Positions 1-64,000 of a stretch of 64,000 nt of DNA are shown one piece after another. Made by a program: the position numbers and the translations under genes. Position 1 is the first letter of the stretch, and the number at the start of each line of letters is the position of its first letter. The stretch is from an uncultured Candidatus Rokubacteria bacterium (GTDB lineage Bacteria > Methylomirabilota > Methylomirabilia > Rokubacteriales > CSP1-6). The notes below the pieces were generated by a model. That model worked only from the letters and a program-made list of their open reading frames with translations. It had not been told where the DNA came from and made no database searches. The DNA lies in NCBI GenBank assembly GCA_963762145.1, contig CAVXJS010000010.1, positions 192,001 to 256,000 of the forward strand, given 5' to 3'.

Positions 1-2
1 TT

Positions 3-716
3 ACCGTCGAGTTCGACTTCGTCGACCACCGGCTCGTGCTCGAGACGAGCGACGGCGCGAGCCGGGCGGCGCCGCTGCGGCCCCAGGCGGTCGCGGAGTT
101 CTACCGGGAGTACCAGGGCCTGCTGGGCGAGCTCGGGGTCACCGTGAGGCTCTGGCCCGTGCCCGTCGAGGTGGAGCAGCCGATTCCGTTTCTCGAGGAC
201 CGGACTCACGCCTCGTACGAGCCCGGGCAGGCCCAGCGGTTCTTCCGGATGCTGTCGCACGCCGATCGGATCCTCAAGCGCTTCGCCGGGCGCTTCCTGG
301 GCAAGTCGAGCCCCGTGCACTTCTTCTGGGGTGCCTTCGATCTCGCGCTCACGCGGTTCTCCGGCCGGCGCGCGCCCGAGCACGATGCGAGCGAGTGGTG
401 GGTGCTCCGGGAGGCGAACTCCCACGAGGAGATCAGCCTCGGGTTCTGGCCCGGAAGCGGCGCGGTGCCGGAGCCGGCGTTCTACGCGTACGCGCGCCCC
501 GAGCCGCCGGGCCTGGCCGATGCCGCCATCTCGCCCGTCGGGGCGTACTACCAGCGCCAGCTCGCCGATTTCATCCTGCCGTACGAAGCCGTGCGCGGAG
601 CCGCGTCGCCGGACGCGGCGGTGCTGGAGTTCTACCAGAGCGCGTACGACCGGGCCGCCACCCTGGCGCGGTGGGATCGCGCGGCGCTGGACCGGCCACC
701 GGCCGAATGGCCCTGA
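3..716 (+). CDS. DUF5996-family protein, 5'-partial
   Basis: The frame is open from the window edge (TVEFDFVDHRL...). Motifs FLGKSSPVHFFWGAFDLALTRFSGRRAP and SHEEISLGFWPG...AFYAYARPEP are present. Confidence 0.8.
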   Translation, partial: TVEFDFVDHRLVLETSDGASRAAPLRPQAVAEFYREYQGLLGELGVTVRLWPVPVEVEQPIPFLEDRTHASYEPGQAQRFFRMLSHADRILKRFAGRFLGKSSPVHFFWGAFDLALTRFSGRRAPEHDASEWWVLREANSHEEISLGFWPGSGAVPEPAFYAYARPEPPGLADAAISPVGAYYQRQLADFILPYEAVRGAASPDAAVLEFYQSAYDRAATLARWDRAALDRPPAEWP

Positions 717-797
717 TCGGCTGATCGCGGTACTGTATGCGGCGCGCGGCCCCCTGAGCGGGCCCGCGACACGGGCCAGACCACGAGGAGCGATCGC

Positions 798-1685
798 ATG
801 CCACGGATCATCGACATGGAGTGCAGCGTGCCGTACGGAGCGAACGCGGCGGCGAAGGCCGCGGCACCGGAGCCGGCCGCGGCGGGGGCCACGGCGCAGC
901 CCGGGTACGGCATGGCCAACTACGGCCGGATCTTCCGCTCCCGCCGCGAAGGCGCCGATCATCGGCCGGAGGGCGATCTGGACGCCTATATGAAGCACAT
1001 TGCCACGCTCGGCATCGTGCGCTCGGTGCCGTTCGGTCTGCCCAACTCGGAGACGACGGAGCTCATGCGGCGGTTCCCCGGCCGCTTCATCGGGCTGGCC
1101 CGCATCAGCGTCATCGAGCACAAGGGCATGAGCGGGGTGCGGGAGCTCGAGCGCCTGGTGCGCGAGGAGGGCTTCAGCGCCCTCGGCATCTCCGCGCTGG
1201 TCGACTGCCTCCCGGCGAGCGACCGGCGCTACTACCCGCTCTACACCAAGGCGGCCGAGCTCGACATCCCGGTGCGCATCTACTCCTCGATGAACTACGC
1301 CAACGACCGGCCCTACGACCTCGGCCATCCGCGCAATCTCGACCAGGTCGCGATGGACTTCCCCGAGCTCAAGATCATCGGCGGGCTCGGCGGCTGGCCC
1401 TGGGTGAACGAGATGGTCGCGCTGGTGCGGCGGCATCCGAACCTGCACCTCGATACCTCCGCGCATCGCGCGCGGTACCTCGGCCAGCCGGGCTCGGGCT
1501 GGGAGATGCTGATCCAGTTCGGCAACACCCTGATCCAGGACAAGGTGATGGTCGGTCTGTCGGCCGGGCTGGTCGGGCAGCCGTACGAGACGCTGATCCA
1601 GGAATATCTCGGGCTGCCGCTGAAGGACGCGGTCAAGGAGAAGTGGCTCTACGGCAACGCGGCCCGCGTCTTCGGGCTGGCGTGA
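798..1685 (+). CDS. Amidohydrolase_2 family protein
   Basis: RBS GAGGAG; motifs YYPLYTKAAELDIPV, DFPELKII-GGWPW, HPNLHLDTS and KWLYGNAARVFGL. Confidence 0.85.
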   Translation: MPRIIDMECSVPYGANAAAKAAAPEPAAAGATAQPGYGMANYGRIFRSRREGADHRPEGDLDAYMKHIATLGIVRSVPFGLPNSETTELMRRFPGRFIGLARISVIEHKGMSGVRELERLVREEGFSALGISALVDCLPASDRRYYPLYTKAAELDIPVRIYSSMNYANDRPYDLGHPRNLDQVAMDFPELKIIGGLGGWPWVNEMVALVRRHPNLHLDTSAHRARYLGQPGSGWEMLIQFGNTLIQDKVMVGLSAGLVGQPYETLIQEYLGLPLKDAVKEKWLYGNAARVFGLA

Positions 1686-1692
1686 GGCGGCC

Positions 1693-4044
1693 ATGACGGA
1701 CGCGGTCACGCTGCCGGACGCCGGGCGCGGCGGCGCGCTCGCCGGGCTCGTCGTCGTCGAGCTGGGGCACACGCCGGCCGGCGAGCTGGCGGGTGGGCTG
1801 CTCGCCGATCTCGGGGCCACCGTCATCAAGATCGAGCCGTCCGGCGGCTCGCCCATGCGACAGCGCGGCCCCGGGCTCCCCGGGGAGGACGCGCTCGCCT
1901 TCCAGTCGGAGAATCGCGGCAAGTACTCGGTGCGGGCCGAGCTGGGCGTGCTCGCCTCCGAGCCCTGGCTCGCGCGGCTCCTGGCGACCGCCGACGCGCT
2001 GATCGAGGACCTGGGGCCGGGGCAGCTCGAGGCGGCCGGGCTCTCGCCGGCGGAGCTCGAGCGCCGCAACCCGCGGCTCGTCACCCTGCGCATCTCGCCC
2101 TTCGGCCAGACCGGGCCGCTGGCGGCCGAGCGCGGCGACGACCGCATCGCCCAGGCCTTCTCCGGCGTGCAGTTCGTGACCGGGTTCCCGGATCGCGCGC
2201 CGCTGCCGGTCACGGTGCCGCTGGCCGAGAGCTGGACCGCCATCCACGGCGCGAGCGGGCTCCTGATGGCGGTCTTCCACGCCCGACGCAGCGGGCACGG
2301 GCAGGTCGTGGATCTCGGCCTCTACCAGACCGCGCTGCGGATGCAGGAGGAGGTCGTCGTCCGCCACGATCGGAGCGGGGCGGTGGCCGAGCGCCTCGGC
2401 ACCGAGTCGCCCATCGTGGTCCCGGCGAACGTGTACCGGACGCGCGACGGCGGATGGATCGCGGTCTCCGGCGCGGGCGACCAGCCCTTCGCCCGCCTCT
2501 GCGAGGCGATCGACGCGCCCGACGCGCCCAAGGATCCGCGCTTTGCCACTCCCGCCGCGCGGCTCTAGAACCGGCCGGCCTCCGACGAGCTGGTGGGTTC
2601 CTGGATCGCCCGGCACGACCACGCCGACGTCGAGGCCCGCTTCGCGAAGGTCGGCGTGGCGGGCACCGCGGTCCGCTCTGCCGACGACATCATCGCGGAC
2701 CCGCACGTGAAGGCGCGCGAGGCCATCCTGCGCCTCACGTCTGCGACCGGCCAGGAGTTCCTCGCTCCCGCGCCCGTGCCGATGCTCACCCGGACGCCGG
2801 TCTCGAGCCCGCGACGCGCCCCGAAGCTCGGCGAGCACACCGAGGCCGTGCGGTCGGCGATCGAGCGGATCGAGGCCCGGGCGCGAGTCGAGGCGCCGGA
2901 ACCGGCGGCATCCGAGGCGGCCTCCGAGTGGGGCCCCCTGCGCGGGCTCCGCGTGCTCGACCTCTCGCAGTGGCTGGCGGGCCCGGCCGCCGCCGCCCTG
3001 CTCGGCGACTTCGGCGCCGACGTGATCATGGTCGAGCTGCCGAGCGTCGCCGCGGACGCGCAGGGCCGCAAGAGCCCGGGCTTCGTGGTCACCAACCGCA
3101 ACAAGCGCAGCATCACGCTCGACGTGCGCGCCCCCGGCGGCCGCGAGGCGTTCCTCGCCCTGGCCGCGGCGAGCGACGTGATCGTGGAGAACTTCCGGCC
3201 CGGCACGCTCGAGCGCTGGAACCTCGCGCCCGCCACGCTCCTGGCGGTCAACCCGCGCCTCGTGCTCCTGCGCTCCTCCGGGTTCGGGCAGACCGGGCCG
3301 TACACCGCGCGCGCCGCGTTCAACCCGGTCGGTCTGGCCTTCGGCGGGCTCACCTACCTGAACGGCTGGCCGGACCGGCCGCCGCTCCGCGACGGGGTCA
3401 TGGCCGGCGACTACACGACGGCGCTCTTCAACGTGCTGGGCATGATGGCGGCGCTGCTGCGGCGCGACGTGGACGGTCAGGGGCAGGTGGTGGACACCGC
3501 CATGTTCCAGGCCGCGCTCCGGCTGACCGGTGATCTCCTGGCGGTGCGCAGCGCGCTCGGCCTCCGTCGCGAGCGCGCCGGCGGCGCGTCGCCGCTCTAT
3601 CCCGTCGGGATCACCGTCGAGGCCGCCGACGGCCGCTTCGTGGCGATATCGGCCCCGGCCTGGCCCGACGTCTCGGACGCGCTCGCGCGCCTGGGCCGGC
3701 GGCCGCCCCCGGATCGCGACGGTGTCCTGGAGGACGTGGCCAAGCTGGTCGGCACGCTGCCCGGTGCCGAAGCGGTGTCCACGCTGCGCGGAGCCGGCCT
3801 CGCCGCGAGCGCGGTCAACTCGGTGGCCGACCTCGTCCGCGAGCCGCATTGCTGGAGCCGCGGCGATCTGCTGCGGCTCGCCCATCCGGAGATGGGCGAG
3901 ATCGTCACCCAGGGGATCGTGCCGTCGCTCTCGCGCACCCCGGGCCGGGTGGCCGGCTGGTCGCGACAGCCGGGATCCGACAACGACGCCGTCCTCGGAG
4001 GGCTCCTGGGTTACACGACGGCGCGGATACTGGAGCTCGGATGA
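1693..4044 (+). pseudogene. Two-domain family III (CaiB/BaiF) CoA-transferase interrupted by an in-frame TAG at 2566-2568
   Basis: ORFs 1693-2568 and 2593-4044 share a frame. The reading DPRFATPAARL*NRPASDELVGSWI continues the first CaiB domain, and a second full domain starts at GPLRGLRVLDLSQWLAGP. Confidence 0.75.
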
Positions 4045-4077
4045 CGTCCTGACCGCTGCGGCGGCTCCGCGACCAGG

Positions 4078-5244
4078 TCAGCGGCCCAGGGGGACGTCGC
4101 GCAGCCGGAGCGTGAACGGTGCGGCCACCGCGCAGAGCAGGGCCATCACCAGGAACGCCTCCGCGCCCAGCCTTGCGTAGAGCCCGCCCGACGCCAGCGT
4201 GAGCAGCCCCGTGGTCACCGCCGCCCCGAGCGCGTACGTCGCCTGGGCCGTCGCGGCCAGATGTCGGGGCACGATCGCCGCGATGAGGCGCATGCAGGCG
4301 AGATGGAGCGCCGCGAACGTGAGCCCGTGGAGAGGCTGCGCGAGCGCGAGGACCACGAGCTCGGTGGTCAGCGCCATGGCCACCCAGCGCAGCACGCCGG
4401 CGCCGGCGGCGAGCGCGATGACGCCGGCCGGGCTCAGACGCGCCACGAGCCAGGGCCCGATCGCGAAGAACACGACGACCTCGGCGGCCACCGATTCCGA
4501 CCACAGCACGCTGGCCATGGACGGAGTGACGCCCGCCGCCCGCCAGCGGATGACCGCGAACGCGTCGTGCATCGCGTGGCTGCCGAGCACGAGTGCTGAG
4601 ACCAGCATCACGTAGCGGAACGGACGCAGACCGAGGAGCTCGCGCACGCCGCCCGGAGGAGGGTGCGCGGGCGCCGCGGTCGGGCGCTCTGGGCGGGCGA
4701 GGTCGGGCAGCCGCATGCCCGCGCCGGCCGCGCCGAGGAGCAGCGCCGCGTGCAAGACGACGATCGAGGGGAGCCCCCAGGCGCCGACCACCTGTCCACT
4801 GAGCAGCGTGCCCACGATGAACGCCGCCGAGCCCGTTCCGCGGGCCCACCCGTACTCGAACCGGGCCGCCGAGCCGCGGGGCCGGGCGACGGCCAGCGCG
4901 ATGGCATCGGCGAGCGTCGTGATGGGCGCCAGCGCAGCCGCGTGGAACGCGTTGATCGTCAACAGCAGCCAGAAGCCCGACGCCGGCAGCAGGCCGAGCG
5001 CGACCAGCGCGGCCAGCGCCGTGCAGATCACGAGGACGGCGCGCAGCGCCTGCGTGAGGTCCGCGAGCCGTCCGCACAGGGGTCCGGAGACCAGGCGGAC
5101 CGCGGTGCCGGCGGCGAACAGGATCCCGAGCTGCTCGGGCCCGAGACCGCGCCCCTCGAGGAACGCCGGCATGAACGGCGACGAGACCCCGAAGGCCGCG
5201 TACATCAGCGCGTACAGAGCGATGACCCGAGCGGGTGCGCTCAT
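4078..5244 (-). CDS. MFS transporter (HcaT/MFS_1_like)
   Basis: About 12 hydrophobic segments; YGWARGTGSAAF and QPLHGLTFA motifs. Confidence 0.85.
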   Translation of the reverse strand: MSAPARVIALYALMYAAFGVSSPFMPAFLEGRGLGPEQLGILFAAGTAVRLVSGPLCGRLADLTQALRAVLVICTALAALVALGLLPASGFWLLLTINAFHAAALAPITTLADAIALAVARPRGSAARFEYGWARGTGSAAFIVGTLLSGQVVGAWGLPSIVVLHAALLLGAAGAGMRLPDLARPERPTAAPAHPPPGGVRELLGLRPFRYVMLVSALVLGSHAMHDAFAVIRWRAAGVTPSMASVLWSESVAAEVVVFFAIGPWLVARLSPAGVIALAAGAGVLRWVAMALTTELVVLALAQPLHGLTFAALHLACMRLIAAIVPRHLAATAQATYALGAAVTTGLLTLASGGLYARLGAEAFLVMALLCAVAAPFTLRLRDVPLGR

Positions 5245-5269
5245 CTACCGAGATGGTATCGCCGCGAGC

Positions 5270-5285
5270 TGGCACCGCGGTTGCT
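5270..5285 (+). promoter_or_regulatory. Sigma-54 -24/-12 promoter
   Basis: TGGCAC-CGCGG-TTGCT is an exact consensus match, 47 nt before the ATG at 5333. Confidence 0.8.
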
Positions 5286-5332
5286 TTCCCGAGGGGCGTG
5301 GTGTCAATGCGATCCCAGGGAAGGAGACGGAC

Positions 5333-5833
5333 ATGATGCCGGAGAAGGCCACGGTGGAGCGAGCCGAGGAGGACAAGCGCGAGGGGAAGGCCCCGTCGAC
5401 GCAGGCGGGTGAGTTCGTGCGCGAGGAGATGCACCACGTCCGCGAGGGCAAGCACGGGGTGCGGTCCCCCGAGCAGGCGATCGCGATCGGCCTCTCGAAG
5501 GCGCGACGGGCCGGAGTGAATCTCCGGGCGCCGAAGAAGGGGAAGGCGTCGGCGAAGACGCGCCGCGATGCGAAACAGGCGCTGAAGCGTGGGCGGAAGG
5601 GGAAGAAGCCGTCGCCGGCGCGTTCGCGCGCGGCTCACGCGGCGCTGGAGCGCGAGGGACGCTCGGCCGCCTCGAGCGCGGCGGTGGGCCGCCACGCCCG
5701 TGCTGCCGCGCGCCGGCGCGGCCCCCGCGCCCGCGCGGCGGCGGCCGACAAGGCGGTCCGGACCAAGGGCCCGCGTCGCCGCTCCGCGGCGGCACGGAAG
5801 GCGGCGCGGACGCGCGCCCGCTCGGGGCGCTGA
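5333..5833 (+). CDS. Small basic DUF6496-like putative DNA-binding protein
   Basis: RBS AAGGAG; STQAGEFVREEMHHVREGKHGVRSPEQAIAIGLSKARRAG followed by a K/R/A-rich tail. Confidence 0.75.
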   Translation: MMPEKATVERAEEDKREGKAPSTQAGEFVREEMHHVREGKHGVRSPEQAIAIGLSKARRAGVNLRAPKKGKASAKTRRDAKQALKRGRKGKKPSPARSRAAHAALEREGRSAASSAAVGRHARAAARRRGPRARAAAADKAVRTKGPRRRSAAARKAARTRARSGR

Positions 5834-5936
5834 GGGACGGCGCCGAGTACGTTCTTACCCGGTAGGATCGCGCCGGTGGGTTTTCTTGCCGACCGCCGGC
5901 GCGACACCACTTCGTCAAAGAGAACAGGAGGTCCGC

Positions 5937-6089
5937 ATGATCCGCCAGCTCCCTTCCGGTGAGTACCGGCTCTATTCCCGCAAGAAGAATCCGCGCACGG
6001 GACGCCGCCGCAACCTGGGCACGTTCAAGACGCGCGCGGCCGCCCTGCGTCACGAGCGGGCGGTGCAGTTCTTCAAGCGCGCGGGCTGA
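5937..6089 (+). CDS. 50-aa basic hypothetical protein
   Basis: RBS AGGAGG; MIRQLPSGEYRLYSRKKNPRTGRRRNLGTFKTRAAALRHERAVQFFKRAG. Confidence 0.75.
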   Translation: MIRQLPSGEYRLYSRKKNPRTGRRRNLGTFKTRAAALRHERAVQFFKRAG

Positions 6090-6095
6090 GGGCGC

Positions 6096-6896
6096 TCAGC
6101 CCCGGCCGGACTTCTCCACCGCGCCGCGATCTTGTAGATAGCGGGCGACGAGCCAGCAGATCAGCGCCCAGACCAGGCCGGCGCACCAGCCGGCCAGGAC
6201 GTCGGTCGGGTAGTGGACGCCCAGATAGACGCGGCTGCTCCCGATCAGGAACGTGGTGAGCAGGGCCACGGTGAGGACGTACACCTTGGTCCGGCGCCGC
6301 GCCGCGAAGCGAGCGAGCAGGGCGCCCAGGGTGAGGTACAGGATCGCGCCCAGCATGGAATGCCCGCTCGGGAAGCTCGGGGAGCTCACGGCGACCAGGT
6401 GCGGGACGACGTCGGGCCGGCCGCGGGCGAAGAGCTCCTTCATGAGCGTGCTGAGCAATCCGCCGCCCCCCACCGCCACCGTCACGAACACCGCGGCGCC
6501 GTGCTTCCGCTCCAGGACGAGGTATCCGAGCGCGAACAGCGTCACGGCCACCAGGATCGAGCGGCCACCGAGGGCCGTGATGTCGTGCGCCGCCTCCGCG
6601 ACCCACGCCGGGCCGATGGGCACGTGCGGCTGACCGGGGATCCGGAGCAGGCCGAGGAGCCACTCGTCGAGATCGCCCAGCTCGCCCGCGGCGAGCTCCT
6701 CCGCGATCTTGAAGAAGGCGAACAGCGCCAGCAGCACGCCCAGCACCGCCACGAGCACGGAGGCTTCCTGACGGAGGAGCCAGCGCACCCCGGTCTCGAC
6801 GCCGTGACGAACGGCGCGCACGGTCTGCCGCGCGCCGTGGACGTGCCGGCGGCGCCGCTCCTGGTGACCGCTGGTCGGGCTAGCGCTCGATTTCAC
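6096..6896 (-). CDS. PAP2-family membrane phosphatase
   Basis: Catalytic motifs KxxxxRGRP, SFPSGH and SRVYLGVHYPTDV. Confidence 0.9.
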   Translation of the reverse strand: MKSSASPTSGHQERRRRHVHGARQTVRAVRHGVETGVRWLLRQEASVLVAVLGVLLALFAFFKIAEELAAGELGDLDEWLLGLLRIPGQPHVPIGPAWVAEAAHDITALGGRSILVAVTLFALGYLVLERKHGAAVFVTVAVGGGGLLSTLMKELFARGRPDVVPHLVAVSSPSFPSGHSMLGAILYLTLGALLARFAARRRTKVYVLTVALLTTFLIGSSRVYLGVHYPTDVLAGWCAGLVWALICWLVARYLQDRGAVEKSGRG

Positions 6897-7073
6897 GTGG
6901 TCCCGCCCTTCGCCCCATCGTAAATGATGCCGTCGCGGATGCTAGCCGGAGCGCCGGCTCGAGGGCGCAGGTTACCTGGGTGCGAGTAAGTCTTACCGGT
7001 TGCACCCCGACTGCCTCCGCGAGCGCTCGCTGAAAGTGTTCGACTTTGTGAGGCTCGGGCTGCCACGGCATCG

Positions 7074-7089
7074 TGGCACAGTGATTGCC
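7074..7089 (+). promoter_or_regulatory. Sigma-54 -24/-12 promoter
   Basis: TGGCAC-AGTGA-TTGCC lies just upstream of RBS GAGGAGG and the GTG at 7114. Palindrome GTAAGTCTTAC is at 6986-6996. Confidence 0.8.
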
Positions 7090-7113
7090 TGCCAGAGCGG
7101 CGAGGAGGCGTCC

Positions 7114-7665
7114 GTGCACAATTCGCTGCTGCGGGGAGCGCTCGTGGGCCTTCTGCTGATCCCGGTTCTGGCCGGGTGCGTCATCCCTTCCTCGACCACG
7201 CCGCCCACGGCTGAAGTGTTTGCCGCCGATGCCCGCGCGCTCGCCTACGGCCGGACGGCCAAGGAAGTCCTGGAGAATCCCCAGCTCCAGGACAAGCTGC
7301 GCGCGCTGTTCGCCGCCGACTGGAACCCGCCCACCCCGGGAGGGGTCGGCAAGCTGACGCTGGCCGCCCCGCAGTACTTCGAGACGGGCGGGCCCCTGCG
7401 CATGGTCCGCGTCGGGTCTGCCAACTACATCGCCATCACCGGGTGCGCGACGCAGTCCTGCCCGAGCCGCCGCGGGCTCCTGCTGATCCGCGAGGACGGC
7501 GAGGAGCTGCTGGCGCGGCTCGACGACGGCGGCTTCTCGCATCACCATGCCTACGGCGTCGGCGCGGTCGGCGGCGCGGCGGCGTCCATGGCGGCGCTGG
7601 ATAGCGCCCTGGGAGCGCTCACGCGCGCCTCCGACGGGAATCCGTACCCACGCCCTGCGCCGTGA
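7114..7665 (+). CDS. Lipoprotein, Ivy-like fold suspected
   Basis: Lipobox VLAG-C; CxxxxC loop (GCATQSC) in an Ivy-like sequence context. Confidence 0.65.
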   Translation: MHNSLLRGALVGLLLIPVLAGCVIPSSTTPPTAEVFAADARALAYGRTAKEVLENPQLQDKLRALFAADWNPPTPGGVGKLTLAAPQYFETGGPLRMVRVGSANYIAITGCATQSCPSRRGLLLIREDGEELLARLDDGGFSHHHAYGVGAVGGAAASMAALDSALGALTRASDGNPYPRPAP

Positions 7666-7714
7666 GAGTCCGGCCGGGCGTGTTCACCGCCCGATAGTCA
7701 CAGGAGGGCCGGCA

Positions 7715-8164
7715 ATGAGGAAGCTACGCGAGATCATGCGGGCCGGGTTTCTCTTCATGGTGCAGCGCGATGCCACCGTGCGGGAGGCGGTGCAGGTGAT
7801 GACCGACAACAACGTCGGCATCGTGCTGGTGCTCGAGGGCGAGCGCCTGGTCGGCGTCTTCTCCGAGCGCGACGTGGTGCGGCGCGTGGTGGATCGCGGG
7901 CTCGATCCCGACCGCACGCCGGTGGGGGACGTCATGACCACCGAGATCGTCGTCGGCGATCCGGACGAGGACTACCAGTCCGCGATGCGCAAGATGGATC
8001 AGGCGAGCATCCGGCACCTGCTGGTGGTGAAGGGCGCGGAGATGCTCTCGATGATCTCGATCCGCGACCTGATCCGGGTCGACATGCAGGACAAGGGGGA
8101 GGAGATCCGGTTCTTGCGGGAGTATTTGTATCAGGTGCCGCAGGCCCCTGCGCAGATGAGCTAG
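7715..8164 (+). CDS. Stand-alone CBS-domain pair protein
   Basis: RBS AGGAGG; LVGVFSERDVVRR, VGDVMT and SIRDLI motifs. Confidence 0.9.
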   Translation: MRKLREIMRAGFLFMVQRDATVREAVQVMTDNNVGIVLVLEGERLVGVFSERDVVRRVVDRGLDPDRTPVGDVMTTEIVVGDPDEDYQSAMRKMDQASIRHLLVVKGAEMLSMISIRDLIRVDMQDKGEEIRFLREYLYQVPQAPAQMS

Positions 8165-8196
8165 CCGCCACCCCTGCGCCCCCTCAGCGTGCAACC

Positions 8197-8232
8197 CCCC
8201 TCACCCTGCCCTCTCCCCGGAGGGGAAAAGGG
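8197..8232 (+). repeat. REP-like hairpin (CCCCTCACCCTGCCCTCTCCCC-N-GGGGAGAGGG family), degenerate copy
   Basis: Lies between convergent genes and matches about 11 other copies in the window. Confidence 0.8.
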
Positions 8233-8242
8233 TTTAGGGGGG

Positions 8243-9013
8243 TCAGGCGTCCATTGCGGCTCGGTTGAGGGTGCGGCGGGGGGCCAGGGTGCTGCCGTGG
8301 TAGCGGGCGGTGAGCTGGGCGCGGCCGCGGAGCGCGAGCTTCTGGAAGATGTGGGTGAGGTGGGCCTTCACCGTGGCCTCGGTGATGCCGAGGCGATGGG
8401 CGGCCTCCTGATTGCTGAGCCCGCCCACGATGAGGTGGACGATCTCCTGCTCGCGGGGGCTCAGTCGCTCCCGGAACGCCAGCTTGCCCACAGGGGGTTT
8501 GACCGACCGGGCGGCCAGCTCCTCGACGGTCAGGGCGAGCACCCGCTTGCTGGCCCACACCTCGCCCTGGTGCACGACGCGGATCGCCTTGATCAGGCTC
8601 TCGACCGAGGCGCTCTTGGCGAGGATTCCGCGGGCCCCCGTCTTGAGGGCCTCGACGGCCCACCGCTCATCCCGGTCGGCGGCGGCCAGGATCACCCAGG
8701 GTCGCACCCCGTTCAGGCGAAGCTCGCGGCAGATGTCGAGGGCGCCGTCGGTCTGCGCGTCCACGAGCAGGATGTGCGGGAGGCTGCTGCGCAGCGGGTC
8801 TCGCATCGGCGGCGCGGTCAGCTCGGCGACGATCACCAGCGTCGGATCGCTCGCCAGGAGCCGATGCAGGCCGGAACGGAACAGGGAGCTATCGCTCAGG
8901 AGAGCGACGCGGACCGGTGTCGGCGCGACGATCGTCGGCGCCTTCACGAGCGAGTCACCGGCCCTAGCCACTGAGGGTTGCCCGTTGCGACGGATCATCA
9001 TTATCGGACCCAC
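8243..9013 (-). CDS. NarL/LuxR-family response regulator (start uncertain)
   Basis: Degenerate receiver domain plus HTH LSPREQEIVHLIVGGLSNQEAAHRLGITEATVKAHL. Confidence 0.9.
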   Translation of the reverse strand: MGPIMMIRRNGQPSVARAGDSLVKAPTIVAPTPVRVALLSDSSLFRSGLHRLLASDPTLVIVAELTAPPMRDPLRSSLPHILLVDAQTDGALDICRELRLNGVRPWVILAAADRDERWAVEALKTGARGILAKSASVESLIKAIRVVHQGEVWASKRVLALTVEELAARSVKPPVGKLAFRERLSPREQEIVHLIVGGLSNQEAAHRLGITEATVKAHLTHIFQKLALRGRAQLTARYHGSTLAPRRTLNRAAMDA

Positions 9014-9044
9014 GGCTCGCCGGCGCGGCGGTCGATCGCGGTGA

Positions 9045-9311
9045 TCATCGGAGCTCCTTCCTGATGCGTTGGATACCGAGTCGTTCCATCGTCTCCTCGT
9101 CCAGCTCCGAGAGGATCCGTCGGTGGATCGCCTCGACCTCCATGTCGGTCATGTCCTGAACCGCCCGGGTCTTTCCCCTGACGCAGGCGAGATGGGCGTA
9201 GATGCGGTTGTCCGTCGTCCGCGCCGTATCTCGGTTCGTGACCACATACTCCTGTTGGTCCAGGTCCACGAGTTCGTGGCATTCCGGACAGAGAAGGACT
9301 TCGGGAGCCAT
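9045..9311 (-). CDS. Small hypothetical protein with a putative Zn site
   Basis: CPEC...HLAC motif; fills the gap between the TPR and LuxR genes on the same strand. Confidence 0.65.
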   Translation of the reverse strand: MAPEVLLCPECHELVDLDQQEYVVTNRDTARTTDNRIYAHLACVRGKTRAVQDMTDMEVEAIHRRILSELDEETMERLGIQRIRKELR

Positions 9312-9324
9312 GGCTGGGTCGGGT

Positions 9325-12069
<2,745 letters not shown>

Positions 12070-12095
12070 CGTCTTCCCTCTGCGACTAGAGCGCT

Positions 12096-12350
12096 TCAGA
12101 GCCGTACGATGGCAACACCGTGCACAGCCAGCCACTCCGACACCTTGTTCCAGCCGGCCGGGTCATCCGTTTTCCATCTCGCGATGGCGGAACCGGGAAC
12201 GACGACCCAGGGGAGCCTCGTCTGGGTCACGCGCTCAACCAACTGGATCAAGTCGTGATTAGGTCCGAGCTCCGAGCGCAAGCTGTCTACCTGGCTGGCA
12301 GCGAGGCTGCGAAGATCTTGTTGTTCAGAGGACTGAGACACTTCAGCCAC
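12096..12350 (-). CDS. 84-aa hypothetical protein
   Basis: GTG start after AAAGGAG, directly downstream of a sigma-54 promoter; Trp-rich C-terminus. Confidence 0.7.
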   Translation of the reverse strand: MAEVSQSSEQQDLRSLAASQVDSLRSELGPNHDLIQLVERVTQTRLPWVVVPGSAIARWKTDDPAGWNKVSEWLAVHGVAIVRL

Positions 12351-12388
12351 GATGGAAAGCTCCTTTTTCGAGTAGTGGCAGGCGGAAA

Positions 12389-12404
12389 AGCAACGCGCGT
12401 GCCA
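12389..12404 (-). promoter_or_regulatory. Sigma-54 -24/-12 promoter
   Basis: The minus strand reads TGGCAC-GCGCG-TTGCT, an exact match. Palindrome GTAAACTTTAC is at 12510-12520. Confidence 0.85.
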
Positions 12405-12536
12405 GGATACGATCGCACGAACTCCGGCATTGTCACATGCTTGCAGATATGACCCACGACTCCTCCGGTATTAAGTTCCGGACGAAGTCAGAATAAACTT
12501 CCGCAGAGCGTAAACTTTACCGTTGCGGTTACGGCG

Positions 12537-12800
12537 TCACGTCATCAGGAACGCTACGAGTGCCACGAGGCGCGGCGCATTCTTCTCGATCCATTCGCGC
12601 GCGCGGCTCACCTCGAAGTTCTCGGCTTCCGCCTCGGTGGCGAAGCGGGTCTCGGAGATGGGCAGATCGATGTTGCGCTCGCCGGTCGGGGTGGCCTGCT
12701 GGATGGTGGTCACGGCCGACCACTTGCCGTCCTTCATGCGCTCGGACGCGATGGCGATGCTGTAGTCCCCCGGAGCCTCGAACCGCTTTCTCTGCACCAT
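12537..12800 (-). CDS. 87-aa hypothetical protein
   Basis: RBS GAGGTGA; MVQRKRF...RFATEAEAENFEVSRAREWIEK. Confidence 0.7.
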   Translation of the reverse strand: MVQRKRFEAPGDYSIAIASERMKDGKWSAVTTIQQATPTGERNIDLPISETRFATEAEAENFEVSRAREWIEKNAPRLVALVAFLMT

Positions 12801-12804
12801 CAAG

Positions 12805-13035
12805 TCACCTCGCTGATTGTGAAGTTCGCGGGAACGCTTCCTCGGGCCAGAGCCCGGGGACCACGGTCTGGCACGTGTAACGGCAGTGCGCGCACTCGAG
12901 CAATGCCACACTGGGGTGACCGTACTGGGTCACCGTGTGGATGGCTTTGAGGGGCCGGCTACATCGAGGGCACGGTCCGTCGGGGGAGCCTGAGCCCAAT
13001 CCCAATCCCACTGCGCCGCCGTTTAGTCGTCCCAT
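12805..13035 (-). CDS. Small Zn-ribbon-like protein
   Basis: RBS GGAGG before MGRLNGG; CPRC...CAHC motif. Confidence 0.6.
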   Translation of the reverse strand: MGRLNGGAVGLGLGSGSPDGPCPRCSRPLKAIHTVTQYGHPSVALLECAHCRYTCQTVVPGLWPEEAFPRTSQSAR

Positions 13036-13080
13036 GAGCGTGGCCTCCATTCCGACCGCCACCATTCTAGCCTCTTGCTG

Positions 13081-13096
13081 GGCAACGGGCATGCCG
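13081..13096 (-). promoter_or_regulatory. Sigma-54 -24/-12 promoter
   Basis: The minus strand reads CGGCAT-GCCCG-TTGCC. Palindrome GTAATTTCTAC is at 13164-13174. Confidence 0.65.
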
Positions 13097-13192
13097 GATG
13101 CAGAAGTGCGGAGTGGCGCGATGATATGAGGCGGTGTCCGCCGATAGCCGGTAAGAACGCCGTGTAATTTCTACAGCAAGAAGGAGAGAGCG

Positions 13193-13668
13193 ATGCGGAA
13201 GCGTGTGACCAGCCCGTCGCCGCCCGAGGCGGCCATGCAGGACCCCGAGTGGCTCGATCTGGAGCAGGTCGCTCAGGTCGAGGTGACGTCGGAGGACCCC
13301 GCGTACCCGATCGAAGCCGCGCTGGTGCCCGGCGTCGACTCCGGGTGGCGGGCCGCGCAGCCCGGCGAGCAGACGATCCGGCTGATCTTCGATCGGCCGC
13401 AGCGCGTGAGTCGCATGTGGCTGCTCTTCATCGAGTCGGATACGCTCCGCACGCACGAGTTCGTGCTGCGCTGGTCGCCGGACGGCGGGCGGTCGTTCCG
13501 CGAGGTCCTCCGCCAGCAGTGGAACTTCGGGCCGCCGGAGACGATCCGCGAGGCGGAGGACTATCGCGTCGAGCTCGCCGGAGTCACGGTGCTGGAGCTG
13601 GCGATCACCCCCGACAAGAGCGGGGAGAGGCACGGGCGTCGCTCGCGCAGTGGCGACTGGCCGGCTAG
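13193..13668 (+). CDS. Galactose-binding-like (carbohydrate-binding) protein with a 1-nt frameshift in the G run at about 13622
   Basis: RBS AAGGAG; WRAAQPGEQTIRLIFD and VLRQQWNF motifs. Adding one G gives the natural end PDKSGGEARASLAQWRLAG*. Confidence 0.7.
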
Positions 13669-13702
13669 CTGCGCGTCGCCGACGCCCGCCCCGGCTCAGC
13701 TG

Positions 13703-14038
13703 CTACTTGGGAAGGGTCGGCGCGCCCGGGACCGGCGGCCCGCAGGCGGTGCTCCCCGGCTGCCGGACCTGGCCGGGACCGCAGGGGAAGGTCGGCGAGG
13801 TACGGCCCGGGTCGCTGATGCTGGGCGGTACCGTGGTGCCTGGGGTGCCGGGCACGCCCGGGGTGCCTGGCGTGGTGCTGCTCGGCGGGCGCGGTGTTGG
13901 TGCCGGCGTCGGCGCGGGCGGAGCTCCGGGCGTCGGGAGGCCCGGGCTGCTCGGGGCAGTGCCTGGCGTCTGGGCCGCTGCCGTCCCGGTCAGGATCAGG
14001 GTCGTCGCCACGATGGTCAGGGAGGATTTCCAGGTCAT
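13703..14038 (-). CDS. Small secreted Pro/Thr/Gly-rich protein
   Basis: RBS AAGGAG, signal peptide (…TAAA/Q), PGTPG repeats and two C-terminal Cys. Confidence 0.7.
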   Translation of the reverse strand: MTWKSSLTIVATTLILTGTAAAQTPGTAPSSPGLPTPGAPPAPTPAPTPRPPSSTTPGTPGVPGTPGTTVPPSISDPGRTSPTFPCGPGQVRQPGSTACGPPVPGAPTLPK

Positions 14039-14064
14039 GGGTGGCTCCTTTCCTGACGTCAGTT

Positions 14065-14080
14065 CGCAAGGCGTGTGCCG
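14065..14080 (-). promoter_or_regulatory. Sigma-54 -24/-12 promoter
   Basis: The minus strand reads CGGCAC-ACGCC-TTGCG, 26 nt before the ATG at 14038. Confidence 0.75.
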
Positions 14081-14191
14081 GGATACCGAAGCTCGCATCG
14101 GGGGCGGGAGTCGGGGAAAGGCGTAAGTGCTGGGCGCGGTCGGGAAGAGTGTGCTGGGTGGAGCTTACCGACTGGCCTTGGGTCGCTCGGC

Positions 14192-14226
14192 CCCCTCACC
14201 CTGCCCTCTCCCCGGAGGGGAGAGGG
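14192..14226 (+). repeat. REP-like hairpin
   Basis: CCCCTCACCCTGCCCTCTCCCCGGAGGGGAGAGGG. Confidence 0.85.
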
Positions 14227-14235
14227 GGAGATCGG

Positions 14236-14604
14236 TTACTGGAGGAGGCGGCGGATGGCGCGACGGAGCGCTGTGATCTTGAAGGGCTTGGGGAGCAGGG
14301 GGGCGTGGATGACCTTCAGGAAGCCTTCGAAGGCGGCGTTGTTGGCCAGCGGCGAGACGAAGACGAAGTGTGGGGGGTTGCTCGGCCAGCGACTCCGCAC
14401 CGCGGAGTAGAGGCTCGGGCCGTCCACCTCGGGCATCATCAGGTCGGAGACGATCAGGTCGTAGCACTTCCGGCCGAGCAGGCGCAGGGCTTCGAAGCCG
14501 TTGCCGCTGGCGTCCACCTCATGGCCGTCTGCCCGGAGGCTCGAGACGATGAGGTCCCGGGCGCCCTGGTCGTCCTCGACCACGAGAATGCGGCCGGTGG
14601 TCAT
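14236..14604 (-). CDS. Single-domain response regulator (receiver)
   Basis: ILVVEDD, DLIVSDLMMPEVDG and KPF motifs. Confidence 0.9.
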   Translation of the reverse strand: MTTGRILVVEDDQGARDLIVSSLRADGHEVDASGNGFEALRLLGRKCYDLIVSDLMMPEVDGPSLYSAVRSRWPSNPPHFVFVSPLANNAAFEGFLKVIHAPLLPKPFKITALRRAIRRLLQ

Positions 14605-14644
14605 CTGAGTGCTCCCCTGGAGTCCCATGACGGCTCCTGTATGG

Positions 14645-14660
14645 TGCATCGCCAGTGCCA
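14645..14660 (-). promoter_or_regulatory. Sigma-54 -24/-12 promoter
   Basis: The minus strand reads TGGCAC-TGGCG-ATGCA. Palindrome GTAGGAACTAC is at 14737-14747. Confidence 0.7.
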
Positions 14661-14743
14661 CGCGGAAAGCGACATGACAGCGGTACCTTACGAGCCAGGC
14701 GCCGCGAGGATGTTCGGCGCCTGACGCTTGTGGTCTGTAGGAA

Positions 14744-17101
14744 CTACCTGGGGCCGCCCGCTGAGCGCATGGCCTGCCACACGCGCTCGGGACTCACGGG
14801 CATGTCGAGGTGGCGGACGCCCAGGGGAGCCAGGGCGTCGTTGACCGCGTTCATCAGGGCGGGCAGGGCGCCCACCGTGCCGGCCTCACCCACGCCCTTG
14901 GCTCCCAGCGGGTTCACCCGGGTGGGCACCTCGTGGGCGTCCACGTCGAAGAGCGGCACCTCGTCGGCCCGCGGCATCGCGTAGTCCATGAACGACCCCG
15001 TGAGCACCTGGCCCGTCTCGTCGTAGGTCAGCTCCTCGGCGAGCGCCTGGCCCAGGCCCTGGACGGCGCCCCCGTGGATCTGCCCCTTCACCAGCAGCGG
15101 GTTGATCATGCGGCCGACGTCGTCCACCACGGTGTAGCGCAGCACGCGCACCACGCCGGTCTCGGCGTCCACCTCGACCTCGCAGACGTGGCACCCGTTC
15201 GGGAAGGTGACCGCGGGCGGCGTGAACGCGGCGGTATCGCTCCAGCCGGGCTCGAGGCCAGGCGGCAGCGCGCGCGGCTGATACGCGGTGCGGGCCACGC
15301 GGCTCCACGCGACGTCGCGGTCGGTGCCGGCGACGACGAACTTCCCGTCGCGGAGCGCCACGTCCTCCGGCGCCGCCTCCAGCAAGTGCGCGGCGATGCG
15401 GCGGCCGCGCTCGATCGTCTTCTCGGTGGCGCGCAGCACCGCCGAGCCGCCGACCGAGATGGCGCCGGAGCCGCCGTTGCCGCGGCCCGCGTCGAGCGCG
15501 TCGCTGTCGCCCGAGAAGACCTGGATGCGGTCGGGCGTCAGGCCGAGCCGGTCGCTCACGATCTGGGTGAACGCGGTCTCGTTGCCCTGGCCCATGGAGG
15601 TCGAGCCCGCGAAGAGCGAGACCGAGCCGTCGGGGTTGACGCGCACCTCCGCGGTGTCGGGGTTGACCGCGGTGTAGGGGCCGCCCGCGACCTCGATCGG
15701 GTTGGCGATGCCGAGGCCCAGGAGCTTGCCGTGCGCGCGGGCCTCGGCCCGCCGCCGCTCGAAGCCCGCGCGGTCGGACTGGGTCAGCGCCATCGTCATG
15801 CTGCGCTCGAAGTCGCCGCAGTCGTAGGTGAAGACGAGGCCGGTCTTGAACGGCATCGCGGAGGGCGGGATCAGGTTGCGGCGGCGCAGATCGACCGGGT
15901 CGATGCCGAGCTCGCGCGCGGCCACGTCGATCACGCGCTCGATCGCGTAGGTCGCCTCGGGGCGGCCGGCGCCGCGGTACGGCCCGGTGGGCGTGGTGTT
16001 GGTGAACACGCCGGTGCTCTCGATGTGGATCGCGGGCGTGGTGTAGACGCCGGCGAGGCCGCCCACGTTGTTGGTGGCGGGGCCCGCGCTGCGCGGGGTC
16101 AGGTACGCGCCGATGTCCACCTTCAGCGCGACGCGCAGGCCGAGGAAGCGGCCGCCCGCGTCGAGCGCCAGCTCCGCGGTGGTCACGTTGTCGCGGCCGT
16201 GCTCGTCGCTCAGGAAGCCCTCGCGGCGGCTCGACGTCCACTTCACCGGCCGGCCGAGGCGCTTGGCGGCCCAGAGGACCAGCACCAGCTCCGGATAGAT
16301 GCCGCTGCGCATGCCGAAGCTGCCGCCGACCTCGCTCGTGACCACGCGCACCTGGCCGTGGGGCACGCGGAAGATCTGCTCGGCGAGGATGGACCGGAGC
16401 CCGTGCGGGCCCTGGATGCCGGTGTGCAGCGTGTAGCGGCCGGTGCGGCGGTCGAACTCGCCGACCGCGGCGCGCGGCTCCATCGGCGCGGCGGCCACGC
16501 GCGTCACCACGAAGTCGAGCCGCGTGACGTGCGCGGCGCTCGCGAAGGCGCGCGCCACCGCGTCGCGCGAGCCGGCCTCCCAGACGAAGGCCACGTTGTC
16601 GGGCGCCTCGTCCCAGACCGCGGGCGCGGCGCCGCTCGTGGCGCGCGCGGCGCCCGTCACCGGGGGCAGGGGCGCGTAGTCGAGGGCCACCAGCTCCGCG
16701 GCGTCGGCGGCCGCTTCCGGGGTCGTGGCCACCACGAGCGCGATGGGATCACCCACGTGGCGGACGCGCTCGCGGATCAGCGCGGGGCGCGGGGTGGGGA
16801 ACGCGGGCGCGCCGTCGCGGCGCTTGCGCGACCCATCGGTCGGCAGGTGGCCGAGGCCGTCGGCCGCGAGGTCGGCGCCGGTGAGCACCGCGAGCACGCC
16901 GGGCGCGCGGAGCGCCGCCGCGGGGTCGATGCCGCGGATGCGGGCGTGCGCGTGGGGCGAGCGCAGCACCACCGCGTAGGCCTGGCGCGGCAGGCTCACG
17001 TCGTCGGAGTAGCGGCCGAGCCCCTGGACCAGGCGCGGGTCTTCGAGGCGCGAGACGGACTGGCCCATCGCGAATTTCTGGACGGTGATCGGCTCGCTCA
17101 T
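14744..17101 (-). CDS. Xanthine dehydrogenase-family molybdopterin-binding subunit (CoxL-like)
   Basis: REDPRLVQG-like N-terminus, [21 protein letters not shown] and GAKGVGEAG motifs. Confidence 0.92.
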   Translation of the reverse strand: MSEPITVQKFAMGQSVSRLEDPRLVQGLGRYSDDVSLPRQAYAVVLRSPHAHARIRGIDPAAALRAPGVLAVLTGADLAADGLGHLPTDGSRKRRDGAPAFPTPRPALIRERVRHVGDPIALVVATTPEAAADAAELVALDYAPLPPVTGAARATSGAAPAVWDEAPDNVAFVWEAGSRDAVARAFASAAHVTRLDFVVTRVAAAPMEPRAAVGEFDRRTGRYTLHTGIQGPHGLRSILAEQIFRVPHGQVRVVTSEVGGSFGMRSGIYPELVLVLWAAKRLGRPVKWTSSRREGFLSDEHGRDNVTTAELALDAGGRFLGLRVALKVDIGAYLTPRSAGPATNNVGGLAGVYTTPAIHIESTGVFTNTTPTGPYRGAGRPEATYAIERVIDVAARELGIDPVDLRRRNLIPPSAMPFKTGLVFTYDCGDFERSMTMALTQSDRAGFERRRAEARAHGKLLGLGIANPIEVAGGPYTAVNPDTAEVRVNPDGSVSLFAGSTSMGQGNETAFTQIVSDRLGLTPDRIQVFSGDSDALDAGRGNGGSGAISVGGSAVLRATEKTIERGRRIAAHLLEAAPEDVALRDGKFVVAGTDRDVAWSRVARTAYQPRALPPGLEPGWSDTAAFTPPAVTFPNGCHVCEVEVDAETGVVRVLRYTVVDDVGRMINPLLVKGQIHGGAVQGLGQALAEELTYDETGQVLTGSFMDYAMPRADEVPLFDVDAHEVPTRVNPLGAKGVGEAGTVGALPALMNAVNDALAPLGVRHLDMPVSPERVWQAMRSAGGPR

Positions 17102-17158
17102 GGGGGCGGGCCGCTACTATGCCACGCGGGCGGGAGACGGGCAAACCACCCCTCAGAA

Positions 17159-17394
17159 CCCTCTCCCCGCTGGGGAGAGGGCAGGGTGAGGGGCGGGGAG
17201 GTGAGGGGCGGGAGGTGAGAGGGGCGGGGAGGTGAGGGGCGAGGTCGGCCGACGTATTACCGAGGCGCGCGTCCGCTTCGAAAGGTCGTCCTCAAGGCCC
17301 GAACCACGGACCCCTCACCCTACCCTCTCCCCCGAGGGGAGAGGGTGTGTTTGGACGGACCCCTCACCCTGCCCTCTCCCGAGGGTGTGTTTGG
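17159..17394. repeat. Composite REP-like cluster (three copies plus amplified tails)
   Basis: A reverse copy at 17159-17193 is followed by GGAGGTGAGGGGC iterations to 17240. A directly duplicated unit lies at 17306-17354 and 17355-17394. Confidence 0.85.
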
Positions 17395-17402
17395 GGTGTT
17401 GG

Positions 17403-18998
17403 CTAGCGGCGGGCGAGGCGGGCGAAGGCGGGGAGATAGGGCCGGACGACGCCGAGGCCGGTGCGATCGGCCAGCGCGCGGACCAGCTCGCGGACGTTGC
17501 CGCGGGCGCCCGGGTCGTGCAGCCGGAGCGACAGCATCGCGGAGGCCAGACGGCCCACCGCGGAGAGCAGGAAGAGCACGTGCAGGTTGCTCCACGCCTC
17601 GCCGGCGAGATCGAAGTGCGTCGGGATGAGCGCGGCGAGCTGGCCGGCGAGGATCGAGGCCAGGCCGAAGCCCAGGCCGCCCGCGGTGGCGAACGTGGCC
17701 AGGTAGAACGGCCGCGACGCGCGCGGGGCCAGGCCGATGGTCAGGTCGAAGGCGGCGATGTTGTGCCCCGACCACAGGAAGGCGGCGAAGATCGCGTCCA
17801 GCGCGATCGGCCACAGGCGATCCGGCGTGACGAAGAACCACGTCAGCGGCACGGCCGCGATCCCGAAGGAGCAGAAGACCACCACGGGCCCGGCGCCGAT
17901 GCGGTCCACCGCGTGGCCCCAGAACCGGGCGGAGGCCATGCGCACCACGGCCACCCCGACGCCGTGGGCGGCCACCACCAGGAAGCCGGTGTGGAGGTTC
18001 GTCAGCATGTGGTACGCGAAGAAGCTGGCCGAGATGCCCACCGCCGCGTTCCAGGCGAAGAGGTAGCCGAGGAAAGGCCGCACGCGCCGGTCGCGCAGCG
18101 TGAGCCGGAGCGCCTGCCAGGCCGAGACGTCCGCCTCCACGGCCAGCGGGGGCTCGTGCTGGCGGAGCATCAGCACCACGCTCACCACGCCGGCCAGGAA
18201 GGCGGCGCCGGTGAGGATCGAGAGCGCGGCGCCGGTCCAGCCGATCGGCGCGAGCCGGTCCAGCAGGATCGCGGCCGCGAGCGAGGTCAGGGTGCCCGCG
18301 AGGCTCAGGAAGACCGTGCGACGCCCGAAGAAGCGCCCGCGCAGGCGGTCGGGCACGAGGTCGCCCATCCAGGCCACCCAGGCGCTGTTGCCGATCACGC
18401 TCGCCACCGTGCTGATCGCGACGATGCCGAGGAAGAGATCGAGCTTCGTCTCCGGCCCCGCGTCGAGCGTCGGAAGCGCGAGGAGCGGGAGAAACGTCAG
18501 GCGCGAGATGCCGACGGCCCAGAGGGCCACCGTCTTGCGGCTGCGCGCGTTCGTGAACCAGGCGGCGGGCAGGCTCGCCACCTGGGCGCCGAGCGGGAGC
18601 GCGCCGAGGAAGCCGATGATCGCGGCGCTCGCGCCCAGGTAGAGCGCCCAGCCGGTGATGACGGCGCCGGTGGCGCACGCGGCAAAAATTTCCGCGAAGG
18701 CGCCCTCCGCCACCGCGGCGTTCAGCGAGCGGCGCAGCCGGCCTCCGGCGGCCGGAGTCTGGCCGGGCGCGCGGTCCGACCCGGGGGCCCCGGTCAGCGC
18801 GGGGCTCGAGGCGGGAACAGATTCGGCCTGCGGGATCGAGAAGGCGGAGGCGATGCGGGCGAGCGAGGCCAGCACGGCGGAGGCACGAATCGTCTTCAAG
18901 GCAGCATTCGCAATTGCACGTCGCGGGCCATCACGCGTCGCTTGATTTGACGCGGGTTCGCGTAGTTGCGGGATCCGCGCGGGCCGGGGCAGCGACAT
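17403..18998 (-). CDS. MFS transporter (start uncertain)
   Basis: Multi-pass membrane protein with WVAWMGDLVPDRLRGRFFG and WGHAVDRIG motifs. Confidence 0.85.
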   Translation of the reverse strand: MSLPRPARIPQLREPASNQATRDGPRRAIANAALKTIRASAVLASLARIASAFSIPQAESVPASSPALTGAPGSDRAPGQTPAAGGRLRRSLNAAVAEGAFAEIFAACATGAVITGWALYLGASAAIIGFLGALPLGAQVASLPAAWFTNARSRKTVALWAVGISRLTFLPLLALPTLDAGPETKLDLFLGIVAISTVASVIGNSAWVAWMGDLVPDRLRGRFFGRRTVFLSLAGTLTSLAAAILLDRLAPIGWTGAALSILTGAAFLAGVVSVVLMLRQHEPPLAVEADVSAWQALRLTLRDRRVRPFLGYLFAWNAAVGISASFFAYHMLTNLHTGFLVVAAHGVGVAVVRMASARFWGHAVDRIGAGPVVVFCSFGIAAVPLTWFFVTPDRLWPIALDAIFAAFLWSGHNIAAFDLTIGLAPRASRPFYLATFATAGGLGFGLASILAGQLAALIPTHFDLAGEAWSNLHVLFLLSAVGRLASAMLSLRLHDPGARGNVRELVRALADRTGLGVVRPYLPAFARLARR

Positions 18999-19056
18999 CC
19001 GGCGTCAGCGGACTGACACGCTTCGGCCAGGCTTCGGATGAGGTAGACTCCCGCCA

Positions 19057-20007
19057 ATGCGAATCGGCGTGCTCATTCCCACGCGCGGCGCGGTGATGGA
19101 GTCGGCGCGGCGGCCTCCCGTCGAGACCTGCTGGACCATGGCCCGCCGGGCCGACCAGGCCGGTTACGACGCGGTCTGGGTAGGCGACAGCATCGTGGCC
19201 AAGCCGCGGCTCGACGCCGTGACGACCCTGGCCTACCTGGCCGGGATCACCACGCGGGTGCGCCTGGGCACCGCGGTCCTGCTCCCGGCGCTCCGTCACC
19301 CGGTGGTGCTGGCCCAGCAGCTCGCCAACATCGACCAGATCTCCCAGGGTCGCCTGGTGCTGGGGCTGGGCGTGGGCTGGAGCCTGCCCAGCGCCGAGCG
19401 CGAGTGGGCGGCGTGCGGGGCCAATCACAAGGCGCGCGTGCGCCGGCTCGAGGAGCACATCGCGATCTGGCGCAAGCTCTGGACCGGGGACCCGGTGACC
19501 CATCAGGGGGAGGACCTCGACCTGGTGGACCACACCATCGGGCCGCTGCCCTGGCGCAGCGAGGGGCCGCCGGTGCTCATCACCGCGGGCAACCGCGGGG
19601 AGCTGCTGCCCGCGCAGTTCGAGCGCTTCGGGCGGCTGGGCGACGGCATCATCACGACCTACGTGCACTTCGAGGAGATCCCGGTGATCCGCGAGCGCGC
19701 GCTCGAGGCGCTGGCCCGGCACGGCCGGCCGCGCGCGGAGCTTCCCCTCTGCGTGTACACCACCGTGCGGCTCGACGACGACGTGGCGACCGCCCAGCGC
19801 GTCACGAGCGAGTTTCTCGCGACCTACTATGGCGGCGGCGTGCACGAGCGGGGCGCGATGGGCCTGGGGCCGGCGTCGGTGGTGATCGAGACGGTCAGGC
19901 GCTACGCGGCGGCCGGGGCCACCGATCTGTGCATCCGGTTCGTCGGGAACGATCAGGCGGCGCAGCTCGATCGGTTCACGGCGGAGGTGTTGCCCGCGGT
20001 GCGGTAG
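19057..20007 (+). CDS. LLM-class flavin-dependent oxidoreductase
   Basis: GYDAVWVGDS, RVRLGTAVLLPALRHPV and GRLVLGLGVG motifs. Confidence 0.9.
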   Translation: MRIGVLIPTRGAVMESARRPPVETCWTMARRADQAGYDAVWVGDSIVAKPRLDAVTTLAYLAGITTRVRLGTAVLLPALRHPVVLAQQLANIDQISQGRLVLGLGVGWSLPSAEREWAACGANHKARVRRLEEHIAIWRKLWTGDPVTHQGEDLDLVDHTIGPLPWRSEGPPVLITAGNRGELLPAQFERFGRLGDGIITTYVHFEEIPVIRERALEALARHGRPRAELPLCVYTTVRLDDDVATAQRVTSEFLATYYGGGVHERGAMGLGPASVVIETVRRYAAAGATDLCIRFVGNDQAAQLDRFTAEVLPAVR

Positions 20008-20027
20008 CCCTTCACCCCTCGAGGCCA

Positions 20028-20062
20028 CCCCTCACCCTGCCCTCTCCCCTGAGGGGAGAGGG
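20028..20062 (+). repeat. REP-like hairpin
   Basis: CCCCTCACCCTGCCCTCTCCCCTGAGGGGAGAGGG. Confidence 0.85.
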
Positions 20063-20075
20063 TCATGGAGGAGAT

Positions 20076-20519
20076 ATGAGCGAGTTTCCGAAGCTGACTT
20101 ACGAGGCGCTGACGGTCGGGGAGGAGTTCGTGTCGGATACGCACCTGGTGACGCCGGAGGACATCGAGGCGTACGCCTTCGCGGTGGACGATCATCATCC
20201 GTGGTTCGAGGGGCCGTCGCCGTTCGGGGGGTCGGTCGCGCATCCGACCCTGATGGCGAATCAGGCCCTGCACCTGCGGCACAGCAAGTACATCGTGCAC
20301 GCGGGGCTCCACGCCAAGATGGAGTTCAACTTCCTCGAGCCGGTGCGGCCGGGCATGCGCGTGCAGACGCGCGGGCAGGTCATCGACAAGTACGAGCGCC
20401 GCGGACGGCAGTACATGGTCACCGAGTACGTCACGCGAGACGAGCAGGGGACGCCGCTCGTCCGCGGGCAGTTCACCCAGATGCTGATCCCGGAGGGCAC
20501 GCGCCATGTCGGTCGCTGA
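20076..20519 (+). CDS. MaoC/hot-dog-fold dehydratase-like protein
   Basis: RBS GGAGGAG; YAFAVDDHHPWF, FNFLEPVRPG and DKYERRGR motifs. Confidence 0.85.
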   Translation: MSEFPKLTYEALTVGEEFVSDTHLVTPEDIEAYAFAVDDHHPWFEGPSPFGGSVAHPTLMANQALHLRHSKYIVHAGLHAKMEFNFLEPVRPGMRVQTRGQVIDKYERRGRQYMVTEYVTRDEQGTPLVRGQFTQMLIPEGTRHVGR

Positions 20520-20922
20520 GGCGGTCGCGGTCGGGGCGGAGCTTCCCGCGCTCACGAAGGAGATGACGCAGCGGCGGATCGACGTCTACTCGGGCGTGAA
20601 GCCGCGCTCGATCCACACCGACGAGGCGTGGGCGCACCAGAAGGGGTTCCGCACCACGCTGGCGCAGGGGATGATGTCGACCGCCTACGTCTCGGAGATG
20701 ATGACGCGGCTCCTCGGCGCGGGCTTCGTCAAGGGTGGCACGCTGTCCATGGCGTTCATCAAGCCGGTCTACGCGGGGGACCGGCTCACCGTGCACGGGG
20801 TCGTGAAGGAGACGCGGCCCGAGGGCCGCGGCACCCGCGTGGTCGTCGAGGTGTGGTGCCAGAACCAGCACGGCGAGAAGACCGCGGTGGGGACGGCGAG
20901 CGGGCTCCGGACGGAGGCCTGA
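20506..20922 (+). CDS. MaoC-family dehydratase
   Basis: SIHTDEAWA-GF-TLAQGM and FIKPVYAGD motifs. Confidence 0.85.
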   Translation: MSVAEAVAVGAELPALTKEMTQRRIDVYSGVKPRSIHTDEAWAHQKGFRTTLAQGMMSTAYVSEMMTRLLGAGFVKGGTLSMAFIKPVYAGDRLTVHGVVKETRPEGRGTRVVVEVWCQNQHGEKTAVGTASGLRTEA

Positions 20923-21029
20923 TGAGGGAGCTTCACCCGAGAGCCTGCTGACCCGGGCCGGCTTCAAGCAGATCCCCGCCGACACGCCGAAGCGGGTGGA
21001 GCACCTGCAGACGGTGGCCCCGCACCGGG

Positions 21030-22355
21030 CTAGCTGGCGGGCGTGACGAGGTCGGCCTTCGTGGCCGGCACCGAGTAGGTCGCGTCCGGGTGCTTCGGCA
21101 GCGCGTCGTCCCAGGCGCGGTAGCGCGCGCGCATGGCCGCGAGGCGCCCCGGGTCGCGGCGCGCGTGATTGGCGCGCTCGCGCTCATCGCCGGCCAGGTT
21201 GAACAGGAACTCGTCGCCCTCGACCGACAGGTACTTCCAGTCGCCGTCGCGCAGCGCCTGCTGGTTGCGGTAGAGCATCTTCCAGTAGAGCTCGCGCGCG
21301 AAGGTCTTCGAGGGATTCCGGAGCACCGGGAGCAGGCTCACGCCGTCGAGGGGATAGTCCGGGTGCGGCGCGACCCCGGCGGCCTCCAGGAACGTCGCCA
21401 CCCAGTCCATGGTGATCGCGGGCTGCGCGGTGACGCGGCCCGGGCGCACCTTCGTGGGCCAGCGCACGATGTAGGGAACGCGGATGCCGCCCTCGAGCAG
21501 GTCCATCTTCTTGCCGACCAGCGGCCAGGTGTCGGAGAAGCGCTCGCCGCCGTTGTCGCTGGTGAACACGACCAGCGTGTCGCGCTCCGCGCGCGCCTTC
21601 GCGAGGGCCCTGAGGATGCGCCCGATGCCCTCGTCCATCTGGCGGATCATGGTGAGGTAGGTCGCGAGCGAGCCGCCGTCGAAGTGGTAGAGCTTCTCGA
21701 TCCGCCGGGCCTCGGCCTCGTCCTCGCGCGTGAGCCACGGCCAGTGCGGGGCGTTGTAGTGCACCGACAGGAAGAACGGGGCGTCGCGCTGGCGCCCGAC
21801 GAACTCGACGGCCCGGTCGGAGATCAGATCGGTGAGGTAGCCCGTCCGGTGCGACTCGGTCTCGCCGTCGTACAGGTCGTGGTGGCCCGCGGAATCGCGG
21901 TGCGTGAAGTAGTCCATGCCGCCCGAGAGCGATCCGAAGAACTCCTGGTAGCCGCTGCGGAGCGGCCCGAAGTGCGGCGGGTAGCCGAGGTGCCACTTGC
22001 CGACGAGCGCGGTGGCGTAGCCGGCGTCGCGCAGCAGCGACGGGAGCGTCGGGTGCGCCGGGGGCAGGCCGAGGGTCGCGTCGCCGCGGGTGTTGCTGCG
22101 GATGGGCTCGTCGGCGCCGCCCCGCAGGCGATGCTGCCAGCGGCCGGTCATCAGCGCGAAGCGGGTGGGCGAGCAGACGCACGAGTTGGCGTAGCCGTGC
22201 GTGAACCGCAGCCCCTCGCGGGCCAGGCGGTCGAGCGAGGGCGAGCAGGAGGCGAAGGACGCGCCGCCCGCGGCGGGCCGACCCCCGTAGCACCCCAGGT
22301 CGGCGTAGCCGAGATCGTCCGCCATGATGAACAGGAAGTTCGGGCGCCGAGCCAT
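21030..22355 (-). CDS. Cys-type sulfatase
   Basis: RPNFLFIMADDLG, CSPTR and GYATALVGKWHLG motifs. Confidence 0.93.
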   Translation of the reverse strand: MARRPNFLFIMADDLGYADLGCYGGRPAAGGASFASCSPSLDRLAREGLRFTHGYANSCVCSPTRFALMTGRWQHRLRGGADEPIRSNTRGDATLGLPPAHPTLPSLLRDAGYATALVGKWHLGYPPHFGPLRSGYQEFFGSLSGGMDYFTHRDSAGHHDLYDGETESHRTGYLTDLISDRAVEFVGRQRDAPFFLSVHYNAPHWPWLTREDEAEARRIEKLYHFDGGSLATYLTMIRQMDEGIGRILRALAKARAERDTLVVFTSDNGGERFSDTWPLVGKKMDLLEGGIRVPYIVRWPTKVRPGRVTAQPAITMDWVATFLEAAGVAPHPDYPLDGVSLLPVLRNPSKTFARELYWKMLYRNQQALRDGDWKYLSVEGDEFLFNLAGDERERANHARRDPGRLAAMRARYRAWDDALPKHPDATYSVPATKADLVTPAS

Positions 22356-22391
22356 GCCCGGCGAGCCTAACCCACTTCTCGGTGGCGTGCA

Positions 22392-22426
22392 CCCTCTCCC
22401 CTCTGGGGAGAGGGCAGGGTGAGGGG
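22392..22426 (-). repeat. REP-like hairpin
   Basis: CCCTCTCCCCTCTGGGGAGAGGGCAGGGTGAGGGG. Confidence 0.85.
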
Positions 22427-22430
22427 TCTT

Positions 22431-23450
22431 CTAGATCGCGAGCACGTTGCGTCCGAGCGGCCGCCCCTCGCGGAGCGCGGTGAAGGCCTCCTCGATCTCC
22501 GCCAGCGGGATCACCCGGTCCACGATCGGCTTGATCCGTCCCTGGGCCACCAGCTCCATCGTCTCCGCGAGCTCCTGCTTGGTGTTGGCGCGCGAGCCCA
22601 CGATCTCGAGCTCGCTCCGCACCAGCTCGCGCGGCAGGACCGAGAGCGGCACCTCCGGCGTGTAGCCGACGAAGACCAGCCGGCCCGCGCGCCGGAGGCT
22701 CTGTACGCTCGACGGCAGCGTCTGCGCGCTCGCCACGAACTCCAGCACCACGTCCACGCCCAGGCCGCCGGTCAGCTTGCGCACGGCCTCGTGGAAGGGC
22801 CCGCGGCGGGCGTCCACCACCGCGTCGGCGCCCAGGCTCCGGGCCAGCTCGAGCCGCGCGTCGTTGACGTCCACCGCGATCACCCAGCCGCCGGCCAGCC
22901 GCGCCATCTGGAGCGCGTGGAGCCCGACGCCGCCCACGCCGATCAGCGCGAGCGTGGTGCCGGGGCGCACCTGCGCGCGCTTGGTGATCGCGTGATAGGA
23001 CGTCGCCACCGCGTCGCCCAGGATGCACGCGGCCTCGAGCGACACGTGGTCCGGCACCTTGCAGAGGTTGACGCCCGGGGTCTTCACGTACTCCGCGAAG
23101 CCGCCGTCGATGCTGAAGCCGTGCTGGCGCACCTCCGCGCAGAGCGTGTCGCGTCCCACGCGGCAGGCGGGGCAGCGGCCGCAGGTGATGTAGAAGTTCA
23201 CGATGACGCGGTCGCCCGGGGCGACGCCGCGGACGTCGCGGCCGACCTCGGCCACCTCGCCCGCGATCTCGTGGCCCATGATGAGCGGGATCACGCCCAG
23301 GCCCATGCGGTCGGCGCGGATCTTCACGTCGGTGCCGCAGACGCCCACGTTGCGCACGCGCACCAGCGCCTCGTGCGGCGCGATGGCCGGCGTCGGCACG
23401 TCCTTGGCGACGAACGGCCCGTTGAACTTCTCGAGGACGAGAGCGCGCAT
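22431..23450 (-). CDS. Zn-dependent alcohol dehydrogenase (MDR family)
   Basis: CGTD, GHE, CxxCxxCx7C and GVGGVG motifs. Confidence 0.93.
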   Translation of the reverse strand: MRALVLEKFNGPFVAKDVPTPAIAPHEALVRVRNVGVCGTDVKIRADRMGLGVIPLIMGHEIAGEVAEVGRDVRGVAPGDRVIVNFYITCGRCPACRVGRDTLCAEVRQHGFSIDGGFAEYVKTPGVNLCKVPDHVSLEAACILGDAVATSYHAITKRAQVRPGTTLALIGVGGVGLHALQMARLAGGWVIAVDVNDARLELARSLGADAVVDARRGPFHEAVRKLTGGLGVDVVLEFVASAQTLPSSVQSLRRAGRLVFVGYTPEVPLSVLPRELVRSELEIVGSRANTKQELAETMELVAQGRIKPIVDRVIPLAEIEEAFTALREGRPLGRNVLAI

Positions 23451-23460
23451 GGATCCGCCG

Positions 23461-24749
23461 CTACACCTGCTGGAGCACCCGGGGCCGCGGCGCGGCCGGG
23501 GTCAGGAGCGTGCGCCAGTCGGTCGCGCGGGGCACCACCGCTTCCGCCGGGTGCAGCGGGTAGTAGGTCGGCGCGACGCCCGGCGGGATGCCGCCGGCCT
23601 CGACGGTCCGGGTGGCCTGCAGGAGCAGCCGGCGCGCCTGGATCACCGCCCGGTCGGCGGGCCCCAGGTGCTCGCGGGTGCGATCGACGATCGGCCCCAT
23701 GCTCTCCTGCACCGCGCGGTCCTGGGCGTTGATGCCGTCGATCCCGGTGAAGGTCTCGGTCTTCTGCACGCGGCGATCGAGCAGGTAGCCGTTCTCCCGG
23801 TTGCGCTTCGCGCGGAAGGTGGTCTGGTCGACGTCGAGCGGGCCGTTGCCGAGCCGGCGCTCGAGGCGATCCTCGTCGGTCAGGGGCTCGGTCGTGCTGT
23901 GCTCCCAGTTGTAGACCATGGTGGTCTCGTCATCCATCGGGACCCAGATGTGGCCGGCCGCGCCGGAGAAGCCGCGGGCGGAGCCGCCGGTGCGGGCGGG
24001 CCGGATCTGGTGGAAGGGCAGGATGAAGTGATACGCGCGCACGTGGAGATCGCCGCTCTCGAGCGGCCGCAGCCCCGGCGTAGCGGTAGCCGTAGTCGGT
24101 GACGTCCAGCTCGAGCACCGGCGCCTTGCCGCGCACGAAGGGATCCGTCGGCTTGAAGCCCGGCCGCGAGGAGTCGGGGTCGAGGACCCGGTGCAGGATC
24201 GGCGCGTGGGAGGTGTCGATCCCGCCCTCGAGGCCCTGCAGCCAGTTGCTCTCCTGGATGACCTTCGAGACGTGGCGATGGCTGGCCGGCGCCTGGGTCC
24301 AGGCGAAGTGCGGCGGCGGCGGGCTGCCGCTCCGCGGGGCCCAGGTAGGCCCAGATGAGGCCGCCCGCTTCCACGGTGGGGTAGGCGGTGGTCCGGATCT
24401 TGTGCGCGAAGCTCAGCGCCTCGGGCTCGTTCATCATGTCCACGCACTCGCCGGTCACGTCGAACTTCCAGCCGTGGTAGACGCAGCGCAGGCCGCACTC
24501 CTCGTTCCTGCCGAGGAAGAGGGACGCCTGCCGGTGCGGGCAGCGCTCGGCGAGCAGGCCGACGCGGCCCTGCGTGTCGCGGAAGGCCACCAGCTCCTCG
24601 CCCAGCAGCCTGACGCGGACCGGCGGGCCATCGGGCTCGGGCAGCTCCCACGCCAGGAGCGCGGGGATCCAGTAGCGGCGCATCGTGGTACCCATGGGGG
24701 TGCCGGGGCCGACGCGGGTGACGCGTTCGTTCTCGTCGTGTGCCAGCAT
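23461..24749 (-). CDS. Rieske non-heme iron oxygenase alpha subunit (phthalate dioxygenase-like), two frameshifts
   Basis: CPHR...CVYHGW, NWLQGLEGGIDTSH and AQDRAVQESMG are spread over three frames. Confidence 0.85.
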
Positions 24750-24830
24750 TGCGGGCCTCCTTGCTGGAGCGGGCGCGAGATGGGCCGAGGATGGACCCGA
24801 TGGAGTGCGTGGTCAAGCGCGGGGCACGGA

Positions 24831-24974
24831 CCCCCTCACCACCCGTAGCCCCTCACCCTGTAGCCCCTCACCCTGTAGCCCCTCACCCTGCCCTCTCCCC
24901 AGGGGGAGAGGGAGAGGCGCGCGCGGTCTCACCCTCTCACCCTCTCCCCTCTGGGGAGAGGGCAGGGTGAGGGG
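24831..24974. repeat. Inverted REP-like pair with 3 x 15-bp tail amplification
   Basis: GTAGCCCCTCACCCT at 24845, 24860 and 24875; full copies at 24879-24912 (+) and 24940-24974 (-). Confidence 0.9.
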
Positions 24975-24995
24975 CGGAGGGAGTAGGGTTGGGGT

Positions 24996-27900
24996 ATGGA
25001 GCTGGCGAAGCGGGCGGTGGAGGTGGCGGAGGCGCTCCTGCGCGAGGCGCGGGCGGGGCAGACCGCGGAGGAGCGCGCGCGGGCGGAGCGGCTCGCGCGG
25101 CTCATGGAAGACCCGCGGGGCAAGGAGCTCACGATCGCGCTCACCGATCAGTGCTTTCGCAGCCGGCGGCCCGAGCGGATCGCGGATCAGCTCCACTACC
25201 TGCTCGAGCGCTACGGCGCGCCGCGCTTCATGGAATGGTGGGAGCGGATCGGCCTCACGCTCGGCGCGGTCCTGGGGCACTACCTGCCGAGCCTGGTGGT
25301 GCCGCCGATCGTGGCCCGCCTGCGCCAGGAGACCGAGTCGCTGATCCTGCCCGGCGAGGACGCGGATCTCCGCCGCTACCTGGCCGAGCGGCGCGCGGCC
25401 GGCATCCGGCTCAATCTGAACCAGCTCGGGGAGGCGATCCTGGGCGAGGAGGAGGCCGCGCGCCGCCTCGAGGCCTACCTGGCCCTCCTGGCCCGCGAGG
25501 ACGTCGAGTACATCTCGGTCAAGGTCTCCTCGGTGTCGAGCCAGCTCGAGCTGAGCGCGTTCCGCCACACCGTGGAGGTCGTGAAGGAGCGCCTCCGCGC
25601 CCTCTACCGCCAGGCGCTGCGCCACCACTACCGGCATCCGGACGGGCGCGTCACGCCCAAGTTCGTCAACCTGGACATGGAGGAGTACCGCGACCTCGAC
25701 CTCACCGTCGCCGCCTTCCAGGAGGTGCTGGACGAGGACGAGTTCATGGCGCTGCCCGCCGGCATCGTGCTGCAGGCGTATCTGCCCGAGTCGCATCGCG
25801 TGCAGCGCGGGCTCGTGGCCTGGGCCCTCGCGCGGCTCGAGCGCCACGGCGCGTGGATCAAGCTTCGAATCGTCAAGGGCGCCAACCTGGCGATGGAGCG
25901 CATCGAGGCCGATCTGCACGGCTGGCCCCAGGCCCCGTTCGCCCGCAAGGTCGAGGTGGACGCCAACTTCAAGCGCATGATCGAGTACGGCTGCCGCCCG
26001 GAGCACGCCCGCGCCGTGCGCCTGGGCGTCGCCAGCCACAACCTCTTCGACGTCGCCCACGGCCTGCTGCTGCGCGAGGAGCGGGGCGTGGAGGCCTGGG
26101 TCGAGTTCGAGATGCTCGAGGGCATGGCCAACCACCAGGCGCGGGTGGTGCAGGCGCGCGCGGGCGGGCTGCTGCTCTACGCGCCGGTGGTGCGCGCCGA
26201 GGACTTCCACAGCGCCATCGCCTACCTCGTCCGCCGGCTCGACGAGAACACCGCGCCGGACAACTTCCTGCGCCACGTGTTCGGCCTCGAGCCCGGCTCG
26301 CCCGACTGGGACCTGGAGCGCGACCGCTTCCTCGGGGCTTTCGACCTGATCGATGCGCTCCCGGACCGCCCCCGCCGCGCCCAGGACCGCGCCGCCGAGG
26401 CCGCCGCCGCGCGTCCGGCCGCCGACCTCCAAGATGTTCAAGGAGGGGCCGCCCCGTTCGTGAACGAGCCCGACACGGACTGGGCGCTGGGCGCCAACCG
26501 GGAGTGGATCGACGGGGTCCGCGCCGCGTGGCGCGAGCGGGCGGTGGAGACGGTGCCGCTGCAGATCGCGGGCGAGCTGACCGCGGGGCGCGGTGACGGT
26601 CGAGGGGCGCGACCGCTCGCACCCGGCGCGCGTCGGCCTATCGCCACGCGCTCGCGGACCGCGGCCAGGTGGGCCGCGCCCTGGACGCCGCGCGCGCCGC
26701 GCAGCCGGGCTGGGCGGCGCGGCCGGCGGGGAACGGCGGCACCTGCTCGACGCCGCGGCCGGGGAGCTGGCCCGGCGCCGCGGCGACCTGATCGGGGCCA
26801 TGATCGTGGACGGCGCCAAGACGGTGACCGAGGCCGACCCGGAGGTCTCCGAGGCGGTGGACTTCGCGCGCTACTACGCGCGCGCGCTCGGCGCCGGCGA
26901 TGTCGTGGACGGCTGCCGGCTCGATCCGCTCGGCGTGGTCGTGGTGGCGCCGCCCTGGAATTTTCCGCTGTCGATCCCGGCGGGCGGCGTGCTGGCCGCG
27001 CTGGCCGCGGGCAACGCGGTGCTCCTCAAGCCCGCGCTCGAGGCCGTGCTGGTCGGCTGGCACCTGGTCCAGTCACTCTGGTCGGCGGGGATCCCGCGAG
27101 ACATCCTCCAGTTCGTCCCGTGCCCGGACGACGAGGTGGGCCGCGGGCTGATCTCCGATCCGCGCGTGGACGCGGTGATCCTGACCGGCTCGGTGGAGAC
27201 GGCGCGGCGGTTCCTCGAGTGGCGCCCGGATTTGCAGACTCTTCGCCGAGACAAGCGGGAAGAATGCGATCGTTGTGACCTCGCTGGCCGACCGCGACCA
27301 GGCGGTGCGCGACCTCGTGCGCTCGGCCTTCGGCCACAACGGGCAGAAGTGCTCGGCGGCGAGCCTGGCGATCTGCGAGGCCGAGGTGTACGACGACCCG
27401 GTGTTCCGCCGCCAGCTCCGCGACGCGGCGGCGAGCCTCGCGGTGGGCAGCGCCTGGGAGCCCGCGAGCCGCGTGACGCCGCTGACGCAGCCGCCCGGTG
27501 CCGCGCTGCGGCGCGCGCTGACCGCGCTCGACCCGGGCGAGGAGTGGCTGCTCGAGCCGCGGCCGATCGGCCGCGAGGCGCCGCTCTGGTCGCCCGGCAT
27601 CAAGCTGGGCGTCGCGCCGGGCTCCTTCTTCCACCGAACGGAATGCTTCGGGCCGGTCCTGGGCCTCATGCGGGCGGCGCACCTGGACGAGGCGATCGAC
27701 CTGGCCAACGATCAGCCGTTCGGGCTCACCAGCGGGATCCAGTCGCTCGACGATCGCGAGATCGCCCGCTGGCTCGACCGGATCGAGGCCGGCAACCTCT
27801 ACGTCAACCGATCCATCACCGGGGCCATCGTGGGCCGCCAGCCTTTCGGCGGCTGGAAGGCCTCCTCGGTCGGAGGCGGCGCCAAGGCCGGCGGTCCCAA

Positions 27901-28438
27901 CTACGTGCTCCAGCTCTGCCGGGTGCGCGAGGCCGCCGGGCCCGCGGACGCCGCGGCCAGCTACGAGCGGGCCTGGCGCGAGCACTTCTCGCCGGCGCAC
28001 GTGCCGATCCCGCTGCTGGGCGAGCGCAACGTGTTCCGCTACCGTCCGTGCGCGCGCGTCCTCGTCCGGGCCGAGACCGCGACCGACGCCGGACGGGAGG
28101 CGCTCGATCGGGTGCTCCTCGCCGCCCGCCTGTGCGGCGTGCCCGCGGCGGTGAGCCTGGCGGGCGGCGAGTCGCCCCGGGACATCGAGGCCGTGGGCGA
28201 GGACGAGGACGCGCTGGCCGCGCGGCTGGCGGGCATCGGCTGCGAGCGGTTGCGCGCGCTCGTCCCGGTGTCGGCGCCGCTGCGACGGGCGGCGCACGCG
28301 GCGGGAATCGGGGTGGTGGACGCGCCGGTCTCCGCCGCGGGCCGATTCGAGCTGCGCCACTACCTGCGCGAGCAGGCCGTCTCGCGCGTCGTGCATCGGT
28401 ACGGATCCGTGATGCAGGCCGAAGGAGGAGCCCCATGA
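24996..28438 (+). CDS. putA: Bifunctional proline dehydrogenase / glutamyl-semialdehyde dehydrogenase, frameshifted
   Basis: PRODH motifs VNLDMEEY, RIVKGAN and YLVRRLDEN; ALDH motifs PWNFP, GQKCSA, ECFGP and QPFGG. Confidence 0.9.
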
Positions 28439-28821
28439 CCATTCGACTGGACCACACCATCGTGCCCGCGAAGGACAAGCGGGCCGCCGCCCTGCTCTTC
28501 GCCGAGCTCTTCGGCCTGACCGCGGAGCCGCGGCCGGGCTACTTCGCGCAGGTGCGGATCAACGAGAGCCTCACGTTCGACTTCGCCGACGCCGCCGAGT
28601 TCGAGGATCCCACCGCGCACCACTACGCCTTCCACGTGAGCGACGAGGAGTTCGACGGGATCTGGAGCCGGGTTAAGGCGAAGGGGATCGGCTGGGGCAA
28701 TGCGCCGGACAACCCCGCCAACGGCCGGCTCTACCACCGGCGCGGCGGGCGGGGCTTCTACTTCCAGAGCCCCGACGGCCACCTGCTCGAGGTCATGACC
28801 GTCCCGGAGACGGGAAGCTAG
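28435..28821 (+). CDS. VOC/glyoxalase-family protein
   Basis: RBS AGGAGGAG; LDHTIV, HYAFHVS and YFQSPDGHLLE motifs. Confidence 0.9.
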   Translation: MTIRLDHTIVPAKDKRAAALLFAELFGLTAEPRPGYFAQVRINESLTFDFADAAEFEDPTAHHYAFHVSDEEFDGIWSRVKAKGIGWGNAPDNPANGRLYHRRGGRGFYFQSPDGHLLEVMTVPETGS

Positions 28822-28836
28822 GAGCCGTCACCGCGC

Positions 28837-29574
28837 TCACCATGGCTCGGGGGGAGGGAAAGAGGGAAGAGAAGGGGGAGAAAGGGGAGGAACCTTCACG
28901 AGCTCGGCGGCGGGCGTGTCGGGGCGCGCCGCGGCCGGACGCGGGAGCTCCTGGCCAACCCGCTCGCGCAGGCGCTCGAGCAGCTCGGGATAGGACGAGA
29001 CGCGCAGGACGCGGTTGAACTGGGCGCGGTAGTTGTTGACGAGGCTGATCCCGTCGATCGTGACGTCCCGCACCAGCCAGCGCCGGTCGAGGTAGACCAT
29101 CTCGTGATCGAGGAGGACCTGGCGGCCGCCGCGCCGGCCGATGGCGGTGTGCACCATCGTGTGATCGCGCGCGGGGGCCTCCCCGAGATAGCTGACGGTG
29201 ATGCCCCCCTTGCTGCCGTCCACCTCGGCGACCGAGGCCAGCCAGTACACGAACCCGCGCTGCACGAAGCTCGCGAAGATGGAGCGGAAGTCCGTCCGCT
29301 CGGTCGCGGTCCGAGCGCTCCACTGGACGGCCCCCAGCGCCTGCTCGGCGGCTCCCGAGAAGTCGAAGGCGCGACCGATGAGCTGACGGACCGCGGTGAG
29401 GCGGTCGGCCGGCCGCTCGGCTGTCGCCGGATCGGTGATGATCTGGTTGGCCTCTGCGAACGTCGCGCGCAGCGAGTCGGTCGCAGTGGGAGCGTCGGCC
29501 TCGGCTCCGCCATGGGCGATGAGGACCAGCCAGGCGAGCGCAACCAGGGACACGAGGGCTGATCGGGTATGCAT
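28837..29574 (-). CDS. MlaC/Ttg2D-family periplasmic protein
   Basis: Signal peptide; FDF-ALG-W and WLVRDVTIDGISLVNNYRAQF motifs. Confidence 0.85.
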   Translation of the reverse strand: MHTRSALVSLVALAWLVLIAHGGAEADAPTATDSLRATFAEANQIITDPATAERPADRLTAVRQLIGRAFDFSGAAEQALGAVQWSARTATERTDFRSIFASFVQRGFVYWLASVAEVDGSKGGITVSYLGEAPARDHTMVHTAIGRRGGRQVLLDHEMVYLDRRWLVRDVTIDGISLVNNYRAQFNRVLRVSSYPELLERLRERVGQELPRPAAARPDTPAAELVKVPPLSPPSLPSFPPPEPW

Positions 29575-29591
29575 GGGGGACAGGTCAACGC

Positions 29592-29607
29592 AGCATCGTC
29601 CGTGCCA
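29592..29607 (-). promoter_or_regulatory. Sigma-54 -24/-12 promoter
   Basis: The minus strand reads TGGCAC-GGACG-ATGCT, directly upstream of the MlaC-like gene. Confidence 0.65.
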
Positions 29608-29715
29608 CGCGGGACGTGCGCTATACCGCCCACCGGAGCCCGATCGCCGACCCGGTCGGCGCGCGGCGCCGTCTAACGGAAGCTGTTACCGAGCAGAAAT
29701 TCCACCCCGTCGTGC

Positions 29716-30477
29716 CTAGATGACCAGCTCCCGCGCGACGCCGCGCATGTCCATCTCGTAGTCGAGGCCCTGGATCGGCGGGCGGCTCGGGTACCAGTGC
29801 ACGCCGTGGATGGCGGCCGGACCCGCGGGCCCGAGGACCTCGTCGAGCACGAGGGCGTGGATGGGCTGGGCGGTGTAGATGTCGATCGCGGTGACGCGGC
29901 GGAAGTCGCCGCCCAGCGTGCGCAGCCGATCCTGCATGATCGCCATCACGAAGCGCGCCTTCTCGCGCATGCCGTCGGGCGACGTGTCGCCGTGGCGCAC
30001 GATACCCTCCGGGCCCTGGGCGCGGTCCCGGAGCTCGCCCGCGCCCGCGACAATGAAGGTAGGCCCGGGAAAGGCGGGCGCGGGGGTGGCGCCGGGCTGC
30101 GTGTAGGAGAAGGCGTAGAGCGCCGGCTCCGAGGGGGCGGCCGCGACCGGGGCCACGTTGGTCCGCGGGATCGGGTTGTCCTCGCCGACCAGGATGTCCC
30201 ACTCGGCCAGGAGCTTGCGGTAGCCCTCGTTGAAGCCGGCGAAGCCGTCGAAGGTGAAGGGGGCGGGGCTCCGGAGCTCGATGCCGCAGAGCGCGGTCCT
30301 CGGGCGCTTCACCTCGCGCAGGTGCCGCTCGATGCGCGCGAAGCCGTCGCGCCAGGGCTGAGGCGCAGCGAGCGTCACGTGCACGATCTCGTGGCCCGGC
30401 CGGGCCACCGTCCCGCAGGAGAAGGCGCTGATGCCGGGCATGTAACGATAGTCGCCGGTCGGATGGTCACGGAGCAT
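29716..30477 (-). CDS. CnbZ-like (2-amino-5-chloromuconate deaminase-type) protein
   Basis: LCGIELRSPAPFTFDGF, NPIPRTNVAP and RPPIQGLDYEMD, recognised from recall of the CnbZ family. Confidence 0.7.
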   Translation of the reverse strand: MLRDHPTGDYRYMPGISAFSCGTVARPGHEIVHVTLAAPQPWRDGFARIERHLREVKRPRTALCGIELRSPAPFTFDGFAGFNEGYRKLLAEWDILVGEDNPIPRTNVAPVAAAPSEPALYAFSYTQPGATPAPAFPGPTFIVAGAGELRDRAQGPEGIVRHGDTSPDGMREKARFVMAIMQDRLRTLGGDFRRVTAIDIYTAQPIHALVLDEVLGPAGPAAIHGVHWYPSRPPIQGLDYEMDMRGVARELVI

Positions 30478-31669
30478 GGGGTCGCCTCTCGATCAAGAAG
30501 TTGCCGGCCTCGAAGGAAACCGGCGGGGCCGCGGGGTCGAAGCTCACGCCGATCGGATCGCGGCCTTCGGCGAGGGCGTCGAGCTGCTGCCGGAGCTGGC
30601 GGCGCACCAGCGCCACCCCGCGGTCGCTCGACACCAGGTTCTCCTCGGAGTGCAGGGTGATCGGCCCCTGGCCGACCTGCGCCTCGTAGTCGCCGGGGAA
30701 GTCGCGGTGCTCGGCCGGGGTCAGCTCCTCCCAGAGCTTGCCGTTGAGCCGCGAGCGCACGCTCGTGATCTCGCCGGGCGTGCGCACGCGGCCCGCGGTG
30801 TAGATTCGGAAGCTCGTGTCGTCGAGCGGCAGCACCCAGCCGATGGTCTCCACGCGCGCGTACTGCGCCACGCGCGGGTTGGGGATGACGCGCAGGGTCG
30901 GCAGGACCGCCTCGCTGATCCGGTGCAGCACGGTGCCGTCGGGCAGGCGCCGGTCGGACGTCGCCTTCACGCCCCGGTCGGTCGGCTCCCAGGTCACCTC
31001 CGGCATCAGGCCCATCGGCGCGGTGAACTGCGGGCCGCTGAAGGAGCCGTGCAGGATCGGCACGTGGAGCGTGTCCATCAGGTTCTCGTAGTGCTGGAGC
31101 CAGTTGCAGGGGATGATCGCGGGCCCGCCGCCGCCCACGCTGCTGTCGTCGGCCTCGAGGCGCTCGCCCGGATCGAGCGCCTCGAGCACTTCGTAGCGCG
31201 GGAGCACCGGCTTGCGCGCGGGCGGGCCCATGTACGCGAAGATCAGGCCGTAGCGCTCCTGCACCGGGTACCAGGGCTGGCGCATGCGCTCGCGCTGCCG
31301 GCCGCCGTCGGGCTCGCACGGCTGCTCGAGGCAGTGGCCCTCCACGTCGAAGAGCCAGCCGTGGTAGCAGCAGCGGATGCCCCGCTCCTCCACGCGTCCG
31401 TAGTGGAGCGTGGTGCCGCGATGCGCGCAGCGCGCGGTCACGAGGCCCGGGCGGCCGCGCCGGTCGCGGAAGAGCACGAGATCCTCGCCCAGCACCCGCA
31501 GGGCCCGCGGCGTGTCGCCCGCGTCGCCGGTCAGGCCCACCGGGTGCCAGTAGCGGCGCAGCAGCTCGCCCATCGGCGTGCCCGCGCCGACCAGGGTCAG
31601 CTCGCGCAGGAAGCTCGGCCGGGGCCGTCCGTAGCCGGTGCCGGTATCCGGCTCGCCGGTCGCGCTCAC
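30467..31669 (-). CDS. Rieske non-heme iron oxygenase alpha subunit
   Basis: CAHR...CCYHGW and NWLQHYENLMDTLHVPILH motifs. The GTG start overlaps the upstream TGA. Confidence 0.88.
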   Translation of the reverse strand: MSATGEPDTGTGYGRPRPSFLRELTLVGAGTPMGELLRRYWHPVGLTGDAGDTPRALRVLGEDLVLFRDRRGRPGLVTARCAHRGTTLHYGRVEERGIRCCYHGWLFDVEGHCLEQPCEPDGGRQRERMRQPWYPVQERYGLIFAYMGPPARKPVLPRYEVLEALDPGERLEADDSSVGGGGPAIIPCNWLQHYENLMDTLHVPILHGSFSGPQFTAPMGLMPEVTWEPTDRGVKATSDRRLPDGTVLHRISEAVLPTLRVIPNPRVAQYARVETIGWVLPLDDTSFRIYTAGRVRTPGEITSVRSRLNGKLWEELTPAEHRDFPGDYEAQVGQGPITLHSEENLVSSDRGVALVRRQLRQQLDALAEGRDPIGVSFDPAAPPVSFEAGNFLIERRPHAP

Positions 31670-33186
31670 GGAGATCCGCCGCCCCCGTCGGTCCCGTCCG
31701 CGGGCGCGCTCGAGCGCCGCAGATCCAGGGTGTCCACCCCGCTGGTGTCGAGGCCCTCGAGCGGGGTGAGCCGGGTGATGCGCGTCATGTGGCTGATCAT
31801 GTCCGCGATGCGCTGGACCGCGCGCTGCGTGTGCTCGAAGTGGCGGTCGAGCTCCGGGCGGACGCCGAGCTTGTCCGCGAGGAGCTGGACATTGCCGCGG
31901 ATCACGGTCAGCGGATTGTTGATCTCGTGCGCCGCCGCGTTGGCCACCTTGGTCACCGCCCGGAGGTTCTGGGCGTCGCGCTCGGCCGCCTCGCGGCGCT
32001 GGCGCTCGCTGACGTCGATGAACGCGACGAGGGTGGCCGGGCTGCCCTCCCATTCGACCGCGGTGCCGGTGGCCTCCATCCAGAAGCGGCTTCCGTCACT
32101 CCGGAGGCCCTCGACCTCGATCGTCGGGGACGTCGGCTCTCCGCGCAGGCGCGCGTCGACCCGGGCCGCACTCATCTCGCGGTACTCCGGCGCGACGCGT
32201 TCCATCACCGGCTGGCCCATCGCCTCCGCGGCGCTCGCGAACCCGAAGATGCGCACCGCGGCCGCGTTGACGAAGCGGATGCGTCCCAGCTGATGGATCA
32301 TGATTCCTTCGGTGGAGTCCTCGATCAGGCGGCGGTACTGCCGCTCCGATGCGGCCAGCTCGATGGTGCGGGCGCGCACCCGCTCTTCCAGCTCGGCGTT
32401 TATGCGGCGCAGCTCCATCTCCGCCTGGACCCGCCGGGCGTCCGTCCGGTGCAGGCGGACCGCGAGGACCCACACGAGCGCGGTGAACAGCGAGAGATTG
32501 GCGAGCGTCACCAGCGCCAGCGCGAGCTCGAAGCCGTAGTAGCCGGCCCGCTCGCCGGTCACGATCACGCCCCCGACGAGGAACGGCCCCAGGACGGTCG
32601 CGGGCAGCAGCCAGCGGGCGACCGTGCCGCCCGCGGTGTCCTGGACGAAGATGCCGGTGGCGCCGCGGCCGGGGCGGGCCGCGGTGACGCCGATCGCGAG
32701 GACCACCAGCGCCAGCGCGGCATAGGCCTCGGGGCCCACCGTCGTGGCCCCGTAGGCGGACGCGACCACGGTGAGGAATGCGATGAAGCCCGCGGCCACC
32801 GTCAGGCGCTGGCCCATCCGGAAGACCGGGGGGCGATCCAGGCTGAGCAGGCCCGCCGCGATCAGGAGGAAGCAGAGGGCGGGCAGGCCGGCGAAGCTCG
32901 GCGTGATCGCGAAGAGCGCGATGAGGGCGGTCAGGGTTGCCGCGACGTCGGCGATCCGGCGCCGGAGCGGAGACGGCGGGGGCCGGAGCGCCCAGAGCGC
33001 GCCGCCGCTCAGCACGAAACAGACCGCGACGCGGGGCTCGAGCCGGCCTCCGGCGAGGGCGCCGCCGCCCACCAGCACCGCGAGCGTGGCCGCGACGGCA
33101 CACCAGGCGCCGAGGACGCGGGCCGCGCGCGCGCTCCAGTCCGCTTCCATCGCCGGAGTCGTCTCACGGCTCGGGCGCGCGGTCAA
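31666..33186 (-). CDS. Membrane PAS / HisKA sensor lacking an HATPase domain
   Basis: About 7 TM segments, coiled coil, PAS domain and H-box AHEINNPL. The protein ends about 80 aa later with no N/G1/F/G2 boxes. Confidence 0.8.
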   Translation of the reverse strand: MTARPSRETTPAMEADWSARAARVLGAWCAVAATLAVLVGGGALAGGRLEPRVAVCFVLSGGALWALRPPPSPLRRRIADVAATLTALIALFAITPSFAGLPALCFLLIAAGLLSLDRPPVFRMGQRLTVAAGFIAFLTVVASAYGATTVGPEAYAALALVVLAIGVTAARPGRGATGIFVQDTAGGTVARWLLPATVLGPFLVGGVIVTGERAGYYGFELALALVTLANLSLFTALVWVLAVRLHRTDARRVQAEMELRRINAELEERVRARTIELAASERQYRRLIEDSTEGIMIHQLGRIRFVNAAAVRIFGFASAAEAMGQPVMERVAPEYREMSAARVDARLRGEPTSPTIEVEGLRSDGSRFWMEATGTAVEWEGSPATLVAFIDVSERQRREAAERDAQNLRAVTKVANAAAHEINNPLTVIRGNVQLLADKLGVRPELDRHFEHTQRAVQRIADMISHMTRITRLTPLEGLDTSGVDTLDLRRSSAPADGTDGGGGSP

Positions 33187-33199
33187 GGGGCGCGCGGGG

Positions 33200-34057
33200 T
33201 CACCGCGAGAGCAGGGCCACCCCCAGCACGATCAGGGTCACGCCCGCGACGATCCGCCAGCCGAGCTTGCTCCGCTCGCTCGGGATCAGGTAGGCCAGGC
33301 CGAGCACGAAGAGCGGCGCGGTGCCCGCGAGGGGGATCACCACGCTCACGTCGCCGAAGCCCAGGGCCAGGAGCAGGAGGAAGACGCCGCTGTTCTCCGC
33401 GATGCCGCCTCCGATGAAGTAGAGCAGGCTCCGCCGGCTGCAGCGGAGCGAGCCCAGGTTGCCCGAGGCGGCCACGAACGCGGTGGTCGCGATCAGGGCC
33501 GCGGTGACGTTGATCGTGGCGCCGAGGAGCGGGCCGGCCGAGGCCAGGCCGAGCTTGCGCAGGATCTGGACGGTGCCGAAGCACGAGGCCCCGACGAAGG
33601 GGTACAGGAGATCGACGGGGCGGAATCCCACCAGCCGCCCGCTCAGGGATAACAGAATCGTGCCCGCGACGATGACCAGCGTGCCCCCGACGATCGGCAG
33701 CGTCACGTGCTCGCCCAGCAGCAGGATCGCGAGGCCGCTGGCCACCAGCGGGGTCAGGTTGTTGACTGCGGATGCCACCGGCGCACCGACCTTCTGGATG
33801 GCGAGCACGCGGAAGAGCCGGCCTCCGGTGGTGCCGATCAGGCCCGAGAGGGCGAAGTAGGGCACCGCCTGCCACGGGAAGGTGTCGAAGCGGACGAGCA
33901 GGAGGGCGGCCGTCCACGCCGCGATCACCCCCACCACCACGTTGATCCAGGCGCCGGCGTAGAAGGTCGAGCCGCGAAGCCCGCGCTGGATGAAGATGGT
34001 CGCGGCCGCGGCGCACAGGGCACTCGACAGCGCCAGCACGTGCGGCGTCGGGAGCAA
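33200..34057 (-). CDS. DMT/EamA transporter
   Basis: About 10 TM segments in two repeats; AILLLGE motif. Confidence 0.85.
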   Translation of the reverse strand: MLPTPHVLALSSALCAAAATIFIQRGLRGSTFYAGAWINVVVGVIAAWTAALLLVRFDTFPWQAVPYFALSGLIGTTGGRLFRVLAIQKVGAPVASAVNNLTPLVASGLAILLLGEHVTLPIVGGTLVIVAGTILLSLSGRLVGFRPVDLLYPFVGASCFGTVQILRKLGLASAGPLLGATINVTAALIATTAFVAASGNLGSLRCSRRSLLYFIGGGIAENSGVFLLLLALGFGDVSVVIPLAGTAPLFVLGLAYLIPSERSKLGWRIVAGVTLIVLGVALLSR

Positions 34058-34072
34058 CGGGGGCCCGGGGGA

Positions 34073-34987
34073 TCAGCCGACTTCGGCGCGAAGGCGGTCG
34101 TGCAGCGTGGCGAGCTGCTCGGTCATCGCGGCCACGGAGCGCGCGCCGGCCTGGAAGATCGCGGTGGCGTTGAGCGCCACCCAGCCGAAGCCCCAGGCCT
34201 TGAGCGCGCCGACGCGGGCGACCACCGCGTCGTGGTCGGCGTAGAAGGTCTTGCCCGCCGCGTCGCGAGGCGGGGGCGCGACCATGCTCTGCAGCCCGAT
34301 GGCCGCGGGGTCGCGGCCGGCGGCTTCCGCGTGGCGGTGGATGGCCTCGATGGCCTCGCGCGCGCTCGCCGCGTCGGTGACCCGGCTGGCCAGCCAGCCG
34401 TCGCCGAGCCGGCCCACGCGCCGGAACGCGGCCTCCGAGAGGCCGCCGATCCAGATCGGCAGGCGGCCGGCCTGGGGCGGCTTGGGCTCCATCGCCATGG
34501 AGACGGTGGGGTAGTGCGCGCTGTCGAAGCTCACGTCCCCGTCGCCCCAGTAGGCGCGCAGCAGCCGGATGGCCTCGTCCATGCGCGCGCCCCGCGTCCG
34601 GAAGGGCTCGCCGAGGGCCTCGTACTCCGACTCCTGCCAGCCGACGCCCACCCCGAGGCGCACCCGGCCGCCCGACAGCGTGTCGAGCGTGCTGACCTGC
34701 TTGGCCACCAGGGCGGGCTGGCGCTGCGGGAGCACCAGCACCTCGGTGCCGAGGGTGACGCGGGTGGTGACGGCCGCCATGTAGGACAGCGCCATCAGCG
34801 CCTCGAGGATCGGCATCGCCGCGTTGTAGGGGCCGCGGGGGCGGCCCTCGATCGGGTGGCCCATGACCACGTGGTCGAAGATGTCGATGTGGTCGTAGCC
34901 GATCCGCTCGATGGCGCGGGCGAGGTCGGCCACCGCGGCCGGACCTTCCCGGTAGGACACGCTCGGAAACTCGACGCTGAGCTTCAT
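34073..34987 (-). CDS. LLM-class (putatively F420-dependent) oxidoreductase
   Basis: GYDHIDIFDHVV, LVLPQRQPALVAKQ and LGVGVGWQESEY motifs. Confidence 0.88.
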   Translation of the reverse strand: MKLSVEFPSVSYREGPAAVADLARAIERIGYDHIDIFDHVVMGHPIEGRPRGPYNAAMPILEALMALSYMAAVTTRVTLGTEVLVLPQRQPALVAKQVSTLDTLSGGRVRLGVGVGWQESEYEALGEPFRTRGARMDEAIRLLRAYWGDGDVSFDSAHYPTVSMAMEPKPPQAGRLPIWIGGLSEAAFRRVGRLGDGWLASRVTDAASAREAIEAIHRHAEAAGRDPAAIGLQSMVAPPPRDAAGKTFYADHDAVVARVGALKAWGFGWVALNATAIFQAGARSVAAMTEQLATLHDRLRAEVG

Positions 34988-35082
34988 GCGGCCGCTAGTC
35001 TACACCGGGGGCGCCTTGACCTGCTCGGGGACCGGCTGCTAGGCTGCGGCACTGGCTGCGGCACCCCCAACCATCGAAGGAG

Positions 35083-36090
35083 ATGAGCATGAGGCGAGCG
35101 CTCCCCGGGCTGGGCCTGTTCGTTCTGCTGACCGCGATCGCGGCGGGGTCCGCGTGGGCCCAGGAGCCGTATCCCACGCGGCCGGTCACCATCGTGGTCG
35201 CGTTCCCGCCGGGCGGCATCGCCGACAACACCGCGCGGCCGGTGGCGGCGGCGCTCGAGCGCATCCTCAAGCAGCCGGTGGTCGTGCTGAACAAGGCGGG
35301 CGCGGCGGGCGCGGTGGGCTACCAGACCGCGGCCACCAGCAAGCCCGACGGCTACACGCTGCTGATGGCGCTGGTCAGCGTGTCCGTGCTGCCCGAGGTG
35401 GACAAGCTCTTCGGGCGCCCGCCGAACTACACGCGCGAGCAGCTCACCGGCATCGCCCGCATCAACGCGGATCCGACCATGCTGGTGGTCCGGGCCGACA
35501 CGCCGTGGAAGACGCTGAAGGAGTTCGTGGAGGACGCCCGGAAGAAGCCGGGCGAGATCGTCTTCAGCTCCTCCGGCCTCTACGGCACCGCGCACATCCC
35601 GATGGAGATGTTCATGCAGGCGGCCGGCATCAAGCTGCGCCACCTGCCGACCACCGGCGGCGGGCCGATGATGAACGCGGTGCTCGGCGGCCACGCGCAG
35701 GCGGTGATGACGCCGGTGAGCCTGGCCGCCCAGCACGTGAAGGCGGGCAAGCTGCGGCTGCTCGCCCACAGCGGGCCGGCGCCGGTGGCCGCGTATCCCG
35801 ACGTGCCGTCGTTCAAGTCGCACGGCTACGACGTCGAGTACACCGCGTGGGCGGGCCTCGTCGCGCCCGAAGGGCACGCCGCCCGCACGTGATCAAGATC
35901 CTGCGCGACGCCACGCGCCAGGCGGTGAAGGAGCCCGAGGTCGATCAGCGCGCACGCCAAGCTCGACACGCCGATCGCCTACATGGACGCCGACGAGTTC
36001 AACGCGTGGTGGGCGCAGGACGCGGCGCGCCTCGCCGAGGTCGTGAAGCAGATCGGCAAGGTCGAGAGCGCGCAGTACGCCGCGCCATGA
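35083..36090 (+). CDS. tctC: Tripartite tricarboxylate transporter binding protein (TctC/Bug), frameshifted
   Basis: Signal peptide; YPTRPVTIVVAFPPGG, NKAGAAG and KPDGYTLL motifs. Confidence 0.85.
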
Positions 36091-36538
36091 CCATCGACCG
36101 CGTCGCCGGCGTGGCGCTGTGCTGATCGGGCTCGTCGCCATCTGGGAGAGCCGCGGTCTTCCCGCTCGGCTCGCTGCGCCGGCCCGGGCCCGCCTACATG
36201 CCGGTGGTCGCTCGCCGCGCTGCTGATCCTCTTCGGCGTGGCCGTGTGCCGCGATGGGGCGGCGCGCCCGGCGCCTGGCCGAGCTGGGCGTGGGCGGAGT
36301 GGCGGCACGCGGCGGCGATCTTCGGCGCGTGCGCCTTCGCGGCGTGGGGCGCTCGAGCGGCTCGGCTACCGGCTCACCATGGCGCTCGTGGTGCTCGCTT
36401 CCTGCTCGATGGTCGTCGAGCGCAAGGGCTGGGCGCTCGGGCTCGCGCTCACGGTCGGCGATGGCGTGGGGCTCCTTCTTCGTCTTCGACACGCTGCTGC
36501 GCGTTCCGCTGCCCCGCGGCCCCTTCTTCGGGCTCTGA
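36087..36538 (+). CDS. tctB: TctB small membrane subunit, several frameshifts
   Basis: Lies between tctC and tctA; [10 protein letters not shown] and [13 protein letters not shown] fragments. Confidence 0.7.
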
Positions 36539-36540
36539 CC

Positions 36541-38064
36541 GTGCTCGAGACGCTCCAGAACCTCGGCCTCGGCTTCCAGGTCGCGCTCGCCCCCGGGCGT
36601 GCTCTGGTACGGCTTCATCGGCTGCCTGGTCGGCACGCTGGTCGGCGTGCTGCCGGGCGTGGGGCCGCTCGCCGGGATCAGCCTGCTGCTGCCCGCGACC
36701 TACGGCCTCGACGCCACGCGCGCGCTCGTCATGCTCGGCCGGCATCTACTACGGCGCGATGTACGGCGGCTCGACCACGTCGATCCTGATGCGCATTCCC
36801 GGCGAGGCGGCGTCGGTGATGACGTGCATCGACGGCTACGCGATGGCGCGCAAGGGCCGCGCGGGGCCGGCGCTCGACGATCGCCGCGGTCGGCTCGTAC
36901 GTCGCCGGGACGGTGAGCGTGGTCGCGCTCATGTTGCTGGCCCCGCCGCTCGCCTCGTTCGCGCTGCGCTTCGGCCCGCCCGAGTACTTCGCGCTGCTGC
37001 TGCTGGGCCTGCTCGTCCTCGCGTACATGAACACCGGCTCGATGCTGAAGGGCCTCGCCATGGCGGCGCTCGGGCTGCTGCTCGGCATGATCGGCATCGA
37101 CCAGATGAGCGGCTACTTCCGCTTCGCGTACGGCGATCACCGAGCTGGGCGACGGCATCGGCGTGGTGCCGGTGGCGGTCGGGCTCTTCGGGCTCGCCGA
37201 GATCCTGCTGACCGCGGGGCAGAAGAATCCGCCCGCGGTGATCCGCCCGCGGCTGCGCGACCTGCTGCCGTCGCGCCAGGAGTGGCGCGAGGCGCACCTG
37301 CCGATCTGGCGCGGCACCGGCGATCGGCTTCCTGATCGGCATCATCCCGGGCTCCGCGCACGTCATCTCGACGTTCGTCTCCTACGCGATCGAGCGCAAG
37401 ATCTCGAAGCGCCCGGAGGAGTTCGGCCACGGCGCGGTCGCCGGCGTGGCGGGGCCGGAGTCGGCCAACAACGCGGCGACGTCCGGCGCGTTCGTGCCGA
37501 TGCTGGCGCTGGGCGTGCCCGGCGTGCCGATCGCCGCGCTGCTGCTCGCCGCCATGATGGTGCACGGGGTGACGCCGGGCCCGCTGCTGATCCAGCAGGA
37601 CCCGCAGCTCTTCTGGGGCTTCATCGCCTCGATGTACGTCGGCAACGTCATTCTGCTTGATCCTCAACCTGCCGCTGGTCGGCCTCTTCGTGAACCTGCT
37701 GCGCGTGCCGTACCCGGTGCTGTACCCGATCGATCCTCGTGTGCTCGATCCTGGGCGTGTACGCGGTCAACGGCAGCGTGGTCGACGTGTGGATCATGCT
37801 GGCGATGGGCGTGCTCGGGCTACGTGCTGCGCAAGCTCGACTTCGAGACCGCGCCGATCGTGCTGGGGCTGGTGCTGGCGCCGATGATGGAGCTGTCGCT
37901 CCGCCAGTCGCTCGCCATGTCCGCCGGCAACTACGCGATCTTCGTCACCCGGCCCATCTCGGTCGACATTGCTCGCGGTCGGCGCCGTCCTGGTCGTCCT
38001 CGCGCTGCGCCCGCTGATCTCGCGCACCCTCGACTGGCGCGCCCGCCTCCCCGTCGACACCTAG
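36541..38064 (+). CDS. tctA: TctA large membrane subunit, many frameshifts
   Basis: [27 protein letters not shown] and GPESANNA motifs. Confidence 0.85.
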
Positions 38065-38067
38065 ATC

Positions 38068-38152
38068 GGGGTCAGGTCTTACATTCCGACATTTTTCACG
38101 CGGTAGATGAGTCCGGGACAGCAGGAGATGTCGGAATGTAAGACCTGACCCC
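38068..38152. repeat. 85-bp hairpin element with perfect 25-bp arms (MITE/REPIN-like)
   Basis: GGGGTCAGGTCTTACATTCCGACAT-N35-ATGTCGGAATGTAAGACCTGACCCC. Confidence 0.9.
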
Positions 38153-38166
38153 ACCTTTGGAGAGAT

Positions 38167-40508
38167 ATGGCTGAGCATGCTGGGGAGGTGAGGCGGCGAG
38201 AGGACCCGCGGCTGATCACGGGGGCGGGGGAGTTCGTCGACGATCTGCGCGTGCCGGGGTGCCTGCACGCGGCGATGCTGCGCTCGCCGCACGCGCACGC
38301 GCGCATCCGCGCGATCGACGTGGCGGCGGCGCGCCGGCGCCCGGGCGTGGTCGGGGTCTTCGTGGCGGCGGACCTCGGGGCCGGCGGGCGCGCCGATCCC
38401 GATCTACGCGCCGCACCCGGCGCTGCCGGTGCCGTGCAGGATCATGCCGCTGGCGCGCCGAGCGCGTGCGCTTCGTGGGCGAGCCGGTCGCGGTGGTCAT
38501 CGCGGAGGACGTCTATCGCGCCGGGACGCGCTCGACCTCATCCGCGTGGAGTACGAGCCGCTGCCCGCGGTGGTGGACGTGGAGGCCGCGCTGGCCCCCG
38601 GCGCGCCGATCCTCCACGAGGAGGTCGGCAGCAACGTGGTGGCGGAGTGGCGGCAGCGGGTGGGCGACGTGGACGCGGCGCTCCGCGCCGCGCCGGTGCG
38701 TCGTGCGCGCCCGGATCCGGCTCGCGCGCGGCGGCGCGCACCCGCTCGAGCCGCGCGTCGCTGGTCGCCGCAGTGGAAGGACGCGCGGCTCACGGTGTGG
38801 GGCGCGGTGCAGATGGTCCACCGCCACCGCGGGGTGATCGCGGAGCATCTCGGCCTGCCCGAGGACCACGTGCGCGTGATCGCGCCGCCCGACGTGGGCG
38901 GCGGCTTCGGCACCAAGGGCATGTACTACCCCGAGTACATCGTGGTGGCGGAGCTGGCGCGGCAGCTCGGCCGGCCGGTGAAGTGGATCGAGACGCGCCG
39001 CGAGCACACCCTGGTGGCCTGCGTGGAGCGCGACCAGGTGCACGACGTCGAGATCGCGGCCACCCGCGACGGCCGGCTCCTCGGGCTGCGCGACGACTTC
39101 CTCCACGACATGGGCGCCTACACGATCTCCGGCCTGAACCTGCCGCAGAACGCGATGATCCACTCGGTGGGCTCCGTACGTGATCCCGACGCTCGACCTG
39201 CGCTTCCGCGGCGTGATGACGTACACGACGCCGGCGGGCGCCTACCGCGGCGCCGGGCGCCCGTACGGGCACCGCGCTGATCGAGCGCGCGATGGACGCG
39301 CTCGCGCGCGAGCTCGCGCATGGACCCGGTGGAGCTGCGCCGGCGCAACCTGATCGCGGCGCGACCGGCATCCGTACGCCACCGGGCTCAACACCGCCGG
39401 GCGCGGGCCGGTGGACTACGACAGCGGCGACTACCCGCGCTGCATGGACCTGGCGCTCGAGGCGCTCGACCTGCCCGCGGCGCGCCGCGAGCAGGCGCGG
39501 CTGCGCGCGCGAGGGCCGCTACCTCGGCATCGGCGTCGTGAACTACGTGGAGGCGACCGCCACCGTGCCGAACGAGAGCGCGGTGGTGCGCGTGCGATCC
39601 CGACGGCGCGCGTCACCGTGGTCAGCGGCGCCGCGCCGCAGGGCCAGGGGCACGTCACGATGTTCTCGCGCCTGGTCGGCCGCGCAGCTCGGCGTGGATC
39701 CCGACGCGATCGAGGTGCTGACCGGCGACACCGCGCTCGTGCACACCGGCGGCGGCACCTACGGCAGCCGCACCGCCGCGATCGGCGGCAGCGCGGCGCT
39801 GCTGGCCTCGCGCGCGGTGCTGCGAGAAGGCGCGGCGGGTCGCCGCGCACCTGCTGGAGGCGGCGGCGGCCGACGTCGTGGTCGAGCGACGGCGCGTTCG
39901 CGGTGCGCGGGCTGCCGAGCCGCGCGCTGGGCTGGCGCGAGGTCGCGGCCGCCGCGCACGCGGGGCGGGTGCCCGGTGAGAGCCGCGGGGCTCGAGGACA
40001 CCCAGGTCTTCAGCGTGTCGCAGTCGAGCTACGCCAACGGCACCCACGCGGTGGTGCTGGAGGTGGATCCGGAGACCGGCGCGGTCGCGATCCTGCGCTG
40101 GATCGTGGCGCACGACTGCGGCCACGTGCTCGAGCCGGGCATCGTCGACGGGCAGATCCACGGCGGCGGTGGTGCAGGGCCTGCCGGACGCGCTCAACGT
40201 CCAGCTCGCCTACGACGACGGCGGCCAGCGCCTCACCGCGACGCTGATGGACTACACGCTCGCCACCGCGGCCGACGCGCCGCCCACCTTCGAGATCCGC
40301 CACCTCGAGATCGCCGACCCCGCTCAACCCGCTCGGCGCCAAGGGCGCGGGCGAGGGCGGCATCATGCCGGTGCATCCCCTCATCGCCCAGGCCATCGAG
40401 GACGCGCTGGCGCCCTTCGGCTGCGCCCGCATCGAGCGCGTGCCGGTGACGCGCGCCGACATCCACGCCATGGTCCAGGCGGCGCGGGGCGCCCCAGCGC
40501 GTCGATGA
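38167..40508 (+). CDS. Xanthine dehydrogenase-family molybdopterin-binding subunit, many frameshifts
   Basis: [26 protein letters not shown] and GAKGAGEGG across frames. Confidence 0.8.
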
Positions 40509-42604
40509 TTCCCGGGATCAACTGGGGCGTGCTGGCGCTCGTCCTGGCGCTCGGCGCGTTCATCGTCGCCTGGGTGACCACGGGGCCGCGGCCGCGGACG
40601 GCGTTGCTGGCCGGCTTCAGCGGCGCGCTGGGGATTCTGAGCGGCTACGTCCTCTACGCCTACGCGTCGGAGAAGGCAGAGGAAGGCGTGCTCGTCCAGG
40701 TGCTGGGGCTGCTCCTCATCGTCGGCGTGATGTCCTTCGTCTTCGAGGTGCTGCGCCACGCGATCGAGGGCCACGAGGAGCCCTGGCCCGCGCGGCGCAT
40801 CCTCAGCACGATCCTGATCCTGGCCGTCTTCGAGCTCTACATCGTGGCCTGGCACCACGGGCTCGAGCAGACCCCGGAGAAGCTCAGCCACATCACCGAG
40901 GTCATCTTCGGCGAGCACCTGGCCGGGCAGCTCGGGCCCGGCTGGAACCTGATCGTGCTCGGCGCGCTCTGGGTCGCGGTCGGGATCGCGGTGACCTGGC
41001 GCCTTCGGGCCTACATCCTGAAGACGAGCGAGATCCCGCTCGGCGACCCGGAGTCCGACGCCGTCCGTCGGTGGCCCGATCCCCGGACGATCGGGCGCGG
41101 GGCGTGGGCGGGCTTCGTGGCGGCGGCCGTCTGGGCGCCAGTGATGGCCCTCGGCTACGTCGCGCTGGTGCGCGCCTGGCTGATGGTCGAGTGGCTCCGG
41201 GCCGACTACCCGGGCTGGTGGCGCCAGAGCGTGGAGTGGCTGCTGGACTGGACCGCGGTGCTGCCGCCGCTTCGCGCGCTGCTCGGGCTCGCGCTCTCGG
41301 CCATCGGGAACCTGGCGTACTACGGGCACGTGGTCGGGCTGATGCTCGGCCTCGCCCTCGTGATCGGCCTCGGGTGGGGGGCGGCGACCACGGCGGGAGC
41401 GCGGCTCTGGGGCATCCCGTTCCTGGCCGCCGGGGCGGTCTTGCTGATTCCGCTGCTGGTCAACCTGCTCCTGACGGGGGACTCCCTCTGGAACCTGGTG
41501 CGCCTCTGCGGGCTCGCGATGTTCATCTGGGGCGTGCCGGCGGTGCTCCTCGGGATCCTGGCGCCCTTCCTCCGGCAGCCGGCCAGGATGCCCTGGCTGT
41601 GGGGCCTCCTCGCGTTCGGCGCCGCGGTGGTGCTGGCCACGGCCGTCATCATCGGCACCAGAGGCGGGGGGCTCACCCGCCTCGAGGCCGGCGTGGTCGT
41701 CGGCCTCGCGGTGTTCTTCGTCGTGACCGGAGCGCTGCTCTGGCGCGGGCCGTGGGTTGCCGAGTTCTGGCCAGTCCTGGGCCTGAGCATGGCGACGCTC
41801 GTGTGGGCGGGCACGTCGGTGGCGCAGACCATCGATCTCTTTCACCTGCAGCGCGTCGCGTATTCGCTCATCTCCGTCCCGCTCTCCGGCCCGACGGCGC
41901 CGCGGCCGGCGCCTTTCGCGATGCCGGCTCCGTGGCGGGGGCTCGACCGCAGCCGGATGGCCGGCGGCCTGAGCACGCTCGAGCTCCTGGGTCCGTGCGA
42001 GCCGCTGGGCCGCGAGCTGGACGCGCGCATCGTGCGCGTGCGCGACGGTGCCGGCACCGCCGAGCGGAGCGGCGAGAGCCTGCAGGGCGGGGTCGCGGCG
42101 CTGCGCGGCAGGGCCGACGGGATCGCGGCGGCGGCCGCGACGCACAAGGGGGGCTCGGCCAGGGACCGGGAGCCGCTCGAGCACCAGCAGGCGCTGGTCG
42201 CGGCGGCGAGGAAGGACGCGGCGGCCCTGGCGCATGACATCGACACGCTCGAGGCCCAGCTCCGGACCGGGATGGCCGAGCGGGCGGCCGGTTCGCTGCG
42301 CGAGGATTGCCGCCCGATTCTGGCGCCCCGGCAAGCAGCGCTGCACCAGGAGCTCTTGGCGCGTGCGGTGGCCTACGGGCGCGTGCTCGAGCAGCTACGC
42401 CCCATCCGCGCGGATCTGAAGCAGGTCGGTCAGCATCTCGACGCGGCGGGGCCCACGATCGACGCCAAGCTGGAGAAGATCCGCATTCGCCTCGCCCAGC
42501 AGCTCGAGCTGGCGGTCACCGCCTCGTTCGGCTTCTGGACCACGGTCGGGATGCTCGCGATGTGGAGGCTGCTGGACCGGAATGGCAAGGCCGGCCATGC
42601 GTGA
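40505..42604 (+). CDS. Large polytopic membrane protein of unknown function with a helical/coiled-coil domain
   Basis: About 699 aa. More than 12 hydrophobic segments, then a ~230-aa Ala/Arg/Leu/Gln-rich region and a final TM. ATGA overlap with the upstream gene. Confidence 0.75.
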   Translation: MIPGINWGVLALVLALGAFIVAWVTTGPRPRTALLAGFSGALGILSGYVLYAYASEKAEEGVLVQVLGLLLIVGVMSFVFEVLRHAIEGHEEPWPARRILSTILILAVFELYIVAWHHGLEQTPEKLSHITEVIFGEHLAGQLGPGWNLIVLGALWVAVGIAVTWRLRAYILKTSEIPLGDPESDAVRRWPDPRTIGRGAWAGFVAAAVWAPVMALGYVALVRAWLMVEWLRADYPGWWRQSVEWLLDWTAVLPPLRALLGLALSAIGNLAYYGHVVGLMLGLALVIGLGWGAATTAGARLWGIPFLAAGAVLLIPLLVNLLLTGDSLWNLVRLCGLAMFIWGVPAVLLGILAPFLRQPARMPWLWGLLAFGAAVVLATAVIIGTRGGGLTRLEAGVVVGLAVFFVVTGALLWRGPWVAEFWPVLGLSMATLVWAGTSVAQTIDLFHLQRVAYSLISVPLSGPTAPRPAPFAMPAPWRGLDRSRMAGGLSTLELLGPCEPLGRELDARIVRVRDGAGTAERSGESLQGGVAALRGRADGIAAAAATHKGGSARDREPLEHQQALVAAARKDAAALAHDIDTLEAQLRTGMAERAAGSLREDCRPILAPRQAALHQELLARAVAYGRVLEQLRPIRADLKQVGQHLDAAGPTIDAKLEKIRIRLAQQLELAVTASFGFWTTVGMLAMWRLLDRNGKAGHA

Positions 42605-42616
42605 TGGCGGAGGGGC

Positions 42617-42646
42617 TTGACAGCCGCGGGCGGCGCCCCGTACACC
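42617..42646 (+). promoter_or_regulatory. Sigma-70-type promoter, leaderless arrangement
   Basis: TTGACA-N18-TACACC-N6-ATG. Confidence 0.6.
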
Positions 42647-42652
42647 TCTCGT

Positions 42653-43480
42653 ATGAAGACCCTCTCGCCCGCCGCGGTCGCGCAGTACCGTCGTGACGGC
42701 TTCTACTTTCCCCACCCCGTGCTCTCCCCCGAGGACGCGGCCGGGTACCGCGCGCGGCTCGAGGCGATCGAGCGCGAACGCGGCGGCCCCCTGGGCGGCG
42801 AGCTGCGTCACAAGGGCCACCTCCTCTTCACCTGGCTCGACGCGCTGATCCGCCATCCACGCATCCTGGATGCGGTCGAGGACATCCTGGGCCCGGATCT
42901 CCTCTGCTGGAGCTCGAGCTTCTTCATCAAGGAGGCGCGCGATCCGGCCTTCGTGTCCTGGCACCAGGACTCGACCTACTGGGGGCTGAGCGAGCCCGAC
43001 GTGGTGACCGCGTGGGTGGCCTTCTCGGAGAGCTCGATCGAGAGCGGCGCGATGCGCATGGTGCCGGGCACCCACACCGAGCAGGTCGCGCACCGCGACA
43101 CCTTCGCGCCGGACAACCTGCTCTCGCGCGGCCAGGAGGTCATGGTGGAGGTGGACGAGGCGCGCGCGGTGGACGTGGTGCTCCACCCGGGCGAGATGTC
43201 GCTGCACCACGTGCGCATGTTCCACGGCTCGCCGCCCAACCGCTCCGCGGACCGTCGCATCGGCTACGCCATCCGCTACATCCCGACGCACGTGCGGCAG
43301 GTCGCGGGCCCGCGGGACAGCGCCACTCTCGTGCGCGGCGTGGACACGTACCACCACTTCGATCACGAGGCGCCGCCCGCGGCCGACCTCGATCCCGCCG
43401 CCCGGGCGCAGCACGCCGCCATCATGAAGCGGCAGGGCGAGCTGCTCTACCGCGGCACCACCGCCGAGCGCTTCCGCTAG
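42653..43480 (+). CDS. Phytanoyl-CoA dioxygenase-family Fe(II)/2OG enzyme
   Basis: WHQD...HGSPPN-S-R motifs. Confidence 0.9.
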   Translation: MKTLSPAAVAQYRRDGFYFPHPVLSPEDAAGYRARLEAIERERGGPLGGELRHKGHLLFTWLDALIRHPRILDAVEDILGPDLLCWSSSFFIKEARDPAFVSWHQDSTYWGLSEPDVVTAWVAFSESSIESGAMRMVPGTHTEQVAHRDTFAPDNLLSRGQEVMVEVDEARAVDVVLHPGEMSLHHVRMFHGSPPNRSADRRIGYAIRYIPTHVRQVAGPRDSATLVRGVDTYHHFDHEAPPAADLDPAARAQHAAIMKRQGELLYRGTTAERFR

Positions 43481-43495
43481 CCCGCGCGATTCGCG

Positions 43496-44452
43496 TCAGC
43501 GGATCGCGACCGGGGCCACCGTCGAGCCGGTGAAGCCCTGCGCCTTGATCGGCTGCATGACGAAGGCGAACTCGTAGACCTGCTTCGCGGCCAGGTCGTC
43601 GAGCTTCAGGTTCTCGAGCAGGTGGATGCCGTTCACCACCAGCGCGATCTGGTGCACGGGCAGCGAGAGGCGCGGGTCCGGATTGGGCGCCACCTCGACC
43701 GGCCAGTTGTCCGAGCCGATCAGCATGGGGTCCAGGCGGGCGAGCCACTCCGCCGCCGCGACGCCGATCCCCGGGCAGCTCTTCACGTAGCGCGCGTTGT
43801 CCTTCGCCCACAGCTTGTTCCAGCCGGTGTTGATGAGGACCGCGTCGCCCGGCTGCAGCGTGACCCGCTGCTTGGCGAGGGCGTCCTGCAGGTCCTTGAT
43901 CGTGATCTCGTACGTGTCGGGCAGCATGTCCACGCCCTTGAGCGCGGCCACGTCGATCAGCACCCCGCGGGTCATCAGCGTGCCGACCTTCTCGATGCCG
44001 AGCTTGGTGAAGCCGCCCCGCGTCGCGATCGCCCCGGTCTTGAAGCAGTTGTAGTGGCTGTCCTCGTGGCTCTGGTGCGCGAAGCCGTCGAACTGGGTGC
44101 CGACCTGGCCGATCTCGGAGATGACGATCTCCTCGTTCGAGCCGCGGCGATTCGAGAAGTCGTTCATGAACGTCCGCTTCGCGTGGACGTCGAAGCGGCG
44201 GGTGCCGAAGAACGGCATCTTGTCGTTCATCACGTGGGCGATCTCGATGACCTCGCCGGTCTTGATGAGCTGGGCCGCGCGCATGACGCTCGCCGGCTTC
44301 ATGTGGTTGGCGGAGCCGCGCTCGTCGCCCGCGCCCCACTTCGAGGGACAGCGCTGACTCTCGGGGGGCACGGTCCAGCTCTGCGCCAGCGCGGGGGCCC
44401 ACGTCAGGGCGGTTGCGGCGGCGAGGACCAGTCCCACCACGGTGTGTCGCAT
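43496..44452 (-). CDS. Cyclase / kynurenine formamidase-family protein with signal peptide
   Basis: WGAGDERG, QVGTQFDGFAH, RGVLIDVA, GDAVLINTG and IHLLENL motifs. Confidence 0.88.
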   Translation of the reverse strand: MRHTVVGLVLAAATALTWAPALAQSWTVPPESQRCPSKWGAGDERGSANHMKPASVMRAAQLIKTGEVIEIAHVMNDKMPFFGTRRFDVHAKRTFMNDFSNRRGSNEEIVISEIGQVGTQFDGFAHQSHEDSHYNCFKTGAIATRGGFTKLGIEKVGTLMTRGVLIDVAALKGVDMLPDTYEITIKDLQDALAKQRVTLQPGDAVLINTGWNKLWAKDNARYVKSCPGIGVAAAEWLARLDPMLIGSDNWPVEVAPNPDPRLSLPVHQIALVVNGIHLLENLKLDDLAAKQVYEFAFVMQPIKAQGFTGSTVAPVAIR

Positions 44453-44579
44453 GGTCGTCTTCTCCAGAGCCCCGGGGGGCCACGGGCCGGTTAGGGGACG
44501 TGAAACGCGCGCCGAGTCTATACCGCTTCGGCGCTTGACGCCGCGCGGCCTCTGGCGCATCCTGCTCGAGGAACTGGTC

Positions 44580-44975
44580 ATGGCCAAGCCGATCATCGCG
44601 GTGTTCAACTCGAGCGACGACACGGTCGAGATGCTCCGGACCGCCCTCGAGGGCGAGGGGCTCCACACCGTGCCGGGCCACATCGGCGAGCTCAAGAAGG
44701 GCGAGCTCGACTTCGTCGCGTTCATCGAGCACCATCGGCCGGCGGTGATCGTCTACGACATCTCGCTGCCCTACGAGACGAACTGGAACTTCCTGAAGCT
44801 CGTGCGCAGCTCGCAGCCCGCCCAGGAGTGCCGCTTCATCCTTACCACGACCAACAAGCCCGCGCTCGACAAGCTGGTGGGCGAGAACGAGGCGCTCGAG
44901 ATCATCGGCAAGCCCTATGATCTCGAGCGGGTGGTCACCGCGGTGCGCTCCGCGCTCGACGGCGCGTCTTCGTAG
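44580..44975 (+). CDS. Atypical single-domain receiver protein
   Basis: AVFNSSDD, VIVYDISLP, ILTT and KPYDL motifs; upstream TTGACG-N17-CATCCT. Confidence 0.75.
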   Translation: MAKPIIAVFNSSDDTVEMLRTALEGEGLHTVPGHIGELKKGELDFVAFIEHHRPAVIVYDISLPYETNWNFLKLVRSSQPAQECRFILTTTNKPALDKLVGENEALEIIGKPYDLERVVTAVRSALDGASS

Positions 44976-44983
44976 GGCACGGC

Positions 44984-45854
44984 GTGCCCGTCGCGCTCGT
45001 CACCGGCACCAGCACCGGCATCGGGTTCGCCACCGCGCTGCACCTGGCGCGAAACCGCCATCGGGTGGTGGCGACCATGCGCAACCGGGCCAAGGCGGGC
45101 CCGCTCGAGGAGGCGGCGAGCCGGGAGGGACTGCCGCTCGACGGTGCGCGAGCTCGACGTCACCCGCCCGGAGTCGATCGACCGCGCGGTGGCCGCGACG
45201 CGGGACGGCGAGGGGCCGATCGACGTGCTGGTGAACAACGCGGGCATCGGCGGGGCCACGCCGCTCGAGCTCACCCCCGAGGCCGAGCACCGCGCGATGT
45301 TCGAGACCAACTACTGGGGCGCGATCCGGATGATCCAGGCGGTGCTGCCGTCGATGCGCGAGCGGCGAACCGGGTGCATCGTCAACGTCACGTCGATCGC
45401 GGGGCGGGTGGCCACCCCGAACCAGATCGCGTACTCCGCGTCCAAGCACGCGCTGGGCGCGGCGAGCGAGGCGCTGGCCCACGAGGTGGCCGCCTTCGGG
45501 GTCCGCGTGGCCATCATCGAGCCCGGCGTGATCCAGACCGCGATCTTCGAGAACTCGGCGCCCGCCACCCGCTACGACAAGACCTCGCCGTACCGGCAGA
45601 TCATGCGCCGCAACGGCAAGCTCTTCGCGGCCGGCTTCCGCAACCCCGGCCAGCCGGAGACCGTCGCGGCGGCGATCCTGGATGCGATCACGACCGACCG
45701 GCCGCGCCTGCGCTACCTGGTCGGCGTCGACGCGGAGGGCCTCGCGGCGGGGCGCGCCCGCATCAGCGACGAGGAGTGGGTGGCGATGGGCGGCGAGCTG
45801 AGCGACGAGGAGTACAACGCGCGTTTCAAGCGGTACTTCGGCATCGAGCTATAG
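44984..45854 (+). CDS. SDR oxidoreductase with one frameshift at about 45140
   Basis: TGTSTGIG, NNAG and YSASK motifs. Confidence 0.88.
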
Positions 45855-45857
45855 AGA

Positions 45858-46930
45858 TCAGAGGCGGGCCATCACCTGGTCCGCGAGCTGCTGGCTGACG
45901 CGCCACTTCTCGTCGGTGCCGGTGGCCCACATGAGCTCGCGCAGCCCGCCCCGCTCCAGCTCCTGGATGCGCTCGATCAGCTCCTCCGCGCGTGCCCACC
46001 AGGCAGGTGTCGCGCACCAGGTCCGCGTCGATCAGCTCGGCCTCGCCCGGGTGGAGGTAGGTGTAGTGGCCCTCGTGGGTGCGGAAGTGCCGGTGCTCGG
46101 CCGGCGTCTCCTCCACCAGCGCGCACGTAGCGCTTCCAGATGCGCCGCAGGAAGGGCGGCGGCTCGAGCCCCGCTCGTGCACCGCATCGTAGAAGTAGTA
46201 GACGCTCGCCATCACGTTCGGCCCCATCGCGCGGATCACGCGCTCGGAGTCGACCGCCTCGCCCGGCTCGAGCAGGACGATGTTGGTGAGCGCGCACAGG
46301 TGGAAGTCCTCGCCGAGCGCGCGGCCGTCGCGCCGGGCCCCGACCCCGGCCAGCGCCAAGGCCTCGGCGGGCGGCAGCCCGCGCGGCGGGATCGCGAATC
46401 ACGAGGCCGTCGCCGTACTGGCCGGCCACCTCCATGGCGCGCGGCCCGAACGCGGAGACGTAGAGGGGGATGCGCGGCTCGAGGCTCATGTACTTCTTCT
46501 CGCGGATCAGCATCTTGATCGGCTGCCGCGCGCCCTCGTAGGCGTAGTCCACCACGTCGCCCCGGAGCAGGCCGCGCAGCACGCGCAGGTACTCGCCGTA
46601 GTCCGCGATGCGCATCGGCGGCTGGCCCATGCTGCGCATGCGCGGTGTTGCCGGTGCCGATGCCGAGGTGCACGCGGCCCGGGGCGAGCCGGTTCAGCGT
46701 GGCCATGCGCGGCCACGTGCACCGGCGGGATGCGGGTGCCGCAGATGGCCACCCCGGGGCCCAGGCGCAGCCGCGAGGTCTGGCGCGCGGCCAGGGCCAG
46801 CACCGCGTAGCAGTCGGAGAACAGCATCTGGCTGTCGGCGACCCAGGCCGAGTCGTAGCCCAGGGACTCGATGTGCGGAGTAGAACCCGATCTCGTCGAC
46901 GTCGGCCATCACGCACACGCTCATGCGCAT
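45858..46930 (-). CDS. LLM-class flavin-dependent oxidoreductase, frameshifted
   Basis: GYDSAWVADSQM, LNRLAPGRVHLGIGTG and PLYVSAFGPR motifs. Confidence 0.8.
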
Positions 46931-46955
46931 CGGAGGATCCTTCCGGGGGCTGGGG

Positions 46956-47706
46956 TCACTTCTTTTCGCCGATCGATTCGAGCATCTGCTTCGCGCGCGG
47001 GACTTCCTTGAGGGTCCAGCGCGGCCGGTCGCTGGGCGCGCGCTCGGCCAGTACGGACTGCAGCTGCTGGCGCGCCTCGGCGTAGCGGCCGGTGTTGATG
47101 TAGAGCTGCGCCAGCTCGATGCGCACGCCGGTGAGCCGGGGGTCGAGCCGCTGCGCGGCCTTGAAGTGCTGCTCCGCTTCCTTGGGGTTGCCGCCGAGCA
47201 GTACCGGCAGCTCGCGGGCGATGCTGCCCGCCATGACATGCGCTCCGACGTTGTTGGGGTCCGAAGCGCAGGACCGTGTCCACGTGCTTCCGCAGATCGC
47301 GCAGCGCGAGGGCCGAGTGGAGCAGGCCCTTGGCCTGCGACCACGAGCCGAGGGTGGCCGCGTACCAGAAATGGGCCTCCGGGTCGTTCGGGGCCAGCTC
47401 GGTGGCGCGCTTGGCGTAGTCGCGCGCCCGGAGGTAGGCCGCGACCTTGTCGTCCTCGGTCTTCGCGCGCTCCTCGCCGAAGAGGAACCATGCGCGGGCC
47501 AGGGCCAGCAGGGTGGGCACGTCCGCGGCGCCGCCCCCGGCCACGTGGGCCTCGAGCAGGTCGCGCGCGCGGTCGATGCGCGCGGGGTCGTCCTGGTACT
47601 GACGCAGCATCGCCCGGGCGGTCTCGGCGGGGGTCGCGGTCTGCGCGGCCGCGGGCGCCAGGCCGCCCAGGAGCAGCAGGGTCGCGAGGACGAGCGGCGG
47701 GCGCAT
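46956..47706 (-). CDS. Secreted TPR protein with one frameshift at about 47262
   Basis: Signal peptide; ATELAPNDPEAHFWYA and ELPVLLGGNPKEA motifs. Confidence 0.8.
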
Positions 47707-47854
47707 GGCCCCGATCGTACTATGCCCGCGCGGGGTTGCGTCGCTCCGGCGTGGCAGGAAATATGCCGGGAAGGTGTCTTTGGCCTCGAGCCACCCAGCC
47801 AGAGGCGTGATTTCGCTGCGAAGATGAGAACCCGCGACCGGACATGCGGTAAAA

Positions 47855-49540
47855 ATGCCGGGAAGGAAATACCCGCAGGGGGGCGGCGTGGCCAAGCGAA
47901 CGGGCAAGCGAACCGGGAAGACCCGGCCTCGAGAAGTCGCGCCGGCGGACGACCCAGTCGTGAACGCGGCCCGACTCGCGGCCATCGTGGACTCCTCGGA
48001 CGATGCCATCGTGAGCAAGACCCTCGAGGGGGTCATCACATCCTGGAACCCGGGGGCCGAACGGATCTTCGGCTATACCGCGGCCGAGGCGGTGGGCCAG
48101 CACATCACGCTGATCATTCCGGAGGACCGATACTCCGAGGAACGTGAGGTCCTGGCCCGCCTCGTCAAGGGCGAGCGGATCGATCACTTCGAGACGGTCC
48201 GGCGGACCAAGGACGGCCGGTTCATCGAGATCTCCCTCACCGTGTCGCCGGTCCGGAACGCGGCCGGGCGCGTCGTGGGCGCCTCGAAGGTGGCGCGCGA
48301 CATCTCGGAGCGGCGGCGCCTCGAGTCGGAGCGCGAGGCGCTGCTCGCGCGCGCGCAGGAAGCCCGGAGCGAGGCCGAGGCCTTGAATCGGAGCAAGGAT
48401 CAGTTCCTGGCCACGCTCTCGCACGAGCTCCGGACCCCGCTCAATGCCATCTACGGGTGGGCCCGCATGCTCGACGCGGGCCGCCTCGACCAGGCGGCGA
48501 TCCGCCGCGCGACCGAGGCGATCCTTCGCAACTCGGTCGCGCAGGTGCAGCTCATCGAGGACCTCTTCGATGTCTCGCGCGTGATCACCGGTAACATGCG
48601 CCTGGACGTGCGTCCCCTGAACGCCGCGGCGGTGCTGGACGCCGCCCTCGACGCGGTCCGACCGACCGCGGCGGCCAAGGGAGTCCATCTCGAGGCGATC
48701 TTCGATCCCCGGGTGGGCGCGCTGATGGGAGATCCCGCCCGTCTTCAGCAGGTGGCGTGGAACCTGCTCGCGAACGCGGTGAAGTTCACGCCGAGGGATG
48801 GCCGGGTCACCGTACACCTGCGGCTGGCCGGCGACCACGTCGAGATCGTGGTCCGCGACACCGGCGAGGGCATCGCGCCCGAGCACATGCCGCGCCTCTT
48901 CCAGCGGTTCGGCCAGGCCGACAGCAGCTCGACACGCCGGCACACCGGACTTGGCATCGGGCTGGCGCTCGTCCGGCATCTCGTCGAGCTGCACGGGGGC
49001 ACGGTGAGCGCGCAGAGCGCGGGCCCCGGCCACGGCGCCACGTTCACGGTGCTGCTGCCGGTGGCCCCGGCCCTGGCCGCGGTGTCCCCCCTCCCGACGT
49101 CGCCGGTGCGCGCGAGCGTCGGCGTGCCCGCTCCGGGGGAGGCGAAGCCGCTCTCGCTCCGAGACCTCCGCGTCCTGGTCGTGGATGACGATGCCGACGG
49201 CCTCGAGCTGGCGGCGCTGGTACTCGTCAACGCGGGGGCCGAGGTCCGGGCATCGTCGTCTCCGGCCGCCGCGATGGCCGTGCTCGAGGACTGGCCCGCC
49301 GACGTGCTGGTGTCGGACCTCGAGATGCCCGGCGAAGACGGGGTGACCCTGCTGCGCCGGGCCCGGACCGTGATGACGCGGCGAGGGCGGAGGCTGCCGG
49401 GACTGGCCCTGACCGCGTACGGGCGATCGGAGGACCGGATCCGGGCGCTGGCGGCCGGCTTCAACCTGCACCTGGGCAAGCCGGTCAGCCCGGCGGAGCT
49501 GGTGCTGGCGGTGGCGAGCCTGGGAGGCCGGACGGAGTGA
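47855..49540 (+). CDS. PAS hybrid histidine kinase (PAS-HisKA-HATPase-REC)
   Basis: SHELRTPL, NLLANAVKFT, DTGEGI, GLGIGL and a C-terminal receiver domain. Confidence 0.93.
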   Translation: MPGRKYPQGGGVAKRTGKRTGKTRPREVAPADDPVVNAARLAAIVDSSDDAIVSKTLEGVITSWNPGAERIFGYTAAEAVGQHITLIIPEDRYSEEREVLARLVKGERIDHFETVRRTKDGRFIEISLTVSPVRNAAGRVVGASKVARDISERRRLESEREALLARAQEARSEAEALNRSKDQFLATLSHELRTPLNAIYGWARMLDAGRLDQAAIRRATEAILRNSVAQVQLIEDLFDVSRVITGNMRLDVRPLNAAAVLDAALDAVRPTAAAKGVHLEAIFDPRVGALMGDPARLQQVAWNLLANAVKFTPRDGRVTVHLRLAGDHVEIVVRDTGEGIAPEHMPRLFQRFGQADSSSTRRHTGLGIGLALVRHLVELHGGTVSAQSAGPGHGATFTVLLPVAPALAAVSPLPTSPVRASVGVPAPGEAKPLSLRDLRVLVVDDDADGLELAALVLVNAGAEVRASSSPAAAMAVLEDWPADVLVSDLEMPGEDGVTLLRRARTVMTRRGRRLPGLALTAYGRSEDRIRALAAGFNLHLGKPVSPAELVLAVASLGGRTE

Positions 49541-49638
49541 CGGGAGGGCAGCGGGGAAGGACGTGAGCCGCCCTCGTGCCACGGGGCCATCCGTGAGCAC
49601 GCTTGACGCGCCCAGCCACCGGACATACCCTGCCGCAG

Positions 49639-50787
49639 ATGCGCGAGACGCGGCGGCTCATGCTCGTCGGCGCCCTGCTGTCGCTGGCGCTGGTGTGTTC
49701 GGCCCAGGCCGGGGAACGGCGGGCCCTCTCGGAGTATTTTCCACCCCCCGAGAGCAACGGCGGGTGGCGATCGGCTCTGCCGGAGAAGGGAGAGCCGGAC
49801 GCGGCGCAGAAAGCCGCGATTGCCCGGCTCGGCGTCGATTTCGAGACGTTGAAGGAGGCATGGTCGTACAACGCCAGAACGGAGGGCGCGACGGGGCTGA
49901 TCGTCATTCGCAAGGGAACCGTGGTCGGCGAGTGGTACAAGGACAGCGACCAGAACACGACCTTCAACATCTATTCCAGCGCCAAGGCGTACACGAGCCT
50001 GGCCTATGGACTGCTGCTCTCCGAGACCGAACGCGGCCAGCGAACGCTGACGCTCGATACGAAGGTTGGAAACGAGACGTGGCTGCCGGAATCGCTTCCG
50101 CTCTCCGATCCGCGCAAGGCCGACATCACCCTCCGTCACCTGCTGAACATGACGAGTGGGATCGAGGGCGGCAGTCTGCCGATCGACACCGCTCCGTTCG
50201 AGATCGCGCTCGGCAAGACGAAGGACTCGCCGTTCGCCACGCTGAAGAGCGAGCCCGGCGAGAAGTTTCTATACAGCGACGCCGGCGTCGCTCATCTGGT
50301 CCTGCTGTTCAGGCGGGCCGCGGGCCAGGACCTTCAGCCGTATCTGAAGGAGCGCGTCTATCCACGGATCGGCATGCGGAACGTGACGTGGACGCAGATC
50401 GGCGGTAAGGGCAAGCTCGGTCCATTGAGTCAGGGCTACAGCGGTGTGGTGACGACCCCCCGTGAACATGCCCGTTTCTGCTACCTGGCGTTGCACAAGG
50501 GAATGTGGGATGGCCGCCGGGTGGTTCCCGAGTCGCACTTCGACTTCGCGTGGACCGGCACCAAGGCCAATCCGATGTACGGGGCGCAGTGGTGGGTCTA
50601 TCCGCGCCACCCGGACGCTCCGCCGGATCTGGTTCAGACCTCAGGAGCGTTCAACAACATCGGCATCGTCGTGCCCAGCCTCGACCTCGTGTTCATCCGC
50701 CTTGGTGACGGCAAGGTGTTTCCGGACAAGGACTTCTCCCAGCGGCTGCTCAGGAAGATTCTGGCGGCGGTGAGGCGAGATCCTTAA
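49639..50787 (+). CDS. Secreted serine hydrolase (beta-lactamase class C-like)
   Basis: SxxK (SSAK), ITLRHLLNMTSG and PGEKFLYS motifs; signal peptide. Confidence 0.85.
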   Translation: MRETRRLMLVGALLSLALVCSAQAGERRALSEYFPPPESNGGWRSALPEKGEPDAAQKAAIARLGVDFETLKEAWSYNARTEGATGLIVIRKGTVVGEWYKDSDQNTTFNIYSSAKAYTSLAYGLLLSETERGQRTLTLDTKVGNETWLPESLPLSDPRKADITLRHLLNMTSGIEGGSLPIDTAPFEIALGKTKDSPFATLKSEPGEKFLYSDAGVAHLVLLFRRAAGQDLQPYLKERVYPRIGMRNVTWTQIGGKGKLGPLSQGYSGVVTTPREHARFCYLALHKGMWDGRRVVPESHFDFAWTGTKANPMYGAQWWVYPRHPDAPPDLVQTSGAFNNIGIVVPSLDLVFIRLGDGKVFPDKDFSQRLLRKILAAVRRDP

Positions 50788-50790
50788 ATA

Positions 50791-51190
50791 CGTCAGAGAA
50801 GGCGTGTAAGCCGGGTCCTGTCTGACCGCCGCGGTTTCCCGTGACGGCGAGATGATCATTTCTCTAGGACGCCGGTTACCCGGCGCCTCAAGCGGCCATA
50901 CCCGAGAGCACCACGCGGGCCGCGCTTCACCTGCTCTCGCGAGCAGGATCGCTCTCCTATTTGGCCTTGCTCCGGGTGGGGTTTACCGAGCCGACCTGGT
51001 CACCCAGGCCGCTGGTGAGCTCTTACCTCACCGTTTCACCCTTACCGCCCGTGAGGGCGGCGGTTTGCTTTCTGTGGCACTGTCCATGGGGTCGCCCCCC
51101 CTGGCCGTTAGCCAGCACCCTGCCCTGCGGAGCCCGGACTTTCCTCCCGCACGGTTGCCCGTGCCGGCGATCATCCAGCCTTCTCTGACG
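50791..51190 (-). ncRNA. rnpB: RNase P RNA, bacterial type A
   Basis: The minus strand has GAGGAAAGTCCGGGC, AGTGCCACAGAAA, GGTAAACCCC-GGAGCAAG and ACAGGACCCGGCTTA. The ends pair as P1 (CGTCAGAGAAGGC / GCCTTCTCTGACG), and TATACT lies upstream at 51220-51225. Confidence 0.97.
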
Positions 51191-51230
51191 CACTCAAAGA
51201 GCGTGTGTCGCTGCGTGAAAGTATAGCCCG

Positions 51231-51707
51231 TCAGGGCTCACCCCGCTTGCTCGCCTTGTCCTGCGCCCGCCGCTCGAGCTCCCAGTAGCGCCGATCGCGC
51301 TCTTCCAGCATCTCCTCCGAGGAGCGGAGCGGCGCCGCCGGGGGTTGCTCGACGCCCAGCGCGTGGCCGATGTCGTCCACCCGGTCCTGGTCGGGGGTGG
51401 ACACGCTGCCGCCGGCCGCTTCCTCGCCCGAGCTCTGCGCGCGCTGCCAGTCCGCGTCCAGGTCGCCCGCGCTCGCCGCCGGCCCGGTCTCGTGGTGCTC
51501 GAGCACCTCGCGCAGCAGACCGACGGTGCGGCCTTGATCCTCCGCGCCTTCCTTGCCACGCCGGGTGGCGGTGGTCCGCTTGCGCCCGCGGCGCTTGGCC
51601 CGCCGCGCCGGCGCCGCGCCGCCCTTCTTCTTCACGGCCTTCCTCGTCGTCCGCGTCTTCGTCGTCTTCGTCCGGCTGCGTTTCCGTTTCGGCTTTCGCT
51701 TGCTCAT
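51231..51707 (-). CDS. DUF6335-like protein with a K/R-rich N-terminus
   Basis: AGDLDADW..A-SSGEEAAGGS-STPDQDRVDDIG-ALGV motif. Confidence 0.75.
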   Translation of the reverse strand: MSKRKPKRKRSRTKTTKTRTTRKAVKKKGGAAPARRAKRRGRKRTTATRRGKEGAEDQGRTVGLLREVLEHHETGPAASAGDLDADWQRAQSSGEEAAGGSVSTPDQDRVDDIGHALGVEQPPAAPLRSSEEMLEERDRRYWELERRAQDKASKRGEP

Positions 51708-51847
51708 GTGCCACCTCCCCCCGGGGTCCTCGCGGCTGGGCCTATCATACGCTGCGATTTGACGCTCCTTCGGCCGTCTGCTAGGGTGGCCCCGCGAATC
51801 GCTTCTCCACGTTTCCTCTCGAACGACGGCGTCTCAGGGAGGTCGCA

Positions 51848-53083
51848 ATGGCGCAGGAAGCGCACGATCCGGAAGCCTCAACCTCGATGTCGCGGCGGGT
51901 GATGCTCCGCAGCGTGGGCGCGGCGGTGGGCGCCGCGGTGCTCGCGCCGCATCTGGTTGGCGCGCAGACGCCGCCGAGCGGGCCGGTGGCCCCGCCCAGC
52001 ACGATCACCACGCCGCCGCGGGACTTCAGCCCGCGCGGCGCGCCCACCACCTACTTCAGCGACCCGGACGTGCTCACGGTCGAGCCCATGTTCAACGGTC
52101 TCCGGCAGCCGAACGCCCCGATCCAGAGGCTGTGGACCGGCGCGCTCTGGTCGGAAGGGCCCGCGTGGAGCTCCCAGGGCCGCTACCTGGTGTGGAGCGA
52201 CATCCCGAACAACCGCCAGATGCGCTGGATCGAGGACAACGGGCACGTCAGCGTGTTCCGCACGCCGTCGAACAACAGCAACGGCAACACGTTCGACTTC
52301 CAGGGTCGCCAGCTCTCCTGCGAGCACGTCACCCGGCGCGTGGTGCGGTACGAGCTCGACGGGTCGACGACCATCCTCGCGGCCATGTTCAACGGCAAGC
52401 GGCTCAACTCGCCCAACGACGTGGTGCCGCACCCGGACGGCAGCTACTGGTTCACCGACCCGCCCTACGGCGCCCAGTTCTACGAGGGCACGGTGGACGC
52501 GCCGGGCGGGCCCGCCAACCTGGCCGGCCGGCTCAACCCGCGGCTCGGCCAGCCGCCGGAGCTCGGCGGCTACAAGCGCGAGCTGCCCACCGCGGTGTAC
52601 CGCCTGGACAAGAGCGGGACGCTCACCCAGGTCGCGGGGGAGGACATCGTGCCCGATCCCAACGGGCTCTGCTTCTCGCCCGACTACAAGAAGCTCTACG
52701 TGGTCAGCACCGGCAAGGGGCCGGGCGACACCCACGCGGGCGGCAAGGGTGAGATGCACGTGTTCGACGTGGGCGGCGACAACAAGCTGACCAACGGCAA
52801 GCTCTTCAGCGCCTTCATGGTCGACGGCGTCAAGTGCGGGCCCGACGGCGTGCGGGCCGACGTGGACGGCAACCTGTGGTGCTCGAGCAACGCGGGCCGC
52901 AACGTCGGCTACAGCGGGGTCACGGTGTGGACGCCGGCGGGCCAGCTCATCGGGCGCATCCGGCTGCCCGAGGTCTGCGGCAACGTCTGCTTCGGCGGGC
53001 CCAAGCGCAACCGCCTGTTCATGGCCGCCAGCCAGTCCCTCTACGCGGTCTACACGCAAACCCAGGGCGCCGCGCCCGGCTAA
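51848..53083 (+). CDS. SMP-30/gluconolactonase with Tat signal
   Basis: SRRVML twin-arginine signal; WSEGP, LNSPND, PNGLCFSPD and PDGVRAD motifs. Confidence 0.92.
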   Translation: MAQEAHDPEASTSMSRRVMLRSVGAAVGAAVLAPHLVGAQTPPSGPVAPPSTITTPPRDFSPRGAPTTYFSDPDVLTVEPMFNGLRQPNAPIQRLWTGALWSEGPAWSSQGRYLVWSDIPNNRQMRWIEDNGHVSVFRTPSNNSNGNTFDFQGRQLSCEHVTRRVVRYELDGSTTILAAMFNGKRLNSPNDVVPHPDGSYWFTDPPYGAQFYEGTVDAPGGPANLAGRLNPRLGQPPELGGYKRELPTAVYRLDKSGTLTQVAGEDIVPDPNGLCFSPDYKKLYVVSTGKGPGDTHAGGKGEMHVFDVGGDNKLTNGKLFSAFMVDGVKCGPDGVRADVDGNLWCSSNAGRNVGYSGVTVWTPAGQLIGRIRLPEVCGNVCFGGPKRNRLFMAASQSLYAVYTQTQGAAPG

Positions 53084-53100
53084 AAACTGGGGTCAGCCGC

Positions 53101-53184
53101 GGGGTCAGGTCTTGAATTCCTACATTTTCATCGCGCTAGTAGACGCCTGGCGCGCGGAAATGTAGGAATTCAAGACCTGACCCC
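53101..53184. repeat. 84-bp hairpin element with perfect 27-bp arms (same family as 38068)
   Basis: GGGGTCAGGTCTTGAATTCCTACATTT-N30-AAATGTAGGAATTCAAGACCTGACCCC. Confidence 0.9.
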
Positions 53185-53207
53185 ATCTACCCCCATCTCA
53201 CGCGCGC

Positions 53208-54227
53208 ATGAAGCTCGGGATTTATCTCAACGCGCAGCACCCTGCTACCGATGATCCGGCGCGGCGGTTTGCCGAGACGCTGGAGCAGGCGCGGATGATC
53301 CACGACCTCGGGTTCGATTCGATCTGGGGCGGGGAGCACCACGCCACGCCGGGGTTTCACTATTTTCCGCTGCTGCCGATGCTGCAGCGGCTGGCCGCGG
53401 AGGTGCCCGGGCTCGGCATCGGGACCAATCTGGTGCTGCTGCCGCTGCACAACCCGGTCGAGATCGCGGAGACCGCCGCGTTCCTCGACGTGATCACCGG
53501 CGGGCGCTTCATGCTGGGCGTGGGGCTCGGCTACCGCCCGGAGGAGTTCGCGATCTTCGGGGTACCCATGGCGGACCGGGTGAGCCGGCTCGCCGAGGGG
53601 GTGGAGATCATCCGCCGGCTCTGGACCGAGGACAAGGTCACGCATCGCGGGCGGCACTGGAGCTTCGAGGACGTCACGATCCGCCCGCGCCCCGTCCAGC
53701 GCCCGCGCCCGCCGATCCTGGTGGGCTCGCAGATCCCGGCCGGCATCGCGCGCGCGGCCCGCATCGCCGACGGCTGGCTCGTCGTCCCGGTGCCGCGCGT
53801 GGACGAGTTCGCCGCGCAGGCGAAGGCCTTCACCGCGGCCCGCGCCAGGGACGGCCTGTCCGCGGAGCCCCAGATCTGCCGGCTGCTCGAGGTGGTCTGC
53901 GCGCCCGACGAGGACACCGCGATCCGGCGCGCGGCGCCCTACCTGCTCGACAAATACGCCGCCTATCTCTCCTGGGGGCTCGAGGGCGTCACGCTCGATC
54001 CTTCCGCCCCGCCGGCGGAGCAGCTCCGCCGCCTGGCCGCCAACCGCTTCGCCCTCGGCTCGCCCGACCAGGTGACCGAGATGCTGCTCGCCCAGCACGC
54101 GGCGGGCGCCACCCACCTCACCATGCGCGTGAGCTGGCCGGGCATGCCGCAGGCCGACGTCCTGGCCGGCATCGAGCTGCTCGGCCGCGAGGTTCTCCCC
54201 GCAGTTCGCCGCCGCCTCAGGAGCTAG
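53208..54227 (+). CDS. LLM-class flavin-dependent oxidoreductase
   Basis: GFDSIWGGEHH, LPLHNPVEIAE and GLGYRPEEF motifs. Confidence 0.9.
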   Translation: MKLGIYLNAQHPATDDPARRFAETLEQARMIHDLGFDSIWGGEHHATPGFHYFPLLPMLQRLAAEVPGLGIGTNLVLLPLHNPVEIAETAAFLDVITGGRFMLGVGLGYRPEEFAIFGVPMADRVSRLAEGVEIIRRLWTEDKVTHRGRHWSFEDVTIRPRPVQRPRPPILVGSQIPAGIARAARIADGWLVVPVPRVDEFAAQAKAFTAARARDGLSAEPQICRLLEVVCAPDEDTAIRRAAPYLLDKYAAYLSWGLEGVTLDPSAPPAEQLRRLAANRFALGSPDQVTEMLLAQHAAGATHLTMRVSWPGMPQADVLAGIELLGREVLPAVRRRLRS

Positions 54228-54229
54228 CC

Positions 54230-55312
54230 ATGCGAGTCGCCGCCCGCCAGATCCAGCAGCAGCTCGAGTCCGTGTTCACCGCGTGGGGCATGTCGGCCGC
54301 GCACGCGGCCACCACCGCGCAGATGATGGTCGAGACCGACCTGCGCGGGGTGGACTCCCACGGGATCTCGATGCTGCCGACCTATGACAAGGAGTTCCGC
54401 GCCGGCCGGCTCAACATGCGCCCGCAGTGGAAGACGGTGCGCGACATGCCGTCGATGGCCCGGATCGACGCGGACCGCTCGCTCGGCCACCCGGTGTCGG
54501 TGCACGCGATGAACCTCGCGGTCGACAAGTGTCTCGCCACCGGCGTCGCGGTGGTCGCGGTCTACAACTCGCACCACTTCGGCGCGGCCGGCTGCTACGC
54601 GAAGATCGCGTCGGACCGTGGCGTGATCGGCATGGTGACCTCCGCCACCCGCGGTGTCACGCTGGTGCCCACCTTCGCGGCGGAGCCGGTCATGGGGACG
54701 AACCCGCTCGCCTTCGCGGCGCCCGCGAAGAAGAACGCGTCGTTCGAGCTCGACATGGCGACGACCACCGTCGCGGCGGGCAAGGTGAAGGTCTACAAGC
54801 TCAACCACAAGCCGGTGCCGTCGGGCTGGGTGGTGGACGGCGACGGCCGGCCGGTCACCGACGAGGCGGCCGCGTTCCAGCACGTGTTCGAGCGCCCCGA
54901 CGGCGGCATCACCCCGCTCGGCGGCAGCCGCGACCTGGGCGGGCACAAGGGCTACGGCCTGGCGGTGATGGTGCACATCCTGGGCGGTGCGCTCGCGGGC
55001 GCGTCCTTCTCCCCGCTGCGCAACAAGACCCAGCGCGAGTCCGACCCGCACAACATCGGCCACTTCTTCATGGCGATCGACCCGCGCGCGTTTCGCGACG
55101 AGGGGGACTTCGAGCGCGACCTGGACGACGTGATCGATGTGCTGCACGGGGCCAAGCGCGTGGACCCGAAGCAGCCGGTGATGGTGGCGGGCGATCCGGA
55201 GCGGCTCACGCGCGCGGAGCGGCTCGAGCAGGGCGTGCCCATCCCCGACGACCTGATGACCCAGCTCCGCGGCGTCGCCGCGGCGGCCGGCGTCCCGTTC
55301 GTGCTCGCCTGA
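54230..55312 (+). CDS. Ldh_2-family (malate/lactate/ureidoglycolate-type) dehydrogenase
   Basis: DLRGVDSHG, NSHHFG, GTNP, DMATT and GGHKGYGL motifs. Confidence 0.92.
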   Translation: MRVAARQIQQQLESVFTAWGMSAAHAATTAQMMVETDLRGVDSHGISMLPTYDKEFRAGRLNMRPQWKTVRDMPSMARIDADRSLGHPVSVHAMNLAVDKCLATGVAVVAVYNSHHFGAAGCYAKIASDRGVIGMVTSATRGVTLVPTFAAEPVMGTNPLAFAAPAKKNASFELDMATTTVAAGKVKVYKLNHKPVPSGWVVDGDGRPVTDEAAAFQHVFERPDGGITPLGGSRDLGGHKGYGLAVMVHILGGALAGASFSPLRNKTQRESDPHNIGHFFMAIDPRAFRDEGDFERDLDDVIDVLHGAKRVDPKQPVMVAGDPERLTRAERLEQGVPIPDDLMTQLRGVAAAAGVPFVLA

Positions 55313-55319
55313 GGACCGA

Positions 55320-55465
55320 CCCCTCACCCTGCCCTCTCCCCAGCGGGGAGAGGGAAGAGCGGGCGGGCTTCGGCGAACCCTCTCCCCTCAGGGGAGAGGG
55401 TAGGGTGAGGGGCCCGAAGAGAGGGGAAAGGTGAGGGGCCCGAAGGTGAGGGGCCCGAAGGTGAG
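55320..55465. repeat. Inverted REP-like pair with 15-bp tail amplification
   Basis: Copies at 55320-55354 (+) and 55378-55412 (-). AAGGTGAGGGGCCCG is at 55428 and 55443, with a partial copy at 55458. Confidence 0.9.
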
Positions 55466-55473
55466 TTGTGTTC

Positions 55474-56403
55474 CTAGCCGAGGGCCTTGCGCAGCGCTCC
55501 GGCCATCTCGTCCAGCAGCGCGCGCGACTGGTCGAGGATGCGCGTCATCCGCACGAAGCCGTGGAACATGCCGGGGTACTGCGTGAGCGTCACCGACACC
55601 CCGGCCTCGCGCAGCCGCTTCGCGTAGGCCTCGCCCTCGTCGCGCAGGGGATCGCACCCCGCGGTGATCACGAGCGCGGGCGGCAGGTCGGCGAGGCTCT
55701 TGGCCAGCAGCGGCGAGGCGTTCGGCTCGCGGCCCTGCTCCTCACGCGACAGGTAGTGCTTCCAGAACCACCGCATGTCCTCGGTGGTCAGGAGATAGCC
55801 GGTGGCGTTCTCGCGATAGGACGGCGTGTCGAAGGAGTAGTTGGTGACCGGGTAGATCAGGAGCTGGAGCGAGAGCCGCGGGCCGTGCCGGTCGCGCGCC
55901 ATGAGCGCCATCACCGCGGCGAGGTTGCCGCCCGCGCTGTCGCCGCCCACCGCGATCCGAGCGGGATCGAGCCCGAGGCGCGCGCCGTTGGCCGCCACCC
56001 ACTGCAGGCCCGCGTAGGAGTCGTCGACCGGCGTCGGGTACTTGAACTCCGGCGCCAGCCGGTAGTCCACCGAGGCCACCGCGCAGCCCGCCGCGTTGAC
56101 GAGCGACCGGCAGATGCCGTCGTGGGTGTAGAGGTCGCCGATCACCCAGCCGCCGCCGTGGTAGAAGACCAGCACCGGGTGCGGTCCGTGGCCGGCGGGG
56201 CTGTAGACGCGCACCGTGATCTCGCCGCCCGTCACCGGGACGTGGTGATCCGCGACGGCCGGCACGTCCTCGACCGGTCCGAGCCCGGCGGTGCGCGTCC
56301 GCATGGACTCGCGGGCCTCGTCGGGGGTGGATTGCGGGATCGGCTTGAGGTTCAGCGCGGCGACCATCTCCACGACCTTCTGGGCTTGGGGATCGAGCGG
56401 CAT
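55474..56403 (-). CDS. HSL-family esterase (alpha/beta hydrolase)
   Basis: HGGGW, GDSAG, DPLRDE and HGF motifs. Confidence 0.93.
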   Translation of the reverse strand: MPLDPQAQKVVEMVAALNLKPIPQSTPDEARESMRTRTAGLGPVEDVPAVADHHVPVTGGEITVRVYSPAGHGPHPVLVFYHGGGWVIGDLYTHDGICRSLVNAAGCAVASVDYRLAPEFKYPTPVDDSYAGLQWVAANGARLGLDPARIAVGGDSAGGNLAAVMALMARDRHGPRLSLQLLIYPVTNYSFDTPSYRENATGYLLTTEDMRWFWKHYLSREEQGREPNASPLLAKSLADLPPALVITAGCDPLRDEGEAYAKRLREAGVSVTLTQYPGMFHGFVRMTRILDQSRALLDEMAGALRKALG

Positions 56404-56498
56404 GGGTGTGTCCTCCCGGTTGCGATTCAGGTGGTGCCGCGACAGTAGGCAATCCCGCGCGCGTCGTCAAGGGATGCCACGTCAAGGGGCCGCGCGGA

Positions 56499-56528
56499 TT
56501 GACAGCCCGCGGCGCCGGCACGTACACT
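56499..56528 (+). promoter_or_regulatory. Sigma-70-type promoter
   Basis: TTGACA-N18-TACACT upstream of the ABC binding-protein gene. Confidence 0.6.
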
Positions 56529-56582
56529 CGCCGCGTCTCCAACGCCGCGACTCCGCTCACCGTTCCAAGGAGGAACGCTCCC

Positions 56583-58112
56583 ATGCCCCGTTCTCTCGAG
56601 GCGGTCGCCGCCGCCTGGCTCGCCGCGCTCTTGCTGCTCGTCGCCGCCGCCCCCGCGGCCGCCCAGGCCCCCCGCTCCGGCGGCACCCTGCGCGCGGCGA
56701 TGCGCGCCGAGGTCTCGACCTTCGACCCGCACAAGGGCGCCTCGGGCTCCGATCACATGTACCTGTACCCGGTGTTCGACACCCTCGTGCGCTTCGACGA
56801 CAAGCTGAACCCCCGACCGGGACTGGCCGAGTCGTGGGAGACGCCGGACCCGAAGACGCTCGTGCTCAAGCTGCGCAAGGACGTCAAGTTCCACGACGGC
56901 ACGCCGTTCAACGCGGAGGCGGTGCGCTTCAACCTGGCCCGCGCGCAGGACCGGTCGATCTCGTCGATGGCGTCCGAGCTGACCAGCATCGAGCAGGTGG
57001 AGGTGGCGGATCCCTCCACGGTGCGTCTCAAGCTCAAGGCGCCGGACGCCTCGCTGATCCTGGCCTTCGCGGATCGCGCGGGCATGATGATCTCGCCCAC
57101 CGCGGTCCAGAAGCTGGGCGACCAGTTCGGGCGCCAGCCGGTGGGCGCGGGCGAGTTCCGGATGGTGCGCTGGCAGCCGGGCAGCGAGGTGCGGATGGAG
57201 CGCTTCGCGGACTACTACGAGCCGGGCCGCCCGTACCTCGACGCGATCCTGTTCCGGATCATCCCGGACGCCGACACGCGCGTCTCCGCGCTGCGCAGCG
57301 GGCAGGTGGACTTCATCATGGAGGTGCCCGCCCAGGACTTCGCCTCGCTCAAGGGCGAGCGCAACCTGAAGGCGATCGAGGGGCCGACGCTCGCCTACTG
57401 GCGCGTGTTCCTCAACATGGCCAAGCCGCCGCTCGAGAAGAAGGCGGTCCGCGAGGCGATGAACCTGGCCCTCGATCGCCCGACGCTGCTGCGCACGATC
57501 ATCTTCGGCCTGGGCGAGGTGGCGGCCTCACCGTTCCCGGTCGGTTACTGGGCGCACAACGCCTCGCTCAAGCCGTGGCCGCACGATCCCGCGCGCGCGA
57601 AGGCCAAGCTGGCCGAGGCCGGCCTGCCCAACGGCTTCACGATGGACATGGTGCTCGAGCCGACGCCCGAGCACGTGCGGCGCGCGGAGGCCATCCAGGC
57701 GCAGTGGGGCGCGGTCGGCATCAAGGTGGATCTCAAGCCGATGGACCTGGCCAAGGGCGTGCAGTCGTTCTTCCGTGCCAAGGAGCTGATGGCGGGTAAC
57801 TATCGCTGGACGGGGCGGCCCGATCCCGACCAGACCGTGCGCGGGATGTTCCACTCCACCGGCTTCTACAACCCGGGCGGCCTCAAGATCGCGCGCATCG
57901 AGGAGCTGATGGACCAGGCCAAGGCGACCTATCGCCTGGAGGACCGGCGGCGGCTCTACCAGCAGCTCAGCGAGGTGATCCAGCAGGAGGCGATGGACAC
58001 CGGCATCTACGTGGCGTACTCGCTCGAGGCCATGAGCACGACGCTGCAGGGCTACCAGCCCAACTTCCTCGGCAAGCCGATGTTCCGCGGGGCCTGGCTG
58101 CAGGGCAAGTAG
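56583..58112 (+). CDS. ABC transporter substrate-binding protein, family 5 (Dpp/Opp)
   Basis: RBS AGGAGG; PGLAESWE, LRKDVKFHDGTPFNAEAV and PVGAG motifs. Confidence 0.92.
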   Translation: MPRSLEAVAAAWLAALLLLVAAAPAAAQAPRSGGTLRAAMRAEVSTFDPHKGASGSDHMYLYPVFDTLVRFDDKLNPRPGLAESWETPDPKTLVLKLRKDVKFHDGTPFNAEAVRFNLARAQDRSISSMASELTSIEQVEVADPSTVRLKLKAPDASLILAFADRAGMMISPTAVQKLGDQFGRQPVGAGEFRMVRWQPGSEVRMERFADYYEPGRPYLDAILFRIIPDADTRVSALRSGQVDFIMEVPAQDFASLKGERNLKAIEGPTLAYWRVFLNMAKPPLEKKAVREAMNLALDRPTLLRTIIFGLGEVAASPFPVGYWAHNASLKPWPHDPARAKAKLAEAGLPNGFTMDMVLEPTPEHVRRAEAIQAQWGAVGIKVDLKPMDLAKGVQSFFRAKELMAGNYRWTGRPDPDQTVRGMFHSTGFYNPGGLKIARIEELMDQAKATYRLEDRRRLYQQLSEVIQQEAMDTGIYVAYSLEAMSTTLQGYQPNFLGKPMFRGAWLQGK

Positions 58113-58124
58113 GACGCGGCGGAC

Positions 58125-59072
58125 GTGGGGCGCTTCCTCCGGCGCCGGCTGCTGGCGGTGGTGCCGCTGCTGCTGCTCGTCACCTCGATGGTGTTCTCGC
58201 TCGTGCTGCTGCTGCCGGGCGATCCGGCGGTGGCGCTCGTGGGGATGGAGGACGCGAGCGAGGAGAAGCTGGCCGCGATCCGCGAGCGGCTCGGCCTTAA
58301 CCGGCCGCTCGTCGTGCAGTACGCGAGCTGGCTCGGGCGCATGGCGCGGGGCGATCTCGGCGTGTCGCTGCGCACCGGCCAGCCGGTGACCGAGGCGATC
58401 TGGGACCGCGCGCCGGTCACCCTCGGCCTGGCCCTGGCCGCGACCGCCTTCGGCCTGCTGGTGGGCGTCCCGCTCGCGGTGCTGGCGGCCCACCGGCGCG
58501 GCAGCCTGGTCGACGCGGCGGCGAGCGGGCTGGCCGCCTTCGGCGTCGCGGTGCCGAACTTCTGGCTCGGCTCCATGTTCGTGCTGGTGCTGGCGCTCCA
58601 CCTGCGCTGGCTGCCCGCCACCGGCTACGTGAGCCCGTTCGAGTCGGGAAGCGACGCGTTCCGCCACCTGCTGCTGCCCACGCTCACGCTCGGCGCCTCC
58701 GCGGTCGCGGAGGTCACGCGCCAGCTCCGGTCGTCCCTGGGCGAGGTGCTGGCCGCCGACTACGTGAAGACCGCGCGCGCCAAGGGCCTGGCCGAGGCGG
58801 CCGTGGTGGCCAAGCACGCGATGCGCCCCGCGCTGATCCCGGTGGTGACGGTGGCCGGGCTCACCGTCTCGCGGCTGGTCAGCAACACCGTCGTGGTCGA
58901 GTCCATCTTCGCGCTCCCCGGCCTCGGCCGGCTCAATCTGGAGGCGGTGCTCACGCGGGACTTCCCGATGCTGCAGGGCGCGGTGCTGGTCACCGTGCTC
59001 GCGGTGATCGTGGTCAACGTGCTCTCGGATCTCCTCTACGGCTTCATCGACCCGCGGATCCGCTATGGGTGA
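58125..59072 (+). CDS. ABC permease (DppB/OppB-like)
   Basis: PGDP, GDLGVS, DYVKTARAKGL and DPRIR motifs. Confidence 0.92.
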   Translation: MGRFLRRRLLAVVPLLLLVTSMVFSLVLLLPGDPAVALVGMEDASEEKLAAIRERLGLNRPLVVQYASWLGRMARGDLGVSLRTGQPVTEAIWDRAPVTLGLALAATAFGLLVGVPLAVLAAHRRGSLVDAAASGLAAFGVAVPNFWLGSMFVLVLALHLRWLPATGYVSPFESGSDAFRHLLLPTLTLGASAVAEVTRQLRSSLGEVLAADYVKTARAKGLAEAAVVAKHAMRPALIPVVTVAGLTVSRLVSNTVVVESIFALPGLGRLNLEAVLTRDFPMLQGAVLVTVLAVIVVNVLSDLLYGFIDPRIRYG

Positions 59073-59910
59073 GTGGCGGCTCGCGCTCCGGCGCTTCGCG
59101 CGGCGCCGCGCCGCGGTGGTGGGCGCGGTCTACCTGGTGCTGCTGGTCGCGGGCGCGCTGCTCGCGCCGGTGGTGGCCCCGTACGATCCGCTCAAGCAGG
59201 ATCTCGGGCGCATGCTGACCGCGCCCTCGTCCGCGCACCCGCTCGGCACCGACGACCTGGGGCGCGACGTGCTCACGCGCCTGCTCTACGGCGCGCGCCT
59301 CTCGCTGGGCGCCGCGTGCCTGGCGGTGGCCATCGCCACGCTGGCCGGCGTGCCGATCGGCCTCGTCGCGGGTTACCTGGGCGGGGCCGTCGACGACGCG
59401 CTGATGCGGGTGATCGACGCTCTCCAGGCGTTCCCGGCCCTGATCCTGGCCATGGCCATCGCGGCCGCGCTCGGCCCCGGCCTCTTCAACGTGATGGTCG
59501 CGGTGGGCATCGTCTACACCCCGCGCTTCGCCCGCCTCGTGCGCGGCCAGGTGCTCTCGCTCCGCGAGGAGCCGTTCGTGGAGAGCGCCCGCGCCGCCGG
59601 CGCCACCCACGGGCGCGTGCTCGGCCGCCACGTGCTGCCGAACGTGCTGGCCCCGGTCATCGTGCAGGTGTCCATCGGCGTCGCCTTCGCGCTGCTGGCC
59701 GAGACCGCGCTGTCCTTCCTGGGCGTGGGCATCAAACCGCCGGAGCCCTCGTGGGGCACCGACGTCGGGCGCGGCTACCGCTTCATGCGCCTGGCCCCCT
59801 GGCTCGTCTTCATGCCCGGGACCGCGATCCTGCTCACCGCGCTCGCCTTCAACCTGGTCGGCGACGGCATTCGCGACGCATTCGACCCCCGCCAGAGCCG
59901 CGAAGCCTAG
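59065..59910 (+). CDS. ABC permease (DppC/OppC-like)
   Basis: HPLGTDDLGRD, FVESARAAGA and GDGIRDAFDP motifs. Confidence 0.92.
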   Translation: MGEWRLALRRFARRRAAVVGAVYLVLLVAGALLAPVVAPYDPLKQDLGRMLTAPSSAHPLGTDDLGRDVLTRLLYGARLSLGAACLAVAIATLAGVPIGLVAGYLGGAVDDALMRVIDALQAFPALILAMAIAAALGPGLFNVMVAVGIVYTPRFARLVRGQVLSLREEPFVESARAAGATHGRVLGRHVLPNVLAPVIVQVSIGVAFALLAETALSFLGVGIKPPEPSWGTDVGRGYRFMRLAPWLVFMPGTAILLTALAFNLVGDGIRDAFDPRQSREA

Positions 59911-59929
59911 CGGCCTGCGGCCAGGCGCT

Positions 59930-61132
59930 CTACGAGGCGGCTCCGCGGCGGAGGCGGCGGGTGCCGATCATGAGCACGGTCGCGCCCAGCCAGGCCAGGG
60001 CGCCGTCCATCATGAAGGCGCCGGAGAGGCTCAGCGCGGCCAGCCCTCCGCTGACCAGCGGGCTCGCCGCGGTGCCCACCTGCACGCTCAGCGCGAGCCA
60101 GCCGAAGGCGGCGCCGCGCTGCTCGCCCGGCACCAGCGTGCCGCCGAGCGAGTAGGCCAGGGTCAGCGCGCCGCCCAGGCAGAAGCCGGTGAGACAGCGC
60201 AGCAGCATGAGGCTCTGCCAGCCGGGCGCCAGGGCCATGAGCGCGCAGGGCAGGCCGCCCAGGAGCAGGCCCACCAGCAGGAGCCGCTCGGGCGGCCAGC
60301 GCTGGGCGAGGCGGCCGGCCGCGAGGGCCGAGCCGGTGGCGCAGATGGCGGCGAGCGAGATGATCTCGCCCGAGGTGGCCGCGATGTGGCTCACGTCGGG
60401 CAGCGCGGCCACCTTGAGCGGCACGAGCAGCGACAGGCCGCGATCGATGAACTGGCTGATGAAGAGCAGGACCAGCACGAGCGGGAACCCGCGCCGGCCC
60501 AGCACGTCGCGCAGCGTGAAGCTGCTCTCGCGGGTGGGCGCCGCGGCGCCGTCGGCCGCGCGGGGCCGGCCCTCGTCGAAGAGCAGGATGAGCCCGACGA
60601 GGGAGATCGCGCACATCCCCGCGGTGACGAAGAAGGCGTAGCGCAGGCCGAAGTGGGAGGCCACGTAGCCGCCCGCGGCCGGACCGACCGCGACGCTCAG
60701 GAGCTGCGCGCCCTGCACCCGCCCGATGGCCACCGGCACCTTGTCCTTCGGGCAGGACACGCTCGCCAGCGCCATGGCGAAGACGGAGAAGCCCGCGATG
60801 ACGCCCTGGAGCACGCGCAGGACCATGAGCTGGGTGACCGAGGTCACGAGGCCCATCGCGGCCACGATGATCACGAAGCCGGCGAGCGAGCGGATCATCA
60901 TCATCTTGCGGCCGACGCGGTCGGCGAAGCGGCCCCAGAGCGGGCCCAGCAGCCCCGAGACCGCGGGGGTCACCGCGGTGAGCGCGCCGGACCAGAGGGC
61001 GACCCGGGTGGGCTCGGTGACGCCGAGCTCGATCACGTACAGCGGCAGGAAGGGCGAGAAGAACTGGAAGCCGACGAACGCGATGAAGACGACGAGGGCG
61101 AGGGCCCAGACGTTGCGCTCCCAGCTCTCCAC
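59930..61132 (-). CDS. MFS transporter (DHA1/MdtG-like)
   Basis: PFLPLY and WGRFADRVGRKMMMIRS motifs. Confidence 0.9.
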   Translation of the reverse strand: MESWERNVWALALVVFIAFVGFQFFSPFLPLYVIELGVTEPTRVALWSGALTAVTPAVSGLLGPLWGRFADRVGRKMMMIRSLAGFVIIVAAMGLVTSVTQLMVLRVLQGVIAGFSVFAMALASVSCPKDKVPVAIGRVQGAQLLSVAVGPAAGGYVASHFGLRYAFFVTAGMCAISLVGLILLFDEGRPRAADGAAAPTRESSFTLRDVLGRRGFPLVLVLLFISQFIDRGLSLLVPLKVAALPDVSHIAATSGEIISLAAICATGSALAAGRLAQRWPPERLLLVGLLLGGLPCALMALAPGWQSLMLLRCLTGFCLGGALTLAYSLGGTLVPGEQRGAAFGWLALSVQVGTAASPLVSGGLAALSLSGAFMMDGALAWLGATVLMIGTRRLRRGAAS

Positions 61133-61167
61133 CGGCCCTAGCCCGGACTATCCATGAACGGGCAGAG

Positions 61168-61610
61168 TCACTCGATGACCTGATTCGCCCTCAGCAGCAC
61201 CGACGAGGGCATCGTCAGGCCAAGCGCCTTGGCGGTCTTCAGATTGATCACGAGCTCGAACTTGGTGGGCTGTTCGACGGGGAGGTCCGCGCGGCTTCGC
61301 GCCCTTGAGGATCTTGTCGACGAAGGCCGCCGCTCGCCGGTACAGATCGCTGAAATCCACCCCGTAGGCTGCGAGGCAGCCGGCTTCCGCATACTCCCGC
61401 AGCGTACACATCGAGGGCAGGCGGCTCTTGACCGTGAGATCTCTGAACCGCGTCCGTTGAGCCATCAGCATCGAGCTTCCCTGGACCAGGAGCGCGCCCG
61501 ATCGCTCCCTCGTCATCACCGCGAAGCTCTCCGTCGAGCTCGGCGGCCAGGCGCACCTCGACGAGCTGGAGACGCACCCCCAGCGCCTCCGGAGCGCCGC
61601 CCTTTGTCTC
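61168..61610 (-). pseudogene. 5'-truncated ABC_sub_bind substrate-binding protein remnant
   Basis: Only the C-terminal part remains ([40 protein letters not shown]). There is no room for the N-terminus before the AKR stop at 61667. Confidence 0.75.
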
Positions 61611-61666
61611 CCGGCATCAGCCAGTCGCCGGTGCCGGGGTCGCCGGCTACCGGGCCCGGCCCGGGG

Positions 61667-62534
61667 TCACGTGGGCAGGCCGAAGAGCGAGGACATCCGC
61701 GTCGCGTCGTGCATGGCCGCCATCTCCTCGTCGGGAGGGCGGCGCGTGAAGCGGGCGGCCGCCTCCAGCACGCGCGGCAGCAGGGTCAGGTCGCCCGCGG
61801 TGTTGAGAAAGACGTCGGGGCGGCCGAGCACCCAGTGGACGGCACGATCGATGTCGTCCTGGCGCTCGAGCGGCTGATACCACGTGGCGTGGCTCCGGTC
61901 CGCGGTGGCCCAGGGACCGCGCGCGATGCCCTTGATGGTCTGGACGGCCACGTTGCGCTCGCGGCAGATCGCGATGACCTCGCCGAAGGCCTCGCGGTAG
62001 CGATCGTTCTGGACCATGAAGAAGTTGTAGGGCAGCAGGATCGCGTCGAAGTCGAAGCGCGCGAGACTCCGGCGGTGCATGGCCGGGATGCTCCAGCCGT
62101 GGCCGGTGACGCCGATGGCGCGCGCGAGCCCCTGCGCGCGGGCCTCCACGAGCGCCTCGAGGGCGCCGTCCGGGCCCATCACCTGGTCCCAGTCGTCGGG
62201 ATGGCCGAGCGAGTGGATCTGGATGAGGTCCACGTGGTCCACGCGCAGGCGCTCGAGCGAGCGGTGGAGGTCCTCGCGCGCGCCGCGCGCTCCGCGCGAG
62301 CCGGTCTTGGTGGCGAGGAAGAAATCCTTCCGGTGCCGGGCCATCCACGGCGCCGATGCGCAGCTCGGAGTCGCCGTAGCGCGCGGCGGTGTCGATGTGG
62401 TTCACCCCGTGGGTGAGCAGCATCTCGAGCGCCCGATCGGCCTCGTCCTGGCCGACGCGCGCCAGCGCGGCGGCCCCAAAGATGGTCGCGGTGCTCTGGT
62501 GCCCGGTGCGTCCGAACGGCCGCCTCTCGATCAT
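61667..62534 (-). CDS. Aldo/keto reductase with one frameshift at about 62350
   Basis: [17 protein letters not shown] and [12 protein letters not shown] motifs. Confidence 0.88.
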
Positions 62535-62551
62535 CGCGATGCCTCCGATCA

Positions 62552-62588
62552 CCCTCTCCCCGCTGGGGAGAGGGCCAGGGTGAGGGGG
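62552..62588 (-). repeat. REP-like hairpin
   Basis: CCCTCTCCCCGCTGGGGAGAGGGCCAGGGTGAGGGGG. Confidence 0.85.
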
Positions 62589-62589
62589 T

Positions 62590-64000
62590 TCACGGCCGTC
62601 GCGGCCACCGCCCGGACGCCCGCAGCAGCTCGAACACCCGCGCGGCGGTGACGGGGGGACGGTCGATCTCGATGCCGTAGTCGGCGAGCGCGTCCTCGAC
62701 CGCGTTGGCGACCGCGGCGGCGGGCGAGATGACGCCGCTCTCGCCCACGCCCTTGATGCCGAGGGGATTGATCGCGGACGGGAAATCCAGGTGGATGACC
62801 TCGAGCGGCGGCATCTCGTCGGCGCGCGGCATCGGCGTAGTCCATGAGGGTGCCGGTGAGGAGCTGGCCCGCGTCGTCGTAGATCAGCGCCTCGCCCAGC
62901 GCGCTGCCGAGACCCTGGGCGATGCCGCCGTGGAGCTGGCCCTCGACGATCATCGGGTTGATGGGCCGCCCGCAGTCGTGCATGGCGAGCGAGCTTGAGC
63001 AGCCGGATGCTGCACGCTTCCACGATCCACCTCGGCGACGACGCCCTGCACGCCGAAGGCCCACGTGACCGTGTCGGGATAGAAGAAGGCGCAGGCGCTG
63101 AGCCCGGGGCCTCCCGCGTCCGCCACCGCGCGGCTCCGCACCGCGGCGCGCGCCACCTGGCCCAGGCTCACGCTCTTGCCGGGCACGCCCTTCACGTGCA
63201 CGCGACCCTCGGCGAGCACGACGTCCTCGGGCGCGCACTCGAAGAGCTCGGCGGCCACGAGGCGCGCCTTGTGCGCCACCTGCGCGGCGGTGCGCTGCAC
63301 CGCGGGGCCGCTCACCGCGGCCACCCGGCTCGCGATCGTGCCCATGCCGTAGCCGACCAGGCTGGTGTCGCCGCCCACCACCACCACGGACTCGAGCGGC
63401 ACCGCCAGCTCGTCGGCCGCGATCTGGGCCAGCGTGGTCTCGTGCCCCTGGCCCTGCGCGCAGACGCCCAGGTGCACGAACACGGTGCCGTCCGGGATCC
63501 ACGCGGATGTCCGCGCCCTCGAAGGGCCCGAGCCCGGTGCCCTCGACGTAGGCGCAGAGCCCGAGGCCGATGGGTCGCGCGCTCCCCCGGCGCTTCGCCT
63601 GCTCGGCCCGCCAGCCGGCGTAGTCGAGCGCGCGCGAGGAGCCGGTCGAAGGCGGCCGGGTAGTCCGCCGGGTCGTAGGTGATGGGCGCGCCGTCGCGGT
63701 AGGTGAGCCCGGTGGGGCGCGGCATCTCGTCGGCCCGGATCAGGTTTCGCCGCCGCAGCTCGGCCGGATCCATCCCGATGCGCCGCGCCGCCCGATCCAG
63801 CAGCCGATCGAGCACGAAGGCGGCTTCGGGCCGGCCGGCGCCGCGATAGGCGGCGGCGAACGTCTTGTGGGTGAGCAACGTTCCGGCCGATCCCGCGGTA
63901 GTTCGGCACCTGGTAGGGGCCGGGCAGGTGATTGATGGTGTTCAGCGTGATGGCCTCGCCGAGCATGGGCGAGGCGCCGTGATCGCGGGTGAACGCGGTG
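62590..64000 (-). CDS. Xanthine dehydrogenase-family molybdopterin-binding subunit, 5'-partial and frameshifted
   Basis: [24 protein letters not shown] and GIKGVGESG motifs. Confidence 0.85.

Follow-up and report, generated by a model that had tools for sequence, protein, structure and literature searches.

Sigma-54 promoters clustered in a Rokubacteriales genome: probable members of a palindrome-defined stress and envelope regulon

Introduction

Within 9.4 kb of the genome of an uncultured soil Candidatus Rokubacteria bacterium (Rokubacteriales; 6.26 Mb, 70% G+C), six sequences resembling sigma-54 promoters precede genes for mostly small proteins. Are these sequences promoters? If so, do they answer to a common activator, and what kind of programme do they serve? 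A preliminary description of the locus proposed a single stress, dormancy or surface-differentiation programme run by RpoN and distinct from nitrogen control. Here we consider the island in the 64 kb stretch of DNA that contains it (the window), in the rest of the genome and in related genomes.

Results

Sigma-54 motifs in the island

All six 16-nt strings occur where the preliminary description had placed them and on the strands it gave (for minus-strand sites, the coordinate quoted there is the 5' end). They are correctly oriented, and a start codon and a Shine-Dalgarno-like box lie downstream of each. The distance to the start codon, previously put at 24–47 nt, is 48, 25, 39, 46, 24 and 41 nt for P1 to P6 when measured from the end of the 15-nt core. 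The seventh motif that had been reported before mlaC is also present (29593..29607, minus strand; mlaC at 28837–29553), the identity of MlaC is confirmed, and a one-mismatch copy of the palindrome described below lies at -82. The island six and the mlaC site are the only good-class sigma-54 sites in the window. Within the island, neither the PAP2 gene nor the F5/8C-like gene has a sigma-54 motif.

How often would such motifs arise by chance? GG-N10-GC alone has 171,426 copies in the genome (27 per kb) and is meaningless as evidence here. Across the whole window, motifs with at most one mismatch number 6 against 3.07 expected, a count within the shuffle range (10 of 100 shuffles reach 6; not significant), while the perfect TGGCAC-N5-TTGC stands far above shuffled DNA, with three copies against 0.08 expected and none of 100 shuffles reaching three. 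Since the raw one-mismatch count and the bare GG-N10-GC are uninformative, the weight rests on placement and conservation. Genome-wide, 55 of 57 perfect motifs are intergenic against an intergenic share of 17.4%, and the two others lie at over-called starts. The classes of the remaining island promoters are similarly placed: CGGCAC..TTGC (33/38 intergenic), TGGCAC..ATGC (17/20) and CGGCAT..TTGC (7/9). The intergenic bias is about 100-fold, “intergenic” being defined by a crude gene caller (83% coding); the site at 7074 was dropped from the cluster scan solely because an ORF called in this way overran it. The genome has more than 230 candidate sigma-54 promoters. At the mean density of 0.37 sites per 10 kb, about 0.0016 windows with at least six sites are expected genome-wide, and the six sites in 9.4 kb form one of the two joint densest clusters.

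As for conservation, the motifs are kept upstream of orthologues in same-genus genomes, as the preliminary description had expected, and their spacers vary; the genomes compared are non-independent samples. Internal operon genes served as negative controls, and no motif with at most one mismatch was found upstream of the CBS (0/5 loci), LuxR (0/4) or TPR (0/6) genes. Judged from placement and conservation in the sequence, the six island motifs are very probably functional sigma-54 promoters.

Genes driven by the six promoters

P1 (5270..5284, plus strand) is a perfect motif upstream of the ATG at 5333 of a 166 amino acid protein (5333..5833, plus strand). The N-terminal part of this protein matches DUF6496 (PF20106; 24.1 bits, cut-off 24), its tail is rich in Lys, Arg and Ala, and from this composition it may bind DNA. 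Among 12 DUF6496 homologues in relatives, nine have an upstream match with at most two mismatches, five of these with at most one. The 50 amino acid basic mini-protein encoded next (5937..6089, plus strand) is without its own sigma-54 motif here and is probably co-transcribed from P1; its orthologue in genome G004 (L103) has a perfect motif, and in four other genomes the orthologue comes after a different gene.

P2 (7074..7088, plus strand) is also perfect. It lies before the GTG at 7114 and heads an operon (7114..8164, plus strand) of a lipoprotein gene (7114–7665; lipobox LAGC) and a CBS-pair gene (7715–8164). The lipoprotein has no Pfam match, and its family is nearly confined to Rokubacteria/Methylomirabilota. 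The motif is kept in four of five lipoprotein loci, relatives having TGGCAT. On the minus strand, the perfect motif P3 (12390..12404), upstream of the GTG at 12350, is the probable promoter of four genes (8243..12350), which encode an 84 amino acid protein (12096–12350), a secreted TPR protein that includes a long stretch rich in Gly, Ala and Pro (9325–12072), an 88 amino acid Cys-rich protein (9045–9311) and a NarL/LuxR-type response regulator (8243–9013). This gene order is preserved in genome G020, and neither here nor in most relatives does an internal gene have a sigma-54 motif. The P3 motif is perfect in 4/4 loci, though the 84 amino acid protein is just 49–55% identical.

The last three promoters are on the minus strand as well. 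P4 (CGGCAT-N5-TTGC, 13082..13096) precedes a two-gene operon (12537..13035) for a 76 amino acid CxxC...CxxC mini-protein (12805–13035) and an 87 amino acid protein with a weak DUF6566 match (12537–12800); its motif is kept in 8/9 loci holding an orthologue of this Zn mini-protein. P5 (CGGCAC-N5-TTGC, 14066..14080) drives a secreted Pro/Thr-rich protein of 112 amino acids (13703..14041), and its motif is found in 7/7 loci with an orthologue. P6 (TGGCAC-N5-ATGC, 14646..14660) drives a 122 amino acid single-domain receiver (14236..14604; Response_reg, 61.9 bits), and across 14/14 loci of receiver orthologues the -24 and -12 elements do not change while the spacer varies. The operon limits given here are predictions.

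In soil metatranscriptome assemblies, some island genes are represented by near-identical fragments on RNA-library contigs. One such contig (12165–12447, 96% alike) spans the predicted P3 start, which fits read-through or DNA carry-over.

A shared upstream palindrome

Five of the six island promoters, P2 to P6, have GTA-N5-TAC or a one-mismatch variant of it 74–116 nt upstream; the element was not found in the region upstream of P1. For P2, GTAAGTCTTAC (6986..6996) lies 88 nt before the promoter and is strict in 4/4 orthologous promoters (-87 to -99). P3 has a strict copy, GTAAACTTTAC (12510–12520), at -116 and a variant, GTATTAAGTTC (12468–12478), at -74; the variant is kept at -74 or -84 in 5/5 orthologous promoters and the strict site in 2/5. 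The copy 78 nt before P4, GTAATTTCTAC (13164..13174), also lies about 20 nt upstream of the divergently oriented F5/8C-like gene and is strict in 8/8 promoters (-77 to -89). P5 has the one-mismatch palindrome GTAAGCTCCAC (promoter strand; 14158..14168) 88 nt upstream, and a GTAAnnnnCAC variant recurs at -87 to -90 in 5/7 promoters. The copy 87 nt before P6, GTAGGAACTAC (14737..14747), overlaps the stop codon of the adjoining 785 amino acid gene; it is strict in 14/14 promoters (-85 to -88), even where the upstream gene differs.

Is this palindrome linked to sigma-54 promoters elsewhere in the genome? It has 108 copies, 62 of them intergenic, and 26 of these 62 lie at -165 to -35 of sigma-54 sites where 1.7 are expected (binomial p-value 1.5e-24). 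Among all 64 three-plus-three palindromes at spacing 5 it ranks first, and the enrichment is seen at spacing 5 only (26 versus 1–2 at twelve other spacings, 0–4 and 6–12). The window holds four strict copies, all upstream of island promoters, against 0.68 expected per 64 kb. Counted from the promoters, 22 of 232 have a strict copy in the region -135 to -60 and 33 more a copy with one mismatch, compared with 2 and 7 for a control window. The consensus reads GTAr-N3-yTAC, or cGGTAAnnnTTACCg in its extended form, and its centre falls upstream of the -24 element by about 75 to 160 nt. Distances to the promoter run from -68 to -158, and a Rayleigh test on them peaks at 10.0 bp (R 0.46; p-value 0.004, uncorrected), which suggests helical phasing. 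At most promoters a single strict palindrome is accompanied by half-sites; two or more full sites are used by many characterised enhancer-binding proteins (EBPs). To our knowledge, GTAr-N3-yTAC matches no described EBP site. At C15:256996/257000, two palindromes lie just 27–31 nt from a sigma-54-like site, a non-activating geometry.

RpoN and a subfamily of enhancer-binding proteins

The machinery that the preliminary description presupposed is present: one copy of rpoN (210 bits) and about 22 EBPs (21 strong Sigma54_activat matches and one split match). Three paralogues are candidates for the activator, C9c (C9:95473–96831, with a PAS histidine kinase next to it), C19a (C19:238387–239757) and C15b (C15:346802–348202). 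All are NtrC-type, with the domain order receiver, Sigma54_activat (AAA+), HTH_8; C9c and C19a are 60% identical to each other, and the figure for C15b is 55%. Among 18 EBPs aligned, only these three carry the helix signature NNNKTRAA..LG...KTLHNK in HTH_8. None of them reached an NCBIfam equivalog cut-off, the best model being AtoC (457–463 bits versus 714).

Within 3 kb of the EBP genes of this genome, strict modules of palindrome and sigma-54 promoter lie beside C19a and C9c only. Two sites with one mismatch accompany C15b, at its own and at the divergent promoter, and one-mismatch sites also occur near the EBPs C11c and C9f. In other genera, the regions 4 kb to either side of 20 subfamily genes contain a module at 10/20 loci and 35 strict palindromes versus 3.1 expected; at the other 10 loci no module falls within that distance. 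As a control, 80 generic NtrC-type loci from other phyla were taken; a module is found at 2/80, and these are the two closest homologues. By genus (the sums, and the genome count of g23, are hand tallies of result tables), the palindrome pattern exceeds its control in g1 (54 versus 8, eight relatives), g19 (22 versus 10) and g23 (16 versus 6), where 3/3, 3/4 and 3/3 genomes have a subfamily EBP match. The pattern is no higher than control in g15, g18, g20 and g31, where the search gave no subfamily match. Genus g27 has the pattern (9 versus 2), yet no subfamily match at E <= 1e-165.

Module-driven genes outside the island

Elsewhere in the genome, palindrome and sigma-54 promoter together drive genes whose products match, by Pfam, CsbD, a three-BON OsmY-like protein, an OmpA lipoprotein, PsiE and DUF1059. 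Other modules are linked to the envelope: polysaccharide export (Poly_export/SLBB), glycosyltransferases (GT2, GT4), DUF748/AsmA and an ABC exporter. At one locus the gene order is EBP, PAS kinase (PAS-HisKA-HATPase), an 86 amino acid gene, the module, a lipoprotein, otsB and otsA; this lipoprotein, beside the genes for trehalose synthesis, is a paralogue of the island lipoprotein. Other dense sigma-54 clusters, without the palindrome, drive genes for Usp (two), Hsp20 (two), CBS, DksA/TraR, Transgly_assoc, DUF308 and PNPOx proteins, and also a P-type ATPase. No protein in the genome passed the cut-off of the RpoS or SigB models. A short group-2-like sigma-70 factor (C5:61133) scores 320 bits against the RpoS model, below cut-off, and could run a conventional stationary-phase response.

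Discussion

The shared palindrome, the genes of the regulon and the link to one group of EBPs lead us to see in the island the tightest grouping within a sigma-54 regulon of stress and envelope genes that is specific to the Rokubacteriales lineage. We give a probability of about 0.6 to the reading, drawn from sequence comparison, that all six motifs are genuine sigma-54 promoters and that P2 to P6, probably joined by the mlaC promoter, form a palindrome-defined regulon for stress and envelope protection under the EBP subfamily. Rather than standing alone, the island is where a dispersed regulon of some 26 to 50 promoters is at its densest. The single RpoN programme proposed earlier, as opposed to nitrogen control, is supported for P2 to P6 by their common palindrome, which P1 lacks. 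The stress label rests on association, because the island products are mostly without known function; it comes from the company of CsbD, BON, OmpA, PsiE, otsB/otsA, Usp and Hsp20.

The mechanism we propose is itself standard. A response-regulator-type EBP (receiver, AAA+, HTH_8), for which C9c, C19a and C15b are the candidates, would bind the GTA-N5-TAC palindrome, loop to the closed sigma-54 holoenzyme and then open the promoter using ATP. The result would be a programme of stress, desiccation, osmotic and envelope protection, and the island may contribute lineage-specific small effectors as well as second-tier regulators (the single receiver and the NarL/LuxR regulator). P1, with its DUF6496 protein, is sigma-54-dependent on this reading and probably answers to another EBP. 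As far as searched, the regulon, the enhancer word and the EBP subfamily are undescribed.

Two-component EBPs of the NtrC/AtoC type act through upstream activator sequences in NtrBC, AtoSC and ZraSR. The present candidates resemble them in domain order, in the PAS-HisKA-HATPase kinase adjoining C9c, and in the inverted repeat about 100 bp upstream of a -24/-12 promoter; they differ in that three paralogues share one helix and that tens of promoters, mostly of small stress and envelope genes, replace a single metabolic operon. General stress regulons are known for RpoS (sigma-S) in E. coli, SigB in Bacillus and EcfG in Alphaproteobacteria. With the RpoS regulon the present one has in common OsmY-like BON, CsbD-family and PsiE proteins and otsB/otsA beside a module, and the other sigma-54 clusters add Usp, Hsp20, Transgly_assoc and DUF308/HdeD-like proteins. 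However, in those regulons the promoters belong to the sigma-70 family and control is exerted through sigma abundance or partner switching, whereas the promoters here are of the -24/-12 type and require an ATP-driven activator. The DosR (DevR) regulon of Mycobacterium tuberculosis likewise recalls the other clusters (Usp, Hsp20, CBS pair, P-type ATPase, PNPOx-like), and the island, too, holds a NarL-family regulator; DosR, in contrast, activates sigma-70-type promoters through its own box. Precedents for sigma-54-driven stress or small heat-shock genes are the PspF/psp envelope-stress operon and the ibpB promoter of E. coli, and Hsp20 genes here likewise have sigma-54 motifs. Those cases involve one or two operons and a receiver-less activator, unlike the more than 230 candidate promoters and the receiver-type activators found here.

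A 2011 survey concluded that sigma-54 controls the bacterial exterior and that AtoC-like type Ia activators dominate (PMC3162934). In the available part of its text, osmY and OmpA have 0 occurrences each and “general stress response” refers to Sigma-B of Bacillus (PMC3162934). Many targets here fit what that part describes (lipoprotein, outer-membrane, lipid-transport, polysaccharide-export and glycosyltransferase genes), and AtoC-like type Ia activators dominate here too; cytoplasmic stress proteins and a defined enhancer word go beyond it.

Might the programme be one that remodels the envelope or exopolysaccharide, or a switch in development or surface differentiation, and not a general or desiccation stress response? 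The many envelope targets (OmpA, DUF748/AsmA, Poly_export/SLBB, GT2, GT4, the ABC exporter, MlaC, lipoproteins), the secreted low-complexity proteins and the exterior theme in the available part of the survey (PMC3162934) all agree with this possibility. We consider it rather doubtful in view of CsbD, BON/OsmY-like, PsiE and DUF1059 proteins and of otsB/otsA beside a module-driven lipoprotein, which are hallmarks of general or osmotic stress and not structural genes of the envelope. The two readings overlap and are not mutually exclusive.

It is unlikely that GTA-N5-TAC is bound by a factor other than an EBP (the island NarL/LuxR regulator, or an architectural or repressor protein) that modulates the promoters without driving them. 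A LuxR-type regulator is encoded behind P3, many dimeric HTH regulators typically recognise single 11-bp palindromes, and the C15 pair noted above lies very close to its sigma-54-like site. However, in different genera the palindrome lies near members of one EBP subfamily (10/20 versus 2/80 loci), the three paralogues have a common recognition helix, and the distances, with their hint of 10-bp phasing, fall in the range of enhancer sites.

We think it slightly less probable again that the promoters are real and answer to several unrelated EBPs, the clustering reflecting gene neighbourhood only and no common programme. P1 without a palindrome, two promoters with one-mismatch variants only, the large numbers of EBPs and candidate promoters, and the dense clusters lacking the palindrome would fit such an arrangement; four strict palindromes in 9.4 kb, their conserved position at -78 to -116 across species and their genome-wide association with sigma-54 sites argue against it. 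Chance matching in a genome of 70% G+C, which the frequency of GG-N10-GC and the one-mismatch count in the window might suggest, is an extremely improbable origin of the motifs given the excess of perfect matches, the intergenic bias and conservation in up to 14/14 orthologous promoters with varying spacers.

Probable Sigma-54 Promoters of the Island

The six sigma-54 promoters reported in the preliminary description, at 5270 (+), 7074 (+), 12404 (-), 13096 (-), 14080 (-) and 14660 (-), lie at the places and on the strands claimed, each 24-48 nt before a start codon with a Shine-Dalgarno-like box. They precede, in that order, genes for a DUF6496 protein, a lipoprotein, an 84-aa protein, a Zn mini-protein, a Pro-rich secreted protein and a receiver. 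The -24 GG and -12 GC are exactly 10 nt apart in every case; three sites match TGGCAC-N5-TTGC perfectly, two others differ from it at one position and the last at two. The genome (6.26 Mb in 25 contigs, approximately 70% G+C) holds 171,426 copies of GG-N10-GC alone, a pattern that by itself is uninformative here, while the fuller consensus is informative. The perfect TGGCAC-N5-TTGC occurs 57 times genome-wide, and 55 of the 57 are intergenic, where the intergenic share of the genome is 17.4% and “intergenic” is defined by our own crude gene calls (6,244 genes, 83% coding). The remaining two, 7074 among them, overlap just an over-called start. Genome-wide, variant classes are also mostly intergenic (cGGCAC..TTGC: 33/38; TGGCAC..aTGC: 17/20; cGGCAt..TTGC: 7/9), and all six island sites belong to classes with 78-97% intergenic placement.

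An excess of motifs over shuffled sequence is present for perfect matches (three in the window against 0.08 expected; none of 100 shuffles had at least three) and is lost when up to one mismatch is allowed (six against 3.07 expected; at least six in 10 of 100 shuffles, not significant). The case for the promoters is therefore built on placement and conservation. Six sites in 9.4 kb form the densest cluster genome-wide, tied with contig C19:237135-245801 of the same genome, and the expected number of windows with at least six sites is approximately 0.0016 for the whole genome. The seventh site, claimed before mlaC (29593-29607, -), is borne out and is the window's sole good-class site outside the six. 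A sigma-54 promoter of the 50-aa gene was rejected, the string there being only GG-N11-GC.

Both the sigma factor and the activators that such promoters call for are encoded in the genome: rpoN is present as a single copy (Sigma54_DBD, 210.5 bits), and enhancer-binding proteins (EBPs) give 21 strong matches and one split match to PF00158 (Sigma54_activat). Nitrogen control through an NtrC regulon, which the preliminary description had already set aside, is rejected because nitrogen-assimilation genes are absent behind the six promoters; the most NtrC-like EBP (C9:725393) scores 539 bits against a cut-off of 558.6 and falls outside the helix-signature subfamily discussed below.

Conservation in Relatives

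A DNA search of 40 relatives recovered syntenic stretches at 77-85% identity in several same-genus genomes. We analysed 15 of these stretches, with orthologues located by tblastn. As had been anticipated for genuine promoters, the motif is kept before the orthologues, at 4/5 up to 14/14 loci, counts that come from related genomes and hence from non-independent samples. It is found before the receiver gene in 14/14 loci (with a variable spacer), before the Pro-rich secreted protein gene in 7/7, before the Zn mini-protein gene in 8/9 and before the lipoprotein gene in 4/5; it is perfect before the 84-aa gene in 4/4 loci, where protein identity is merely 49-55%. Upstream of the operon-internal genes, no motif with at most one mismatch was found (CBS, 0/5 loci; LuxR, 0/4; TPR, 0/6). 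Homologues of the DUF6496 gene occupy non-syntenic places; a match with at most two mismatches lies upstream in 9/12 relatives, and in five of these it has at most one. A mobile genomic island is rejected because several same-genus genomes share the gene order.

Two relatives show local departures. In G001 (contig C375, locus L061) the 84-aa and TPR genes are absent and the 88-aa/LuxR pair remains, preceded at 136 nt by a perfect sigma-54 motif of its own and, at -132, by a strict copy of the palindrome described below; sigma-54 control of the pair is thus predicted to survive the rearrangement. In G009 (contig C41, locus L062) the orthologue of the F5/8-type-C-like gene has CGGCAC-N5-TTGC 30 nt before its start. 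This is unique to that relative, and no sigma-54 motif precedes the gene in the window or in 10 other loci.

A Palindrome Upstream of the Promoters

Sigma-54 holoenzyme forms a closed complex at -24/-12; an activator that sits at a distant enhancer hydrolyses ATP to open it. The receiver-gene alignment has a second invariant block approximately 87 nt upstream, GTArTTCCTAC, which is kept even where the upstream gene is different. A word of the same type (GTA-N5-TAC) lies upstream of three further island promoters. The strict, i.e., exact, word stands at a fixed distance in 14/14 orthologous receiver promoters, 8/8 Zn mini-protein promoters and 4/4 lipoprotein promoters. The Pro-rich promoter has a conserved one-mismatch form in 5/7 orthologues. 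For the 84-aa promoter, all 5/5 orthologues have a variant, located at -74 or -84, and 2/5 have a strict site as well. No palindrome lies upstream of the DUF6496 promoter (5270), and a copy with one mismatch lies at -82 from the mlaC promoter.

The association extends to the whole genome. GTA-N5-TAC has 108 copies, 62 of them intergenic, and 26 of these 62 lie at -165 to -35 of 233 good sigma-54 sites (1.7 expected; p-value 1.5e-24). Among all 64 three-plus-three palindromes of spacing 5 it ranks first, and the enrichment is confined to this spacing (26, compared with 1-2 at the twelve other spacings, 0-4 and 6-12). In extended form the consensus reads cGGTAAnnnTTACCg. Between -135 and -60, 22 of 232 promoters have a strict word and a further 33 a constrained one-mismatch form, against 2 and 7 in a control window, which suggests a regulon of approximately 45-50 member promoters. 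The promoter-palindrome distances have a periodicity peak at 10.0 bp (uncorrected p-value 0.004), a hint of helical phasing. Two or more activator sites per promoter, which seed the EBP hexamer, are common, not universal. The usual arrangement here is one strict palindrome together with half-sites or a one-mismatch second site (e.g., the 84-aa and psiE promoters).

Reversed half-sites, TTAC-N3-GTAr, were seen before the 50-aa gene (5855-5865), approximately 95 nt ahead of the sigma-54-like motifs that three relatives (loci L093, L097 and L102) have before their DUF6496 homologues, and in the A+T-rich region before the sigma-54 motif of the C19 EBP gene itself (locus L074, 2660-2680). They may represent a second binding mode. 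At C15:256965-257010 in the same genome, a pair of overlapping GTA-N5-TAC words stands just 27-31 nt before a sigma-54-like site, which is followed by a 166-aa gene and an EBP gene (C15:254839-256317); this geometry does not suit activation and may reflect repression or chance.

Candidate Activators

Which EBP might read this word? Family names are no guide to function here, since every EBP falls short of the NCBIfam equivalog cut-offs. We considered the position of modules, i.e., a palindrome with a sigma-54 promoter downstream. Within 3 kb in the genome itself, strict modules adjoin only two EBP genes, C19a (C19:238387-239757) and C9c (C9:95473-96831). A third, C15b (C15:346802-348202), has two one-mismatch sites that its own promoter shares with a divergent one, and sites of this kind were also seen near EBPs C11c and C9f. 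C19a, C9c and C15b are mutually closest paralogues (60% and 55% identity), and they alone among 18 aligned EBPs have the HTH_8 signature NNNKTRAA..LG...KTLHNK. C9c is followed by a gene for a PAS-HisKA-HATPase kinase (C9:93660-95471).

The co-localisation recurs in other genera. Among 20 subfamily genes sampled there with 4 kb flanks, 10 loci have a module, and the loci hold 35 strict palindromes against 3.1 expected. In a control of 80 loci from other phyla, a module was found in two, namely those of the two closest homologues; the control loci encode generic NtrC-type proteins of many phyla, obtained from a search with the C19 EBP. Given the shared HTH_8 helix and the co-localisation with modules, this subfamily is the best candidate for an activator cognate to the palindrome promoters. 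Among four loci compared, the order psiE-PCC-EBP is kept in same-genus G002, not in G143 or G110.

Gene Content and a Possible Stress Role

The island products include, on the side of the 5270 promoter, the basic DUF6496 protein and a 50-aa basic protein, followed by a lineage-specific lipoprotein, a CBS pair, proteins of 84, 87 and 88 aa, the Zn mini-protein, a TPR protein with a long Gly/Ala/Pro-rich tract and the Pro-rich secreted protein; the regulators are a single receiver and a NarL/LuxR regulator. Elsewhere in the genome, the module-driven genes with Pfam assignments encode CsbD, a three-BON OsmY-like protein, an OmpA lipoprotein, PsiE, DUF1059, DUF748/AsmA, Poly_export/SLBB, GT2 and GT4 glycosyltransferases and an ABC exporter; a receiver and several small membrane or secreted proteins without a family are also module-driven. 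Hallmark protective genes under one regulator are thus found, as predicted targets, in the wider module-bearing set. The stress programme proposed in the preliminary description is plausible for that wider set; the island genes themselves mostly lack a named family, and for them the label is one of association.

At C9:89170-96831 (locus L075) the order is EBP, PAS histidine kinase, 86-aa gene, module, lipoprotein, otsB and otsA. The lipoprotein is a paralogue of that at 7114-7665 in the window, and its gene is directly followed on the same strand by otsB and otsA. This gene order suggests that sigma-54 controls trehalose synthesis.

Clusters of sigma-54 sites that lack the palindrome drive two Usp and two Hsp20 genes, CBS, DksA/TraR, Transgly_assoc, DUF308, PNPOx, OmpA and P-type ATPase genes. 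A second sigma-54 stress region, C21:1130000-1190000 (loci L202-L204), has many small genes preceded by sigma-54 motifs, at least eight of which are perfect, and encodes two Usp, two Hsp20, CBS, DksA/TraR, DUF308, OmpA and a P-type ATPase; it also contains an EBP gene (C21:1182215-1183615). Since GTA-N5-TAC is absent from this region, another activator presumably serves it. At C21:208609-212583, an EBP gene is followed by three genes with sigma-54 motifs whose products start like type IV pilins (…FTLIELMIVVAIIGILAAIAIP), which looks like a PilR-type arrangement. Considering the targets of the modules and of the palindrome-less clusters, we read sigma-54 in this genome as broadly a stress and envelope sigma factor, with the island probably in one of its sub-regulons. 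The envelope bias of this regulon agrees with the theme of Francke et al. 2011 (PMC3162934), that sigma-54 governs the bacterial exterior.

Taxonomic Spread and Relation to Known Systems

We searched for the combined palindrome and sigma-54 pattern in 151 genomes of the phylum, with sums tallied by hand. All eight same-genus relatives have an excess over the control (54 vs 8), as do other genera of the same family (g19, 22 vs 10; g23, 16 vs 6; g27, 9 vs 2), and no excess over control was found in the other families and classes of the phylum. The module is therefore lineage-specific.

The gene content is similar to that of the RpoS, SigB, EcfG and DosR regulons, and the system may function much as a general stress response does. 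RpoS, SigB and EcfG are stress sigma factors of the sigma-70 family that use -35/-10 promoters, whereas the promoters here are of the -24/-12 type, so the system does not belong to these families. The genome has three group-1/2 sigma-70 factors and no match over cut-off to the RpoS/SigB models TIGR02394 and TIGR02980. It is tempting to hypothesize that, in a family-level clade of Rokubacteriales, sigma-54 and a small subfamily of receiver-type EBPs reading GTAr-N3-yTAC play the part that RpoS, SigB or EcfG have elsewhere; we give this reading roughly one chance in three. If it is true, an ATP-gated general, osmotic and desiccation stress response would run from -24/-12 promoters in the clade; its targets would be most densely clustered in the island, which would also supply protective proteins and second-tier regulators specific to the lineage. 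The lineage-specific small proteins that stand out as candidate stress effectors are the Zn mini-protein, the proteins of 84, 87 and 88 aa and the lipoprotein family found upstream of otsB/otsA.

The testable parts are the promoter class, the 11-bp enhancer word and a three-member candidate activator subfamily with one cognate kinase. The prediction is that approximately 26 to 50 operons rise together, plausibly under drying or osmotic stress. Confirmation would provide a set of markers with which soil metatranscriptomes could be read for stress in these organisms, and an instance of genes of general-stress type placed under sigma-54, whose mechanism is tightly off by default. The mechanism is standard; the enhancer word, the activator subfamily and the regulon are undescribed as far as our literature search goes. 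In that search, no paper was found joining “Rokubacteria” and “sigma-54,” and CsbD or BON genes under RpoN were not found among the matches listed. To our knowledge, regulation in Rokubacteria, which are abundant in soil and uncultured, has hardly been studied.

Other Features of the Island

In the secreted TPR protein (9325-12072), a low-complexity segment of approximately 200 residues (approximately 11230-11830, -), made up of poly-Gly, Gly-Ala and Pro-rich sequence, separates the N-terminal part from the TPR/YbgF-like region, and relatives align over the C-terminal 590 residues only. The F5/8-type-C-like gene (13193-13670, +) is frameshifted, with the break near 13615-13630. Its orthologues in G020 and G001 end …PDKSGGEARASLAQWRLA(D/G)* at approximately 158 aa, while the window copy reads …PDKSGERHGRR… and then runs on, the proper ending being found one reading frame on, in the next frame. 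The pattern suggests that a single base was lost from a run of G, the copy being either misassembled or a pseudogene.

A G+C-rich palindromic element resembling REP sequences (core CCCTCACCCTGCCCTCTCCCC, then GGAGGGG…) is intergenic and often lies just past operon ends; in the window it occurs at 8198, 14193, 17172, 20029, 22405, 24880, 24953 and 55321, and a regular expression for the core finds 148 copies in the genome. Finally, short assembled contigs from four soil RNA-library runs match the window, for example at 12618-13052, 14340-14624 and 8242-8739, and 13 runs contained 6-13% of the sampled words.
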